This document shows positions 1 to 51,829 of a stretch of DNA of 51,829 bases, piece after piece. Made by a program: the position numbers and the translations under genes. Source of the stretch: Gammaproteobacteria bacterium (lineage in GTDB: Bacteria; Pseudomonadota; Gammaproteobacteria; JABXHR01); assembly GCA_013373515.1 (NCBI GenBank), contig JABXHR010000006.1, positions 1 to 51,829 on the forward strand. The letters are read 5' to 3'. Each line of letters starts with the position of its first letter. The stretch's first letter is position 1. The notes under the pieces were generated by a model, which was not told the origin of the DNA, did no database searches, and saw only the letters and a list, made by a program, of their open reading frames with translations.

Positions 1-66
1 GTTGCTCCCTTCCGGGCCTGGCGGGGTTGACAGGCGACTGCCGCGAGGACACCGATGGGATCACCA
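1..66 (-). ncRNA. ffs: Signal recognition particle 4.5S RNA (3' part runs off the window)
   Basis: Reverse complement contains GCCAGGCCCGGAAGGGAGCAAC, matching the SRP domain IV motif (CAGG..CGGAAG..AGCA); 5' end approximate. Confidence 0.9.
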
Positions 67-77
67 TTGAAGCGAGT

Positions 78-106
78 ATTGTCGCCCGTATTACCAACAA
101 TGGCAA
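78..106 (-). promoter_or_regulatory. Putative sigma70 promoter for ffs
   Basis: Minus strand TTGCCA-N17-GACAAT just upstream of the RNA. Confidence 0.45.
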
Positions 107-156
107 ATCATTTGCTCTGAGGACACGATCGCGCAAACCGGACGTCGCCATTAAAA

Positions 157-185
157 TTGTCATATTGTTGTAACTTGACCGTCAC
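157..185 (+). promoter_or_regulatory. Pho box (three units) upstream of phoB
   Basis: TTGTCAT (157), TTGTAAC (168), CCGTCAC (179) in exact 11-bp register; consensus CTGTCAT. Confidence 0.8.
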
Positions 186-216
186 AAACTATCGCAACTC
201 TTTGGAATTAAAAGCC

Positions 217-900
217 ATGTCTCACAGAATTTTATTACTTGAGGACGACCTTGCGATTGCCCAGCTCGTTCGCGATGTTATGCAGCGCGAAGGCCACCAC
301 GTTTTTCATGTCACGACTGTGCGCGATGCATTGATTCAAACGGCGGATAACAAGCCAGATCTATTTATCGTCGACTGGATGCTGCCCGACTCCAGCGGCA
401 TCGAATTTATTCGGCGTTTGCGTGCTGATGAATTGCATCAGAACACAGCCATATTGATGCTCACCGCCAAAGACACAGAATCGAACAAGGTGACCGGTTT
501 TGATGCAGGTGCTGACGACTATGTCTCCAAACCCTTCTCCCCCAGAGAAGTGGCCGCGCGCGTCAATGCGTTATTGCGTCGCACCGTCCAATCCCAGAAC
601 CAAAACGAACTTAGAGCGGGCGATCTCAGCATGAACCTTGTGGCACACGCAGTCAGTGTGGCGGGCAGGTCAGTGCACATCAGCGGCACCGAGTTTCGCT
701 TGCTGCGGTTTTTGATGGAGAACCCCAATCGCGTGTTTAGCCGAAACCAACTGCTCGACCATGTCTGGGGCGTCTCCACCTATCTGGACGAGCGCACTGT
801 CGATGTACATATGCTTCGGCTACGCAAATCGCTGAAACCGTATGGCAAGGACAATGTTTTGCAGACAGTGCGAGGAGCGGGCTATAAACTGTCGGTCTAA
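217..900 (+). CDS. phoB: Phosphate regulon response regulator PhoB
   Basis: LEDD, DWMLP, GADDYVSKPFSPRE, ERTVDVH, LQTVRGAGY; start reassigned to ATG 217; pst context. Confidence 0.95.
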   Translation: MSHRILLLEDDLAIAQLVRDVMQREGHHVFHVTTVRDALIQTADNKPDLFIVDWMLPDSSGIEFIRRLRADELHQNTAILMLTAKDTESNKVTGFDAGADDYVSKPFSPREVAARVNALLRRTVQSQNQNELRAGDLSMNLVAHAVSVAGRSVHISGTEFRLLRFLMENPNRVFSRNQLLDHVWGVSTYLDERTVDVHMLRLRKSLKPYGKDNVLQTVRGAGYKLSV

Positions 901-2232
901 TTGGATACTCCGCCCAGCCTGATGAACTTGTTTTTTATTGACTGGAAGCTGCTTGGCTTTACCACCGGCACAGCATTGCTCATCGGGTTGAGCAGTGGCA
1001 ACTACTGGTTTTGGTTTTGCATGGCCATGCTGACCTATATCGTGGTGCAGAGCATTCACATTCGTGAACTCGCAACATGGGTATCAAAGGGCTCAAAGCT
1101 CGAATCCGCGCCAGATTTACCAGAGTTTTTCGGCGACATTGTTTCCAAGATTTACCGAATTCGCCGAAGTGACCGCAAACGTTACAAACGCACTAAGGCA
1201 AAGCTTGAGTGGTTCAACAAAACCGCCGAGTTCCACCCAGACGCAACCGTCATTCTCAATAGCGAACTAGAGGTGATCTGGGCCAATGCCAAATCCAGCG
1301 AGTTACTCAATATTGCCAATGGCCGCGACAACGGACTGAGAATCCTCAATATTTATCGTGACCCCGCACTGACGGGCTTGTTCAAACATCTCACCACCAC
1401 GAATGAAGTCGAAATCCGTTCGCCGCTGTTTTCAAATGTCACACTCGCCATACGCGCCACACCCTTTGCCGACGGCGATGTGTTTGTCACCGCACGCGAT
1501 ATCAGTGCACGCATCGAAAACCAGCGCAGCCGTCGCGCCTTTGTCGACAATGCCTCACACGAGCTGCGCACCCCATTGACCGTCATCAATGGCTACCTTG
1601 AAATGCTAGATGACGACCCGTCACTGGTCGAACACGTGCAACACCAAGTCAAAACCATGCGCGAACAGTCACAACAAATGGTCAACATTGTTCAAGACAT
1701 GCTGACCTTGTCCAAGCTTGAGGGCACTGAACTAATGCCCAATCAGGGGGAATGGATTGACTTATCGGCGCATATCGAGAGCTGGGTGAAGGCAGCCGCT
1801 GAAACCGGCAGATTCGATCATCATACCCTGGACCTAGAGCTCGATAGAGATGTCAGAGCACTTGTCATCGCCTCAGAAATCGAAAGTGTTTACACCAACT
1901 TGATCAACAATGCGGTAGCCTATACCCCTGCAGGCAGCCGCATCCAAGTCAGACTAAATATTAAGGCCGACTACCTTCGATTGGCGGTGATCGACAACGG
2001 CCCCGGAATCCCCGCACGTCATCTGCCACACTTAATGGAACGCTTCTATCGTGTCGACAGCGGTCGATCTCGGCAATCTGGCGGTACCGGCCTAGGTCTT
2101 GCCATCTGTAAGCACGTCATGCAACGCCACGGCGGAACGCTCACCGTAAAGTCACGTCTGGGCAGAGGCACCGTGTTTACGGCCACATTGCCGTCCAAGC
2201 GTGTCACCACCATCGATCAATCAAGGTCGTAA
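901..2232 (+). CDS. phoR: Phosphate regulon sensor kinase PhoR
   Basis: N-terminal TM segments, PAS-like region, H-box ASHELRTPL, ERFYRVD..RSRQSGGTGLGLAI; start may be ATG 922. Confidence 0.93.
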   Translation: MDTPPSLMNLFFIDWKLLGFTTGTALLIGLSSGNYWFWFCMAMLTYIVVQSIHIRELATWVSKGSKLESAPDLPEFFGDIVSKIYRIRRSDRKRYKRTKAKLEWFNKTAEFHPDATVILNSELEVIWANAKSSELLNIANGRDNGLRILNIYRDPALTGLFKHLTTTNEVEIRSPLFSNVTLAIRATPFADGDVFVTARDISARIENQRSRRAFVDNASHELRTPLTVINGYLEMLDDDPSLVEHVQHQVKTMREQSQQMVNIVQDMLTLSKLEGTELMPNQGEWIDLSAHIESWVKAAAETGRFDHHTLDLELDRDVRALVIASEIESVYTNLINNAVAYTPAGSRIQVRLNIKADYLRLAVIDNGPGIPARHLPHLMERFYRVDSGRSRQSGGTGLGLAICKHVMQRHGGTLTVKSRLGRGTVFTATLPSKRVTTIDQSRS

Positions 2233-2237
2233 AACAA

Positions 2238-2271
2238 CTGTCACAAAGCTGTCATATTCAAGGCGTAAATT
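2238..2271 (+). promoter_or_regulatory. Pho box and -10 element of the pstS promoter
   Basis: CTGTCAC-AAAG-CTGTCAT (2238-2255), near-perfect consensus, followed 10 nt later by TAAATT. Confidence 0.9.
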
Positions 2272-2326
2272 AGCATCATCGGCAGAACAACACGTCGAAT
2301 TGTTAAACCAACTTCAGGATTTTATC

Positions 2327-3358
2327 GTGAAAAATACAGCTTTATTGATCGCTATCTCAGCTTTGACAGCGGGTACTGCAAACGCAGCAGGCCGTGACTA
2401 CATCCAAATTGTGGGCTCATCGACTGTTTATCCTTACGCCACTGTGGTTGCAGAGCGTTTTGGTAAGAGCGGTTCTTTCAAGACCCCTAAGATCGAATCA
2501 ACTGGCACAGGCGGTGGCGCTAAATTGTTCTGCGCGGGCGTCGGTGAAGGCCACCCAGACATCACTAACGCTTCTCGTGCAATGAAAAGCTCTGAAAAAG
2601 AAATGTGTGCGGCCAATGGCATCAACGATATCGTTGAAGTGGTAATTGGTTATGACGGCATTTCATTCGCCAACGCGATCGAAGGCGCCAATCTTAACGT
2701 TGGTCTGAGTGAGCTTTACCTCGCCACCGCAAAGCACGTTCCAAACCCAGATGGCTCAGAGACATTCGTTACCAACCCTTACAAAAACTGGAATGAAATT
2801 CGTTCTGATCTTCCAGCACAAGCCATCGAGATCATGGGCCCACCACCGAGTTCAGGCACACGTGACGCCTGGGAAGAGCTTGCGATGATCGGCGGCTGCA
2901 ACACATTTGAATGGGTCAAAGCACTCAAAAAATCTGACAAAGACGCCTATGAAGAGAACTGCATGCACGTTCGTGAAGACGGTGCCTATGTCGAAGCGGG
3001 TGAGAACGACAACTTGATCATCCAGAAACTCGTTGCCAATCCAAATGCTTTCGGCATCTTCGGCTTCTCTTTCCTCGATCAAAACCTCGATGCAGTTAAA
3101 GGTGCGACTGTAGAAAGCGTACAACCAGAGTTCGAAACCATCGCCGATGGTAGCTACCCAATCTCGCGCCCACTGTTCTTCTATGTTAAAAAAGACCACG
3201 TTGGCGTTATCCCAGGCTTGGAAGAGTTCTTGGCTGAATTCACATCTGAGAATGCATGGGGTTCCGATGGTTACTTGGCAGACCGTGGTTTGGTACCATT
3301 GCCTGACGACAAGCGCGCCCAAATGGCCGCAGACGTCAAAGCACTGAAACCAATGTAA
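2327..3358 (+). CDS. pstS: Phosphate ABC transporter substrate-binding protein
   Basis: Signal peptide, VGSSTVYP, ESTGTGGG, PPSSGT, YPISRPLFFY; GTG 2327 with CAGGA RBS. Confidence 0.93.
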   Translation: MKNTALLIAISALTAGTANAAGRDYIQIVGSSTVYPYATVVAERFGKSGSFKTPKIESTGTGGGAKLFCAGVGEGHPDITNASRAMKSSEKEMCAANGINDIVEVVIGYDGISFANAIEGANLNVGLSELYLATAKHVPNPDGSETFVTNPYKNWNEIRSDLPAQAIEIMGPPPSSGTRDAWEELAMIGGCNTFEWVKALKKSDKDAYEENCMHVREDGAYVEAGENDNLIIQKLVANPNAFGIFGFSFLDQNLDAVKGATVESVQPEFETIADGSYPISRPLFFYVKKDHVGVIPGLEEFLAEFTSENAWGSDGYLADRGLVPLPDDKRAQMAADVKALKPM

Positions 3359-3382
3359 GTACCGTCAGGCTTACGTTTAGTA

Positions 3383-3410
3383 GAATGCCCCTCCCGGGGC
3401 ATTCCTTATT
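3383..3410 (+). terminator. Intercistronic stem-loop after pstS
   Basis: GAATGCCCC-TCCC-GGGGCATTC perfect 9-bp stem followed by CTTATTT. Confidence 0.65.
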
Positions 3411-3426
3411 TGAGACAGGGGAAATC

Positions 3427-4776
3427 ATGTCAATCAACACTTTACTGATTGCATTGGCGGTGCTGGCCATCATTGCCTATTGGAGCGGTGTTCAGCGTGC
3501 AAAGGGCTCGGTCGGTAGCTTGGCCAACATCAAGCGCCTGCACTCTCGGCCAACCTACCATGGTCTGCTTATGCTGTTTGGCATCATTGTGCCTGCGGTC
3601 ATATTGTTGATCGGACTATCTGCATTTGAAAACAGCATTGCAGAGCAGATGATGATCGCCCAAGTTCCCCAGTCCATGCTGCCCGCCGAGGGCCAATCGA
3701 CCGGCCTGCTGTTAACCCAAATACGCAACGCAGCATTTCTAGGCGACAGCGCCGACCCTGCCCTGTTAGATCTCAACACTAAATGGCAGAGCATTGTCGC
3801 CAATTTACAGACCATCAAGTATGGCCTGACGCTGGCCATCCCAGCGCTGGTCGCGATGGCCATATACTTTAAAATCAACCCAACATTTCGTGCCAGAAAC
3901 CGAGTTGAATCCGTTGTCAAATGGATTCTCATGACCTGCGCCAGCTTGGCCATTTTGACCACTGTCGGCATCGTCTTCTCGGTGCTATTTGAGTCCATTC
4001 GCTTCTTCAACATGATTCCGTTTACCGACTTTATGTTCGGTACACATTATTCACCGTCATCCGACACCTTTGGCGCCGTGCCATTGTTCGCCGGAACGGC
4101 GTTGATTTCTTTGATCGCATTGTTGGTAAGCGTGCCGCTTGGATTGCTTTCAGCGATTTATCTCAGCGAATACGCCACCCCCAGAATACGCGCCGTGGCA
4201 AAACCCGCGTTAGAGGTACTCGCAGGTATCCCAACCGTGGTTTACGGCGTTTTTGCGGCCCTGACGATTGCCCCTGCCATACGGAGCTTTGGCGAAACCA
4301 TCGGCTTATCCGTGTCATCCGAGAGCGCGTTGGCGGCAGGGCTGGTCATGGGGGTCATGATTATTCCCTTCGTATCATCGCTGTCTGACGATGTGATCAA
4401 CGCTGTACCCCAGTCATTACGTGATGGTGCCTATGGGCTTGGCTCAACGCGCTCCGAAACCATCCGTAAAGTGATCTTCCCTGCTGCGCTGCCCGGGATT
4501 GTAGGCTCAGTGTTGCTCGCGGCCTCGCGCGCCATTGGTGAAACCATGATTGTCGTGATGGCGGCAGGGCTCGCGGCCAATCTCACCGCAAATCCACTTG
4601 AAGCCGTGACGACGGTTACCGTGCAGATGGTTACCGCATTGGTGGGCGATCAAGAGTTCGAAAGCCCCAAAACACTAGTGGCATTTGCGCTAGGCCTAGT
4701 GCTCTTTGTCGCCACACTTCTACTCAATGTCATCGCACTTCACGTGGTGCGCCGTTACCGTGAGCAATACGACTAA
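3427..4776 (+). CDS. pstC: Phosphate ABC transporter permease PstC
   Basis: AIYLSEYA, EVLAGIPTVVYG, ASRAIGETM; multiple TM segments; start at ATG 3427. Confidence 0.95.
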   Translation: MSINTLLIALAVLAIIAYWSGVQRAKGSVGSLANIKRLHSRPTYHGLLMLFGIIVPAVILLIGLSAFENSIAEQMMIAQVPQSMLPAEGQSTGLLLTQIRNAAFLGDSADPALLDLNTKWQSIVANLQTIKYGLTLAIPALVAMAIYFKINPTFRARNRVESVVKWILMTCASLAILTTVGIVFSVLFESIRFFNMIPFTDFMFGTHYSPSSDTFGAVPLFAGTALISLIALLVSVPLGLLSAIYLSEYATPRIRAVAKPALEVLAGIPTVVYGVFAALTIAPAIRSFGETIGLSVSSESALAAGLVMGVMIIPFVSSLSDDVINAVPQSLRDGAYGLGSTRSETIRKVIFPAALPGIVGSVLLAASRAIGETMIVVMAAGLAANLTANPLEAVTTVTVQMVTALVGDQEFESPKTLVAFALGLVLFVATLLLNVIALHVVRRYREQYD

Positions 4777-6053
4777 TGAATAAACACACCACAGAAATCG
4801 TTAAGCAAGGCTTGCAAAAGCGCTACAACGCCGAACGCCGTTTTCGCGCTTATGGCATGTTCGCGATCTTGATCAGCGTCAGTTTTTTAGCCGTGCTGTT
4901 GACCAGCGTCATCGGTAACTCAGTGCCCGCCTTTCAGGAGTCGGTGATCGAGCTGGAAGTTGATCTAAGCCAAGACAATCTAGGCTTGAGCGCAAATCCG
5001 ACCGCCGAAGAACTGTTCAATGGCAGCTATGAAAACGCCGTCAAGGCAGCAAGCTACGCCTTGTTCGATATCAGCGGCCGTAAAGAAAAAAGAGCCATTC
5101 GTGACCTGATCAGCTCGGGTGCTTGGTACTCAGTACGGGATGCCGTGGTCGCGGACCCAAGCCTTCTGGGCAAGCCGCAAAAACTATGGGTACTGGCGTC
5201 AGATAACGCCGACCTCTACATGAAGGGGATCGTCACCTCAGACATGCCCGAAACCGCCCGCCGTCTATCTGATCAACAAGTGCAATGGCTGGATGAGCTC
5301 ATCAGCTCAAACCGCATACAAAAACAATTCGCCTACACCTTTTTTACCAGCGGTGATTCGCGGGAACCAGAAACAGCGGGTATATTGGCGGCACTCAAAG
5401 GCTCTTTGTACACTTTATTGGTGACGATTTTGCTTTCGGCACCGATTGGAGTTATGGCTGCCATCTATCTTGAAGAGTTTGCACCTAAAAATCGCCTAAC
5501 TGACATCATCGAAGTCAATATCAACAACTTGGCAGCCGTACCGTCAATCGTGTTTGGTTTGTTGGGTTTGGCCGTATTTTTAAATTTCTTCGAAATGCCC
5601 CGAAGCGCCCCCGTCGTTGGGGGTGTGGTTTTGAGCTTAATGACGCTGCCAACCGTCATTATCGCCTCAAGAGCGGCCATCAAAGCGGTGCCGCCCTCAA
5701 TTCGCGATGCCGCACTTGGGATTGGGGCGTCCCAAATTCAAACCACATTCCATCACGTCTTGCCACTGGCGATGCCAGGCATATTGACGGGCACCATCAT
5801 TGGTATGGCCCAAGCCCTCGGTGAAACCGCGCCGCTATTGATGATTGGCATGGTGGCGTTTATCGCCGACGTTCCGCAAAGTATCACCGACCCAGCCGCC
5901 GCATTACCGGTACAGATTTATCTGTGGGCAGACAGTCCTGAGCGCGGGTTTAGCTATAAAACCTCAGCCGCCATCGTGGTGCTATTGACGTTTTTGATCC
6001 TGATGAATGCTGCAGCAGTGATGCTGCGCAAGAAATTTGAACGCCGTTGGTAA
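4776..6053 (+). CDS. pstA: Phosphate ABC transporter permease PstA
   Basis: [32 protein letters not shown]. Confidence 0.95.
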
Positions 6054-6088
6054 GCCAGCCATCCATTCGAGACAATGAAGAACAGATT

Positions 6089-6913
6089 ATGACGACAAGC
6101 CTAGAAAACCAGCTTTACGAAGAGCTCAGCCAAACGGTTGGCAACATCACCGTCGATTCGCCCAAAATGCAAATGCAAAATGTCGACGTTCACTACGGCG
6201 CAAAGCAAGCCATCTTCGATATTTCCCTTGAACTGGGCAATAACGAAGTATTGGCAATGATCGGTCCCTCTGGCTGCGGCAAGAGTACCTTCTTGCGCTG
6301 TCTAAACCGCATGAATGACACCGTCGAATCTTGCAAAGTCGGCGGTAAACTTATGCTGGACGGTGAGGATATTTTTGCACCGGACATGGATGTGGTGTTG
6401 CTGCGTGCCCGCGTGGGAATGGTGTTCCAAAAACCCAACCCCTTTCCAAAGTCCATCTACGAAAACGTTGCCTATGGGCCTCGCATTCACGGCTTAGCGC
6501 GCAACAAGGCAGAACTCGATGATATTGTGATCAACAGCCTAAAGAAAGCTGGCCTGTATGAGGAAGTGAAAGCACGTCTCGACTCGCCTGGGACTGGTCT
6601 ATCCGGTGGCCAGCAACAACGCCTTTGCATCGCACGCACCATCGCTGTCAGCCCAGAGGTCATCCTCATGGACGAGCCTTGCTCTGCGCTCGATCCGATT
6701 GCAACCGCCAAAATTGAAGAGCTAATTGCAGAGTTAAAAGAAAATTTCTCAATTGCCATTGTGACCCACTCGATGCAACAAGCGGCACGCGTGTCAGATA
6801 GAACCGCCTACTTCCATTTGGGCAAGCTGGTCGAAGTGGGAAAAACCGACGACATCTTCACCACACCTCAGCACCAACTGACCGAAAATTACATCACCGG
6901 CCGCTTCGGCTAG
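6089..6913 (+). CDS. pstB: Phosphate ABC transporter ATPase PstB
   Basis: [42 protein letters not shown]. Confidence 0.97.
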
Positions 6914-6922
6914 GAGACAAAC

Positions 6923-7621
6923 ATGCCAGATTTTGGAAATTTCAACAGCCACATTTCTCACCAATTTAATGAGGAAATTGAAGCCATCCGCACAGAGATC
7001 CTGCAAATGGGCGGTATGGTCGAACAACAAATACGCTCAGGCATGCAAGCCCTTTTAGAGCGCGACAGTGCACTTGGAGAGCAAGTAGCCAAGGGGGATC
7101 AGCCCATTAATGCCCTGCACAAACAAATCGATGAAGAGTGCATGCGAATTTTGGCCAAACGCCAGCCAACCGCATCAGATCTTCGTTTGGTCATTTCGGT
7201 CATGCGTACCGTCACCGACATCGAACGTGCTGGCGACGAGGCAGCCAAAATCGGTAAGATCGCCCAACAACTGGCTGTGGACGGTGAGTGGCCCCAGGTA
7301 ATTGAAGAGCTCGAAGAAGTCGGCGAGCAAGTACGCCAAGCATTTTCAGCAGCACTAGACGCCTTCGCACGCATGGACTCCGAAGAAGCCTTCAATATTG
7401 CCATTGGTGACAAGCAGATTGACCACCTCTATAAACTCGTACTTAAATCAATGCTTGAGATGCAGGTCGAAGATAAATCAGACCTTGAACGATTTCTCAA
7501 AATGACCACAGCGGCCAGATCATTGGAACGAATTGGTGATCACGCTAAAAACGTATGTGAGGGCGTGGTGTTCTTGGTTAAGGGACGAGATATCCGTCAC
7601 ATACAGCCCGAGGAACTGTGA
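6923..7621 (+). CDS. phoU: Phosphate signalling protein PhoU
   Basis: RQPTASDLR, DIERAGD, LERIGDHAKN. Confidence 0.95.
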   Translation: MPDFGNFNSHISHQFNEEIEAIRTEILQMGGMVEQQIRSGMQALLERDSALGEQVAKGDQPINALHKQIDEECMRILAKRQPTASDLRLVISVMRTVTDIERAGDEAAKIGKIAQQLAVDGEWPQVIEELEEVGEQVRQAFSAALDAFARMDSEEAFNIAIGDKQIDHLYKLVLKSMLEMQVEDKSDLERFLKMTTAARSLERIGDHAKNVCEGVVFLVKGRDIRHIQPEEL

Positions 7622-7695
7622 AGTCGTTAACCCTCTGTTCGCAAATATTCAACATACTAGTTATCACAGAAACAATGTATATGAATAAGTAAGCC

Positions 7696-8337
7696 ATGCG
7701 TAGAGTGGGATGTTTTATCGCGGTTGCAGCCCTCAGCGGCTGCAACGCCATTGATCACCATACACAGTTCTCAAAGGCAGACAATGGGCCGATGGAGCAG
7801 AACATCGTCAGCTGCCAAACGCCAACGGCAAAAAAGTATATTAGCCTTCAAAACACAGCTACTCGCCCGCCACGAGATTACAAAATCGTATCGACCGAGT
7901 CGCTGATATCACGACTTGATGAGGGCTCAACTGCATGGCAAGCCCTCAATCAGTCCATAGATGGAAATTACAGTTATATCCGCCACTTTCAGTCTTGGAC
8001 CGGGGCGAATTTTCAGACGCAAGTTGACGTCAAAAACAATACCGTCAAGAAAAAGACTACGACGACTATGGCAGTAGACCCAGGTGCCGCAGACAATGTG
8101 GAAACGGTCACCGCCCCCGATGCATTGGCATCAAACGACAATGGTTACCCTGGGCTGACCTATGAGCAACTGGTCAATCAGTGCAGAGCGGATATTCAAG
8201 CGCTATCGCAGACCAACACACCCGCACAGTTCAACCTTTGTCTTGACCAAGACGTCATCGTCAGTTGCTTGCCAGTGGACTTGCGCATTGCGGATGATCA
8301 GCCGCTCGGCTTCACCTTCTCGCGCTTGAGTTACTAG
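7696..8337 (+). CDS. Hypothetical lipoprotein
   Basis: Lipobox LSGC after a short basic/hydrophobic leader; no family recognised. Confidence 0.65.
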   Translation: MRRVGCFIAVAALSGCNAIDHHTQFSKADNGPMEQNIVSCQTPTAKKYISLQNTATRPPRDYKIVSTESLISRLDEGSTAWQALNQSIDGNYSYIRHFQSWTGANFQTQVDVKNNTVKKKTTTTMAVDPGAADNVETVTAPDALASNDNGYPGLTYEQLVNQCRADIQALSQTNTPAQFNLCLDQDVIVSCLPVDLRIADDQPLGFTFSRLSY

Positions 8338-8356
8338 CAAGAGTGCGGTGTTCGCA

Positions 8357-8689
8357 TCAGGCGAGCTTGGCGCCGTTTTGAATATGGCCATCTGGCTGTG
8401 CCAGTTGTACTTCACCCTCAGCGTTGTGGGCACCGAGCAGTAAAAACTCCGACATCAATGGCCCAACTTGCCTGGGATCAACATTCAGCAGTCCAAATAC
8501 CTGTCGTCCCACCAAGCCCTCTGCGGTGTATCGGTCAGTGATTTGCGCGCTGGTTTTCTTGACTCCAAGCTCGCCAAAATCTACCCAAACTTTTAGTGCA
8601 GGTTTGCGCGCCTCGGGAAAAGACTGTACCTCAACAACCGTGCCGACCCGAATATCGCAGCCCTGAAAAGCCTCGAAGCCGTTAGTCAT
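8357..8689 (-). CDS. csaA: CsaA/Trbp111-like tRNA-binding chaperone
   Basis: DIRVGT, FPEARKPA, KTSAQIT, SEFLLLG; ATG 8689 overlaps the pncB stop. Confidence 0.88.
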   Translation of the reverse strand: MTNGFEAFQGCDIRVGTVVEVQSFPEARKPALKVWVDFGELGVKKTSAQITDRYTAEGLVGRQVFGLLNVDPRQVGPLMSEFLLLGAHNAEGEVQLAQPDGHIQNGAKLA

Positions 8690-10209
8690 TGCCGGTATCG
8701 CTTGATCAGCGTCTGCTTCAAGTTCCACAATTTTTCACTCAGCGAAACATGGTAGATATGCGGGTTAATCATCCGACGCACCCCAAGGTCCAATCGCTCC
8801 ATATCGCTGTTGCGTCGATCGCGAATATTTTGCAGTAATTCATCGTCATCCAGATCCACCTGCGTAAGCATCGGTTCGATTCGGTCGATTTGACCGGGCT
8901 CGAGTTCACGCTGGCGCATTGTGTCGATTGGGTGATGCAAAGTCAGACCACTAGATGATTCGAAGGATTCTTCTTCCAATGAAATAAAATCTGCGGCTGC
9001 TAGGCCGCGCTGATCGTAGATACGCCATAACTGTTTTCGGCCTGGATTTGGGGTTTTCATTGAAGACTCAGACAACTTGATTGCCGGCTGCCAACCCTGC
9101 TCTGACTGAATCGAGACCAACTTGTATACCCCACCCAATGCCGGCGCGCCATCTGAGGTCATCAGCTTAGTGCCCACGCCCCATACAAGCGTGTCGAGCA
9201 AATGCGTCGCATCGACGTCATAGCGATAAGACTCATTTTGAATTTGGGTGATGATTTGCCAGATCGCCATCTCATCTAAGTTGTTGGAAAGGGCAATCGA
9301 GGCAGCGCAAAACCCCGCTTCGTCGAGCTGACGGCGCACTTGAATTGCAAGGTGCGCCAAGTCTCCTGAGTCCAGTCGAACACCGACCGGCTCATGGCCC
9401 TGCGCTTTTAAATGCTCAAATACACGAATGGCATTTGGTACGCCGCTATTTAGAGTATCGACGGTATCGACAAGCAACAAACATTGATCTGGATACAAAT
9501 CGGCATAGGCCATAAAGGCATCAAACTCACTCATCCCAAGTGCCATAAATACCTGCACCATGCTGTGAGCATGTGTCCCACGCGCTGCGAGTCCCATCGC
9601 AGCAGACACACCGACGTTTGAAGAAAAATCTGCGCCGCCAATTAAGGCCGCACGGCTGCCAGCATTAGCACCCCACCCCTGCCCGCGGCGAAGTCCAAAA
9701 TCGAGCATTAATCGACCACGACCCGCCGCCTTGATGCGTGCCGCGCGCGTTGCGATTAGGGTTTGGTAATTGAGCATCGCCAAGAGCGGCGTTTCGATTA
9801 GCTGTGCAATGGCCAACGGACCCTCAACCACAGTCAATGGTGTATTTGGGTGGACTAGCCTCCCCTCCGCCACGGCACGGATGTTTAGTACGCGAAAATC
9901 AATGCTGGCCAACCAAGACAGATAGTCTTCTGCAAAAACGGGTTCGCCCTGACTGTTTTTGTGCTGCCTTAAAATGCCGAGCTCTGCTGGCCCTACGCGC
10001 AAACCACGCAGCCAAGCTTTAAACTCGCCCATCCCGCAGTTCACACAGTAGCCCGCAGAATGGTCTCCGTAATTGGGATAGGTCCGAAAGTAATGTTCAA
10101 ACTGCGCAGGGCGCTCATGAAGCCCCTGTTTGAAAAACAGTTGCGACATGGTGAATTGGTAGAAGTCATTGAATAACAGACTTCGCTCAACTGCATTTTC
10201 AGTAGGCAA
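8686..10209 (-). CDS. pncB: Nicotinate phosphoribosyltransferase
   Basis: DFYQFTM, DFGLRRGQG, GTHAHS, LVDT, GVRLDSGD, LGGVYKL. Confidence 0.93.
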   Translation of the reverse strand: MPTENAVERSLLFNDFYQFTMSQLFFKQGLHERPAQFEHYFRTYPNYGDHSAGYCVNCGMGEFKAWLRGLRVGPAELGILRQHKNSQGEPVFAEDYLSWLASIDFRVLNIRAVAEGRLVHPNTPLTVVEGPLAIAQLIETPLLAMLNYQTLIATRAARIKAAGRGRLMLDFGLRRGQGWGANAGSRAALIGGADFSSNVGVSAAMGLAARGTHAHSMVQVFMALGMSEFDAFMAYADLYPDQCLLLVDTVDTLNSGVPNAIRVFEHLKAQGHEPVGVRLDSGDLAHLAIQVRRQLDEAGFCAASIALSNNLDEMAIWQIITQIQNESYRYDVDATHLLDTLVWGVGTKLMTSDGAPALGGVYKLVSIQSEQGWQPAIKLSESSMKTPNPGRKQLWRIYDQRGLAAADFISLEEESFESSSGLTLHHPIDTMRQRELEPGQIDRIEPMLTQVDLDDDELLQNIRDRRNSDMERLDLGVRRMINPHIYHVSLSEKLWNLKQTLIKRYRQ

Positions 10210-10939
10210 GCATCAGCTCCGATGCACTCAATCCAGCAAGATTGGTACGTGTTGCATCTGCACCAAATTCAATCAAACGCTCGACCAACTCACCATGATT
10301 GCGGATGGCGGCATGAATTACCGCAGTATTGCCATCAAAATCAGCAAAATCTAAATCGCTTCCTCCGAAAGACAATAGAGCATCTAGCACCGCAACATCG
10401 CCCGAGATCGCAGCCCAGATCAGGGCATTTCGCCCCGCAGCGTCGGTTATGATTGGATCTGCACCACTGTCCAAAAGCGTATCGACCAGCTCGGCATGCC
10501 CACTGGCTACCGCAACCATTAGCACGGATTCGCCGAGCCCATTGGTCACATTAATATCGATTCCCCGTCCAATTAGCCATCCCATGATATCGGCATTGCC
10601 AGCTCGGGCCGCATAATGTGCAGCACTCATACCATCATAAGCTCGGAGGTTGACGTTGATACCGCGTGCGATCAAGCGTTGAGTCAAGTTGAGATTTGCA
10701 CGCGCGAGCGACACCATGATGGCCGAATTACCGTAGTGATCCGTGTAATTCACATCGAACTCACCGGGCAATTCATCCAAAATATGGTCTAGTTTTTCGG
10801 CATCGAAGCTGCTGATTGCATCGACCCATTCTTGGGTCAAAGGATTGTCATGTGTATGGTCCATTATTTCTGCGTTGACCTGTCCACATAACAAAACCGA
10901 AAGCAATCCAGCCCCGAGTACATGTCCCCAAGGCACCAC
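10199..10939 (-). CDS. Exported ankyrin-repeat protein
   Basis: About five G-x-[ST]-A-L-x-x-A ankyrin repeats; signal-like N-terminus; GTG 10939 with AAGGAG RBS. Confidence 0.88.
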   Translation of the reverse strand: MVPWGHVLGAGLLSVLLCGQVNAEIMDHTHDNPLTQEWVDAISSFDAEKLDHILDELPGEFDVNYTDHYGNSAIMVSLARANLNLTQRLIARGINVNLRAYDGMSAAHYAARAGNADIMGWLIGRGIDINVTNGLGESVLMVAVASGHAELVDTLLDSGADPIITDAAGRNALIWAAISGDVAVLDALLSFGGSDLDFADFDGNTAVIHAAIRNHGELVERLIEFGADATRTNLAGLSASELMLAY

Positions 10940-11169
10940 ATTGTCTCCTTTGCAGCGATCCCACACGCCACTCTGTTGCAAATATGCCACACATTATTGG
11001 CATATGTTGCATTTTTACACAGTGAATTTAGAGCAATCACCTAGAAAAGACGTATAGACAAGCAACAGTAGACCATTTTGGACGGCACGCCTCGACGAAC
11101 CGTGTTTTTTAAGGCAATGGAGACTATTGAAGCGTTGCCAAATCTGAGAATTTGGCGAGAACAATTGAC

Positions 11170-12444
11170 TTAGAACAGGTGATTTAGTGCCGCCATCGGC
11201 TGGACTTCAACCCAGTCCCCGATGTCGACATGCCCTTGCTCGGGCGGTAAGATCAGCAGGCAGTCGGCCTCGGCGACAGAGCTCAAACGCCCTGCCCCTT
11301 GTTTGCCAGCCAAAAATACGGCCATTTGGCCGTTGTCTTGGCGCAATTTGCCGCGCTGATACTCGGTGCGACCCACCAACTTTCTGAACTTCTGTCCCGC
11401 GCGTACGGCAAATGTCGTGGGCAGCGTCTGAGACGCCTCCAACATCGACAAAATGGTGGGCTGCACAAATTGATAGAAGGTCACAGCCACAGCAACCGGA
11501 TTACCTGGCAGAGCGAAGCATAAGCAGCCATTGACCAACCCGACGCCCAGTGGCCTGCCGGGACGCAGCGCGATTCGCCAAAATGCCACTTGTCCGAGTT
11601 CATGCAAAGACTTGGATACAAAATCGGCATCGCTCGCCGAGGCACCACCAGTGGTGACCACCACATCAGCCCATTCAGTCGCCGCACTCAGCGCGTCTGC
11701 CGTGGCTTTGGCGGAATCGGCGACCAAACCAAAATCACGCGTCTCCACCGGCAGCTGAGACAGCAAATGTTTGAGCGTATGACGATTGCTGTCGAAGATT
11801 TGCCCCTCTTGCAGCGGCGCACCACTGTCAACCGGAACCAACTCGTCGCCTGTGGATAAAAACGCCACCTTGGGCAGCGCTTTGACTGAAACCTCTCGAA
11901 TGCCAAGCGAAGCCAAAAGCCCCGCATGCGCGGCGTTTAAGCGTGTGCCTTTGGCGATAACAATGTCGCCAACCATGAGATCTTCGCCAGCGGCGCGGAC
12001 GTTGCGATAGGCCTCCGTATCATCGCCAAAGTGCAGAACATCACCCTCTCGACGACAATGCTCATTGATGACAACCGTATCCGCCCCTGCTGGCATTTTC
12101 GCGCCAGTGAGCACTTGAACGCACTCGCCTGCATTGACACTTCCGGTGTAAGGCTGACCTGCTTTGGCAACGCCGACTAGGGCCAGTTGTTGTCGACCAC
12201 CCGGCGCCGGCAAATCGGACGCGCGTATGGCGTAGCCATCCATCGCCGCGTTGTCATGCGGTGGAACATTTGTCTCGCAAATCACATTGTCCGCGGCGAT
12301 TCGTCCATAAACATCATCTAGATCAGCTGTCTCGACAGCCGATATCTTTGTCACAATCTCTGCCAAGCGTTCACGCGCCCGTTCAACGGGAACGAGGTCG
12401 CTAAAATCAAGATCCTGACACGACGGCCCGCGAAACTCTGACAC
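11170..12444 (-). CDS. moeA: Molybdopterin molybdenumtransferase
   Basis: NAAMDGYA, STGDEL, IFDSNR, TTGG, LPGNPVA; GTG start overlaps the gshA stop. Confidence 0.95.
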   Translation of the reverse strand: MSEFRGPSCQDLDFSDLVPVERARERLAEIVTKISAVETADLDDVYGRIAADNVICETNVPPHDNAAMDGYAIRASDLPAPGGRQQLALVGVAKAGQPYTGSVNAGECVQVLTGAKMPAGADTVVINEHCRREGDVLHFGDDTEAYRNVRAAGEDLMVGDIVIAKGTRLNAAHAGLLASLGIREVSVKALPKVAFLSTGDELVPVDSGAPLQEGQIFDSNRHTLKHLLSQLPVETRDFGLVADSAKATADALSAATEWADVVVTTGGASASDADFVSKSLHELGQVAFWRIALRPGRPLGVGLVNGCLCFALPGNPVAVAVTFYQFVQPTILSMLEASQTLPTTFAVRAGQKFRKLVGRTEYQRGKLRQDNGQMAVFLAGKQGAGRLSSVAEADCLLILPPEQGHVDIGDWVEVQPMAALNHLF

Positions 12445-13994
12445 TAAACCTGCTCCCAAGTTCGGGTGTAGTCTTCAATGATTTGGTTCAGCATACGGCC
12501 GTCAGTTTGCTCTGCGGCCTCTAGGCTCTGGGCAGCCTCGGTACGCAGCGCATCGAGGCGCTCTGGATCGAGTGGAGCACTCAAGGCGTTTTGCTGATGC
12601 TGCTTTGCCATCGCCATCACTTTGCAGAAGAAACCATCGCTACCCATCTCCTCCAGCCACTTGGCCGACAGAGGCTCAGCACGGCCTTCAAGCACATCAA
12701 TCACGCACTGCTCAACCGCTTCAACATGTGAGTCACCTAGACACTTAGCCACCGCCAGCAACTGCTGCCCGATATATTTGGCCCACACATTCAAACCCAT
12801 AATGCCGCAGGGTGTTTTGAGTTCGACGTTGGCTTTGCGGCCATAATGCGCAACCTGACGCCAATTGTCCTCAATGACGGCATGTTCATCACTGCTGATT
12901 TCGTCCAACTCATCGAGGGCAGCCAACCAAACCAAGCACTCAATCACTTTGAGCGCTTGAGGATCGACGCCAGTTAAAAACCACGGATTGACATCTAGCG
13001 AGCGAACTTCCAAATATTCAACTCCGCGACGCTTGAGCGCCAGTAAAGGTGTCTCGCCCGATTTTACCGGCTGCTTGGGACGAACCGAGGCGTAGTATTC
13101 GTTTTCAATTTGCAGATGATTGGCCGACAGCTGTCTCGGCCCTTCGGGCCCCTCAAGCCCAATCACTTCAAAGTCCTCACGCGGCGTGCTGACTGCCCAT
13201 TTCAGACTTTGGATGTAATCCTCGATTGAGCTGTAATTGGCCTTAAAGGAGTATCCACGCTTATCAGCGTTGTTGTAACCCATATCACCCAGACGCAAAC
13301 TGGTGGCGTCCGGCCCCACCAAAGTGGTGCCATTTTGCAGCATCAGTGCCGTCGCACGGCCTCTGGCCATTGAGCGACAGGCCGCCGGAGAGCTGCCAAA
13401 TAGATACGGCACCATCCAACCAATACGCTGCAAGTTTCGCAGCGCCACAAAGTAACCAGTGTTGCGAGCCTCATCAGCAGGTAGATCTGGATACAGCCGT
13501 TGCCAGGCTTCACTCGGCAAAGACATATTAAAGTGTACCCCTGAGATCACCTGCATGGTGCGGCCATAGCGGTGGGCCAAACCGACACGGTAGAGATGCT
13601 TGAACTGCCCAATACCGCTATCGCCATACTCGGCAATCGGGATGTTCGCCTCGTCGCCAAGCACGCAGGGCATGCTATGTGGCCAGAGCGTCTCGTCACC
13701 AATATTTTGGTAGACAAAGCGCGTTAGTTCATCAAGCTGCGCCACAGCACTGTCGACGGAGTCATGCGGGTCGGTTACAAGCTCGAGCATCGGCTCAGCG
13801 TAATCGGTCATGATGTGAGCGTGTGTAAGGGTTGCGCCCAGTGATTTTGGGTGCCTCTGCGCTGACATGCCACCGGTTTCAGTGACTCGCAGTGTCTCGC
13901 GCTCGATGCCAATTTTTCCACCCCGAGGCAGCATTTTGTCGCCGGCCAACAGCATCGACAAGCGTTGTTCAAAGGTTGTCTCGAGATGATTCAT
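12444..13994 (-). CDS. gshA: Glutamate-cysteine ligase
   Basis: GIERETLRV, ISGVHFN, ATSLRL, LQIENEYY, YLEVRSLDVNP. Confidence 0.95.
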   Translation of the reverse strand: MNHLETTFEQRLSMLLAGDKMLPRGGKIGIERETLRVTETGGMSAQRHPKSLGATLTHAHIMTDYAEPMLELVTDPHDSVDSAVAQLDELTRFVYQNIGDETLWPHSMPCVLGDEANIPIAEYGDSGIGQFKHLYRVGLAHRYGRTMQVISGVHFNMSLPSEAWQRLYPDLPADEARNTGYFVALRNLQRIGWMVPYLFGSSPAACRSMARGRATALMLQNGTTLVGPDATSLRLGDMGYNNADKRGYSFKANYSSIEDYIQSLKWAVSTPREDFEVIGLEGPEGPRQLSANHLQIENEYYASVRPKQPVKSGETPLLALKRRGVEYLEVRSLDVNPWFLTGVDPQALKVIECLVWLAALDELDEISSDEHAVIEDNWRQVAHYGRKANVELKTPCGIMGLNVWAKYIGQQLLAVAKCLGDSHVEAVEQCVIDVLEGRAEPLSAKWLEEMGSDGFFCKVMAMAKQHQQNALSAPLDPERLDALRTEAAQSLEAAEQTDGRMLNQIIEDYTRTWEQV

Positions 13995-14869
13995 TTAGTT
14001 GATTGCCTTTGCGTATCCACGGTGTACAACACGAGTGCACACCAAATTAATCCAAATGCCAGCCATGTCAAAGGTTCGATAACTTCGTTATAAACCCGCC
14101 AGCCAATCAAAAATTGCATTACCGGCGTAATATAAACCAGCATACCTGACAGACTCAGCGGCAAACGTCGCGCCCCATTGCCAAACAGCATCAACGGCAC
14201 CGCGGTCACCACACCGCCGAGCACCAATAATAGATCTGTTCGCATATCAAGTTGACCGAGCACCAGCGTGTCGCCCTGCCATAGCTTGGCAAGGTAAAGC
14301 AGTGCAATGGGGGCAATTATCAAACTTTCAACAAACAGACCGCTGATCGGGCCAGTGCTGGCCGCTTTACGAAGCGAACCGTAGATGGCAAAACTAAACC
14401 CAAGGCTCAAGCCAATTACGGGAAACACGCCCGCCATCAACACTAAAATCAGCACCGCTGCCACCGCCATGGCCACGGCCGTCATGCGCCAAGCACTGAG
14501 TCGTTCACGATAAAAAATTGCCCCGAGCGCGACGCTAATCAGCGGCGACATAAAATAGCCAAAGCTCGCATCCACGACACGGTCAACCGACACCGCATAT
14601 ATGTACACGCCCCAATTAATGGCAATGAGCACACCGGCAACGCCGTGAATCAACCATTGTCGAGGCGACCCCAAAGCCTCACTCACTGTGCTTCGACGGT
14701 TGGTTGAAATCATCACAACCGCTGCCAAAAAAACCAAGCACCACAAATTACGATGACTCAGCACCTCCAGTGAGGGAACATGCGATACTTGCTTCCAATA
14801 TAGGGGAAATAGCCCCCACAGCAGCTGGGCAGCGACCGCGCTGGTAATGCCAATACGAAAAGAATTCAA
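13991..14869 (-). CDS. rarD: RarD/EamA family transporter
   Basis: LWGLFPLYWK, EVLSHR, INWGVYIYAV, SFGYFMSPL; start (TTG 14869) uncertain. Confidence 0.9.
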   Translation of the reverse strand: MNSFRIGITSAVAAQLLWGLFPLYWKQVSHVPSLEVLSHRNLWCLVFLAAVVMISTNRRSTVSEALGSPRQWLIHGVAGVLIAINWGVYIYAVSVDRVVDASFGYFMSPLISVALGAIFYRERLSAWRMTAVAMAVAAVLILVLMAGVFPVIGLSLGFSFAIYGSLRKAASTGPISGLFVESLIIAPIALLYLAKLWQGDTLVLGQLDMRTDLLLVLGGVVTAVPLMLFGNGARRLPLSLSGMLVYITPVMQFLIGWRVYNEVIEPLTWLAFGLIWCALVLYTVDTQRQSTK

Positions 14870-14892
14870 CAGGGGCTCAGACGTTAACAAAG

Positions 14893-15657
14893 ATGGCAAT
14901 TTACTACGAAATACTGGGTGGCGATAGCCAAAGCACGCCGCTGATCACCCTACATGGCTTATTTGGCAGTTGGGATAATTTAGGGGTTGTCGCCAAAAGC
15001 CTTGCGGCTTCACGCAAGGTGTACGCTCTTGACTTACCAAACCATGGCCGCTCGGCGCACACGACCAAGATAAGTTACCCACAGCTAGCCGCCACGATCT
15101 GCCAATGGATGGATGAGCGCGATCTGCACACTATCAACCTTGTGGGTCATTCGATGGGCGGCAAAGTGGCCATGGCGATCGCACTGACCCACCCAAATCG
15201 AGTGAAAAAACTCTGTGTAATCGATATCGCGCCCAAGCGTTACTCACCATCTCATCAAGCCATTTTTCAAGCCATGCACGATATTGTCACCGCGAATCCG
15301 AGCACGCGCAGCGAAGCAGATAAGCTAATGCAGCGGTATGTTGAGGATTCAACGGTTAGAAGTTTTTTGCTGAAGAACTGGGTTCGTCAGGACAATGGCT
15401 TTGCATGGCGACACAACCTAAGCACACTCGAGTCACACTACGACGACATCCTTGATTGGCCAATTGAAGGACGCTTTGAAGGCGATACACTGTTTATCAA
15501 AGGCGGGCTGTCTCCCTACATTAGCCACGAGGATCAACCGCTTATTGCGGCGCAATTCCCAAACGCCAAGGCAAAAATTATCGAGGGCACTGAGCACTGG
15601 CCACATGCCCAAAAACCGGCGTTAACAGTCGGTATAATCGAGCGGTTTCTAGCTTAG
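14893..15657 (+). CDS. ybfF: YbfF-like alpha/beta hydrolase (esterase)
   Basis: HGLFGS, DLPNHG, GHSMGGK, DIAP, C-terminal HW. Confidence 0.85.
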   Translation: MAIYYEILGGDSQSTPLITLHGLFGSWDNLGVVAKSLAASRKVYALDLPNHGRSAHTTKISYPQLAATICQWMDERDLHTINLVGHSMGGKVAMAIALTHPNRVKKLCVIDIAPKRYSPSHQAIFQAMHDIVTANPSTRSEADKLMQRYVEDSTVRSFLLKNWVRQDNGFAWRHNLSTLESHYDDILDWPIEGRFEGDTLFIKGGLSPYISHEDQPLIAAQFPNAKAKIIEGTEHWPHAQKPALTVGIIERFLA

Positions 15658-16517
15658 AAATCGCGCCCAATCGCCACGTTATCAATCAACCGTGCATTGC
15701 CCATATGCACTGCGACCAATATCACAAGATCTTCTACTGAAGTGTTGTCACTGGGTAAATCAAGATTTCGCCGTTCACGCACGGTGAAATAGTCGGTCAC
15801 GAAGCCAGCCCCATTGAGCAGTGCACGCGCCTCGGCCTCCAACACGCCATATGCTCGATCGCCATCAATAATCGCCTGCGCGGTGTTTGAGAGCGTTTGG
15901 TGAATGAGGCTCGCTTGATCGCGTTCCGTTTGCGTCAATCGACTATTGCGCGAACTCATGGCCAAGCCGTTGTCTTCGCGCACGATTGCAGCGCCCTCAA
16001 TACGCACTGGCAAACACAGATCCTCAACCATATGGCGAATGATCATTAGCTGCTGAAAATCCTTCTCGCCAAAGACCGCCACATCTGGTTTGACGATACC
16101 AAAAAGTTTGGCCACCACCGTGGAGACACCGTCAAAGTGTCCGGGACGGTGCGCACCACAGAGCACTTCGCTAATGACCGGCACACTGACCTTGGTCGAG
16201 CGCGCCAATCCATCAGGATATAACACCTTATCATCGGGCAAAAAGACGCCATCCACTTGCATAGAGACGAGCTTTTCCAAATCTTCTTGTAAGGTGCGCG
16301 GGTAAGTCTGCAAATCAGCTTCTTGGTCAAACTGCATTGGATTGACGTAGATACTGACAATCACAATATCGGCCAATTCACGAGCTCGCGACATCAAGCT
16401 CAAATGCCCTTGATGCAGATTGCCCATGGTTGGCACGAAGCCAATTACCTTGCCAGCGGCACGTTGTTCGCTGACGTACTGCATCATCGCAGCGCGGCTT
16501 TCGAATGTTGGAATCAA
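15654..16517 (-). CDS. panC: Pantoate-beta-alanine ligase
   Basis: VPTMGNLHQGH, RPGHF, FGEKDFQQ, GLAMSSRN, RLIDN. Confidence 0.97.
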   Translation of the reverse strand: MIPTFESRAAMMQYVSEQRAAGKVIGFVPTMGNLHQGHLSLMSRARELADIVIVSIYVNPMQFDQEADLQTYPRTLQEDLEKLVSMQVDGVFLPDDKVLYPDGLARSTKVSVPVISEVLCGAHRPGHFDGVSTVVAKLFGIVKPDVAVFGEKDFQQLMIIRHMVEDLCLPVRIEGAAIVREDNGLAMSSRNSRLTQTERDQASLIHQTLSNTAQAIIDGDRAYGVLEAEARALLNGAGFVTDYFTVRERRNLDLPSDNTSVEDLVILVAVHMGNARLIDNVAIGRDF

Positions 16518-17326
16518 AAGGTGTGCTCCTCAGCGGGGAATGCCATCGATTTGACTTCATCCACATACTGCTTGATGGCGCCATGTATACCACTGGCTTC
16601 AGCGATGTAATTTTTGGAAAAACGGGTGCGTTTACCCGGTGCAATATCCAAAATATCGTAAAGCACTAAAATTTGCCCATCGACATCCGCTCCAGCACCA
16701 ATGCCGATGACCGGCACACCGCTTTCTGAGGTGATCTGCGCCGCCAAGTCTTTGGGTACGCACTCAAGGAGTAGCATGTCAGCCCCCGCCTCGACCAGCG
16801 CTTTGGCGTCCTGGCGCATGCGCTCGGCCGTATCCTGGTCGCGTCCTTGCACCCGATAGCCACCAATTTTGAAATAGCTTTGCGGCGTCAACCCCAAATG
16901 TGCACACACAGGAATGCCACACTCACTGAGACGGCCCACTGTCTCTAGCTGTAATTCGCCCCACTCGAGCTTGACGATTTCCGCCATGCCCTCTTTCATC
17001 AATCGCGCTGCATTTTTAAGTGCGTCGGTCGGTGTGGCATAACTCATGAACGGCATATCCACCATCAGCATGCTGCGGCTCAAGCCTCGTGCCACCATTT
17101 TGCTGTGATAAATCAATTCATCCATGCTCACCGGAATGGTCGTCGACAAGCCTTGAACCACCATGCCGAGCGAATCACCGACCAAGGTAATATCGACACC
17201 CTGACGATCGACCGCCGCCGCAAACGCCGCATCATAAGCCGTCAGGCAAGCAAACTTTTCGCACTCAGCTTTCATTTTTTGAATATGACGTAAAGTCAAT
17301 TTTGAGACTTCGTTGTGGGCGCTCAC
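16514..17326 (-). CDS. panB: 3-methyl-2-oxobutanoate hydroxymethyltransferase
   Basis: LTAYDA, LVGDSLG, DMPFMSY, HLGLTPQ, IGIGAG. Confidence 0.97.
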   Translation of the reverse strand: MSAHNEVSKLTLRHIQKMKAECEKFACLTAYDAAFAAAVDRQGVDITLVGDSLGMVVQGLSTTIPVSMDELIYHSKMVARGLSRSMLMVDMPFMSYATPTDALKNAARLMKEGMAEIVKLEWGELQLETVGRLSECGIPVCAHLGLTPQSYFKIGGYRVQGRDQDTAERMRQDAKALVEAGADMLLLECVPKDLAAQITSESGVPVIGIGAGADVDGQILVLYDILDIAPGKRTRFSKNYIAEASGIHGAIKQYVDEVKSMAFPAEEHTF

Positions 17327-17519
17327 GTGCCGCTCCTCGCTGGAATTGCGCTAACTATACGAAAAAAAAAGTGAATTCGACACTGACGTTTTGTGCATCA
17401 ACAGGGACGACTGCATAGAGACCAAGTCGCCAAAGCGAGCACTCCTTTTTTTCAAACGCCCTTTAACCCAGCACTCAATCCGCTATACTGCCGCTTTTGA
17501 ACCAACGTTTATCAAGATC

Positions 17520-18068
17520 ATGGCTGAATCATTACGCGATCAACTCCTAAAAATGGGAATCGCCAACGAGGAGCACGTCAAACGTGCCGACGCTGCCAAG
17601 AACAAGCCGAAGGGCAATCCCAAAAAGAATACGGGGCCCAAAGGCAAACGTCAGGAGCAAAAAACCAAACCTGCGGCCAAAGCGACGAAACCCGCCAAGC
17701 CTGCTGTCAGCGCTGAAGATGCCGCAGCACTCGAAAAGAAGCGCGAGATCAAAGCTCAAATCAAAGCGTTGATCGAAGCCAATCAAATTGCAGATTTTCG
17801 CGGCGAAACCCCGTTTTATTACCGCGTCGGCGAGCGTATCCGCCAAATTTTGTTGGCTGAAAACATCCGCGATGGCATCGTCAAAGGCGAGATGGTGATC
17901 ACCCGCCTCAACCGCGCAACCTTTGTGATTCCCACTGAAATTGCCGAGCAAGTGCTTGCCATCAACACCGAATGGTTGATCGTCAAGCACACCCCTGGTG
18001 AAGAACAGCCCAACCCGGCAGACGACCCATACGCAGGATTTGAGGTGCCAGACGACCTCGTCTGGTAG
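17520..18068 (+). CDS. DUF2058/YaiL family protein
   Basis: SLRDQLLKMG start and DDPY..FEVPDDLVW end, typical of the family. Confidence 0.85.
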   Translation: MAESLRDQLLKMGIANEEHVKRADAAKNKPKGNPKKNTGPKGKRQEQKTKPAAKATKPAKPAVSAEDAAALEKKREIKAQIKALIEANQIADFRGETPFYYRVGERIRQILLAENIRDGIVKGEMVITRLNRATFVIPTEIAEQVLAINTEWLIVKHTPGEEQPNPADDPYAGFEVPDDLVW

Positions 18069-18072
18069 GCGC

Positions 18073-19476
18073 GTGAGTCAGAGCTTTTTTTGGTACGACT
18101 TAGAGACCTTCGGTCGCGACCCACGCTTCGATCGCATTGCCCAGTTTGCGGGTATTCGCACTGATCTAGATCTCAACATCATCGACGACCCTGTCGAATT
18201 GTTTTGCAGACCAAGCCCAGATTATCTGCCCGATCCGGTCGCATGCACCATTACCGGCATCACACCGCAACACTGCTTAGAAGTCGGTATGAGCGAAGCC
18301 GATTTCGCCGAACGCATTGCGCGCGAACTATCCCAGCCCGGAACCTGCACCGTGGGTTTCAATAGCTTGCGCTTTGATGACGAATTTATCCGTAATCTGT
18401 TTTACAAGAACCTTCTCGATCCCTACGCCCGCGAATGGCAAAACCAAAACAGCCGCTGGGATTTATTAGATGTGGTTCGGGCGTTCAGAGCCCTGCGTCC
18501 GGGCGATATTGTCTGGCCAACCACCGAGGACGGTCGCCCCAGCAACAAACTAGAGTTGCTCTCTGCGGCAAACGGATTGGCACACGATCATGCGCATGAC
18601 GCAGTCAGCGATGTGATTGCCACCATTGAGGTGGCCAAACGCCTAAAACAATCCTCGCCCAAATTATTTGATTACGCGTTTAAGTTGCGCGACAAGCGCG
18701 TGGTGACGGAGATGATGGAGCAATCCTATGGTCGGTTGCTACTTCATGTTTCGGGCCGAGCACCGGCGGCACGCGAGCACACCACCCTCATCAGCCCAAT
18801 TTGCCCGCACCCCTCAGGCCAAGGCGCATGGATTGTGGCCGATGTCTGTGCCGCCCCACAAAGCTGGTGGCATGACGACCCCGAGGTACTGCGCAGTCGA
18901 CTCTATGCAAAAGCCGAGGCACTTGGCGATAGCCCGCGGCCACCAATCAAAGTCCTGCGCGCGAATCGCTGCCCGTTTATCGCTACCCCAAAAGTACTCG
19001 GTGAGCGTGCACAAACACTTGGCATTGATTTGGCCGCCGCAGAATCAAACCTCAATGCATTGCTCGCGCTAAACCCTACCCAATGCCTATCGACAGTCTT
19101 CGATGACCCACCACACAATTCATCGGGAGATGTCGATAGCCGTCTATATGGTGGTTTTATTGGCAAGCGTGATCGGGCGGCGCTGGAGTCAGTGCGCGAA
19201 GCGCTGCTGTTTGAGCCCGTCGATGTCACCTTTGACGACCCTCGCCTCCCAGAGTTAATTTTTCGCTACCGCGCCAAAAACGCACCCGAAATGCTGGGTG
19301 AGCAAGAAATGCAGCGCTGGATGCAACACTGCATAGACAAGCTCAATGGCGACAAGCCCAGCAACCTCACCCTGTGCCAATTCGACGACATTTTGTCGAC
19401 ACTCGACCCGACCGAAAATATTGCAAAAAGCTTAGGTGACTATCGAAACGCACTATGCGAACATTTGGGCTTATGA
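18073..19476 (+). CDS. sbcB: Exodeoxyribonuclease I
   Basis: YDLETFG, AQFAGIRTD, RFDDE, AHDAVSDV, LYGGF, FRYRAKN. Confidence 0.95.
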   Translation: MSQSFFWYDLETFGRDPRFDRIAQFAGIRTDLDLNIIDDPVELFCRPSPDYLPDPVACTITGITPQHCLEVGMSEADFAERIARELSQPGTCTVGFNSLRFDDEFIRNLFYKNLLDPYAREWQNQNSRWDLLDVVRAFRALRPGDIVWPTTEDGRPSNKLELLSAANGLAHDHAHDAVSDVIATIEVAKRLKQSSPKLFDYAFKLRDKRVVTEMMEQSYGRLLLHVSGRAPAAREHTTLISPICPHPSGQGAWIVADVCAAPQSWWHDDPEVLRSRLYAKAEALGDSPRPPIKVLRANRCPFIATPKVLGERAQTLGIDLAAAESNLNALLALNPTQCLSTVFDDPPHNSSGDVDSRLYGGFIGKRDRAALESVREALLFEPVDVTFDDPRLPELIFRYRAKNAPEMLGEQEMQRWMQHCIDKLNGDKPSNLTLCQFDDILSTLDPTENIAKSLGDYRNALCEHLGL

Positions 19477-20234
19477 ACTCATCGAATTCTTTGCGCTGCT
19501 TTATATCGACGCTAAGCGACTGCGGGTATCTCGCAGATCGCCAGCAGCGCAATTTGGTGGTTGATCCAACCAACCGGCCCTCCGCTGCGGCTTACGAGTA
19601 CCTGGCGCCGCAAGGATTTCGCCGCAACGGCAACCACCTTTACCGCCCCTATTGTCCATCGTGCCAAGCCTGCACACCCGTGCGGATTGTGCTTGATCAT
19701 TTCGTGCCGAGTCGTTCACACAAGCGCAATCTCAAGCGCAACAGTGACCTGAATGTGGCCTTTGAGGCCACATCGTCAGAAGATGAGTTTTACGAACTCT
19801 TTATTCGCTATATCCAGTCCCGTCACGATGAATCCTCAATGAAAGATATGAGTCGCGAGGATTACCGCGCATTTTTGTTTTGCGACTGGATGGGGACACG
19901 ACTGTTGACCACGCGCCTTAATGGCGAGCTGATGAGTGCCACCTTGGTCGACTTCATGCCGCATGGCTTCTCTGCGGTTTACACCTTCTACAAGCCCGAG
20001 GAATCCGCCCGTGGCCTCGGCACCTTCGCCATCCTAAAGATGCTAGAACAGGCCCAAGAGATGGGGCTGCACTACGTGAACTTGGGCTATTGGATCGAGC
20101 AAGCCCCGACCATGAGCTATAAAACCCGTTTCAAAGGAGTTGAGCTAGCCTTCGACGGCCGCTGGGAGCCCTTCGATCCAAACAGACAATACACGCCCGA
20201 CCTGACCACTCAGCAGCTCTCCCCTGAACAATAA
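19473..20234 (+). CDS. bpt: Bpt/ATE-family aminoacyl-tRNA protein transferase
   Basis: CGYL, GFRRNG, YRPYC..C.AC, SAVYTFY, LGYWI, MSYK. Confidence 0.9.
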   Translation: MNSSNSLRCFISTLSDCGYLADRQQRNLVVDPTNRPSAAAYEYLAPQGFRRNGNHLYRPYCPSCQACTPVRIVLDHFVPSRSHKRNLKRNSDLNVAFEATSSEDEFYELFIRYIQSRHDESSMKDMSREDYRAFLFCDWMGTRLLTTRLNGELMSATLVDFMPHGFSAVYTFYKPEESARGLGTFAILKMLEQAQEMGLHYVNLGYWIEQAPTMSYKTRFKGVELAFDGRWEPFDPNRQYTPDLTTQQLSPEQ

Positions 20235-20261
20235 ACCGCGCCATCTGAGGTAAGCATCCGT

Positions 20262-20614
20262 ACCGGTCAATCGGTTAACGCCTAGTGGGAGTGCAAATAG
20301 TGCGCTGGCTGGGTGCGAGAATGGTCACTGACAACGAAGCCTATTGGGGTAATCGCATGGCAAGCCTAGCATTACGCCAATGGATCAAAGTGCTGTTTGC
20401 ACGCGAGACACTTGAACGCATTGGCTTGACCACGTGGAGCGGCAACCCCCGCATGATGGCACTCGCCGCCAAGCTCGGCTTTAAGCTAGAGGGCCAGCTT
20501 CGCAAAGTTCGTTATCACAACGGGCAATACTACGACGCCATCCGCTACGGTGTACTAAGATCAGAGTGGGCAGCACAAAATCAACCCATCGATCCAGCTG
20601 CCGATAACCAATAA
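20262..20614 (+). pseudogene. Degraded RimJ/RimL-type GNAT acetyltransferase
   Basis: C-terminal half intact (TTWSGNPRMM, LGFKLEG.LRK.R...G.YYD...YG.LR.EW); upstream frame reads SVNA*WECK* then shifts; N-terminus missing. Confidence 0.75.
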
Positions 20615-20640
20615 ACTCTCCGTACAACCCAGATCGGAAT

Positions 20641-21741
20641 ATGGCCGCTGCAAAAAATCCAATCATGATGCCAATTCGCCATGTCCTGCCTGGGACGGTT
20701 GTGCTGATGAGTATTTTCTTGTGCTGTTTATTGCTCAGCAGCGGATTTTTGCAAATCGATGTGGTTTGGCGCTGGTCCGGCGTGGCCACAGACTACGCGG
20801 ACAGTCGGTTTCTACTGAGCATCGATGCCGATTCGTTCAAAACCTCACCCATCCTCAACGCCTACACCAGCATCCAGTTTTGGCTGACGCAATTTGCACT
20901 GTTTAGCCTCACGCTGATCACCCCGCTATTTCGTCCGCGCTATGCTTTGAGCATTTTTTGTGGCTATGCGCTGGTGGTCGGCCTTGCCGCAGTGTGGGTT
21001 TTGCCCAGCATCGTCTATCAAGCCTATGTGTGCTTAACGCTGGTCGCCGCTGGCTATGGGTTGTTTTTCTTGGTCTCGGAGGCGCGTGAAAAGCACCTAT
21101 TGACCCTGCTGTTCTCGCGCTTTGTGCCACCTGCATTGATTCAGCGCTTTAATCTCGACCAGCGTGCTTTTTATCTGGATACCGAACCTAAGCAGCTGAC
21201 GATTTTGTTCTGTGACATTCACAGCTTTACCACCATATCAGAGCGCATGTCACCCGCACTGCTGGCGCAATGGTTAGGCGAATATTTTGAAGTTGTCACC
21301 CAAGTGATCGAACTTAATCACGGCACCATCGACAAATATATGGGCGACAGTGTCATGGCCATTTGGGGCGCACCCGAGAGCCAGCCAAATCATGCCAATC
21401 ACGCACTGAGTGCAGCACACCAAATCATGAGCGAACTGGCATTTTTGAATCGAAAACTCGAAGCCATAGGTCTGCCGCCGGTCAAGGTGGGCGTCGGGGT
21501 AGCCAGCGGCGTTTGCAATGTCGGGATTATGGGCTCGCACGAGCGGCGAAGCTACACGGTGGTCGGCGACGTGGTCAACACCGCCCAGCGCCTCGAAAAA
21601 CTCACCCGCCGCTACAGCACGCCGATTTTGTTCAATGAGACCACTGCAGTGCTCGCTACCGAGTGGCCGAGCCAAGAGCTCGGTTCAGAGTATGTTCGTG
21701 GCCGCAAGCGCTTTGTATCGATTTACAAGCCCAAGTCCTAG
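20641..21741 (+). CDS. Membrane-anchored class III adenylate cyclase
   Basis: CDIHSFT, DKYMGD, YTVVGDVVNTAQRLE; Lys/Thr specificity pair points to ATP; N-terminal TM segments. Confidence 0.88.
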   Translation: MAAAKNPIMMPIRHVLPGTVVLMSIFLCCLLLSSGFLQIDVVWRWSGVATDYADSRFLLSIDADSFKTSPILNAYTSIQFWLTQFALFSLTLITPLFRPRYALSIFCGYALVVGLAAVWVLPSIVYQAYVCLTLVAAGYGLFFLVSEAREKHLLTLLFSRFVPPALIQRFNLDQRAFYLDTEPKQLTILFCDIHSFTTISERMSPALLAQWLGEYFEVVTQVIELNHGTIDKYMGDSVMAIWGAPESQPNHANHALSAAHQIMSELAFLNRKLEAIGLPPVKVGVGVASGVCNVGIMGSHERRSYTVVGDVVNTAQRLEKLTRRYSTPILFNETTAVLATEWPSQELGSEYVRGRKRFVSIYKPKS

Positions 21742-22508
21742 AGTGACCGGCCAATCTCGAGCAGCAACTGATGCAGCTCATCACTATTTGCAGCAGCGAC
21801 CGTTGTGGTATCAAGACCGATATCACCGCCCTTTAGATCGGTCATCACGCCGCCAGCCTCTCGAACAATCACCGTCAACGCAGCAATATCTAATATATTG
21901 ACCTCAGCTTCACAAATCATGTCGATCGACCCGGACGCCAGCAAGTGATAATGCAAAAAATCGCCATAACCGCGATGGCGATGTGCACCACGCATGGTCT
22001 GCGCAAGCTTGGCCAAGGCCGTTGGATTATCGAGCAAGGGATTGAGATTGCCGGTAGACAAGATCGAGCGTGCCAATGGTTTGGCCACGTCCACGCCAAT
22101 ACGCTTGCCATCCATATAAGCGCCCTCGCCTTTGACCGCCCACGCCAGCTGGCCATAAACCGGTGCCGAAGACACGCCAAGCACCAACTCGCCCTTATGC
22201 ATCAACGCAATTTGCGTGGAAAACACGGGATAGTGCCGCACAAAGCTCTTGGTGCCATCAATGGGGTCAATCAGCCATAAATAGTCCGCATCTGGCTGCG
22301 CTTGGCCGAGTTCTTCGCCATAAAAACCATGCTCTGGAAATGCTGCTTCAAGACGCGCACGAATGGCGCGTTCGGAGGCAATATCGACCTCAGTGACGGG
22401 CGAAGCATCCGACTTATACTGCACATCAAATGCACGATCATAGTGTTCGCGGATAATCGCGGCGGCGTCTGCAGCCGCGGCTTTGGCTTGTTCGAGAAAT
22501 TCCTGCAT
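21738..22508 (-). CDS. Inositol monophosphatase family, HisN-like histidinol-phosphatase
   Basis: KSDASPVT, GEE, WLIDPIDGTKSF, RGYGDF, DIAAL. Confidence 0.85.
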   Translation of the reverse strand: MQEFLEQAKAAAADAAAIIREHYDRAFDVQYKSDASPVTEVDIASERAIRARLEAAFPEHGFYGEELGQAQPDADYLWLIDPIDGTKSFVRHYPVFSTQIALMHKGELVLGVSSAPVYGQLAWAVKGEGAYMDGKRIGVDVAKPLARSILSTGNLNPLLDNPTALAKLAQTMRGAHRHRGYGDFLHYHLLASGSIDMICEAEVNILDIAALTVIVREAGGVMTDLKGGDIGLDTTTVAAANSDELHQLLLEIGRSL

Positions 22509-22569
22509 CTTGGCTTTGATTCGATATACAAACCGTGCATTATACCTGCCTTATCTTTTTGTTTTACTT

Positions 22570-24585
22570 ATGTCTGGTTTAAACCCACAGCAACTGCGCG
22601 CCGTGCGCCACACCTCCGGGCCATTATTGGTGCTCGCTGGCGCAGGCAGCGGCAAAACCAGCGTCATCACCCAGAAGATCGCTCATCTGGTGCATCACCA
22701 CCAAATCTCGCCGCGCAATGTGTTTGCCGTGACCTTTACCAACAAAGCCGCCGCCGAGATGCGTGAGCGTGCCGGAAACTTGATGGACAAAGAGCAGGCA
22801 CAGCAGCTCAACGTGTCCACCTTTCACACGCTGGGGCTGCGTTTTCTGGCCGAGGAAGGCAAGCATCTAGGACTGCGCAAGGGCATGACCATCATGGACC
22901 CCACCGACTGCCTTGGGGCGATCAAAACCCTGCGCTCTGAAGACAGCATGCACGGGCCCGGCGAAGACGAGGACATTCGCAATCGCATCTCGATGCTCAA
23001 GAATATGGGCGTCAGTGCCGAGCTAGCGCTCGCCAATGCCGGCGATCTCTCCGAGCAATACATTGCCCGCGTCTATAGCCGCTACGATGAGCTGATTCGC
23101 GCCTACAATGCGGTGGATTTTGACGATCTCATCGTGCTGCCGACCAAACTCCTGCGCGAAAACGCCGACGTGCGCGAGAAGTGGCAAAATCGCGTGCGCT
23201 ATTTGCTAGTCGATGAATATCAAGACACCAATATCACCCAGTACGAGTTGGTGCGGTTGTTGGTCGGCATCCGCGGACAGCTCACCGCCGTGGGCGATGA
23301 TGATCAATCGATCTACGCGTGGCGCGGCGCACGACCAGAAAACTTGGCAGCGCTACAAACCGATTTTCGCAACCTCACGCTAATTAAGCTCGAGCAAAAT
23401 TACCGCTCCACCGAGCGAATCCTGCGCGCGGCCAATGAACTGATCGCCCATAACCCACACGAGTTCAACAAGGCACTGTGGTCCAATAACGGCGAAGGCG
23501 AGCATCTGAAAATCGTTCAGTGCGCCAACGGCCACGACGAGACCGATTGGGTCGCGGCCAGTATTCTCAATCACAAGCTGCGCTATCGCACAAAATTTAA
23601 AGACTACGCGGTGCTGTTTCGCGGCAAACAATTGGTGCGTTCGCTAGAGCGCGCCATGCGCGAGAAGGACATTCCCTATCGCGTGGCGGGCACCCAGTCA
23701 TTTTTTGATCGGCCAGAGGTCAAAGACTGTCTGGCATATCTACGGATCGCGGCCAATCCCGCCGATGACACCGCGCTCTTGCGCGTCATCAATACCCCTA
23801 AGCGGCAAATCGGTTCTGCCACCCTCGAAAAACTCGGTAATTTTGCCCACGAAGTCCACACGAGCCTATTCGAAGCCGCCAAACACCGCGCATGCCGTCA
23901 AGTATTGGGCGACGCCACCTATGAACGCGTGCGCCAGTTTGTGCAGACCATCGACGACATCCGTTACAAGTCATTATCCATGAGTGTGGCGGACGCCATG
24001 GCCAGCATGCTGGAATCCATCGATTATAACGGCTGGATTCGAGAAACCACCGACAGCCAAGCCGCAGGCGATAAGCGTATTGAGAACGTCAACGAACTGC
24101 TAATGTGGATGAAGCGCATCGCCGAAAAATCTCTCGAGAAAGCCACGCTGGAGGGCATCGCCAACCATCTAAGCCTCGTCGATATGCTCGATCGACAAAA
24201 CGACGAAGAGGATAGTGATTCCGTGGCGTTGATGACCCTCCATGCCTCCAAAGGCTTAGAGTTTCCACACGTCACCATTATCGGCTTCGAAGAAGATATC
24301 CTGCCACACCGCAATAGCATCGACCAAGACACCGTCGAAGAAGAGCGCCGCCTTGCATACGTCGGCCTCACCCGAGGGCGCAAAACCGTCACCCTCACCC
24401 ACACTCGCTATCGCACCAAGCTCGGCAAACCCGTGCCCAGCAAAGTCAGCCGTTTTCTCGAAGAGCTGCCGCAGGACGATTTAAAATTCTTGGGCTATGA
24501 CAGCGTCGAGCAAAGCGGCGAAGACAAAAAGCAGAGCGCTCTTGATAACCTTGCTGCAATCGAAGCGCTACTGAATCCAAAATAG
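22570..24585 (+). CDS. rep: ATP-dependent DNA helicase Rep
   Basis: AGAGSGKT, VDEYQDTN, VGDDDQSIY, KLEQNYRS, NPH.F.K.LWS (Rep-like), MTLHASKGLEF. Confidence 0.9.
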   Translation: MSGLNPQQLRAVRHTSGPLLVLAGAGSGKTSVITQKIAHLVHHHQISPRNVFAVTFTNKAAAEMRERAGNLMDKEQAQQLNVSTFHTLGLRFLAEEGKHLGLRKGMTIMDPTDCLGAIKTLRSEDSMHGPGEDEDIRNRISMLKNMGVSAELALANAGDLSEQYIARVYSRYDELIRAYNAVDFDDLIVLPTKLLRENADVREKWQNRVRYLLVDEYQDTNITQYELVRLLVGIRGQLTAVGDDDQSIYAWRGARPENLAALQTDFRNLTLIKLEQNYRSTERILRAANELIAHNPHEFNKALWSNNGEGEHLKIVQCANGHDETDWVAASILNHKLRYRTKFKDYAVLFRGKQLVRSLERAMREKDIPYRVAGTQSFFDRPEVKDCLAYLRIAANPADDTALLRVINTPKRQIGSATLEKLGNFAHEVHTSLFEAAKHRACRQVLGDATYERVRQFVQTIDDIRYKSLSMSVADAMASMLESIDYNGWIRETTDSQAAGDKRIENVNELLMWMKRIAEKSLEKATLEGIANHLSLVDMLDRQNDEEDSDSVALMTLHASKGLEFPHVTIIGFEEDILPHRNSIDQDTVEEERRLAYVGLTRGRKTVTLTHTRYRTKLGKPVPSKVSRFLEELPQDDLKFLGYDSVEQSGEDKKQSALDNLAAIEALLNPK

Positions 24586-24593
24586 GAGCGCAT

Positions 24594-25046
24594 ATGAACT
24601 GGGCCAGCACCGACCCCAAAGCCCTTACCGAAGCCCTTCACAAGGCAATACCGGCTTTCGCCGCCATGCAAGGTGAGATTACTTACATTGATGATGACAC
24701 CGTGCGTATGACCGCGCCGCTGGCCCCTAACAAAAACGTTCACGGCAGCGGCTTTGCCGGTAGCTCGATGTCTTTGCCCTCCGTTGCGGGCTGGGTGATT
24801 GCGCAGCGCATGGCGTTTAATCTGTATGGCGAGCGCGGCATAACAGTACTTCGCAGCTGTAGCGGCGATTTCAGCGCACCGGTCAATGGCCAATTTGAAA
24901 TCGAGGCGTCGCTGGTGAATCAAGAGGCGCGTCGCAACGGCATTGCCATCGAGGTACAAGGCTCCGTCAAGCATGGCGGACACTTGTGCTCATCAGTCAG
25001 CATGCTGTTTCGTGTGCTAGAACAAACGCTTGCTGAGCCAGTGTAA
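24594..25046 (+). CDS. YiiD C-terminal-like hotdog-fold thioesterase
   Basis: TAPLAPNKNVHGSGFAGS...GW motif. Confidence 0.8.
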   Translation: MNWASTDPKALTEALHKAIPAFAAMQGEITYIDDDTVRMTAPLAPNKNVHGSGFAGSSMSLPSVAGWVIAQRMAFNLYGERGITVLRSCSGDFSAPVNGQFEIEASLVNQEARRNGIAIEVQGSVKHGGHLCSSVSMLFRVLEQTLAEPV

Positions 25047-25258
25047 ATCGGTGCACTAACATCGATTCAGATGTGCACAAGCTTACACGCATGCGGTTTA
25101 TTCACCGAGAACTCACTGCTCGCCAATATGCTTACCCATATGTGCTATGCCGATACTGTTGTTGTTATACTCGGGGCAAATAATGATAAGTCGCGGCACC
25201 TCTCGTCTTAACTGCGGATCAATACGACGAAAAGACACCCGCCTTAAAAGGAATTTCC

Positions 25259-27400
25259 TTGCTGACGCTTTTGGTCAATATTTTGATTGCCGGTGTTTAC
25301 CTGTTTGCCCCCATGGCGTGGGTCGATGGCACCTACATAATCGCTGGCATTCTCTCCGCCACCGTCGCCTGTCTGAGTTATCGCCACACAGGCATGATCA
25401 GCGATCGTTTTCGGCTTTTTCAAATCATTATTAGCGCAATTGCAATTGGTGCTTTCTTTGGCACAAACTACCAACTCCAGTCGAACACCGTGAACGATGG
25501 GTTTTATTTCGACATGGTTGGCAATATTTTGATCGGGCCACTTTGCGTCATTTGGCTCATTAAAATTGTTGATACGGGCAATTTTGAGTCCTTTGGTATC
25601 AGCAGTTTTATTCTCTGGATTGGCATTGCGTTTAATGTCTTTTTGCTTGATTTGGCGTTGAGCGAATACTCGCCCCAAAATAACCCACAAAAGCTTGCAC
25701 ATTACTTGAACATCGCAGCGATCATCTCTGTGGGTGCAGCACTGGCATTAGCCATTCAAATTAGAATTCAAGTCAGATTGCCTTTGGCTGCGAAACGCTT
25801 GCTATTGCTGTCGGTCATCTTCTTTTTTGGCCGACTACTCTTGATTCGCATAAACACCATGACCGGGTGGTTAGACGACCAGACATTGGGCCGCGTCAGC
25901 GCAGCACTCTATGCACTGGCCGTCGGTCTAAATCTGATGACGATCAAAAAACTCAAGAGCGCAAATTTTGTCTTTCCGGTCAAAACCAAGTCTACCCGTC
26001 TGGCGTACGCCAGTGGGCTACCCATCCTTCCACTGGCTTTGTGCATTCCACTCAGTGCCCTGACCTGCGAAATTCTTGGTATCTCAATGCCACTCAATCA
26101 ATTGTCCGCAGCGCTCAGCAGCATGCTGGTGCTTTTGGCCGTTATTGCTGTGGTGCTGTGGCAATCGCACAAAATTCAAGATCAAAAACAGCATTTGCAA
26201 ACCCTGTTAGATCAAGATGACTTGACTGGGTTGCTCAGCAGACGCGGCTGGAGTAACGCACTCAACACGATCGACAGAGACCACTGGCTAGTGACCATTG
26301 ATCTGAATCACTTCAAACCGATCAACGATTTACACGGTCACCACTTTGGTGATGAGGTGCTGCGGTGGGTGGCAAGTCTATTGAACGCGAGTCCAAATAT
26401 CACTGCTGCCGCGCGGGTGTCGGGCGACGAGTTTCATTGCATAATGCGCACGGCATCAGTAGAGGTTGACCTTGGCGCACTGAGTCAAAAGTTAAATCAA
26501 CCCTATTGCATACAATCTCGAACGATCAACTTATCGGCAGCGATCGGCGCAGCACAGTATCGACATCAACCGCTGACTGAGTTATCGGCAGAAGCGGATA
26601 CACAAATGTATATCGCCAAGCGCACAGGGGCGCCGTTGAGCTATGCCAGTGCCGCCTCCGCTGCGCACTTCGAGCGAAGTGAGATTTTGGCGGCTCTCGA
26701 CAATGCGCTTTCGACGGGCCACATACTGCTGGCCCAACAGCCGATCGTTGACCTAGTCAGCCGACAGACGCGCGGTCATGAATATCTAATGCGACTTCGC
26801 AGCAAATCGGGACAAATTCTCGTGCCGTCGATGTTTTTGCCCGTGGCACGTGAGGTGGGCTCATTGACGCGATTAACACTGATGATGACCCATCAGATTG
26901 CCGTAAAATGGGACAAACACAGTCCTAATCAAATTCACTTTAACTTGCCGCCAGACTTGGCCATTGAGCCGAAATTACGCGAGAAAATTATCGAGTCGCT
27001 GCCCGAAAACAAGGTGGATCGACATCGCATCACCATTGAGGTCACCGAAGAACGTGACGTCAATCTAGAGGCACTCAGCGAAGCCGTGCAAGACTTCCGC
27101 AACCACGGTTTTAAAGTCGCCATTGATGATTTCGGCCATGCCAATTCATCGCTGGCCCGCTTGGCATCGACAAACTTTGACATCATCAAATTGGATCGAT
27201 CCTTGATATTGGCCAGTGAACGCGGCCAACCGGTCATCTTAGAGAGTGTGATTCGAATCGCCGAAAGGCTCAATACGGAGGTGATTATTGAGGGGATCGA
27301 GACGGTCAAACAGTACCAATTGGCCAAAGACGCCGGCATCTCACTCGGCCAAGGGTATTTGTTCACCGCAGACTGGCAAAAAGCCTCGTTCGCCGATTAA
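25259..27400 (+). CDS. Multi-pass membrane GGDEF-EAL protein
   Basis: Hydrophobic N-terminal ~300 aa; DDLTGL, FKPIND..GH..GD, SGDEF; EYL, IEVTE, DDFG, IKLD, EGIET, QGYL; TTG with AAAGGA RBS. Confidence 0.92.
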   Translation: MLTLLVNILIAGVYLFAPMAWVDGTYIIAGILSATVACLSYRHTGMISDRFRLFQIIISAIAIGAFFGTNYQLQSNTVNDGFYFDMVGNILIGPLCVIWLIKIVDTGNFESFGISSFILWIGIAFNVFLLDLALSEYSPQNNPQKLAHYLNIAAIISVGAALALAIQIRIQVRLPLAAKRLLLLSVIFFFGRLLLIRINTMTGWLDDQTLGRVSAALYALAVGLNLMTIKKLKSANFVFPVKTKSTRLAYASGLPILPLALCIPLSALTCEILGISMPLNQLSAALSSMLVLLAVIAVVLWQSHKIQDQKQHLQTLLDQDDLTGLLSRRGWSNALNTIDRDHWLVTIDLNHFKPINDLHGHHFGDEVLRWVASLLNASPNITAAARVSGDEFHCIMRTASVEVDLGALSQKLNQPYCIQSRTINLSAAIGAAQYRHQPLTELSAEADTQMYIAKRTGAPLSYASAASAAHFERSEILAALDNALSTGHILLAQQPIVDLVSRQTRGHEYLMRLRSKSGQILVPSMFLPVAREVGSLTRLTLMMTHQIAVKWDKHSPNQIHFNLPPDLAIEPKLREKIIESLPENKVDRHRITIEVTEERDVNLEALSEAVQDFRNHGFKVAIDDFGHANSSLARLASTNFDIIKLDRSLILASERGQPVILESVIRIAERLNTEVIIEGIETVKQYQLAKDAGISLGQGYLFTADWQKASFAD

Positions 27401-28677
27401 CGCGCTGCCAAGTGCTCTGCCGCTGTCTCAAATGCTGAGATCGTTTTTAAAACATCGTCATCAGACAATCCCAGATGCGGGTAGATCTTAGAGGGCGATT
27501 TTAAAATGCCCTCATCGCGCAACACTTTGTTGAACATTTTGGCAGCTTCGGCGTCGCCCCTGGCAACATCACGATAGTTCTCGATCGGCTTATCGCTAAA
27601 CACCACATCAAACAACGACGCCTCGCCGACAATTTGATGGGCAATTTGGCGCTTGGATAGTGACTCACTGAGTGCAGTTTGAAGTCGCAGACCAACTTGG
27701 GTCAGACGCTCGTATTGGCCCTCACGCGAGAGGACTTCAAGCGTCTTAAGACCCGCCACTGCCGCCAATGGGTTGCCGCTGAGCGTGCCGATTTGCAGTA
27801 CAAATCGATCAGTGGCGGTGGCATCAAAGTGGCGCATGATCTCTGACTGACCGGCGATGGCCGCAAGCGGCAACCCGCCTCCAATGGTTTTGCCCAAGGT
27901 ACATAAGTCAGGCGTCACGCCGTATAAGCCCTGCGCCCCTTGATAGGAGAAACGAAAGCCCGTCACCACTTCGTCAAATATCAACACTGCGCCGTACTTG
28001 TCGGCCAAGTCGCGTAGATGCTGCAAAAAGCCAGCTTTGGGCGGCACGATACGCTGCAAGGGCTCGACGATAATCGCGGCCACTTGATCGCCCTCTTTGG
28101 CCATCAAATCCGCAACATATTCAAAATCGTTATAGGGGCAGACGCGCATCGACGCCTGCACCGCCGCAGGAATGCCCGCCGTATCGGGCTGCGCTTTTGG
28201 GTAGTCGGCATTGCCTTTGGGAAAAGTGTTCATCAGCGCATCGGCAGACATGCCGTGATAGCCGCCTTCAAACTTCACAATCACCTCGCGCCCTGTGTGC
28301 GCCCGCGCAAGGCGCATGGCATACATATCCGCTTCACCGCCGGTACTGACATAGCGCAATTGCTCGGCACACGGCATGGCATCGACAATCACTTCGGCAA
28401 GCTCAATCCCCGCAGCATTGTTGGCGAAAAACGTCATGCCCTTTGACAACTGCGCATGCACTGCCTCCAGCACTTCTGGATGTCCATGCCCCAGCAGCAT
28501 GGGTCCGGAGCCAATCAGATAGTCGATATATTCATTCCCGTCTTCATCGACCACCTTGGCACCGTGTCCTTCACGGATGACCAACGAGGGATCAAAGTTG
28601 CCAAAACCGCCGCCCGGCAGAACGCCCTTTGCACGTTCGATCCAGTCTGTTTGTCGATTAGAGGCGGTATCTAACAT
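27397..28677 (-). CDS. Class III PLP aminotransferase (GSA-aminomutase-like)
   Basis: FEGGYHG, IIVEP, FDEVVTGFR, PDLCTLGKTIGGG; lacks the HemL GGVNSPVR motif. Confidence 0.88.
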   Translation of the reverse strand: MLDTASNRQTDWIERAKGVLPGGGFGNFDPSLVIREGHGAKVVDEDGNEYIDYLIGSGPMLLGHGHPEVLEAVHAQLSKGMTFFANNAAGIELAEVIVDAMPCAEQLRYVSTGGEADMYAMRLARAHTGREVIVKFEGGYHGMSADALMNTFPKGNADYPKAQPDTAGIPAAVQASMRVCPYNDFEYVADLMAKEGDQVAAIIVEPLQRIVPPKAGFLQHLRDLADKYGAVLIFDEVVTGFRFSYQGAQGLYGVTPDLCTLGKTIGGGLPLAAIAGQSEIMRHFDATATDRFVLQIGTLSGNPLAAVAGLKTLEVLSREGQYERLTQVGLRLQTALSESLSKRQIAHQIVGEASLFDVVFSDKPIENYRDVARGDAEAAKMFNKVLRDEGILKSPSKIYPHLGLSDDDVLKTISAFETAAEHLAAR

Positions 28678-29764
28678 GAGCTTCTCCTAGCACACTGAGA
28701 TCGGGATTGACGCCAAGACCGGGGGCGTCAGAGACTGAAATGAAGCCGTTGTCGCGGCTGGGCGCAGTGGGATCTAGTCGCGGCCCAACATAGGACGACA
28801 AATCGCAGACATTGAGCAAAAATTTGGCCGGAGTTGATGCGCCCAGATGTAGCGCCACCGCGGTGGCGATGTCCGAGCCCCAGGTGTCTTCGATACACAT
28901 TTTGGCGCCCAAATGCAGGCACAAATCACGTGCCTTACGTGCCGCACTCACACCGCCGAACTTTGAGGTTTTTATGGCCACCGCCTGCATGCAACCGCGC
29001 TCAGCCCCTTCCAACAGCGAGGCAATATCGTGCGCACTTTCATCCAATTTCATGGCATGGCCGGTGGCCTCGTGCACGGTTTGACACTGGGTGATGGTTT
29101 CGCAGGGTTGCTCCAGCATAATGTCGAGCGACATCACTTCGCGCATCACACGGATGGCCGTGAGCGCATCGGCACCGGCGTTAAAATCGCCGTATACCAA
29201 CACATCATCCGGCACCGCGGCACGAATGCGCTGCAAACGCTCCACGTCATTGCGCCAATTGCCATCGGCACCGAGCTTGACTTGAATTTGACGAATACCG
29301 GCAGCCACCGCATCGATGGCGATTTGCTCCATCGTCTCAGGCTCTACACAACTAATGCTGTGATAAATCGGCAATTCACGCTGCGCCAAGCCACCCAAAA
29401 ACGCATATAGCGGCAGGTTGGCGGCTTTGGCCGTAATATCCCAGAGCGCCATATCGATCATCGACTTTGCGTATGGATGCCCGATGAGATAGCGATTGAG
29501 CTTGCTCATCAGGGCTTCGACCCCGATTGGATTCTCGCCCAGTATTTCGTGCTGTAAGTGCTTGACCGCCGGAATCACACCATCTGCATAAGCAGGCAGA
29601 TAATGCGGAATCGGGCACACCTCTCCCCAGCCACTGATCCCCGAATCGGTATCGAGGCGCAGCACAATGGAATCCACCGTATCGCAGGTTTTGCCCTCGG
29701 CCATTTGATAGCGCAAATGGCTGGTCAGCGGGACGGTCCAAAGGTTGATCGCAGTAATTTTCAT
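28658..29764 (-). CDS. Enolase superfamily (MR/MLE) enzyme, HpbD/hydroxyproline-type subgroup
   Basis: GWGEVCP, QVKLG, DFN, EQP, DES, IKTSKFGG, EDTWGSDI, PGLGV. Confidence 0.88.
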   Translation of the reverse strand: MKITAINLWTVPLTSHLRYQMAEGKTCDTVDSIVLRLDTDSGISGWGEVCPIPHYLPAYADGVIPAVKHLQHEILGENPIGVEALMSKLNRYLIGHPYAKSMIDMALWDITAKAANLPLYAFLGGLAQRELPIYHSISCVEPETMEQIAIDAVAAGIRQIQVKLGADGNWRNDVERLQRIRAAVPDDVLVYGDFNAGADALTAIRVMREVMSLDIMLEQPCETITQCQTVHEATGHAMKLDESAHDIASLLEGAERGCMQAVAIKTSKFGGVSAARKARDLCLHLGAKMCIEDTWGSDIATAVALHLGASTPAKFLLNVCDLSSYVGPRLDPTAPSRDNGFISVSDAPGLGVNPDLSVLGEAHVRYRL

Positions 29765-29770
29765 GGTTGA

Positions 29771-30877
29771 TTATCCGTACACAGCAACAGGGTCTCCCAG
29801 CAGCGCCTCGTCTGGGTGAACCCCTAAACCTGGCGACTCTGGTAGGTGCAAATATCCATCAATATTGCGCGGCCCTTTGCCCGGGGCAATATCGGCGGTG
29901 ATCATATCTTGGCAAGCCCAGACCGCGTGGATATTGGCATCGGGGATTGTCGCAGCCAAATGCAGGGCTTCGCAGTCGGCCAGCACCGAACCACCCGTGG
30001 CCATCACGAACATATCGATGCCATGTGCCAAGGCAATATCGCGCATTCTGGCCGCCTTAGTGAGTCCGCCCACGCGATTGAGCTTGATGCCAAACACCTC
30101 TGCCAAGCCGTCACGCGCAATGCGCGCCGCATCTTGCAGGGTGACCAGACTTTCATCCACACTGACCGGCGCACTGTGCAAAGGGCGAATCGCAGCAATG
30201 TCGTCCAGCGTTTCGCAGGGCTGCTCAAACATCACCCGCTGCGACTCGGTGGCTTTCATCACGCGCAGCGCCTGTTGGCGCGTCCAGCCGCGATTGACGT
30301 CATACAGAATGATTTCGCCGGGTTTCTTGAAGGATTCAACGTCTAGAATCCGCGCCACATCACGCTCGACATCGCCGCCAATTTTGACCGAATGCGCCAC
30401 ATAACCCCGATCGCGGTAGCGTGTCATCACCTCGCGCGTTTGCTCCATGGTTTTCGCGCCCACCGACGAGGCAATGGGCTTGGGCGTGCGACTACCGCCG
30501 CCCATCAAATCGGCAATCGGCAGACCCGCCGCCTGACCCGCAATATCCCAGCACGCCATATCGATCGGTGATTTGGCGTAGAGATGGCCGGGCAGCGCCA
30601 AATCCATTGCCCGCTCGACCTCTAGCACCTTGCGCGGATCGAGGCCCATCACAAATGGCGACATGGTCTCGATCCCCGCGCGAATACCCGGGCCATGCGC
30701 GGGCACGTAGGTATGCCCCCACGGCGTGCCCTCGCCCCAACCTGTGATGCCAGCATCGGTCTCAATTTTGACCAACGTGGCATCCAAACATTCAAACTTC
30801 AGCCGACCGCCAGATAGCCAATAGGGTTCTGTCAGCGGCAGGTCGACTTGAAAGACCGATATTTTTGTTATTTTCAC
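29771..30877 (-). CDS. Enolase superfamily (MR/MLE) enzyme
   Basis: GWGEGTP, HSVKIG, DVN, EQP, DES, IKLNRVGG, PGLGV. Confidence 0.88.
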   Translation of the reverse strand: MKITKISVFQVDLPLTEPYWLSGGRLKFECLDATLVKIETDAGITGWGEGTPWGHTYVPAHGPGIRAGIETMSPFVMGLDPRKVLEVERAMDLALPGHLYAKSPIDMACWDIAGQAAGLPIADLMGGGSRTPKPIASSVGAKTMEQTREVMTRYRDRGYVAHSVKIGGDVERDVARILDVESFKKPGEIILYDVNRGWTRQQALRVMKATESQRVMFEQPCETLDDIAAIRPLHSAPVSVDESLVTLQDAARIARDGLAEVFGIKLNRVGGLTKAARMRDIALAHGIDMFVMATGGSVLADCEALHLAATIPDANIHAVWACQDMITADIAPGKGPRNIDGYLHLPESPGLGVHPDEALLGDPVAVYG

Positions 30878-30906
30878 GAATGCGAGTCCTGTAGATTTGC
30901 CGCCAG

Positions 30907-31992
30907 TTAGGGTTCAATCACCAAATTGCCAGTATGGGTTTTGGCGATAAATGCTTGTTGTGCAGCGCCCAGCTCCGCCAGCGGATAGGTGGCCGCCAAT
31001 ACGGGTTTGAGCTTGCCTTGTTCGATATAACGCACCACGCGCGGAAAAACATCCACATCGTTGACCGTTGAACCGGTAAAGGTGAGATCGCGCAAGTAGA
31101 AGGTGCGCAAATCCAATTGAACCATCGGCCCGGCAATCGCGCCCGAACAGGTATAGCGACCCCCACGCACCAACAAGTCGATCAGTTTGCCCCAATTGGC
31201 TCCGCCGACCACATCGGCCACCACGGTGATGCGCTCATCGGCCAACAGCGCCTTGAGATTCTCGGCATTGCGATCAATCAAACGATCTGCGCCCAACGCC
31301 AGTACCTCAGCGTGCTTGTGAGATTGGGCAATTCCAATCAACCTTGCCCCGCGCAATTTGGCCAACTGCACCAATGCGCCGCCCACGCCGCCCGAAGCGC
31401 CGGGTATCAGCACAGTATCGTTGTGGTCCACATTGGCGCGGCTCAGCATGCCCTCGGCGGTACAGTAGGAGCAGGAAAACGTGGCAAGCTCGGCATCGCT
31501 ATAGGCCGAGTTGACCTCGGCGACGCAGCGCACATCGGTTTTGGTGTACTCGGCAAAACCACCATCGCACTCCGAGCCAAAGTAGCCCGTTTTGTCAATG
31601 TTGGTCGGGTCGCTCCAATCGCGCAGCCAGCCGTTGGTCATCACGCGCTTGCCAAGCCAAGCCTCTGGCACCCCCTCTCCAACGGCAGCCACATGACCGA
31701 CCACATCCGCGCCTTGAATGCGTGGAAATGAAATGGGTGCGCCACCCCACGTGGGGTCGTCGTCAGAAACCTCGGCATACGCGCCACCGGTAGTGGCCTC
31801 GGTGACGGCTTTGGAATACCAGCCAGAGCGCGTATTGATGTCGGTATTGTTCATCCCGCAGGCCGCCACTTTAATGACCACTTCCATCTCCCCTGCGACC
31901 GGCGTTGGCCAGTCCTCATGCAAGGTGTATTGATCAATATCGCCATGGCCGTGTAGCACCATGGCACGCATTGTGGCGGGAAGAGTACTCAT
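30907..31992 (-). CDS. MDR-family alcohol dehydrogenase/oxidoreductase
   Basis: FPRIQGADVVG, GGFAEY, GASGGVG. Confidence 0.88.
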   Translation of the reverse strand: MSTLPATMRAMVLHGHGDIDQYTLHEDWPTPVAGEMEVVIKVAACGMNNTDINTRSGWYSKAVTEATTGGAYAEVSDDDPTWGGAPISFPRIQGADVVGHVAAVGEGVPEAWLGKRVMTNGWLRDWSDPTNIDKTGYFGSECDGGFAEYTKTDVRCVAEVNSAYSDAELATFSCSYCTAEGMLSRANVDHNDTVLIPGASGGVGGALVQLAKLRGARLIGIAQSHKHAEVLALGADRLIDRNAENLKALLADERITVVADVVGGANWGKLIDLLVRGGRYTCSGAIAGPMVQLDLRTFYLRDLTFTGSTVNDVDVFPRVVRYIEQGKLKPVLAATYPLAELGAAQQAFIAKTHTGNLVIEP

Positions 31993-31994
31993 GA

Positions 31995-34442
31995 TTAATC
32001 ATCGCTCCTTGGCAAGGTGGAGGCAGGGTCATAGGCCGGTTCGCCCAGCACTTTGGCATTGCGGTTTTCGTTCATAATCACCACCTCTAACGCGGTACCG
32101 GGGGCAGCCGCTTCGGGTTTGACATAGGCAAAGGCCAAGCCCTTGCCAACAGTGTGACCATAGACCACCGATGAAGTTGCGCCTACGCGCTCACCGTTCA
32201 TCAGTACCGCCTCGCCACCGTGGCCATCGCTGTCGCCATTGGGCTCAATTTCAAGGTAGACGCAAACCCATTTCAACGGATTCTCGGTGGCGGTCACCGT
32301 CTGTGCTCTGCCGAGAAACTCGCCTTTTTCAAGCTTCACAAAGCGCATCACATCCGCCTCTGGCAAGGTGACTTCGTTGGTCAATTCCCCTGCACCTTTA
32401 AACGCTTTTTCCATGCGCATAACATTCATGGCAAAGGAGCCATAATCGACAATGCCATGCGCCTCTCCGGCGGCCCATAGCGCGTTGTAGATATCGAGCA
32501 TCGCCTCGGCGGGCCCATGGATTTCATAGCCCAATTCACCGGCATAAGACATCCGCAGCACCCAAACAGAATGCCCTGCCACCTCAAGCGCCTGCGCACT
32601 GAGCCAGCGGAAACCGCTATTACTGAGATCTGCATCGGTGCACGCCGCGAGCACCTTACGCGCATTGGGACCATTGAGTGCCAGCGCCGACCAACTTGTG
32701 GACAAACACTCAATCGTCACATTCTCGCCTGTGCGATTGTGGGCCAAATGATCGAGCAAGCGCTGCTCAAAGAACGCCGCGCACACTAGGTAGTAGCGGT
32801 CGTCAGCGAGTTTGACGATGGTGGTTTCCAGTTCAATGCGTCCACGGCGGTTGAGCATATGCGTCAGTGCAATACCGCCGATTTTCTTCGGCAGCTGATT
32901 GGCCACCAAGCGATCGAGCAACGCAGCCGCATCGGGCCCGGAAACCTCTACCTTGGTAAAAGCAGAAATATCCATCACCCCCACCGAACGGCGCACAGCG
33001 GCCACTTCTGCACCGACAATGTCGTGCACAGCATTGCGACGGAAGCTATATTGATCCACCGCCTCAACCCCATCAGGTGCAAACCAGCGTGGCCGCTCAT
33101 GGCCATAGACCTCTTCGTACACCGCGCCCTTGTCCAGCAATCGTTTATACATTGGGCTTGGCTTGATCGGTCGGCCTTGCAAACGATTAAAATGCGGGAA
33201 TGGGATTTCGTGGCGCAAGCAATAGTCTTCTTTGGCTTTAATCACCTGCCAGTCTTTCTCGGCATAGCTGCCAAAACGGCGAGGATCGAATTCGCGCATC
33301 GAGATATCGGCAGAGCCATGCACCATCCACCTCGCCAATTCACGCGATAAACCCGGCCCCCAACCGATACCGATTTGGGTACCACAGCAGCACCAGTAGT
33401 TCTTAACACCGGGCGCCGGACCAATCATCGGGTTGCCATCGGGCGGGTGTGAAATTGCGCCATGCACTTCGCGCTTGATACCGAGCTCGGTCAACACTGG
33501 CATACGATCCATGGCATTCTCTAACCACGGCATGATGCGGTCATAGTCGGCTTCAAATAGTTCGTTTTCAGCTTCCCACGGACACTCGTCTTCCCAGACC
33601 GTATTGGGATTTTCTTTTTCATAAATCCCGATCAAGCCCGACTTCTGCTCCATGCGGATATAGCCCGAAACAAGTTTGTCATCGCGAATGACCGGGAGTT
33701 CCTGATCGAGCTCCAAGAATTCGGGCACTGTATCGGTCACCAAATAGTGATGCGTCATCGAGGTCATCGGCAGCGTCAGTCCACTCCACTCGCCCATCTG
33801 TCTCGCGTAGGTGCCTCCCGCGTTGACCACATGTTCGCAGCGAATATCACCTTGCGGCGTCGACACCACCCAAAACTCATCTTCGGCCTGTTGAATATTG
33901 GTGGCCTGACAACGGCGAATGATGCGTACGCCCAGCTGCCGCGCACCCGTGGCCATGGCTTGGGTAACACCTGATGGATCGACGTGGCCATCATCTGGGG
34001 TGTACAGCGCACCAATCACACCATCGAGGTTATAGAACGGGTGTTTTTCAGCGATCTCCGCCGGTGTGACCAACTGCATTGGAAAGCCCAATGCCTTGCC
34101 AACACTCATGGTGTGGTGCAACCAATCCATTTCATCTTCTGTGTAGGCCAAACGGAAGGAGCCGCAACCGTGCCAAGTCACCGAGTGACCCGTCTCTTCT
34201 TCCAGCGCACCTGAGTACAAGTCGATGTTGTAGCCCACACACTTGCCCAAGCCATAGCTCGACGTGGAATGCGTGATTTGGCCCGCGGCGTGCCATGTGG
34301 AGCCAGAGGTCAATTCGGCCTTTTCCAGCAGCACGACATCAGTCCAGCCCTCATGTGCCAGATGGTAAGCCAACGCGCAGCCCATGACGCCACCGCCGAC
34401 AATGACGACCTTGGCTTGGCTTGGAAAGTCTAGTTGCGACAT
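31995..34442 (-). CDS. GcvT-family FAD-dependent N-methyl dehydrogenase (dimethylglycine/sarcosine dehydrogenase-like)
   Basis: GGGVMG, LTSGSTWHAAG, DGHVDP, ERPRWF, SYAGELGYE, RMEK. Confidence 0.92.
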   Translation of the reverse strand: MSQLDFPSQAKVVIVGGGVMGCALAYHLAHEGWTDVVLLEKAELTSGSTWHAAGQITHSTSSYGLGKCVGYNIDLYSGALEEETGHSVTWHGCGSFRLAYTEDEMDWLHHTMSVGKALGFPMQLVTPAEIAEKHPFYNLDGVIGALYTPDDGHVDPSGVTQAMATGARQLGVRIIRRCQATNIQQAEDEFWVVSTPQGDIRCEHVVNAGGTYARQMGEWSGLTLPMTSMTHHYLVTDTVPEFLELDQELPVIRDDKLVSGYIRMEQKSGLIGIYEKENPNTVWEDECPWEAENELFEADYDRIMPWLENAMDRMPVLTELGIKREVHGAISHPPDGNPMIGPAPGVKNYWCCCGTQIGIGWGPGLSRELARWMVHGSADISMREFDPRRFGSYAEKDWQVIKAKEDYCLRHEIPFPHFNRLQGRPIKPSPMYKRLLDKGAVYEEVYGHERPRWFAPDGVEAVDQYSFRRNAVHDIVGAEVAAVRRSVGVMDISAFTKVEVSGPDAAALLDRLVANQLPKKIGGIALTHMLNRRGRIELETTIVKLADDRYYLVCAAFFEQRLLDHLAHNRTGENVTIECLSTSWSALALNGPNARKVLAACTDADLSNSGFRWLSAQALEVAGHSVWVLRMSYAGELGYEIHGPAEAMLDIYNALWAAGEAHGIVDYGSFAMNVMRMEKAFKGAGELTNEVTLPEADVMRFVKLEKGEFLGRAQTVTATENPLKWVCVYLEIEPNGDSDGHGGEAVLMNGERVGATSSVVYGHTVGKGLAFAYVKPEAAAPGTALEVVIMNENRNAKVLGEPAYDPASTLPRSDD

Positions 34443-34478
34443 TTTTGTTCAGTTCCCGATCTATTATGGTGAAATCTA

Positions 34479-34533
34479 TTGACAGCTTTTGGCACAAACG
34501 TATCTTTGTCAACCATGAAAAACACAAATGTTT
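34479..34533. promoter_or_regulatory. Divergent promoter/operator region
   Basis: TTGACA (34479) and inverted TGTCAA (34507); direct repeat CACAAAYGTWT at 34493 and 34523. Confidence 0.45.
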
Positions 34534-35417
34534 TACAACTACAACGCGATGACGTTTTAGAGCAAATCAGCGCGCAAATCGAACAGTGGACACCGCAAGT
34601 TCAAAAGGCGGCTGCTTATGTTTTGGAAAATGCCGATAACCTTGGCTTAATCACCGTGCGCAACGCCGCAAGTGCCGCAGGTGTCAGCACCTCAACGCTG
34701 ACTCGTCTGGCGCAATTACTGGGCTACGGCAGCTACGACGAGCTACGCGCACCCTTTCGCGAGTATCTTAAGCTCGGCAAAGATGCGTTTCCCGATCGCG
34801 CGCGCTGGCTGCAATCCATCGCGCAAGACAATGCCCACGGTGGCTTGTATGCCGACATGGCGAGTGCCTCGATTGGCAACATCGAAAGCACCTTTGATCA
34901 GGGGCGCGCAGATAGCTTGAAGGCGGCGGCAGATTTAATCGTGGCGGCCAATAAAACATTTGTGTTGGGCGTGGGTGTTAACCACTCATTGGCCACCAAC
35001 TTTGCCTATCTCGCCGATATGGCACTGGGCAACGTCGAGGCCATCCCACGCTTGGGTTCAATGGCCCTAGATGAAGTCGGTCGTCTTAGCAAAGACGATG
35101 TTCTACTCGCCATGACCTTCAAACCCTATCGCCGTGAGGTGGTAGAGGCGGTAGTAGAAGCCAAGCGCTCTGGGGTCACCGTCATCGCAATTTCAGACAG
35201 CCGTGCCTCGCCGATTTTGCGCCAAGCCGATCAGGGCTTTGTGGTCGCCAGCGAGTCGCCGCAGTTTTTTCCATCGACCGTCGCGACGCTTGCACTACTG
35301 GAAACGCTGGTCGCATTTGTGGTCGCTGACGCCGATGACCAAGTGGTCGCCAACATTCAAGCCTTCCATGAACGCAGACATCAGTTGGGCATTTATTTAG
35401 AGGAGTGGGATTCATGA
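34515..35417 (+). CDS. MurR/RpiR family transcriptional regulator
   Basis: HTH region GVSTSTLTRLAQLLGY; SIS domain, AISDS..SP. Confidence 0.9.
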   Translation: MKNTNVLQLQRDDVLEQISAQIEQWTPQVQKAAAYVLENADNLGLITVRNAASAAGVSTSTLTRLAQLLGYGSYDELRAPFREYLKLGKDAFPDRARWLQSIAQDNAHGGLYADMASASIGNIESTFDQGRADSLKAAADLIVAANKTFVLGVGVNHSLATNFAYLADMALGNVEAIPRLGSMALDEVGRLSKDDVLLAMTFKPYRREVVEAVVEAKRSGVTVIAISDSRASPILRQADQGFVVASESPQFFPSTVATLALLETLVAFVVADADDQVVANIQAFHERRHQLGIYLEEWDS

Positions 35418-36532
35418 ACGAGGCCGTGGGACCGGTTAGATCTTTAGAGGCGGCCTATTACACCGATCCTCAGTATTTCGGCCAAGAGCTACTTGGTGTG
35501 TTCAGTCGTTGCTGGCAATACGCCGGACACCGTTCAGCGCTCCAGCAGCCTGGCGATTACTTCGCATTTGAAATTGCACGTCAGCGCTTGTTCTGCGTGT
35601 TGGACGCCGATGGCGAAGTCAAAACCTTCTACAACGTCTGCCAACATCGCGCCCACGAATTGGTCAGCGGCCAAGGCCACGCCAAGCAGTTGGTGTGTCC
35701 CTATCACGCTTGGGCCTATGACTTATCCGGCCAACTGATCACCGGCCCCAATCTCAACGCCGTCCCCGGCCTCGACAAATCCAAAATCTGTCTAAGCTCG
35801 GTGCGCACCGAAGAGTTCTGCGGGTTTATTTTCGTGAATCTCGACCCGGAAGCTGAGCCAATGGATGTCTGGTATCCCGGCGTTCGCGAACAGCTGCGCG
35901 AGTTTGTGCCCCACATCGACAGCTTGCAGCCGATCAAAACCGTGACCATTCCCGAAAAATGCAACTGGAAGGTATCGGTCGAGAACTACAGCGAGTGCTA
36001 TCACTGCAAGATCAACCACCCCACCTTTGCCACCGGAGTCATCAAACCACAAACCTATGACATCCAACCGCAAGGTTACTGCTTGCGTCACACCACCGAA
36101 TGCCAAAACCTAAACCGCATGACCTACCCCATCGATCTCGATTCCAACGAGCACGCGGGGGATTATTCAAGCTGGTTCTTGTGGCCGACCTTTAGCTTTC
36201 AGGTGTATCCCGGCAATGTGCTCAACACCTATCAGTGGCAAGCACATGACCACGAGAACTGCACGGTTTACCGCCACTGGTACACCATTGATGGACAATT
36301 GTCAGACGTGATCGACAAGCTTGCCGATCAAGATCGTGCGACAACGGTAGAGGAAGATATTGGATTGGTGGAAGCCGTGCAGCGCGGCCTAAATAGCAGA
36401 GGCTACGTGCCGGGACCATTGGTGCTAGACCCCAAATACGGCGTCAATTCAGAGCACTCTATCGCAGCGTTGCAGCAGTGGATGCGCGCGGGCACTGATC
36501 TAAACTTTCAGTACCACGCGGTGGAAGACTAA
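35414..36532 (+). CDS. Rieske non-heme iron oxygenase alpha subunit (choline monooxygenase/N-demethylase-like)
   Basis: CQHR..CPYHAW Rieske ligands; [11 protein letters not shown]....H iron site. Confidence 0.92.
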
Positions 36533-36993
36533 AGGCGCAAACACTCCTTGCGAATCCCCTCTGGAAGGTATTTTGCCATTCTGGAGGGTCGCCATTGCCC
36601 ATTGGCCGCTTGAAAACTACAGCCCGTGTACTGTGCAGTCGCTGGATCTACCACAGCGACCAAGCGACCACCATCGACCGCAGGGTGAATGTTCTGCATA
36701 TGGACCTTAATCGACCAGTTACTATTCTGAAATGGCTTGACGTACTCCACCTTTGACACATATTTCGTTGAGAAATTGGTGTATCCATATTCCGCAGCAA
36801 AATCATCCGGGTGCCCGCCACTGGCCACAAATAACACCGCCTTCTTGCGCGCATCGTCCCAAACGCTAATCGCCTCCACGACTTTGCTTCGCGCCATGTA
36901 GTCCACGTAGGCGGGAAACGCAAAGCTGGCAATGACGCCAATGATGGCAATCACCACCATCAACTCGATCAGTGTGAATCCTTTTTGTTTCAT
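36529..36993 (-). CDS. Type IVa pilin
   Basis: MKQKG|[18 protein letters not shown] class III signal; two C-terminal cysteines; real start ATG 36993. Confidence 0.92.
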
Positions 36994-37132
36994 AGCTCGG
37001 CTGAATAGTTGTTCACACCTGCTAACGGCAATCGGCACATTATCATTAGCTGCAAATAGTGACGGCAAGCACAAGTTTTCGGCTGCGTTAACCATGAAAA
37101 ACTCTGACGCATATAGGGCGATTTTTGTAAGT

Positions 37133-37400
37133 GCAAAGCGCATTCGTCGAAACGGAGCTTTGACATCCCGCTCAAAGCGAATAGCACAATCTCGACGTGT
37201 GACCGAAATTCCATTTTCGGGAAAGCTGAGCCTAAGCGAATCAAACAAGCAAAGCGCATTCGTCGAGACGGAGCTCGACATCCCACCCAAAACGAATAGC
37301 ACAATCTCGACGTGGGAGCGAAATTCCGTTTTCGGGAATTCTGAGCCTAAACGAAGCAAACAAGCGAAGAGCTTCGTCGAGGCGGAACTCGATGTCCCAC
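37133..37400. repeat. Tandem repeat, ~116-bp unit, about 2.3 copies
   Basis: Units start at 37133, 37249 and 37364; 13 differences between units 1 and 2 by manual alignment; conserved internal hairpins. Confidence 0.92.
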
Positions 37401-37502
37401 AATAACGACGTCTGTCGACACAGGAACGCAACAACCAAAGCACATCAGCCGACGCCCTAGGCTACAATATCGCCCTCAGTTTACGACAGAAGTTGCTTGC
37501 CC

Positions 37503-38657
37503 ATGGAAACCCAAGCCGGTGATCCCGGAGCCTTTCGAGCGTTTGATTTACATCGCGTTCCCAGCCCTTGTTTTGTGGTTGATCGCGCACGGCTCGAACA
37601 AAATTTGCAAATATTGGCCGATGTTAAACAGCGCTCGGGCGCCAAGGTATTACTGGCGCTCAAGGCGTTTTCGATGTGGTCTTTGGCGGATTTGGTGGGC
37701 GAGTACTTGGACGGCACTTGCGCCTCTGGGCTGTGGGAGGCAACGCTTGCCAAGGAGAAATACCACGGTGAGCTGACCACCTTTAGTGCGGCCTACAAGA
37801 CCAGTGAAATCGATGCCATCGCCGAGTTATCGGATCACTTGCTGTTCAATTCGCCCGCACAATTGGCCGCCTATGCTGATCGTGCTGAGAAGCACTGTAG
37901 CCTTGGCCTGCGCATCAACCCCGAGCACTCTGAGGGCGAGGTCGAAAAATACGATCCTTGTGCGCCCTGTTCGCGGTTGGGCACACCTCTTTCACAGTTG
38001 GGTGATTTTGATTGGTCGCAGATTGACGGTATTCATATGCATACGCTCTGCGAGCAAGGGTTCGAGCCACTGGAGCGCACCTTTGCCGCCGTCGAACGTG
38101 CGCTGGGCGGCAAGCTCCATTCGCTGAAGTGGATCAATTTTGGCGGTGGACATCATATTACGCGTGCCGATTATGACCGTGAGGCACTGGTTGAATTTCT
38201 CACGCGTGTACAACACCAGTATGGCGTCCAAGCCTATATCGAGCCAGGTGAAGCCGTCGCGCTCGACACCGGCATTTTAATTGGCGAAATTCTAGATCTG
38301 CCCGAGAACAGCATGTCACTGGCCATCACCGATTTGTCAGCCACCTGCCATATGCCCGATGTGATCGAAGCGCCCTACCGCCCTGCACTGCTGGATGAGC
38401 CGGACGCTGGCCATACTTATCGCCTTGGTGGCCCGAGCTGTCTGGCCGGTGATGTGATTGGCGATTACACCTTCGCAGAGCCGCTAAAGGTGGGTCAACG
38501 CATCGCCTTTTTGGATCAAGCGCATTACTCGATGGTCAAAACCAACACCTTTAACGGCATTGCGCTGCCAAGCATTGCCATTTGGGATTCGGCCACCGAC
38601 GCCCTGACGCTCCAGCGCGAATTTTCCTATTCCGATTTTAGAGACCGCCTGTCATGA
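37503..38657 (+). CDS. nspC: Carboxynorspermidine decarboxylase
   Basis: LLALKAF, GLRINP, YDPCAP.SRLG, HTLCEQ, NFGGGHHIT, HMPD, SCLAGD, HYSMVKT..FNG. Confidence 0.93.
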   Translation: METQAGDPGAFRAFDLHRVPSPCFVVDRARLEQNLQILADVKQRSGAKVLLALKAFSMWSLADLVGEYLDGTCASGLWEATLAKEKYHGELTTFSAAYKTSEIDAIAELSDHLLFNSPAQLAAYADRAEKHCSLGLRINPEHSEGEVEKYDPCAPCSRLGTPLSQLGDFDWSQIDGIHMHTLCEQGFEPLERTFAAVERALGGKLHSLKWINFGGGHHITRADYDREALVEFLTRVQHQYGVQAYIEPGEAVALDTGILIGEILDLPENSMSLAITDLSATCHMPDVIEAPYRPALLDEPDAGHTYRLGGPSCLAGDVIGDYTFAEPLKVGQRIAFLDQAHYSMVKTNTFNGIALPSIAIWDSATDALTLQREFSYSDFRDRLS

Positions 38658-39502
38658 AAATTTTTCTAGACTCCGAACTTAGCAGCAGCGAGCGTAGCGA
38701 AGACGCCAAATTTCACGTGGTGCCCATGCCACTTGAGAAAACAGTTTCCTTTGGCAGCGGCACTCAGCACGGACCAGATGCGATTTTAGAAACCAGCGAT
38801 CAGCTCGAACGTTGGGATGGCACTGATGAGCCATGCAAACACGGTATCTACACCCACCCTGCGATTGACTGCAGCGGCTCGATTGAAGGATCCATCGCCG
38901 CGCTGGAAGCCAAATGTGCAGAAATCGCCCAAGCGGGCAAAATTCCCTGTGTGCTCGGCGGCGAACACAGCCTGAGCTATGGCAGCGTGCGCGGCACCCA
39001 AGCGGCTCACGACGAGCCCGTTGGCATTATTCAAATTGATGCACATGCCGATTTGCGGGTGGATTACCAGGGGCACAAGCACAGCCATGCTTCAGTCATG
39101 CACCTGCTGTGCTCCGAGGGTTTCAAACTCGCGCAATACGGTGTTCGGGCCCTGTGCAAAGAAGAGCAAGACGCACGTGAACCCTACGGTGTGAGCTATA
39201 TCGACGGCGAGGCGCTAGAAGACACAGACATTTCAACGCTGTCCCTGCCCGCAGACTTCCCCAAAAAGGTATTTATCAGTTTTGATGTCGACGGCTTAGA
39301 CCCCTCAATTATGCCCGCGACGGGTACGCCGGTGCCGGGTGGGCTGGGCTTTTACCAGTCGATCAAGCTTTTGAAGCAGCTCTGCCAAGATCGAGAAATT
39401 GTAGGTTTTGACGTGGTCGAGCTCGCGCCGATTGAAGGCGCAGAGGCGTGGGATTTTACCGCCGCACTGTTGGTATATCGCCTGATGGGCTTGGCGGCCT
39501 AA
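38654..39502 (+). CDS. speB: Agmatinase
   Basis: GGEHS, DAHADL, SFDVDGLDPS, TGTPVPGG, DVVELAP. Confidence 0.88.
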   Translation: MKIFLDSELSSSERSEDAKFHVVPMPLEKTVSFGSGTQHGPDAILETSDQLERWDGTDEPCKHGIYTHPAIDCSGSIEGSIAALEAKCAEIAQAGKIPCVLGGEHSLSYGSVRGTQAAHDEPVGIIQIDAHADLRVDYQGHKHSHASVMHLLCSEGFKLAQYGVRALCKEEQDAREPYGVSYIDGEALEDTDISTLSLPADFPKKVFISFDVDGLDPSIMPATGTPVPGGLGFYQSIKLLKQLCQDREIVGFDVVELAPIEGAEAWDFTAALLVYRLMGLAA

Positions 39503-39504
39503 CC

Positions 39505-40539
39505 ATGCAAGCGGCCTTGCTCACAGAGTTCCAGCAGCCAATCCAAATCACCGACGTGGCTGAACCCGTGCTGCCAAAAGATGGTGTGGTGATCAAGGTG
39601 CTCGCCTGCGGCGTCTGTCGCTCGGACCATCACGCTTGGCAAGGCGTTGATCCCGACGTGACCCTGCCGCATATCCCCGGGCACGAATTCAGCGGCGAAG
39701 TCGTGGAAGTTGGTGCAGACGTGCGTCGATTCAAGGTGGGAGACCGCGTCATCGCGCCGTTTATCTTGGCTTGCGGTCACTGTGTGCACTGCGACGCTGG
39801 CGAATCGACGGCTTGCAGTACGCAGGACGTGATCGGCTTTACCCTGCCCGGCGCGTTTGCCGAGTTTATTGCGGTAACACGCGCCGATTTTAATTTGGCA
39901 CATTTACCCGAATCGATCAGCCCGACCGTCGGTGCCAGTCTTGGATGCCGAATGCCAACGGCCTACAGAGCACTCGTCGATCGTGCAACGCTTCGCGCGG
40001 ACGAGTGGCTTTGTATTGTCGGGACCGGCGGAGTGGGTCTTTCTGCGCTCTTGATCGCCAAAGCGCTCAACGCCAAGGTAATCGCCGTGGATATCAGCGA
40101 CAAGGCACTTGAATTTGCAATGTCTCTGGGGGCCGATCATGGTTTGCGCGCCGATGACCCCGATCTGCAAACAAAAATTAAAACCCTCACTGGCGGCGGG
40201 GCCGATGTCGCCATCGATGCGCTCGGCAAGCAGAGCACCATGCTGTGTGCGCTTGCCAGTCTCAGCACGCTCGGACGTTATGTGCAAGTGGGCATGCCCG
40301 CGGGCAAAAGTACTGTGCTTCCGATGCCAATGGACCAAATCTACGCCAAACAGCTGTCATTACATGGCACGCGAGGCATGCCTGCACACCGTTATCCATC
40401 ACTGTTGTCACTGATCGAGAGCTCACAGATGCGGCCCGAACGCTTGGTCACCAAAACCATCGGCCTAGACAAGATCAACGACGCCTTGCAAGCCTTCGAC
40501 CAAAACTTGGGATTTGGTGTCAGCGTGGTCGTTTTCTGA
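39505..40539 (+). CDS. Zinc-dependent alcohol dehydrogenase
   Basis: CRSDHH, GHEFSG, CGHCVHC..C structural zinc site, GTGGVG. Confidence 0.92.
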   Translation: MQAALLTEFQQPIQITDVAEPVLPKDGVVIKVLACGVCRSDHHAWQGVDPDVTLPHIPGHEFSGEVVEVGADVRRFKVGDRVIAPFILACGHCVHCDAGESTACSTQDVIGFTLPGAFAEFIAVTRADFNLAHLPESISPTVGASLGCRMPTAYRALVDRATLRADEWLCIVGTGGVGLSALLIAKALNAKVIAVDISDKALEFAMSLGADHGLRADDPDLQTKIKTLTGGGADVAIDALGKQSTMLCALASLSTLGRYVQVGMPAGKSTVLPMPMDQIYAKQLSLHGTRGMPAHRYPSLLSLIESSQMRPERLVTKTIGLDKINDALQAFDQNLGFGVSVVVF

Positions 40540-40566
40540 GCGCTTAGAAAACGACAGCATCCATCA

Positions 40567-42685
40567 CTAATCGAACACCAAATTGCCGATGGACCGATTT
40601 GGCACTTGGATCGGTGAAACGTTGGAACGACGTCGACTGGCGGGACAATTGCCCGTTTCGATATAGGTTAATGCCGCCGCATAAAGTGTTTCATTTACAT
40701 CGCCAAATTCACCATCAATGGGGTCGACAATCTCGCAGGTTGGGGCAATCCCGGCGCTGTAACCGCCTTGGCCAAGTTTGGTGAGAGTCTCGAAGGTAAT
40801 TGCGGCAATGGAATGGCCACAGTAGTCCTCGACCTCCATCCCATAAGGCTTACCGCAGGTGGTTTCACCAATTGATACAACGGTTTGGATATAGGGTTTG
40901 AGTCCGTTAATAATCAGCTCACTGGCTGAGCAAGTTTTTGGCCCGGTCAGCACGATGACTTCGTTTAAATTCAGACCCGCGAAATCACCAACTTCAGAAT
41001 AGCTAGGCTGGCGGCTCGCGTTGTAACGATATTCAAGTAGGGTTTCCCCTGCACGACTAGCCTCTGCGTCTTGGATAATCTTCGACATGATATCCTCAGC
41101 CAATGCTGTACTGCCCCCGCCGTTATCACGAAGATCTTAAATTAAGGCTATCGGGCGCACCATCAATCAGCGCTTGATAAACGCGATCAATTTGATAGTA
41201 GGCCGCCATATTGAATGCATACAAGTTCAGGTAGGCGACTGTCTGATTGGCGCGTTCGGTAAACAGCGGCCCGATAAACGCATCCTGAGCGTATTCAGAT
41301 TTGGGAATTGAAAAAGACCGGTTGTCGGATAGCCGCGTCAATTGAACAGGTTCAGCATCAATTTCACCGACAAACACGACCTCATCACCTCGACGCAGCC
41401 CATATCGATACCCGTTGCCATCCGCGTGTATTCTCGATGCAATCAAGGTGTTGTTTTGGGTTCGTACAAACGCCACACCGATACCGCTGTCCGAGCCTTG
41501 TAGGAAGTCATACCAAAATTCATTGCCAGCGATCCAACTGAATGTATGCCCCTCTTTATCCTGATCGCGTGCATCTAGATTGGCGTAAAAAATATCTCGC
41601 CAGCTTTCGCTAGCGTCGCTGGTGTCAATTTGCGCGGGAAGGTTGGTATTCCAATAATATTTTTCGTGCAGATGCTCGACAATCCAATCCTTTCGAGCCT
41701 CAGAGGAACACATTTCAAAGGTATTCGCCAAGTCGGAAAAGCCCTGAATCTCATTGTCGCTTTCATAAAGGGCCGAATAATTGAAACCCACCGCTTGCCG
41801 ATAAGCCTCAAGCGATTCTGTGTCCTCAATGTTCAAGTTGAAGGCTTGTAGATAAGGTAAGGTTTCGGCAAAAAATTCAGCTTGGGAAGTTTGCGCCGCA
41901 TCGACCAGCTTCGCCACCTGATCGACGGCCTCAAAATAATACCCCCAAAGATCGGTGATATCGCTCGCAGACAGTAAACCGTCATCGATCAAGTTATAGG
42001 CAATACCCAGACTATCCGCGTCGACAAAGCGATCCTCAGGCAGTGTTGCTCGGATGGCGTCTGCTAAATCGACAATGCTCACTTTCGAAGTGTGGGATGC
42101 AAGCTGGCGCAACAGGCGATCCCCAGCAATCTTTGTCGTTTCAGCCTCCCAAAGCTCAGCGGTGTCAACCCAAACACTCAGCTGATCGGCCAATATCGAA
42201 GCAATTTCATTGCCGTAGCGCTCTGCCACCAATAGCGCTTTGACGGTACTACTCTGCACCGGGTCTTCACGCCAGTCGTAGGCATTTGTAATGGTCACGG
42301 TATACGTCAGGGGGCTGTTCGACACTAAAGCGCCGCAAGTTGAATCCCTGCAAATATCCAACAACAGCGTTTCAGTGTGAGTGCCTACTGGTATCTGTGC
42401 AGGAGCGGAAATGTTTAAATGAACTTTTTTGCCAATCGCTCGACCATTTCTAAGACTGATGATATCGGCACTAGGCAGCGATTGCGGCCTGAGCCAATAG
42501 TCGCTGTCAGTTAGCGCAATCGATACTGGCTCAGGCCGCTCGCCATCGCTGATAAATAAGGTAGCCGAGTTGTTTTGCAGCTTTGCCGCACCCACCACAT
42601 CTCCCGTCGATTCCACGCAGCCGCTTACTAACGCCAAACTCACTAGCGCAATCGGAAGTCGCAACCCTAGACGCATTGATTTCAC
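40567..42685 (-). pseudogene. S41-family protease lipoprotein interrupted by a 1-nt frameshift
   Basis: Lipobox VSGC, YYWN, VAYL, then DLRDNGGG in the next frame, TCSASE and GETTCGK; span 2119 nt = 706 codons + 1. Confidence 0.85.
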
Positions 42686-42701
42686 TCAGTTCTTGATGCG
42701 C

Positions 42702-43112
42702 TTATGGTAATGCATTTGTTTCGGGTGCGCTCTCGACCTGTAAGATCGGCTGCTCATCTAATTGGGACGATTGCCAGCTCAGCACAAAACTTGAGTCAGG
42801 ATAGGCTTCAAGGACTGTTTTAGGCAGTCGCCAGTCGACATACTGCCAGTACTCACTGTCGGCGCCATAACTCGACAGCTGGCCGACATCGACGTAATAA
42901 ATGGTGTTTTCATCGAGCTGCCACTCAAGCTTAAGCGCTGTCAGCTCGGTGGGTTTGATAAAGAATTTCACCGAATCGGTCCAATCCCGCTCGGCATCTA
43001 ACGCCACTCGCCAACTGCCATCTTCATACTGTGAGGCGGTGCTGAGATCTGCCAGCGGCTCTGCCGCCGCTGGCCCCACAAGCGCAATCAAAAGTGTAAT
43101 GTGTTTGATCAT
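42702..43112 (-). CDS. Small secreted hypothetical protein
   Basis: Signal peptide MIKHITLLIALVGPAAA|E; acidic and Trp-rich; ATGA overlap with the tyrosinase stop. Confidence 0.7.
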   Translation of the reverse strand: MIKHITLLIALVGPAAAEPLADLSTASQYEDGSWRVALDAERDWTDSVKFFIKPTELTALKLEWQLDENTIYYVDVGQLSSYGADSEYWQYVDWRLPKTVLEAYPDSSFVLSWQSSQLDEQPILQVESAPETNALP

Positions 43113-44467
43113 TTCAATACTTCAAGCCTGAGCGCTCCAACGGTCATTGAAGCAGGCGTGTCTCCTACTAAGGGCTCTAACTGCAAGTCAAACGCAATAT
43201 CACCACTCGATGTGCCAATATTTGCAAATGTCAGCAAATGGCCTGATCGGTCGCCGCATTGCATTGCCATTTCCAGCATCCCGAAAAAGCAAATTTTCTG
43301 TGTCTCAAGGATTTGACCGGCTTGTTTTAAAGAAACGGCGATTTGATGGTCGGTGGTGGCTCGCCAGTCTGGACACTCGACCAAAATCCGTAAGCCCCCA
43401 TTGCGATCGATGGTTTCTTGCACGGGCACCGTGGTGGGGGCTTGAGTCGAAATCGCGATCTGAGTTTGCAGCACTTGCTCACTCAGGACTTCATCGATGG
43501 GGCTGATCATCATTCGTCTCGGGGCCGCAAATGCGCGGGCAAATACACTGCCAATCAGCGAATTGTAACGATAGCCTTGATTGAGCAATGCCATTGATTC
43601 TGCAACCGAAATCGAGAGTGCATCGCCATCGCGGTCGAAGAAATTGGCCTGAAATACACGGTTACTCAACTCTGGAAACTGATCCAGTGGCACGCGATTG
43701 CGCGACTCCCAGCTGGCAAACTGTCGATCGACCATGGCATGGTGCAACCAAAATATGGGATCCTCCGCCGCTGTTGGCGGGTTACGCATCTGCCCCCCAA
43801 CTTGGTTGTGAACGAAATTATGGGGGATGTTTTCAATTCCACCGCTCGCACCGGGCCGACCAAATGCGGTAATAAAGTCCACGTTGCTGTAATCAACCCG
43901 TCCGATGCTCAGGGTCGTACCAGGGAGCAATGTGCGACGTGTATCGAACACATCTTGATATAAATAAGCAGGTATTGAGGGCATGTTGTCCCAATCCCAA
44001 TACGGCAAGGCAAAACCCTCATCACCCGTCACTTCGCGGCAAATTTCCTCGAAAAAGTGCAAATAGGCACGATGCCAAGGGCCAAATGCCCAGTTGCCGT
44101 GTGGACAATGGTCATTGTGAATTTGCGCCTGTCGCGACCAGCTACGCGGATCACTGGGTGGCAGCGCTTTCATGCGTCTGACCGCTTCGCGATAGGTATT
44201 GATGATGGGGTGCGTGGCACTTAGACTGCTCAATGGTACCCGCACGCGGTTCGCACCGCTGCGAGGTACCGGATCCGGCGTCGGTGTAGGTGGCACAGGG
44301 GTCGTTGTGGACCCGTCCGGCACCGTTGGGTCAGGCGTTGTGGGCGGGGATGTCGGGGGCAAATCTGTCGCACAGCTGGCTAGCGCCGATGCGCTGACTG
44401 CCATCCCAATACCCGTTTTGATTGCTTTGCGTCGCTGTCGATCGACAGCTTCTTTTTTTCCGTCCAT
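43109..44467 (-). CDS. Tyrosinase/polyphenol oxidase, predicted Tat lipoprotein
   Basis: QRRKAIK plus lipobox LASC; CuA H..CPH...F.PWHRAY; CuB HNFVH..DPIFWLHH; GYRY core end; start ATG 44467. Confidence 0.92.
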   Translation of the reverse strand: MDGKKEAVDRQRRKAIKTGIGMAVSASALASCATDLPPTSPPTTPDPTVPDGSTTTPVPPTPTPDPVPRSGANRVRVPLSSLSATHPIINTYREAVRRMKALPPSDPRSWSRQAQIHNDHCPHGNWAFGPWHRAYLHFFEEICREVTGDEGFALPYWDWDNMPSIPAYLYQDVFDTRRTLLPGTTLSIGRVDYSNVDFITAFGRPGASGGIENIPHNFVHNQVGGQMRNPPTAAEDPIFWLHHAMVDRQFASWESRNRVPLDQFPELSNRVFQANFFDRDGDALSISVAESMALLNQGYRYNSLIGSVFARAFAAPRRMMISPIDEVLSEQVLQTQIAISTQAPTTVPVQETIDRNGGLRILVECPDWRATTDHQIAVSLKQAGQILETQKICFFGMLEMAMQCGDRSGHLLTFANIGTSSGDIAFDLQLEPLVGDTPASMTVGALRLEVLK

Positions 44468-44551
44468 GGATTCTCTCTCGTTAAGTTTAGTTCTCTGCGC
44501 ATCAGCGCTTAGGCACAACCTTAACCCGAAAAACTGAACCAAATATGAGTG

Positions 44552-44579
44552 ACCATACCGGCAAAAAATAACCGTGCAA
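44552..44579 (-). promoter_or_regulatory. Possible sigma70 promoter for the tyrosinase operon
   Basis: Minus strand TTGCAC-N16-TATGGT in the 130-bp gap. Confidence 0.3.
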
Positions 44580-44597
44580 AAAGTTACTTAGGGGCGA

Positions 44598-46313
44598 TTA
44601 ATCTGAATAGGCACGATAGAGAGAGAAACGCTGTTGAATGAGTTTGATATCCAACAAGGCTTGGATCATGTAAAACCAGCGATAGCGAACGCCGCGACGC
44701 CGCAAGAACTTGCGGCCTAAACTCAGCGGCAAAGCGAACAACGCCAGCAATTTACTCCGGGCATAGAAATCTTCCAAGCTCACCAGTCTTAGCCCCGATC
44801 CAGGCTCTCCTTGTCGCCCGCCACGGCCCATCAACTGAGTATCGCTTCGCACCGTAAAAATCGGGTCATAAATCAAAATCTGCAAGCCGCCAGCGGCCTC
44901 AACCCCCGCACCGAGCTTGATGTCGGTACCGCGTCCGCCAATATTGGTGGTCACCGTGACTTGGCCTGCCCGCCCAATCTCGTCAACCAATGCCTCTTCT
45001 TCGGCACTCTCGACAAAGGCATCGTAGACGCCACACGCCACACCGGCGCGCTGCAGCTGGCGCTCAATCGACCGTGCCGACTCAGGTGATTCGGCGCCGA
45101 CGAGCGTAGGCCGGCCCTGCGATTTTGCGGTCGCGATTTGGGACAAAAGAAAGTCAAATTTTTGATCCCGCGTGGAAAACAGTCGCAGCCCCGCGTCGCT
45201 AAAGACATGATTTTTAAGTTTTAAGCGATAGATGCCCGCCCCATACAGACGCAAAAGATCCACATCACAAAAATTGAGTGATCCGCTGCACCCCCCGACC
45301 CAGCTGTAGCGCTGAAAAAGATTGAAAAACCAAATCTTTTGCGCATTTCGCGAGAATGGCGTTAGCGGCACGGCTTCGATTAGTTCGACAATGCTGTGAT
45401 ACACCCCACCGAGCTTACGATCCGGTTCACGGCGCCCACTAAACTGGTCGAGCAACTCGATCTTTTCCTCGCGCACCACATAATGTCGATCGCGTTTGTA
45501 GTTCATGGCGACGTAAATCACTTGATCGACCAAATAACTAACAGCCAAGTAATCAAGTGGCTCATCGGCAAACTGTCGCTCAAGCCACTGCAGAAATTTG
45601 ATTTTTTCCGAGGCATTGAGCGCCTCACCACGTGTGCCGAGCCAGTTCATTTGGTCGACATAGCGATAGGCAATTTGCAGTTGCTGCTGCAGTGGGCCGT
45701 CCTGGTATTGCTCGGACATCACAAACGGAATACGCGTCTCGTCCAGCAGTAAACTGTCCGCTTCATCTATTAACACCACCGCATTGCTAAATTCGGTTTT
45801 TGCGCCCGAAAACAACGCAGAGGCCAAGGATTTGGCCGAGGTGTAAATTACCGTGTGTTTCTGCGCAATCCCATCCGTGCCGCTGACCACGCCCAAATCC
45901 GCGAACAAGGGCCGAGATTTACCGTAATCTCGATGAGCAAGGTATTCATTAGAGGTCAGGATAGTGGCCGCCTTACCAGCGCGTGCAATCAATGCTGCAG
46001 CCATCAACAAACACACAGACTTGCCCGAGCCAGTCTCCAACTCGACAAAGTTGCCGCGCGACATGAGCAGCGCCGTATGTACCTGTCGCGGCGTTGGCAA
46101 AAAGCCATAATGCCGCTGGATGACTCGGCCAATTTCACTGAGCATGGCGATCAACTCGGGCGCATCGAACGCACACCCCAGATAGTCATACACGCCATCC
46201 GGCGGTGGATCGGTAGACTGCAAATAAGCAATGGACTGCAACTGACGCACCAGCTTAGAAGCGCGCTGGCGGTGGCGCAGAAGATCCGTCAGTGAGTGCA
46301 GCTGGCCATACAC
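44598..46313 (-). CDS. Accessory truncated SecA-like ATPase (SecA_DEAD protein)
   Basis: ELETGSGKS, TSNEYLAHRD, IDEADS.L.DE.R.P, TNIGGRGTDI, QLMGRGGRQGEPG, SLED; only 571 aa. Confidence 0.92.
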   Translation of the reverse strand: MYGQLHSLTDLLRHRQRASKLVRQLQSIAYLQSTDPPPDGVYDYLGCAFDAPELIAMLSEIGRVIQRHYGFLPTPRQVHTALLMSRGNFVELETGSGKSVCLLMAAALIARAGKAATILTSNEYLAHRDYGKSRPLFADLGVVSGTDGIAQKHTVIYTSAKSLASALFSGAKTEFSNAVVLIDEADSLLLDETRIPFVMSEQYQDGPLQQQLQIAYRYVDQMNWLGTRGEALNASEKIKFLQWLERQFADEPLDYLAVSYLVDQVIYVAMNYKRDRHYVVREEKIELLDQFSGRREPDRKLGGVYHSIVELIEAVPLTPFSRNAQKIWFFNLFQRYSWVGGCSGSLNFCDVDLLRLYGAGIYRLKLKNHVFSDAGLRLFSTRDQKFDFLLSQIATAKSQGRPTLVGAESPESARSIERQLQRAGVACGVYDAFVESAEEEALVDEIGRAGQVTVTTNIGGRGTDIKLGAGVEAAGGLQILIYDPIFTVRSDTQLMGRGGRQGEPGSGLRLVSLEDFYARSKLLALFALPLSLGRKFLRRRGVRYRWFYMIQALLDIKLIQQRFSLYRAYSD

Positions 46314-48442
46314 TAGCGGTTACTCGCCGTCAGCCAGTTCCAGAAACGGACATACAATGGCTGGTCACGAGACCACCAAGTCAGCCTAAGCGGCATTTGT
46401 TCACGCAGGACTTTCTCGCAGTTAAGCTGCAAGCGAAATACCGTTACCGGCTCCCGTGTGACCAGCTGACTGTTTTGTAATTCGTGTGCCAGCCCCGAGG
46501 CCAACATCGCATTTTGATAACGCACATCCACGGCTGTGCGCAGCCCACCAATCTCACCGATCTGTTCAACCACGCAGCCGAGGTTCTGCAACCCAGCGTC
46601 AATACTTGCCGGTTCACCGGCCTTAATCGCCGCGATGGCATCTAACTTTGCCCGCGGGATCAGCATTCGGACCGTGCCCGTGGACTGTTCGCTTTGGTTG
46701 ATGATGCCAATGCGCTGCCCGGCACTGAGCCATTGCCCCTCATTGACCGGGGTCTGAAAGAAAAACAAACCATCCATCGGCGCCGTGATGACGTAGTCGG
46801 TCATTTTCTCGTTTAAGACAGACAGGGTTTCCTCTAACTGAGCGCGCTTTAAATCCACCATCTGCCGATCTGCGGCTTCAGACAAATACAGGGCTTGGGT
46901 GTTTAACGCCGTGAGTGTGGCATTTTGCTCCTCGACCAAATTGTTGAGCTGATAAGGATCGAGCCTCACCAGCACATCGCCTGCGCGAACAAAATCGCCG
47001 TCCTGCACCTCAAGCGACACCACTTCCGCCAGCGTTTGCGAGCTGACCAATCGCTCGGAGCGAATGTCGACAAGCCCGTGAACTTCACTGCGCCAGGGCA
47101 AAGGCACCACCGCCAGCGCCACCAGCAAGCCTGCCAGCGCCAACAACATGATTCCGCGCATGATTCGAGTCTCCTCCTTGTAAGGGGACATCACCAAATG
47201 AACCACCGCCTTTTTAAGCGGCATCAGAAAGATCAATAAAAAGGCGAGTAACAGGTAGAAATACCCCACCAATTCATTAAGCGAAAAGACATATTTCGCG
47301 ATGATCAACGTCACCGCAAAGGCGTAGATGCTACTGGCCACGCCATACACCCCCAGCAACGCGGGTCGACCGGAGAAATAGGTTTTGTCGAGCGCCTGCG
47401 CCGCGCCCACCCAACGCGCCATGGTCGAGGTTAAAAACTTTCGGCTGCGTTGATATAAATCTGGATAGTCGACTACCTCAGATAACGCATAGTAGGCATC
47501 GAATTTCAAAAGCGGATTGCCGTTAAAGAACAAGCTCGAGACCACCACAATGTACACCGCGTTGGCAAACACCGTCTGGTAGAAGCTATCTTCCACCCAC
47601 AAGAAACCCAAAATACACAAAAATCCCAGCAAGATATCAGACATCATCCCGGCCAGAATAATCATCAACCGAGAACCTTTTGAGGGATTCATTACCGCTT
47701 CTGAAGCGTCTACAAATGGAATGGGGGCAAGGATTAGAATCATGACCCCGATCTTTTTGACATGCACGCCGACATAACGCGCCGCCAACGCATGTGCGCT
47801 CTCATGCAGCAACTTACTCATCAGATAGGTCAAAAACAACAATCCGATCTGGGTGTAGCTGCTCAAATTAGGGAGATAGGGCCGCAGCGCAGCAAAATTC
47901 AAATAAAACGCCACTCCAAACGCACCACCGAGCAGCACAAACACGGCCCACACCGAGGTCGTCGATAGATATTTTGCAGATGGCCTGACCTTGTTAAACC
48001 AATTGGCGAGCGCCACCGAACCCAGCCTAAAGAAAAACAAAGACCACAGTTTTTGCGACAGTGGTTTGCGCTCGGATTCAAGCTGAATCCGCTGCTCAAT
48101 CGGCGATGCGGTGGTATCCGCGCGGCGAGACTGCAAATAGCCCCCGTCAAACAAACTGACAATGGCTTGATAAAACTCGATCTCAGTCGGCAGGCCATCA
48201 TCCAGAAAATCGACACGCCGATTCCAAATATCAATCGCCGCCTCACCCGAGAACAGCGAGCGCAACATGGGAATCAGTCCGCCGGTGACTTCCAGCCCCT
48301 TACAACACTCGGTGTTGTAAATCATCATCACTCGACGGCCTTCCCCGTCGAGACGATAATTAAACGTCACCCAAGGCGAAGGCCGAAACGCACCGCGACC
48401 GAAGCGGTGAATGTCGTTGGAGAAGTAGTTCTCAACCGCCAT
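46313..48442 (-). CDS. M50 (site-2) zinc peptidase fused to a HlyD/MFP domain
   Basis: HESAH, NGNPLLKFDAYY, many TM segments, then V.DGDFVRAGDVLVRL lipoyl-like motif, coiled coil and ITAPMDG. Confidence 0.9.
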   Translation of the reverse strand: MAVENYFSNDIHRFGRGAFRPSPWVTFNYRLDGEGRRVMMIYNTECCKGLEVTGGLIPMLRSLFSGEAAIDIWNRRVDFLDDGLPTEIEFYQAIVSLFDGGYLQSRRADTTASPIEQRIQLESERKPLSQKLWSLFFFRLGSVALANWFNKVRPSAKYLSTTSVWAVFVLLGGAFGVAFYLNFAALRPYLPNLSSYTQIGLLFLTYLMSKLLHESAHALAARYVGVHVKKIGVMILILAPIPFVDASEAVMNPSKGSRLMIILAGMMSDILLGFLCILGFLWVEDSFYQTVFANAVYIVVVSSLFFNGNPLLKFDAYYALSEVVDYPDLYQRSRKFLTSTMARWVGAAQALDKTYFSGRPALLGVYGVASSIYAFAVTLIIAKYVFSLNELVGYFYLLLAFLLIFLMPLKKAVVHLVMSPYKEETRIMRGIMLLALAGLLVALAVVPLPWRSEVHGLVDIRSERLVSSQTLAEVVSLEVQDGDFVRAGDVLVRLDPYQLNNLVEEQNATLTALNTQALYLSEAADRQMVDLKRAQLEETLSVLNEKMTDYVITAPMDGLFFFQTPVNEGQWLSAGQRIGIINQSEQSTGTVRMLIPRAKLDAIAAIKAGEPASIDAGLQNLGCVVEQIGEIGGLRTAVDVRYQNAMLASGLAHELQNSQLVTREPVTVFRLQLNCEKVLREQMPLRLTWWSRDQPLYVRFWNWLTASNR

Positions 48443-48445
48443 GGT

Positions 48446-50134
48446 TTATTCGTAGCGCTTGGTCAGCTTGAGCCAAATCCGCCAGGCATGACGCTGAATC
48501 CATCGCCACGCCTCAACCTTGCCGGTTTGAAGATAACCATCCAAGTCCGTGCCGGGCACCAAAGCCAAGGCATCGCCATGATCCAACTTAATCGGAATCG
48601 AATGCGGGCGCTCATTGGCATCAACCACCACGGAGGCAATCGCAGAAACGCGAGCATCGAAATAGGCTTGATCTAGCCCCTTGCGGCGCAGTTTAACCGG
48701 CATGTCAACCGCCGCAAAATCCACCTCACGCTCTGGCACAAAGCCCAAAATATCGCCGCTGACACCCGGAGATACCACATAGAATCGTTCGCCAACATTG
48801 ACCGAATTGCCCAAGAAATTTTGCCGCTCCCCCGATACCACATAGCCTGTGAGCGTGGAGCGAATGGTAGAGCGCTCGATTTGCGATTGGATTTGGGCAA
48901 TTTTGGTTTCGATGACGCCAATATCTGCGCGCGCCAACTCGGCTTGTGCAAGATCGCCCGCCGCGACAGAGAAGTTCACCGTCGATTCCTTTGAGGCGCG
49001 TTCACCCTCCAGCTCAAGCAAACGCAGCTGCAAATCCACCGTATCGAGCTGGATCAAAATATCGCCCTTATTCACGGCATCGCCAAGATTCTTGGTGGCC
49101 TCGACCACCAATCCCGGCACAGAGCTAGAGACCACTTGATCTTCAGTGGCTTGCACAATCGCATCGACCGGCACCCGATACTGCAATTGATACAGCACCA
49201 ACCACGCCACCAAAGCGGCTATCAGTGATATGTTCAGCAGCCAGCCCAGCCGCAATTTTCGCCCGCCGGTACCCACCAAACGCATGCCGATGCGCCGCCA
49301 GAATGAAGACAAATCGTACCCAAGCTGTGCGAAAGGCCAAGACAACGCAACATTGGTGCGCAGACCAGCAGCCACAGGGGGATCATTGGATTGATGACGA
49401 ATCAGTAACAGCACCAAGCGTTTGCGCTCACTGCGCACTCGGCTGCCAAAAAACACCACGTCCACTTGATGCTCCACTGCAAATTCACGCACACTCCTAG
49501 GCGCCAACTGCAGGCTTTGCACATCGTGAAAACTATTCCATCCTTCAAAAGTCGATAGCTCGCTGAGCATTAAATTAAGCCGGCCACGAAAGCGCCCACT
49601 CAATTCATCAGCGTCTTTGGTGGCGCCCGATAACTTGAAATGTCGAACCGACTGCGCTTTGACTTCCGCCGCCGCAGCATTACTGTAGCCGAAGGTTTTG
49701 CAGAGTTTGTTGAGCCACTCTTTGATCAGATCATTGCGTTCGTCGCGAGCGGAAAGGTAATTGATGCTGTCATCATCGAGCTCTGTCAGTGGCAAACTCG
49801 GGGCGGCCGAAAGTGGCTGCGCCGCCACCGCACGCGCGACGGATTTTAACCAGCGCAACTTGGTGGGATGCTTACGCACTTGCCCCAGCACAACCACCAG
49901 TTCCCCAACCAAAAAGGCAGACACATAAGCGCTTTGGTCGGCCAATGTTAAATCTTGCTCGGGTTCGCGTGCAGGGTCGACCGTGGCTCGCCACTGAGAG
50001 ATTCCCGCTTGTAAACCCGGGCTCCCGGAGCAGTGCGTCAGCGGCTGATCTAAGGTGTTGGCATACCCCACATAGCAAAATTCACGATCTGTCGTGGCAA
50101 TCGCCCCTAATAAAGCAACAACGGACTGACTCAT
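48446..50134 (-). CDS. HlyD-family membrane fusion protein with a large N-terminal cytoplasmic (possibly GAF-like) region
   Basis: One TM near aa 300, GDAVNKGDILIQLD, coiled coil, IRSTLTGYVVSG. Confidence 0.82.
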   Translation of the reverse strand: MSQSVVALLGAIATTDREFCYVGYANTLDQPLTHCSGSPGLQAGISQWRATVDPAREPEQDLTLADQSAYVSAFLVGELVVVLGQVRKHPTKLRWLKSVARAVAAQPLSAAPSLPLTELDDDSINYLSARDERNDLIKEWLNKLCKTFGYSNAAAAEVKAQSVRHFKLSGATKDADELSGRFRGRLNLMLSELSTFEGWNSFHDVQSLQLAPRSVREFAVEHQVDVVFFGSRVRSERKRLVLLLIRHQSNDPPVAAGLRTNVALSWPFAQLGYDLSSFWRRIGMRLVGTGGRKLRLGWLLNISLIAALVAWLVLYQLQYRVPVDAIVQATEDQVVSSSVPGLVVEATKNLGDAVNKGDILIQLDTVDLQLRLLELEGERASKESTVNFSVAAGDLAQAELARADIGVIETKIAQIQSQIERSTIRSTLTGYVVSGERQNFLGNSVNVGERFYVVSPGVSGDILGFVPEREVDFAAVDMPVKLRRKGLDQAYFDARVSAIASVVVDANERPHSIPIKLDHGDALALVPGTDLDGYLQTGKVEAWRWIQRHAWRIWLKLTKRYE

Positions 50135-50934
50135 GAATTAAAAACGATATAACCGTTAATGCCGAGCAATGACATATCTACCGAATCAGGAATACTGAAA
50201 TAGAAGGTTCGCTGTTGGTTTTGCTTATCAGGCACTGCCGAGGCATGTGAAAAGGTGACCGGAATTTTCTGACCGCCTAACAACACCTCAAAGGTCCGAT
50301 CGCTGCTGGCCATGGCCCATTGGTTTTGTGGAACACCCACCTCAAAAAAGCGTGCCTTGTGGTCGATAATGCGTGCCAAAACTTCACCCGGCTTCACCCA
50401 CTGCCCTTTTTCGACCATCACCTCGGCCACAAAGCCTTCAATGGGAGATTTCACAGTCAGATCGTCTAGCCGCTGCTGCCACTGCGTCATCTCTAGTTTG
50501 GCTTTTTCGCGCTCTCGCACAGCACTAGCCATCTCTGTCTTCAGCTGCTGGGAGCGCATCAGCGCATTTTCGACATCAGACGCGGTGATTGATCCCATAC
50601 CGCCAGCGGCCTTGCGGTAGCGCTGGTATTGCTTGTCGGCAGAGCGCAATTGCGCGCCGAGCGCATCAATCACGGATGAATCATTCGCGTACAGCGCAGC
50701 ACTCTCCAATGCGGTTTGCGCAAGGCGCGGATCAAACTGCACCATCGGCTGGCCCACCGATACCAAGTCGCCCTCTTCGACCACCACATCAACCACTTGC
50801 CCGCCTTCGCGATGAATCAATTCAACGTCATATTGGCTTTCAATCGAGCCAATCAAGCGCACCTCAGCCGCAGACAATGGCAATGCCATCGCCAGAATTA
50901 AACCTCCACATAACGCCTTAAGCACGGCTGACAT
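50131..50934 (-). CDS. Periplasmic adaptor (RND-type MFP)
   Basis: Signal peptide, VEEGDLV..GQ, coiled coil, VKSPIEG.V, GQWVKPGE. Confidence 0.88.
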   Translation of the reverse strand: MSAVLKALCGGLILAMALPLSAAEVRLIGSIESQYDVELIHREGGQVVDVVVEEGDLVSVGQPMVQFDPRLAQTALESAALYANDSSVIDALGAQLRSADKQYQRYRKAAGGMGSITASDVENALMRSQQLKTEMASAVREREKAKLEMTQWQQRLDDLTVKSPIEGFVAEVMVEKGQWVKPGEVLARIIDHKARFFEVGVPQNQWAMASSDRTFEVLLGGQKIPVTFSHASAVPDKQNQQRTFYFSIPDSVDMSLLGINGYIVFNS

Positions 50935-51829
50935 ACCCCCTATAGATTGAAATTAAATCCGCCGAATCACGGTAGATCTCGATTAAGCGCTTTTCGATTT
51001 CAATGGCGTCGAGCTGGAACTGCAAAAGCTGCGACATACTGACATTGCCCAACCGTTGTGCCTGCTCAAGTTGCGCCAACAGCGTCTGGTTTTCGCCACG
51101 AATGGTCATTGCCAAATCAATGCGCTCGATCAATGACGCCGCCAATGATTGAAATGATTCGATGTTTTTATGGAATATCGTCTCAGTGCGCTCGAGATTC
51201 TGCGTTTCGGTCAAGAGCTGGTTGCTAAGTGACGCCAACTTCTGCCGACGCTGACGATCGAAACCAATCGTCGACTCAAACTCCAGCCCCACATACCAAT
51301 CGGCATAGGTTTTATCCTCTGCGGCTTTTTGGATATCTTCGCGACGATAGGCAATGGAGCCCTGACTAATCGTGCCCACCAGATCCAAGCGAGGGCCCGT
51401 GGATTTGCGGTAACTTTCAAGCTTTGAAGCCGCCGAACGATAGCGAGCCAAGCCTTCCACGTACATGGCCCAATCTTGCAAATCTCGTCCATTGAGCTCA
51501 GTCGACAAGACTTGCAAAGCGGCCTTAGGCGATTGGAACACCAAATCTTGGCTATTGACGTCCAGCTGCAGCTCGCGATTGATATCTAACACCGCGGTTT
51601 GCAATAAATGATTGAGTTCCAATAGATCCGACTGATTGCTCATCCGGCGTAACTGGAGCAACTTGAGTTGCATCGGGTTGACCAACCCCGCATCCAAGTT
51701 CTGCTCCATGCCCACAACCAATTGCGAAATGATCGATTGCTCGCGCTGCAGTATTTGCGACTCTTGCTCACCGATCACAATGCGCCAATACAAATCACTG
51801 GCAAAAGACGCCGCCTCAGCGCGCCGCGA
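50918..51829 (-). CDS. TolC-family outer membrane protein (5' end outside the window)
   Basis: Frame stays open to the window edge; helical repeats, PRLDLVG and WYVGLEF beta-strands, G.VS...LL motif; adjacent to MFP genes. Confidence 0.75.
   Translation of the reverse strand, partial: SRRAEAASFASDLYWRIVIGEQESQILQREQSIISQLVVGMEQNLDAGLVNPMQLKLLQLRRMSNQSDLLELNHLLQTAVLDINRELQLDVNSQDLVFQSPKAALQVLSTELNGRDLQDWAMYVEGLARYRSAASKLESYRKSTGPRLDLVGTISQGSIAYRREDIQKAAEDKTYADWYVGLEFESTIGFDRQRRQKLASLSNQLLTETQNLERTETIFHKNIESFQSLAASLIERIDLAMTIRGENQTLLAQLEQAQRLGNVSMSQLLQFQLDAIEIEKRLIEIYRDSADLISIYRGYVSRA

What the first reader, a model, noticed from the sequence alone, without database searches (positions are those of the whole stretch)
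44598..51829. Type I-like secretion locus with a SecA-like motor and an M50 peptidase in place of an ABC transporter
Seen: five tightly coupled minus-strand genes (17-nt overlap, ATGA, 3-nt gap, TAGTG): TolC, MFP, large MFP, M50-MFP fusion and a SecA-like ATPase. No ABC or RND pump is visible. Known: classical type I secretion needs ABC + MFP + TolC. As I recall, SecA_DEAD/T1SS-like gene associations have been noted by comparative genomics in Planctomycetes, Verrucomicrobia and some Proteobacteria, but I know of no mechanistic characterisation. Inference: the M50 domain forms the inner-membrane port and leader peptidase, the SecA paralogue supplies ATP-driven pushing, and mixed MFPs bridge to TolC. 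The substrate is probably a large protein encoded beyond the right edge.
Basis: partly seen in the sequence, partly recalled or inferred. Interest (0 to 1): 0.88.

Follow-up and report, generated by a model that had tools for sequence, protein, structure and literature searches.

The report
ABC-less TolC export operon, SecA-like motor
This is a complete five-gene operon for an outer-membrane channel, three periplasmic adaptor proteins (one fused to a membrane protease) and a shortened SecA-like ATPase, a little-studied gene module that in other bacteria sits beside giant surface proteins and probably exports them.

Summary
In detail: five coupled minus-strand genes encode TolC, a small MFP, a large MFP, an M50-MFP fusion and a wing-less SecA paralogue, with no ABC or RND gene. 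A 20-nt in-frame overlap joins the window's right end to contig C74. That completes TolC and shows only gnd and an intergenic region upstream, so the operon is whole and the guessed substrate beyond the edge is not there.

The module was described by comparative genomics in 2015 (Kamneva et al., PMC4452313). I found no mechanistic study. This copy is a very divergent member (25-33% identity or less).

The session added three things:
- The M50-MFP family carries an N-terminal PqqD-like peptide-recognition domain.
- In related loci the module lies beside giant proteins (8,500-10,000 aa where measured), often RTX-rich, that begin with a basic stretch and a LEPRxLLSAD leader (NCBIfam LEPR-XLL). 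SapC or DUF3467 genes often lie between.
- This genome has two giant genes with that leader motif and one SapC gene, on other contigs.

Best reading: an ABC-independent, type-I-like exporter for leader-bearing giant proteins. The cargo link is well supported for the family. The mechanism is inferred.

The parts
50918..51829 (-). C-terminal 303 aa of a TolC-like outer-membrane factor. It is the first gene of the operon; its first 188 aa lie on contig C74 (2609-3172).
   Evidence: Pfam OEP 8.1e-06. Exact 20-nt in-frame overlap with the C74 end. A custom HMM built from the N-terminal halves of 6 module-linked TolCs hits only the C74 ORF among all contig-end ORFs, E 4e-07.
50131..50934 (-). Small membrane-fusion protein (267 aa) with an N-terminal signal or anchor segment.
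   Evidence: HlyD_3 2.7e-15, Biotin_lipoyl_2 1e-09. RND_mfp 1.8e-25, 89.6 bits against a cut-off of 94.9. Hydrophobic segment at residues 1-25.
48446..50134 (-). Large membrane-fusion protein (562 aa): cytoplasmic N-domain (about residues 1-290, probably a divergent GAF), one TM segment (294-318), periplasmic HlyD part.
   Evidence: HlyD_D23 2.2e-08 at residues 326-517. Only residues ~280-557 align to the GAF-HlyD homologues. No Pfam hit for residues 1-289. Atlas leads point to GAF: feature scores 0.87-0.90, and a structure match to a GAF-HlyD cluster over residues 108-283 with TM 0.45.
46313..48442 (-). Three-part fusion (709 aa): PqqD-like recognition domain, M50 intramembrane metalloprotease domain, HlyD membrane-fusion domain.
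   Evidence: Peptidase_M50 7.9e-07, HlyD_3 1.8e-06. daptide_HExxH 1.7e-27, below its cut-off. The family profile hits PqqD 3g2b at 4.8e-04, MJ0392 S2P at 0.0022 and MacA at 1.1e-15. AF2 model pLDDT 76.6.
48128..48391 (-). PqqD-like (RRE-type) domain, residues 18-105 of the fusion; presumed cytoplasmic.
   Evidence: AF2 gives four strands then three helices, block pLDDT 71-91. Profile positions 14-102 match PqqD. PF05402 is precomputed in 23 of 71 listed homologues. No Pfam PqqD hit for this sequence alone.
47792..47806 (-). HExxH zinc motif of the M50 domain (residues 213-217).
   Evidence: Read; coordinates. H213, E214 and H217 are invariant in 35 of 35 aligned homologues.
47495..47524 (-). 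Second S2P-type motif, NxNPxxxxD (residues 307-316), carrying the third metal ligand Asp315.
   Evidence: N307, N309, P310 and D315 are invariant in 35 of 35; coordinates.
44598..46313 (-). Short SecA paralogue (571 aa): NBD1, preprotein cross-linking domain and NBD2 only. It has no scaffold, wing, two-helix finger or C-terminal linker.
   Evidence: Pfam. It aligns to T. maritima SecA residues 62-162 and 245-591 only. NCBIfam SecA models score 230 bits or less against cut-offs of 725 or more. Walker A at 46017-46037, Walker B/DEAD at 45738-45773, GRGTD at 44919-44948, GRxGRQG at 44796-44828.

Best explanation
The operon encodes a complete, ABC-independent, type-I-like trans-envelope exporter of the 'secondary SecA_DEAD' kind. 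It probably handles giant surface or secreted proteins that carry an N-terminal basic + LEPRxLLSAD-type leader.

Proposed steps:
1. The cytoplasmic PqqD-like domain of the M50-MFP fusion binds the leader.
2. The wing-less SecA paralogue, which keeps the ATPase motor and the polypeptide clamp, docks on the inner-membrane assembly and feeds the unfolded chain N to C.
3. The M50 domain, whose catalytic motifs are intact, removes the leader in or at the membrane.
4. The three MFPs form the periplasmic tunnel to TolC. One is fused to M50, one carries a GAF-like cytoplasmic sensor domain, and one is small.
5. SapC or DUF3467 proteins act as cargo-side accessories.

Shown here: the gene content, the intact motifs, the completeness of the operon, and the family-wide linkage to SecA-like genes and to leader-bearing giants.

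Inferred: every physical step, the direction of transport, the cleavage, and that this genome's unlinked giants (contigs C140, C20) are the cargo.
For: Architecture and motifs.

The operon is complete and no ABC, RND or giant gene lies upstream. A 17,728-nt contig of run X1 (possibly the source sample) runs 3,155 letters past 51829, against 3,154 letters of C74 outside the overlap.

The genome has a separate housekeeping SecA.

Survey of 80 loci chosen by the M50-MFP marker (597 of 600 candidate stretches were relatives):
- SecA-like gene directly after M50-MFP in 55 of 62 loci with at least 2 kb of room.
- GAF-MFP gene upstream in 67 of 68 loci with room.
- In 4 of 5 genomes tested among the 7 loci without an adjacent SecA-like gene, a 661-673 aa paralogue lies elsewhere.
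- ABC ATPase within 10 kb in 4 of 80, all on the other strand and more than 3.9 kb from the nearest module gene.
- RND in 0 of 86 loci.

Cargo:
- Same-strand ORF of 1500 aa or more in 31 of 47 loci of at least 15 kb.
- RTX repeats in 2 of 3 giants scanned with Pfam; the giants are Cys-free and G/D/T/S-rich.
- 7 of 8 downstream same-strand giants of 1500 aa or more with intact N-termini carry the leader motif.
- NF012209 LEPR-XLL hits: L088 2.6e-07, L041 0.0086.
- In 5 of 5 genomes tested, the best LEPR-XLL hit opens an 8,538-10,162 aa frame that ends just upstream of the module.

Class sample of 201 genomes, one per family:
- 12 of 15 LEPR-XLL-positive genomes have the M50-MFP (E<1e-100), against 15 of 186 negative ones.
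- All 10 genomes with a listed short SecA paralogue are M50-MFP-positive.

This genome:
- A leader regex finds exactly 2 six-frame hits with at least 300 aa downstream. Both are at the N-termini of giant ORFs: C140, 2669 aa, and C20, at least 3013 aa.
- C140 reads giant-SapC-giant.

Fold of fusion residues 1-445 with the C140 leader: weak support. Median score 0.48, best of 3 controls 0.00. In the tool's calibration the mark was reached by 58 of 80 solved complexes and 2 of 110 mismatches, but scores of 0.60 or under by only 7 of the 80 and by both mismatches. The runs agree in at least 62% of contacts; the partner's pLDDT is at least 47.
Against: No experiment exists for any member of the module.

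M50/S2P domains are not known to conduct proteins.

This SecA paralogue lacks the two-helix finger that canonical SecA inserts into SecY.

A related M50-MFP subfamily has no SecA paralogue in 4 of 5 genomes (G171, G168, G094, G083); the fifth, G067, has only a SecA_DEAD hit inside a 3513-aa frame. So the motor is not universal.

In this genome:
- The cargo link is indirect. The giants are on other contigs, with no overlap to the window.
- The NF012209 model finds nothing at E<=10.
- The two C140 giants have no Pfam family (C140g1 scanned over 3,999 of its 4,806 aa) and only 2 and 1 RTX-type motif matches by regex. The C20 giant has only two marginal Pfam hits.
- The genome also has two classical ABC T1SS loci.

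This copy's PqqD and GAF domains are not detected by Pfam on the sequence alone.

The complex score is a weak pass.

Many giants carry C-terminal RTX blocks, which fit classical C-terminal signals.

Sixteen of 47 long loci have no same-strand giant.
Confidence: 0.55

Rival explanations
1. Retention, release or quality-control device rather than the exporter. An unlinked ABC type I system exports the giant protein C-terminus first. The PqqD-M50-MFP holds the N-terminal leader at the inner membrane and cleaves it to release or mature the protein, under control of the GAF protein. This would be analogous to LapD/LapG control of LapA (recalled). The SecA-like ATPase only unfolds or hands over the N-terminus.
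For: Many linked giants have RTX repeats typical of C-terminal-signal substrates. This genome has several ABC_membrane exporters and two classical T1SS loci. An M50-MFP subfamily works without a SecA paralogue. A GAF sensor domain is present in the partner MFP of 3 of 4 homologues scanned.
Against: ABC genes lie within 10 kb in only 4 of 80 loci and are never in the operon. Three MFPs plus, in 8 of 80 loci and here, a dedicated TolC look like a full conduit. The candidate giants of this genome lack RTX Pfam hits.
Confidence: 0.2
2. Exporter and maturase for a small ribosomal peptide (RiPP-like). A PqqD-type recognition element plus an M50 leader peptidase, as in daptide and YydH/LiaK systems, would be coupled to MFP/TolC. 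The giant genes would be neighbours for another reason.
For: The best NCBIfam hits of the M50 part are RiPP proteases: daptide_HExxH 1.7e-27 and RiPP_HExxH_LiaK 8.3e-07. The family has a PqqD-like domain. NCBI names some homologues 'PqqD family peptide modification chaperone'.
Against: Both NCBIfam scores are far below their cut-offs: 96.5 against 300, and 28.9 against 225. No conserved small-peptide gene cluster emerged from clustering ORFs of 60 aa or more. The recurrent small families were SapC (15 loci) and DUF3467 (9 loci), of 110-290 aa. Shorter ORFs were not examined. The conserved leader sits on giant proteins.
Confidence: 0.08
3. Signalling or envelope-maintenance device (regulated intramembrane proteolysis with a GAF sensor) that secretes nothing. 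The MFP and TolC parts would serve only as anchors or for small-molecule efflux.
For: S2P proteases classically act in signalling (established knowledge). GAF domains are sensors. In M. extorquens only the GAF gene was reported as expressed in exponential phase (PMC4452313, section 17).
Against: It explains neither the SecA-type polypeptide motor with its clamp domain nor the linkage to leader-bearing giants.
Confidence: 0.05

Closest known systems
Secondary SecA_DEAD / type-I-like module of Kamneva, Poudel & Ward 2015 (PMC4452313; abstract and sections 15-17 read)
   Same: The same four core proteins: a wing-less SecA_DEAD protein, a Peptidase_M50-HlyD protein, a large HlyD protein (GAF-HlyD in the paper) and a HlyD/biotin-lipoyl protein. 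OEP is sometimes present and there is no ABC. The paper makes the same proposal: SecA_DEAD as the ATPase and M50 as the membrane part.
   Different: This copy is very divergent: best identity 31-33% for SecA-like, 28% for M50-MFP, and 25% in the tree alignment, on a very long branch. Its SecA-like protein is about 95 aa shorter than usual, its GAF domain is not detectable by sequence, and TolC comes first. A search of the paper's main text found 'giant', 'adhesin', 'large protein' and 'PqqD' nowhere, and 'substrate' only once, in general background on T1SS. Its supplements could not be opened.
Classical type I secretion (HlyB-HlyD-TolC)
   Same: MFP and TolC components. Cys-free, acidic, often RTX-rich giant substrates. 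One-step trans-envelope logic.
   Different: There is no ABC transporter. There are three different MFPs. ATPase of the SecA/DEAD type is encoded as a separate soluble protein. The conserved signal is N-terminal rather than only C-terminal.
Peptidase-containing ABC exporters of bacteriocins (C39 peptidase-TMD-NBD; recalled)
   Same: The logic is the same: a leader-recognition and protease module is built into the inner-membrane exporter and coupled to an ATPase.
   Different: The folds are unrelated (PqqD + M50 + SecA-like against C39 + ABC), the cargo is thousands of residues long, and the MFP is fused.
Accessory SecA2 systems of Gram-positive bacteria and mycobacteria
   Same: A second SecA paralogue dedicated to special cargo. 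NCBIfam SecA2 models give 4.5e-64 and 1.1e-55.
   Different: The scores are far below the cut-offs. SecA2 proteins keep the scaffold and wing and work with SecY or SecY2. Here those parts are missing and the partners are MFP and TolC.
Giant Omnitrophota and Actinobacteria proteins with embedded SecA_DEAD domains (bioRxiv 10.1101/2023.11.21.568195; passages read)
   Same: A wing-less SecA_DEAD plus preprotein-binding domain associated with giant proteins, and suggested to export them.
   Different: There the motor is part of the giant protein and no M50-MFP module is mentioned. Here the motor is a separate 571-aa protein in an MFP/TolC operon.
sapC-giant-tolC-giant locus of Chlorobium chlorochromatii (bioRxiv 10.64898/2026.03.19.712371; passages read) and the Campylobacter fetus sapCDEF system (recalled)
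   Same: A SapC gene beside giant exported proteins that 'lack known signals', with a dedicated TolC. This genome's C140 reads giant-SapC-giant.
   Different: That preprint proposes SapC, TolC and an unlinked HlyD as the route. It mentions one recently acquired secA but does not connect it, or any M50-MFP, to the giants.

Membership tests
Secondary SecA_DEAD / T1SS-like module (Kamneva 2015) | SecA_DEAD protein without a wing/scaffold domain, in addition to a canonical SecA | tested here: met
   (no match beyond NBD2). Housekeeping SecA lies on C80 in a 924-aa frame.
Secondary SecA_DEAD / T1SS-like module (Kamneva 2015) | Adjacent Peptidase_M50-HlyD fusion protein | tested here: met
   It overlaps the SecA-like start by 1 nt.
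Secondary SecA_DEAD / T1SS-like module (Kamneva 2015) | GAF-HlyD protein | tested here: inconclusive
   The HlyD part and its position are met. The N-domain has no Pfam GAF hit and no sequence similarity to the homologues' GAF parts. Only Atlas leads point to GAF.
Secondary SecA_DEAD / T1SS-like module (Kamneva 2015) | Further HlyD/biotin-lipoyl protein; no ABC in the locus | tested here: met
   The upstream contig C74 holds only gnd and a 128-aa ORF.
Classical type I secretion system | ABC exporter (ABC_membrane + ABC_tran) in or beside the operon | tested here: not met
   ABC exporters exist only on other contigs.
Canonical SecA / SecA2 | Helical scaffold, wing and two-helix finger; score above the NCBIfam cut-off | tested here: not met
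   Best score 230.5 bits against a cut-off of 862. The alignment to solved SecA ends at NBD2.
Canonical SecA / SecA2 | Walker A, Walker B/DEAD and arginine-finger motifs of the DEAD motor | tested here: met
   Read and located. Which motif is which is from recall of SecA literature.
Site-2 protease family M50 | HExxH and NxxPxxxxD metal-binding motifs in membrane helices | tested here: met
   (invariant in 35 of 35). Pfam 29.1 bits against a cut-off of 27.2. Helical membrane domain in the AF2 model.
RiPP recognition element (PqqD-like) | Three-stranded sheet plus three-helix winged-helix fold; similarity to PqqD | tested here: inconclusive
   The family profile hits PqqD 3g2b at 4.8e-04. PF05402 is present in 23 of 71 homologues. 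The AF2 topology fits. This sequence alone has no Pfam hit, and the whole-model fold search returned only MFP matches.
Daptide / YydH-type RiPP leader peptidase | Score above the NCBIfam equivalog cut-off; adjacent precursor peptide | tested here: not met
   96.5 against 300 bits, and 28.9 against 225 bits. No conserved small-precursor family among ORFs of 60 aa or more.
LEPR-XLL (NF012209) giant proteins, as candidate cargo in this genome | Match to the NF012209 model at the N-terminus | tested here: not met
   No hit at E<=10 in this genome. A looser regex finds the motif at 2 giant N-termini and nowhere else.

The most novel reading that the evidence does not exclude
The module is a distinct, widespread secretion pathway for the largest bacterial proteins. 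An N-terminal basic + LEPRxLLSAD leader is read by a PqqD-type recognition domain that has been borrowed from peptide natural-product biosynthesis. The leader is clipped by the fused M50 protease. The chain is threaded N to C by a wing-less SecA motor directly into a hetero-oligomeric MFP/TolC tunnel. Neither SecYEG nor any ABC transporter takes part.
Probability: 0.35. Interest if true: 0.9.

Novelty: new member of a known kind. Interest (0 to 1): 0.7.

Why it matters
How bacteria export proteins of 8,000-14,000 residues is poorly understood. The giant symbiosis proteins of Chlorobium chlorochromatii are said to lack known signals. This module has been in print since 2015 only as a gene-neighbourhood observation.

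That turns the module into a testable hypothesis, with named residues to mutate and named cargo to follow.

If the model holds, it would add a secretion route that joins parts of the Sec, type I and RiPP toolkits.

Tried and rejected
- Extending the contig by overlaps of 21-127 nt found nothing. The true overlap is 20 nt.
- C140 and C20 could not be joined to anything.
- I considered the tail of C140 as the TolC start and rejected it, because no open frame runs off that end.
- tblastn with 4 module-linked TolCs found no TolC N-terminus. Only the custom HMM did.
- I considered an RND operon cut at the start of C144 as a possible upstream neighbour. I rejected it because of the C74 join and because 0 of 86 loci hold an RND.
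- The search for related loci found nothing in three attempts: the SecA-like protein in genome contigs, and the large MFP and the M50-MFP in metagenome contigs.
- The fold search of the whole M50-MFP model returned only MFP structures.
- SapC has no PDB relative by sequence and none by fold: 0 matches at E<=0.001 for a model of pLDDT 89.7. DUF3467 has no PDB relative by sequence. The roles I give these two proteins are therefore guesses.
- Promoter and terminator scans were no better than shuffles.
- The downstream tyrosinase, the 136-aa ORF and the S41 genes are not part of the module: 0 of 80 loci have homologues.
- The tree was the quick version, because the careful search did not finish. 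The window's row sits on a 4.68 branch, so its placement is unsure.
- Runs X2, X3 and X6 hold only about 90%-identical relatives. The RNA-library contigs do not prove transcription.
- Paper searches that found no mechanistic work or cargo link. For the two papers containing 'LEPR-XLL' I saw only the listing.
Kamneva's S2 Table and S5 Fig may list further neighbourhood families, including large proteins.
- The counts include the unpublished genome G151, which is one of the 27 M50-MFP-positive genomes. Unpublished G040 appears only as a carrier of a housekeeping SecA.


Full report
OBSERVATION. Pfam and NCBIfam give the following, in order of transcription:
- a TolC-like OEP protein (303 aa, cut by the contig end);
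- a 267-aa MFP;
- a 562-aa MFP whose HlyD part is confined to residues ~300-520;
- a 709-aa Peptidase_M50 + HlyD fusion;
- a 571-aa protein with SecA_DEAD, SecA P-loop and part of the SecA preprotein cross-linking domain.

No ABC or RND domain occurs in these genes or in the ten neighbouring ORFs scanned, which are metabolic genes.

THE CONTIG END. The window is a whole contig, C215, of a 287-contig assembly.
- I built an HMM from the N-terminal halves of six module-linked TolCs and searched all contig-end ORFs. It hit only one, at the 3' end of the 3,174-nt contig C74 (E 4e-07).
- That end overlaps the reverse complement of the window's right end by exactly 20 nt, and the overlap is in frame. 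The C74 ORF is 188 aa, has a signal peptide, and ends with the six residues that begin the window's fragment.
- Only 18 of 574 contig ends have any 20-mer successor, and each has just one.
- Independently, a 17,728-nt contig of run X1 (possibly the source sample) runs 3,155 letters past position 51829. C74 has 3,154 letters outside the overlap.
- C74 holds gnd, a 128-aa ORF on the other strand, and about 610 nt of intergenic DNA before the TolC start.

The operon is therefore complete, TolC is its first gene, and nothing upstream is an ABC, an RND or a giant gene. The guess that the substrate lies beyond the edge is wrong.

WHAT IS KNOWN. The recalled paper exists: Kamneva, Poudel & Ward 2015 (PMC4452313; abstract and sections 15-17 read). 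[quoted passage not shown] These sit beside three HlyD-bearing protein families: M50-HlyD, GAF-HlyD and HlyD/biotin-lipoyl. OEP is sometimes present and no ABC is. The paper suggests SecA_DEAD as the ATPase and the M50 protein as the membrane component, and says the biological role is unknown. A search of its main text found 'giant', 'adhesin', 'large protein' and 'PqqD' nowhere, and 'substrate' only once, in general background on T1SS. Nine library searches found no mechanistic follow-up.

ANATOMY.

SecA paralogue:
- It aligns to solved SecA only over NBD1, the cross-linking domain and NBD2 (T. maritima residues 62-162 and 245-591).
- It keeps the Walker A, Walker B/DEAD, GRGTD and GRxGRQG motifs.
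- The scaffold, wing, two-helix finger and C-terminal linker are absent.
- A canonical SecA lies on contig C80.

Fusion protein:
- HExxH and NxNPxxxxD are invariant in 35 of 35 aligned homologues.
- The AF2 model (pLDDT 76.6) shows a helical membrane domain followed by an MFP.
- N-terminal residues 18-105 fold as four strands and three helices.
- The family profile matches PqqD (3g2b, 4.8e-04), an S2P (3b4r, 0.0022) and MacA (1.1e-15).
- PF05402 is precomputed in 23 of 71 listed homologues, and NCBI names some of them PqqD-family chaperones.
- This copy alone gives no Pfam PqqD hit.

562-aa MFP:
- It has one TM segment (294-318) after a ~290-aa cytoplasmic domain.
- That domain has no Pfam hit and no sequence similarity to the GAF parts of homologues.
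- Atlas leads suggest GAF.
- Of four homologues scanned, three have clear GAF domains.

COMPARATIVE SURVEY. I used a pattern from the M50-MFP alignment. They come from Alpha-, Beta- and Gammaproteobacteria, Desulfobacterota, Myxococcota, Planctomycetota, Verrucomicrobiota, Nitrospirota, Omnitrophota, Bacteroidota and Victivallales. The usual gene order is GAF-MFP, M50-MFP, SecA-like, then often a small MFP.

| Feature | Count |
|---|---|
| SecA-like gene directly after M50-MFP, loci with at least 2 kb of room | 55 of 62 |
| GAF-MFP gene before M50-MFP, loci with room | 67 of 68 |
| Short SecA paralogue elsewhere, genomes tested among the 7 loci without an adjacent one | 4 of 5 |
| ABC ATPase within 10 kb (all on the other strand, more than 3.9 kb from the nearest module gene) | 4 of 80 |
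| RND gene in the locus | 0 of 86 |
| TolC-like gene in the locus | 8 of 80 |

Three loci (L020, L067, L074) share this window's order, TolC-MFP-large MFP-M50-MFP.

The window's proteins are outliers. The best non-self identity is 31-33% for SecA-like and 28% for M50-MFP. In a quick tree the window's M50-MFP is at most 25% identical to any row and sits on a 4.68 branch. It falls outside the SecA-less clade (100*), beside the main clade (88).

A separate subfamily has the order ~500-aa gene, MFP, MFP, M50-MFP and has no SecA paralogue in 4 of 5 genomes. The fifth genome has a SecA_DEAD hit inside a 3,513-aa frame.

CARGO.
- In 31 of 47 loci of at least 15 kb there is a same-strand ORF of 1500 aa or more. 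Nearly all of these run off the locus edge.
- The giants are Cys-free and G/D/T/S-rich. Two of three scanned have RTX repeats.
- SapC (15 loci) or DUF3467 (9 loci) genes recur in these loci, most often next to the large-MFP gene.
- Where the N-terminus lies inside the locus, 7 of 8 downstream giants of 1500 aa or more begin with a basic stretch followed by a LEPRxLLSAD-type motif. Two divergently transcribed giants (L020, L078) have it too.
- This is NCBIfam NF012209, LEPR-XLL, whose short name is LEPR-8K: L088 2.6e-07, L041 0.0086.
- In 5 of 5 genomes tested, the best NF012209 hit opens a frame of 8,538-10,162 aa. By my arithmetic on the coordinates, that frame ends just upstream of the module.

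Class sample of 201 genomes, one per family:
- M50-MFP at E<1e-100 in 27 (this count includes the unpublished genome G151).
- LEPR-XLL above its cut-off in 15.
- Of those 15, 12 are M50-MFP-positive, against 15 of the 186 LEPR-negative genomes.
- All 10 genomes with a listed short SecA paralogue are M50-MFP-positive (41 weaker matches were not listed).
- Related genomes are not independent, so I give no P value.

THIS GENOME.
- NF012209 finds nothing here.
- A looser regex finds exactly two six-frame hits with at least 300 aa downstream. Both lie 21-35 residues into giant ORFs: C140 (2,669 aa, complete) and C20 (at least 3,013 aa, cut by the contig end).
- C140 reads giant (at least 4,806 aa, 5' cut), SapC, giant.
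- The two C140 giants have no Pfam family (C140g1 scanned over 3,999 of its 4,806 aa). The C20 giant has only two marginal Pfam hits.
- The C140 giants are weakly similar to module-linked giants in four loci (L023, L031, L059, L088).
- Its SapC is 56-60% identical to the SapCs of L018, L059 and L088.
- The genome also has two classical ABC type I loci beside RTX frames of 8,401 and 5,499 aa.
- A fold of fusion residues 1-445 (with zinc) and the C140 leader gave weak support: median 0.48, best of 3 controls 0.00. In the tool's calibration the mark was reached by 58 of 80 solved complexes and 2 of 110 mismatches, but scores of 0.60 or under by only 7 of those 80 and by both mismatches. The runs agree in at least 62% of contacts, and the partner's pLDDT is at least 47.

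RELATED PRINT.
- A 2023 preprint reports wing-less SecA_DEAD and preprotein-binding domains embedded in giant Omnitrophota and Actinobacteria proteins, and suggests they export the giant itself (passages read).
- A 2026 preprint on Chlorobium chlorochromatii reports the order sapC, giant, tolC, giant. It says the giants lack known signals and notes one recently acquired secA (passages read).
- Neither preprint connects these features to the M50-MFP module.

MECHANISM. See Best explanation. Shown: the architecture, the intact motifs, a complete ABC-free operon, and family-wide linkage to the SecA paralogue and to leader-bearing giants. Inferred: binding of the leader by the PqqD-like domain, cleavage by M50, N-to-C threading by the SecA-like motor, a mixed MFP tunnel, and regulation through the GAF-like domain. 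The main rival keeps an unlinked ABC exporter and makes the module a retention-and-release or maturation device.

LIMITS.
- The organism's class is inferred to be Gammaproteobacteria. The only basis is that its SecA is 57% identical both to same-class genomes and to a Gammaproteobacteria MAG.
- RNA-library contigs about 90% identical to the operon exist in one study. One of 4,983 nt spans 47781-51829 and runs 933 nt beyond. They do not prove transcription.

Noticed in passing
window 40567-42685 (-): An S41-type peptidase appears split into two ORFs in different frames. The 519-aa ORF carries Pept_S41_N and the 178-aa ORF carries Peptidase_S41 / S41_Gfo1087. They are separated by about 22 nt, so this is a possible frameshift or pseudogene.
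   Followed up: no
window 42702-44542 (-): A tyrosinase gene (Pfam 2.8e-34) and a 136-aa ORF with no family lie 55 nt downstream of the SecA-like gene on the same strand. Homologues are found in 0 of 80 related loci, so they are probably unrelated to the module.
   Followed up: partly
G000 contigs C165 and C217: Two classical type I loci (OEP and ABC_membrane genes) lie beside RTX-repeat open frames of 8,401 and 5,499 aa. Two small contigs, C219 and C196, consist of RTX repeats.
   Followed up: partly
L142-L147 (genomes G067, G171, G168, G094, G083): A distinct M50-MFP subfamily has the order ~500-aa gene, MFP, MFP, M50-MFP with no SecA paralogue in the genome. In G067 a LEPR-motif ORF and a giant gene are transcribed divergently from it.
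   Followed up: partly
G067:C1:1316628-1317260: A SecA_DEAD match (62 bits) lies inside a 3,513-aa open frame. This would be a giant protein with an embedded SecA-like domain, of the kind reported for Omnitrophota.
   Followed up: no
G000:C140:14442-15194 (SapC): The SapC family protein folds confidently (pLDDT 89.7) but has no PDB fold match at E<=0.001. It may be an undescribed fold.
   Followed up: partly
window 36529-37443 (-): The prokaryotic N-methylation (type IV pilin-like) motif sits at residues 151-176 of a 304-aa ORF, which suggests the true start is far downstream of the first start codon.
   Followed up: no
window 44598-51829, runs X2, X3, X6: Contigs about 90% identical to the operon occur in two metatranscriptome runs of one study and in one metagenome of another. 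A sister lineage therefore carries the same gene order.
   Followed up: partly
G000, all contig ends: Nine pairs of contig ends overlap by exactly 20 nt (18 of 574 ends), so a few more joins of this assembly could be made.
   Followed up: no
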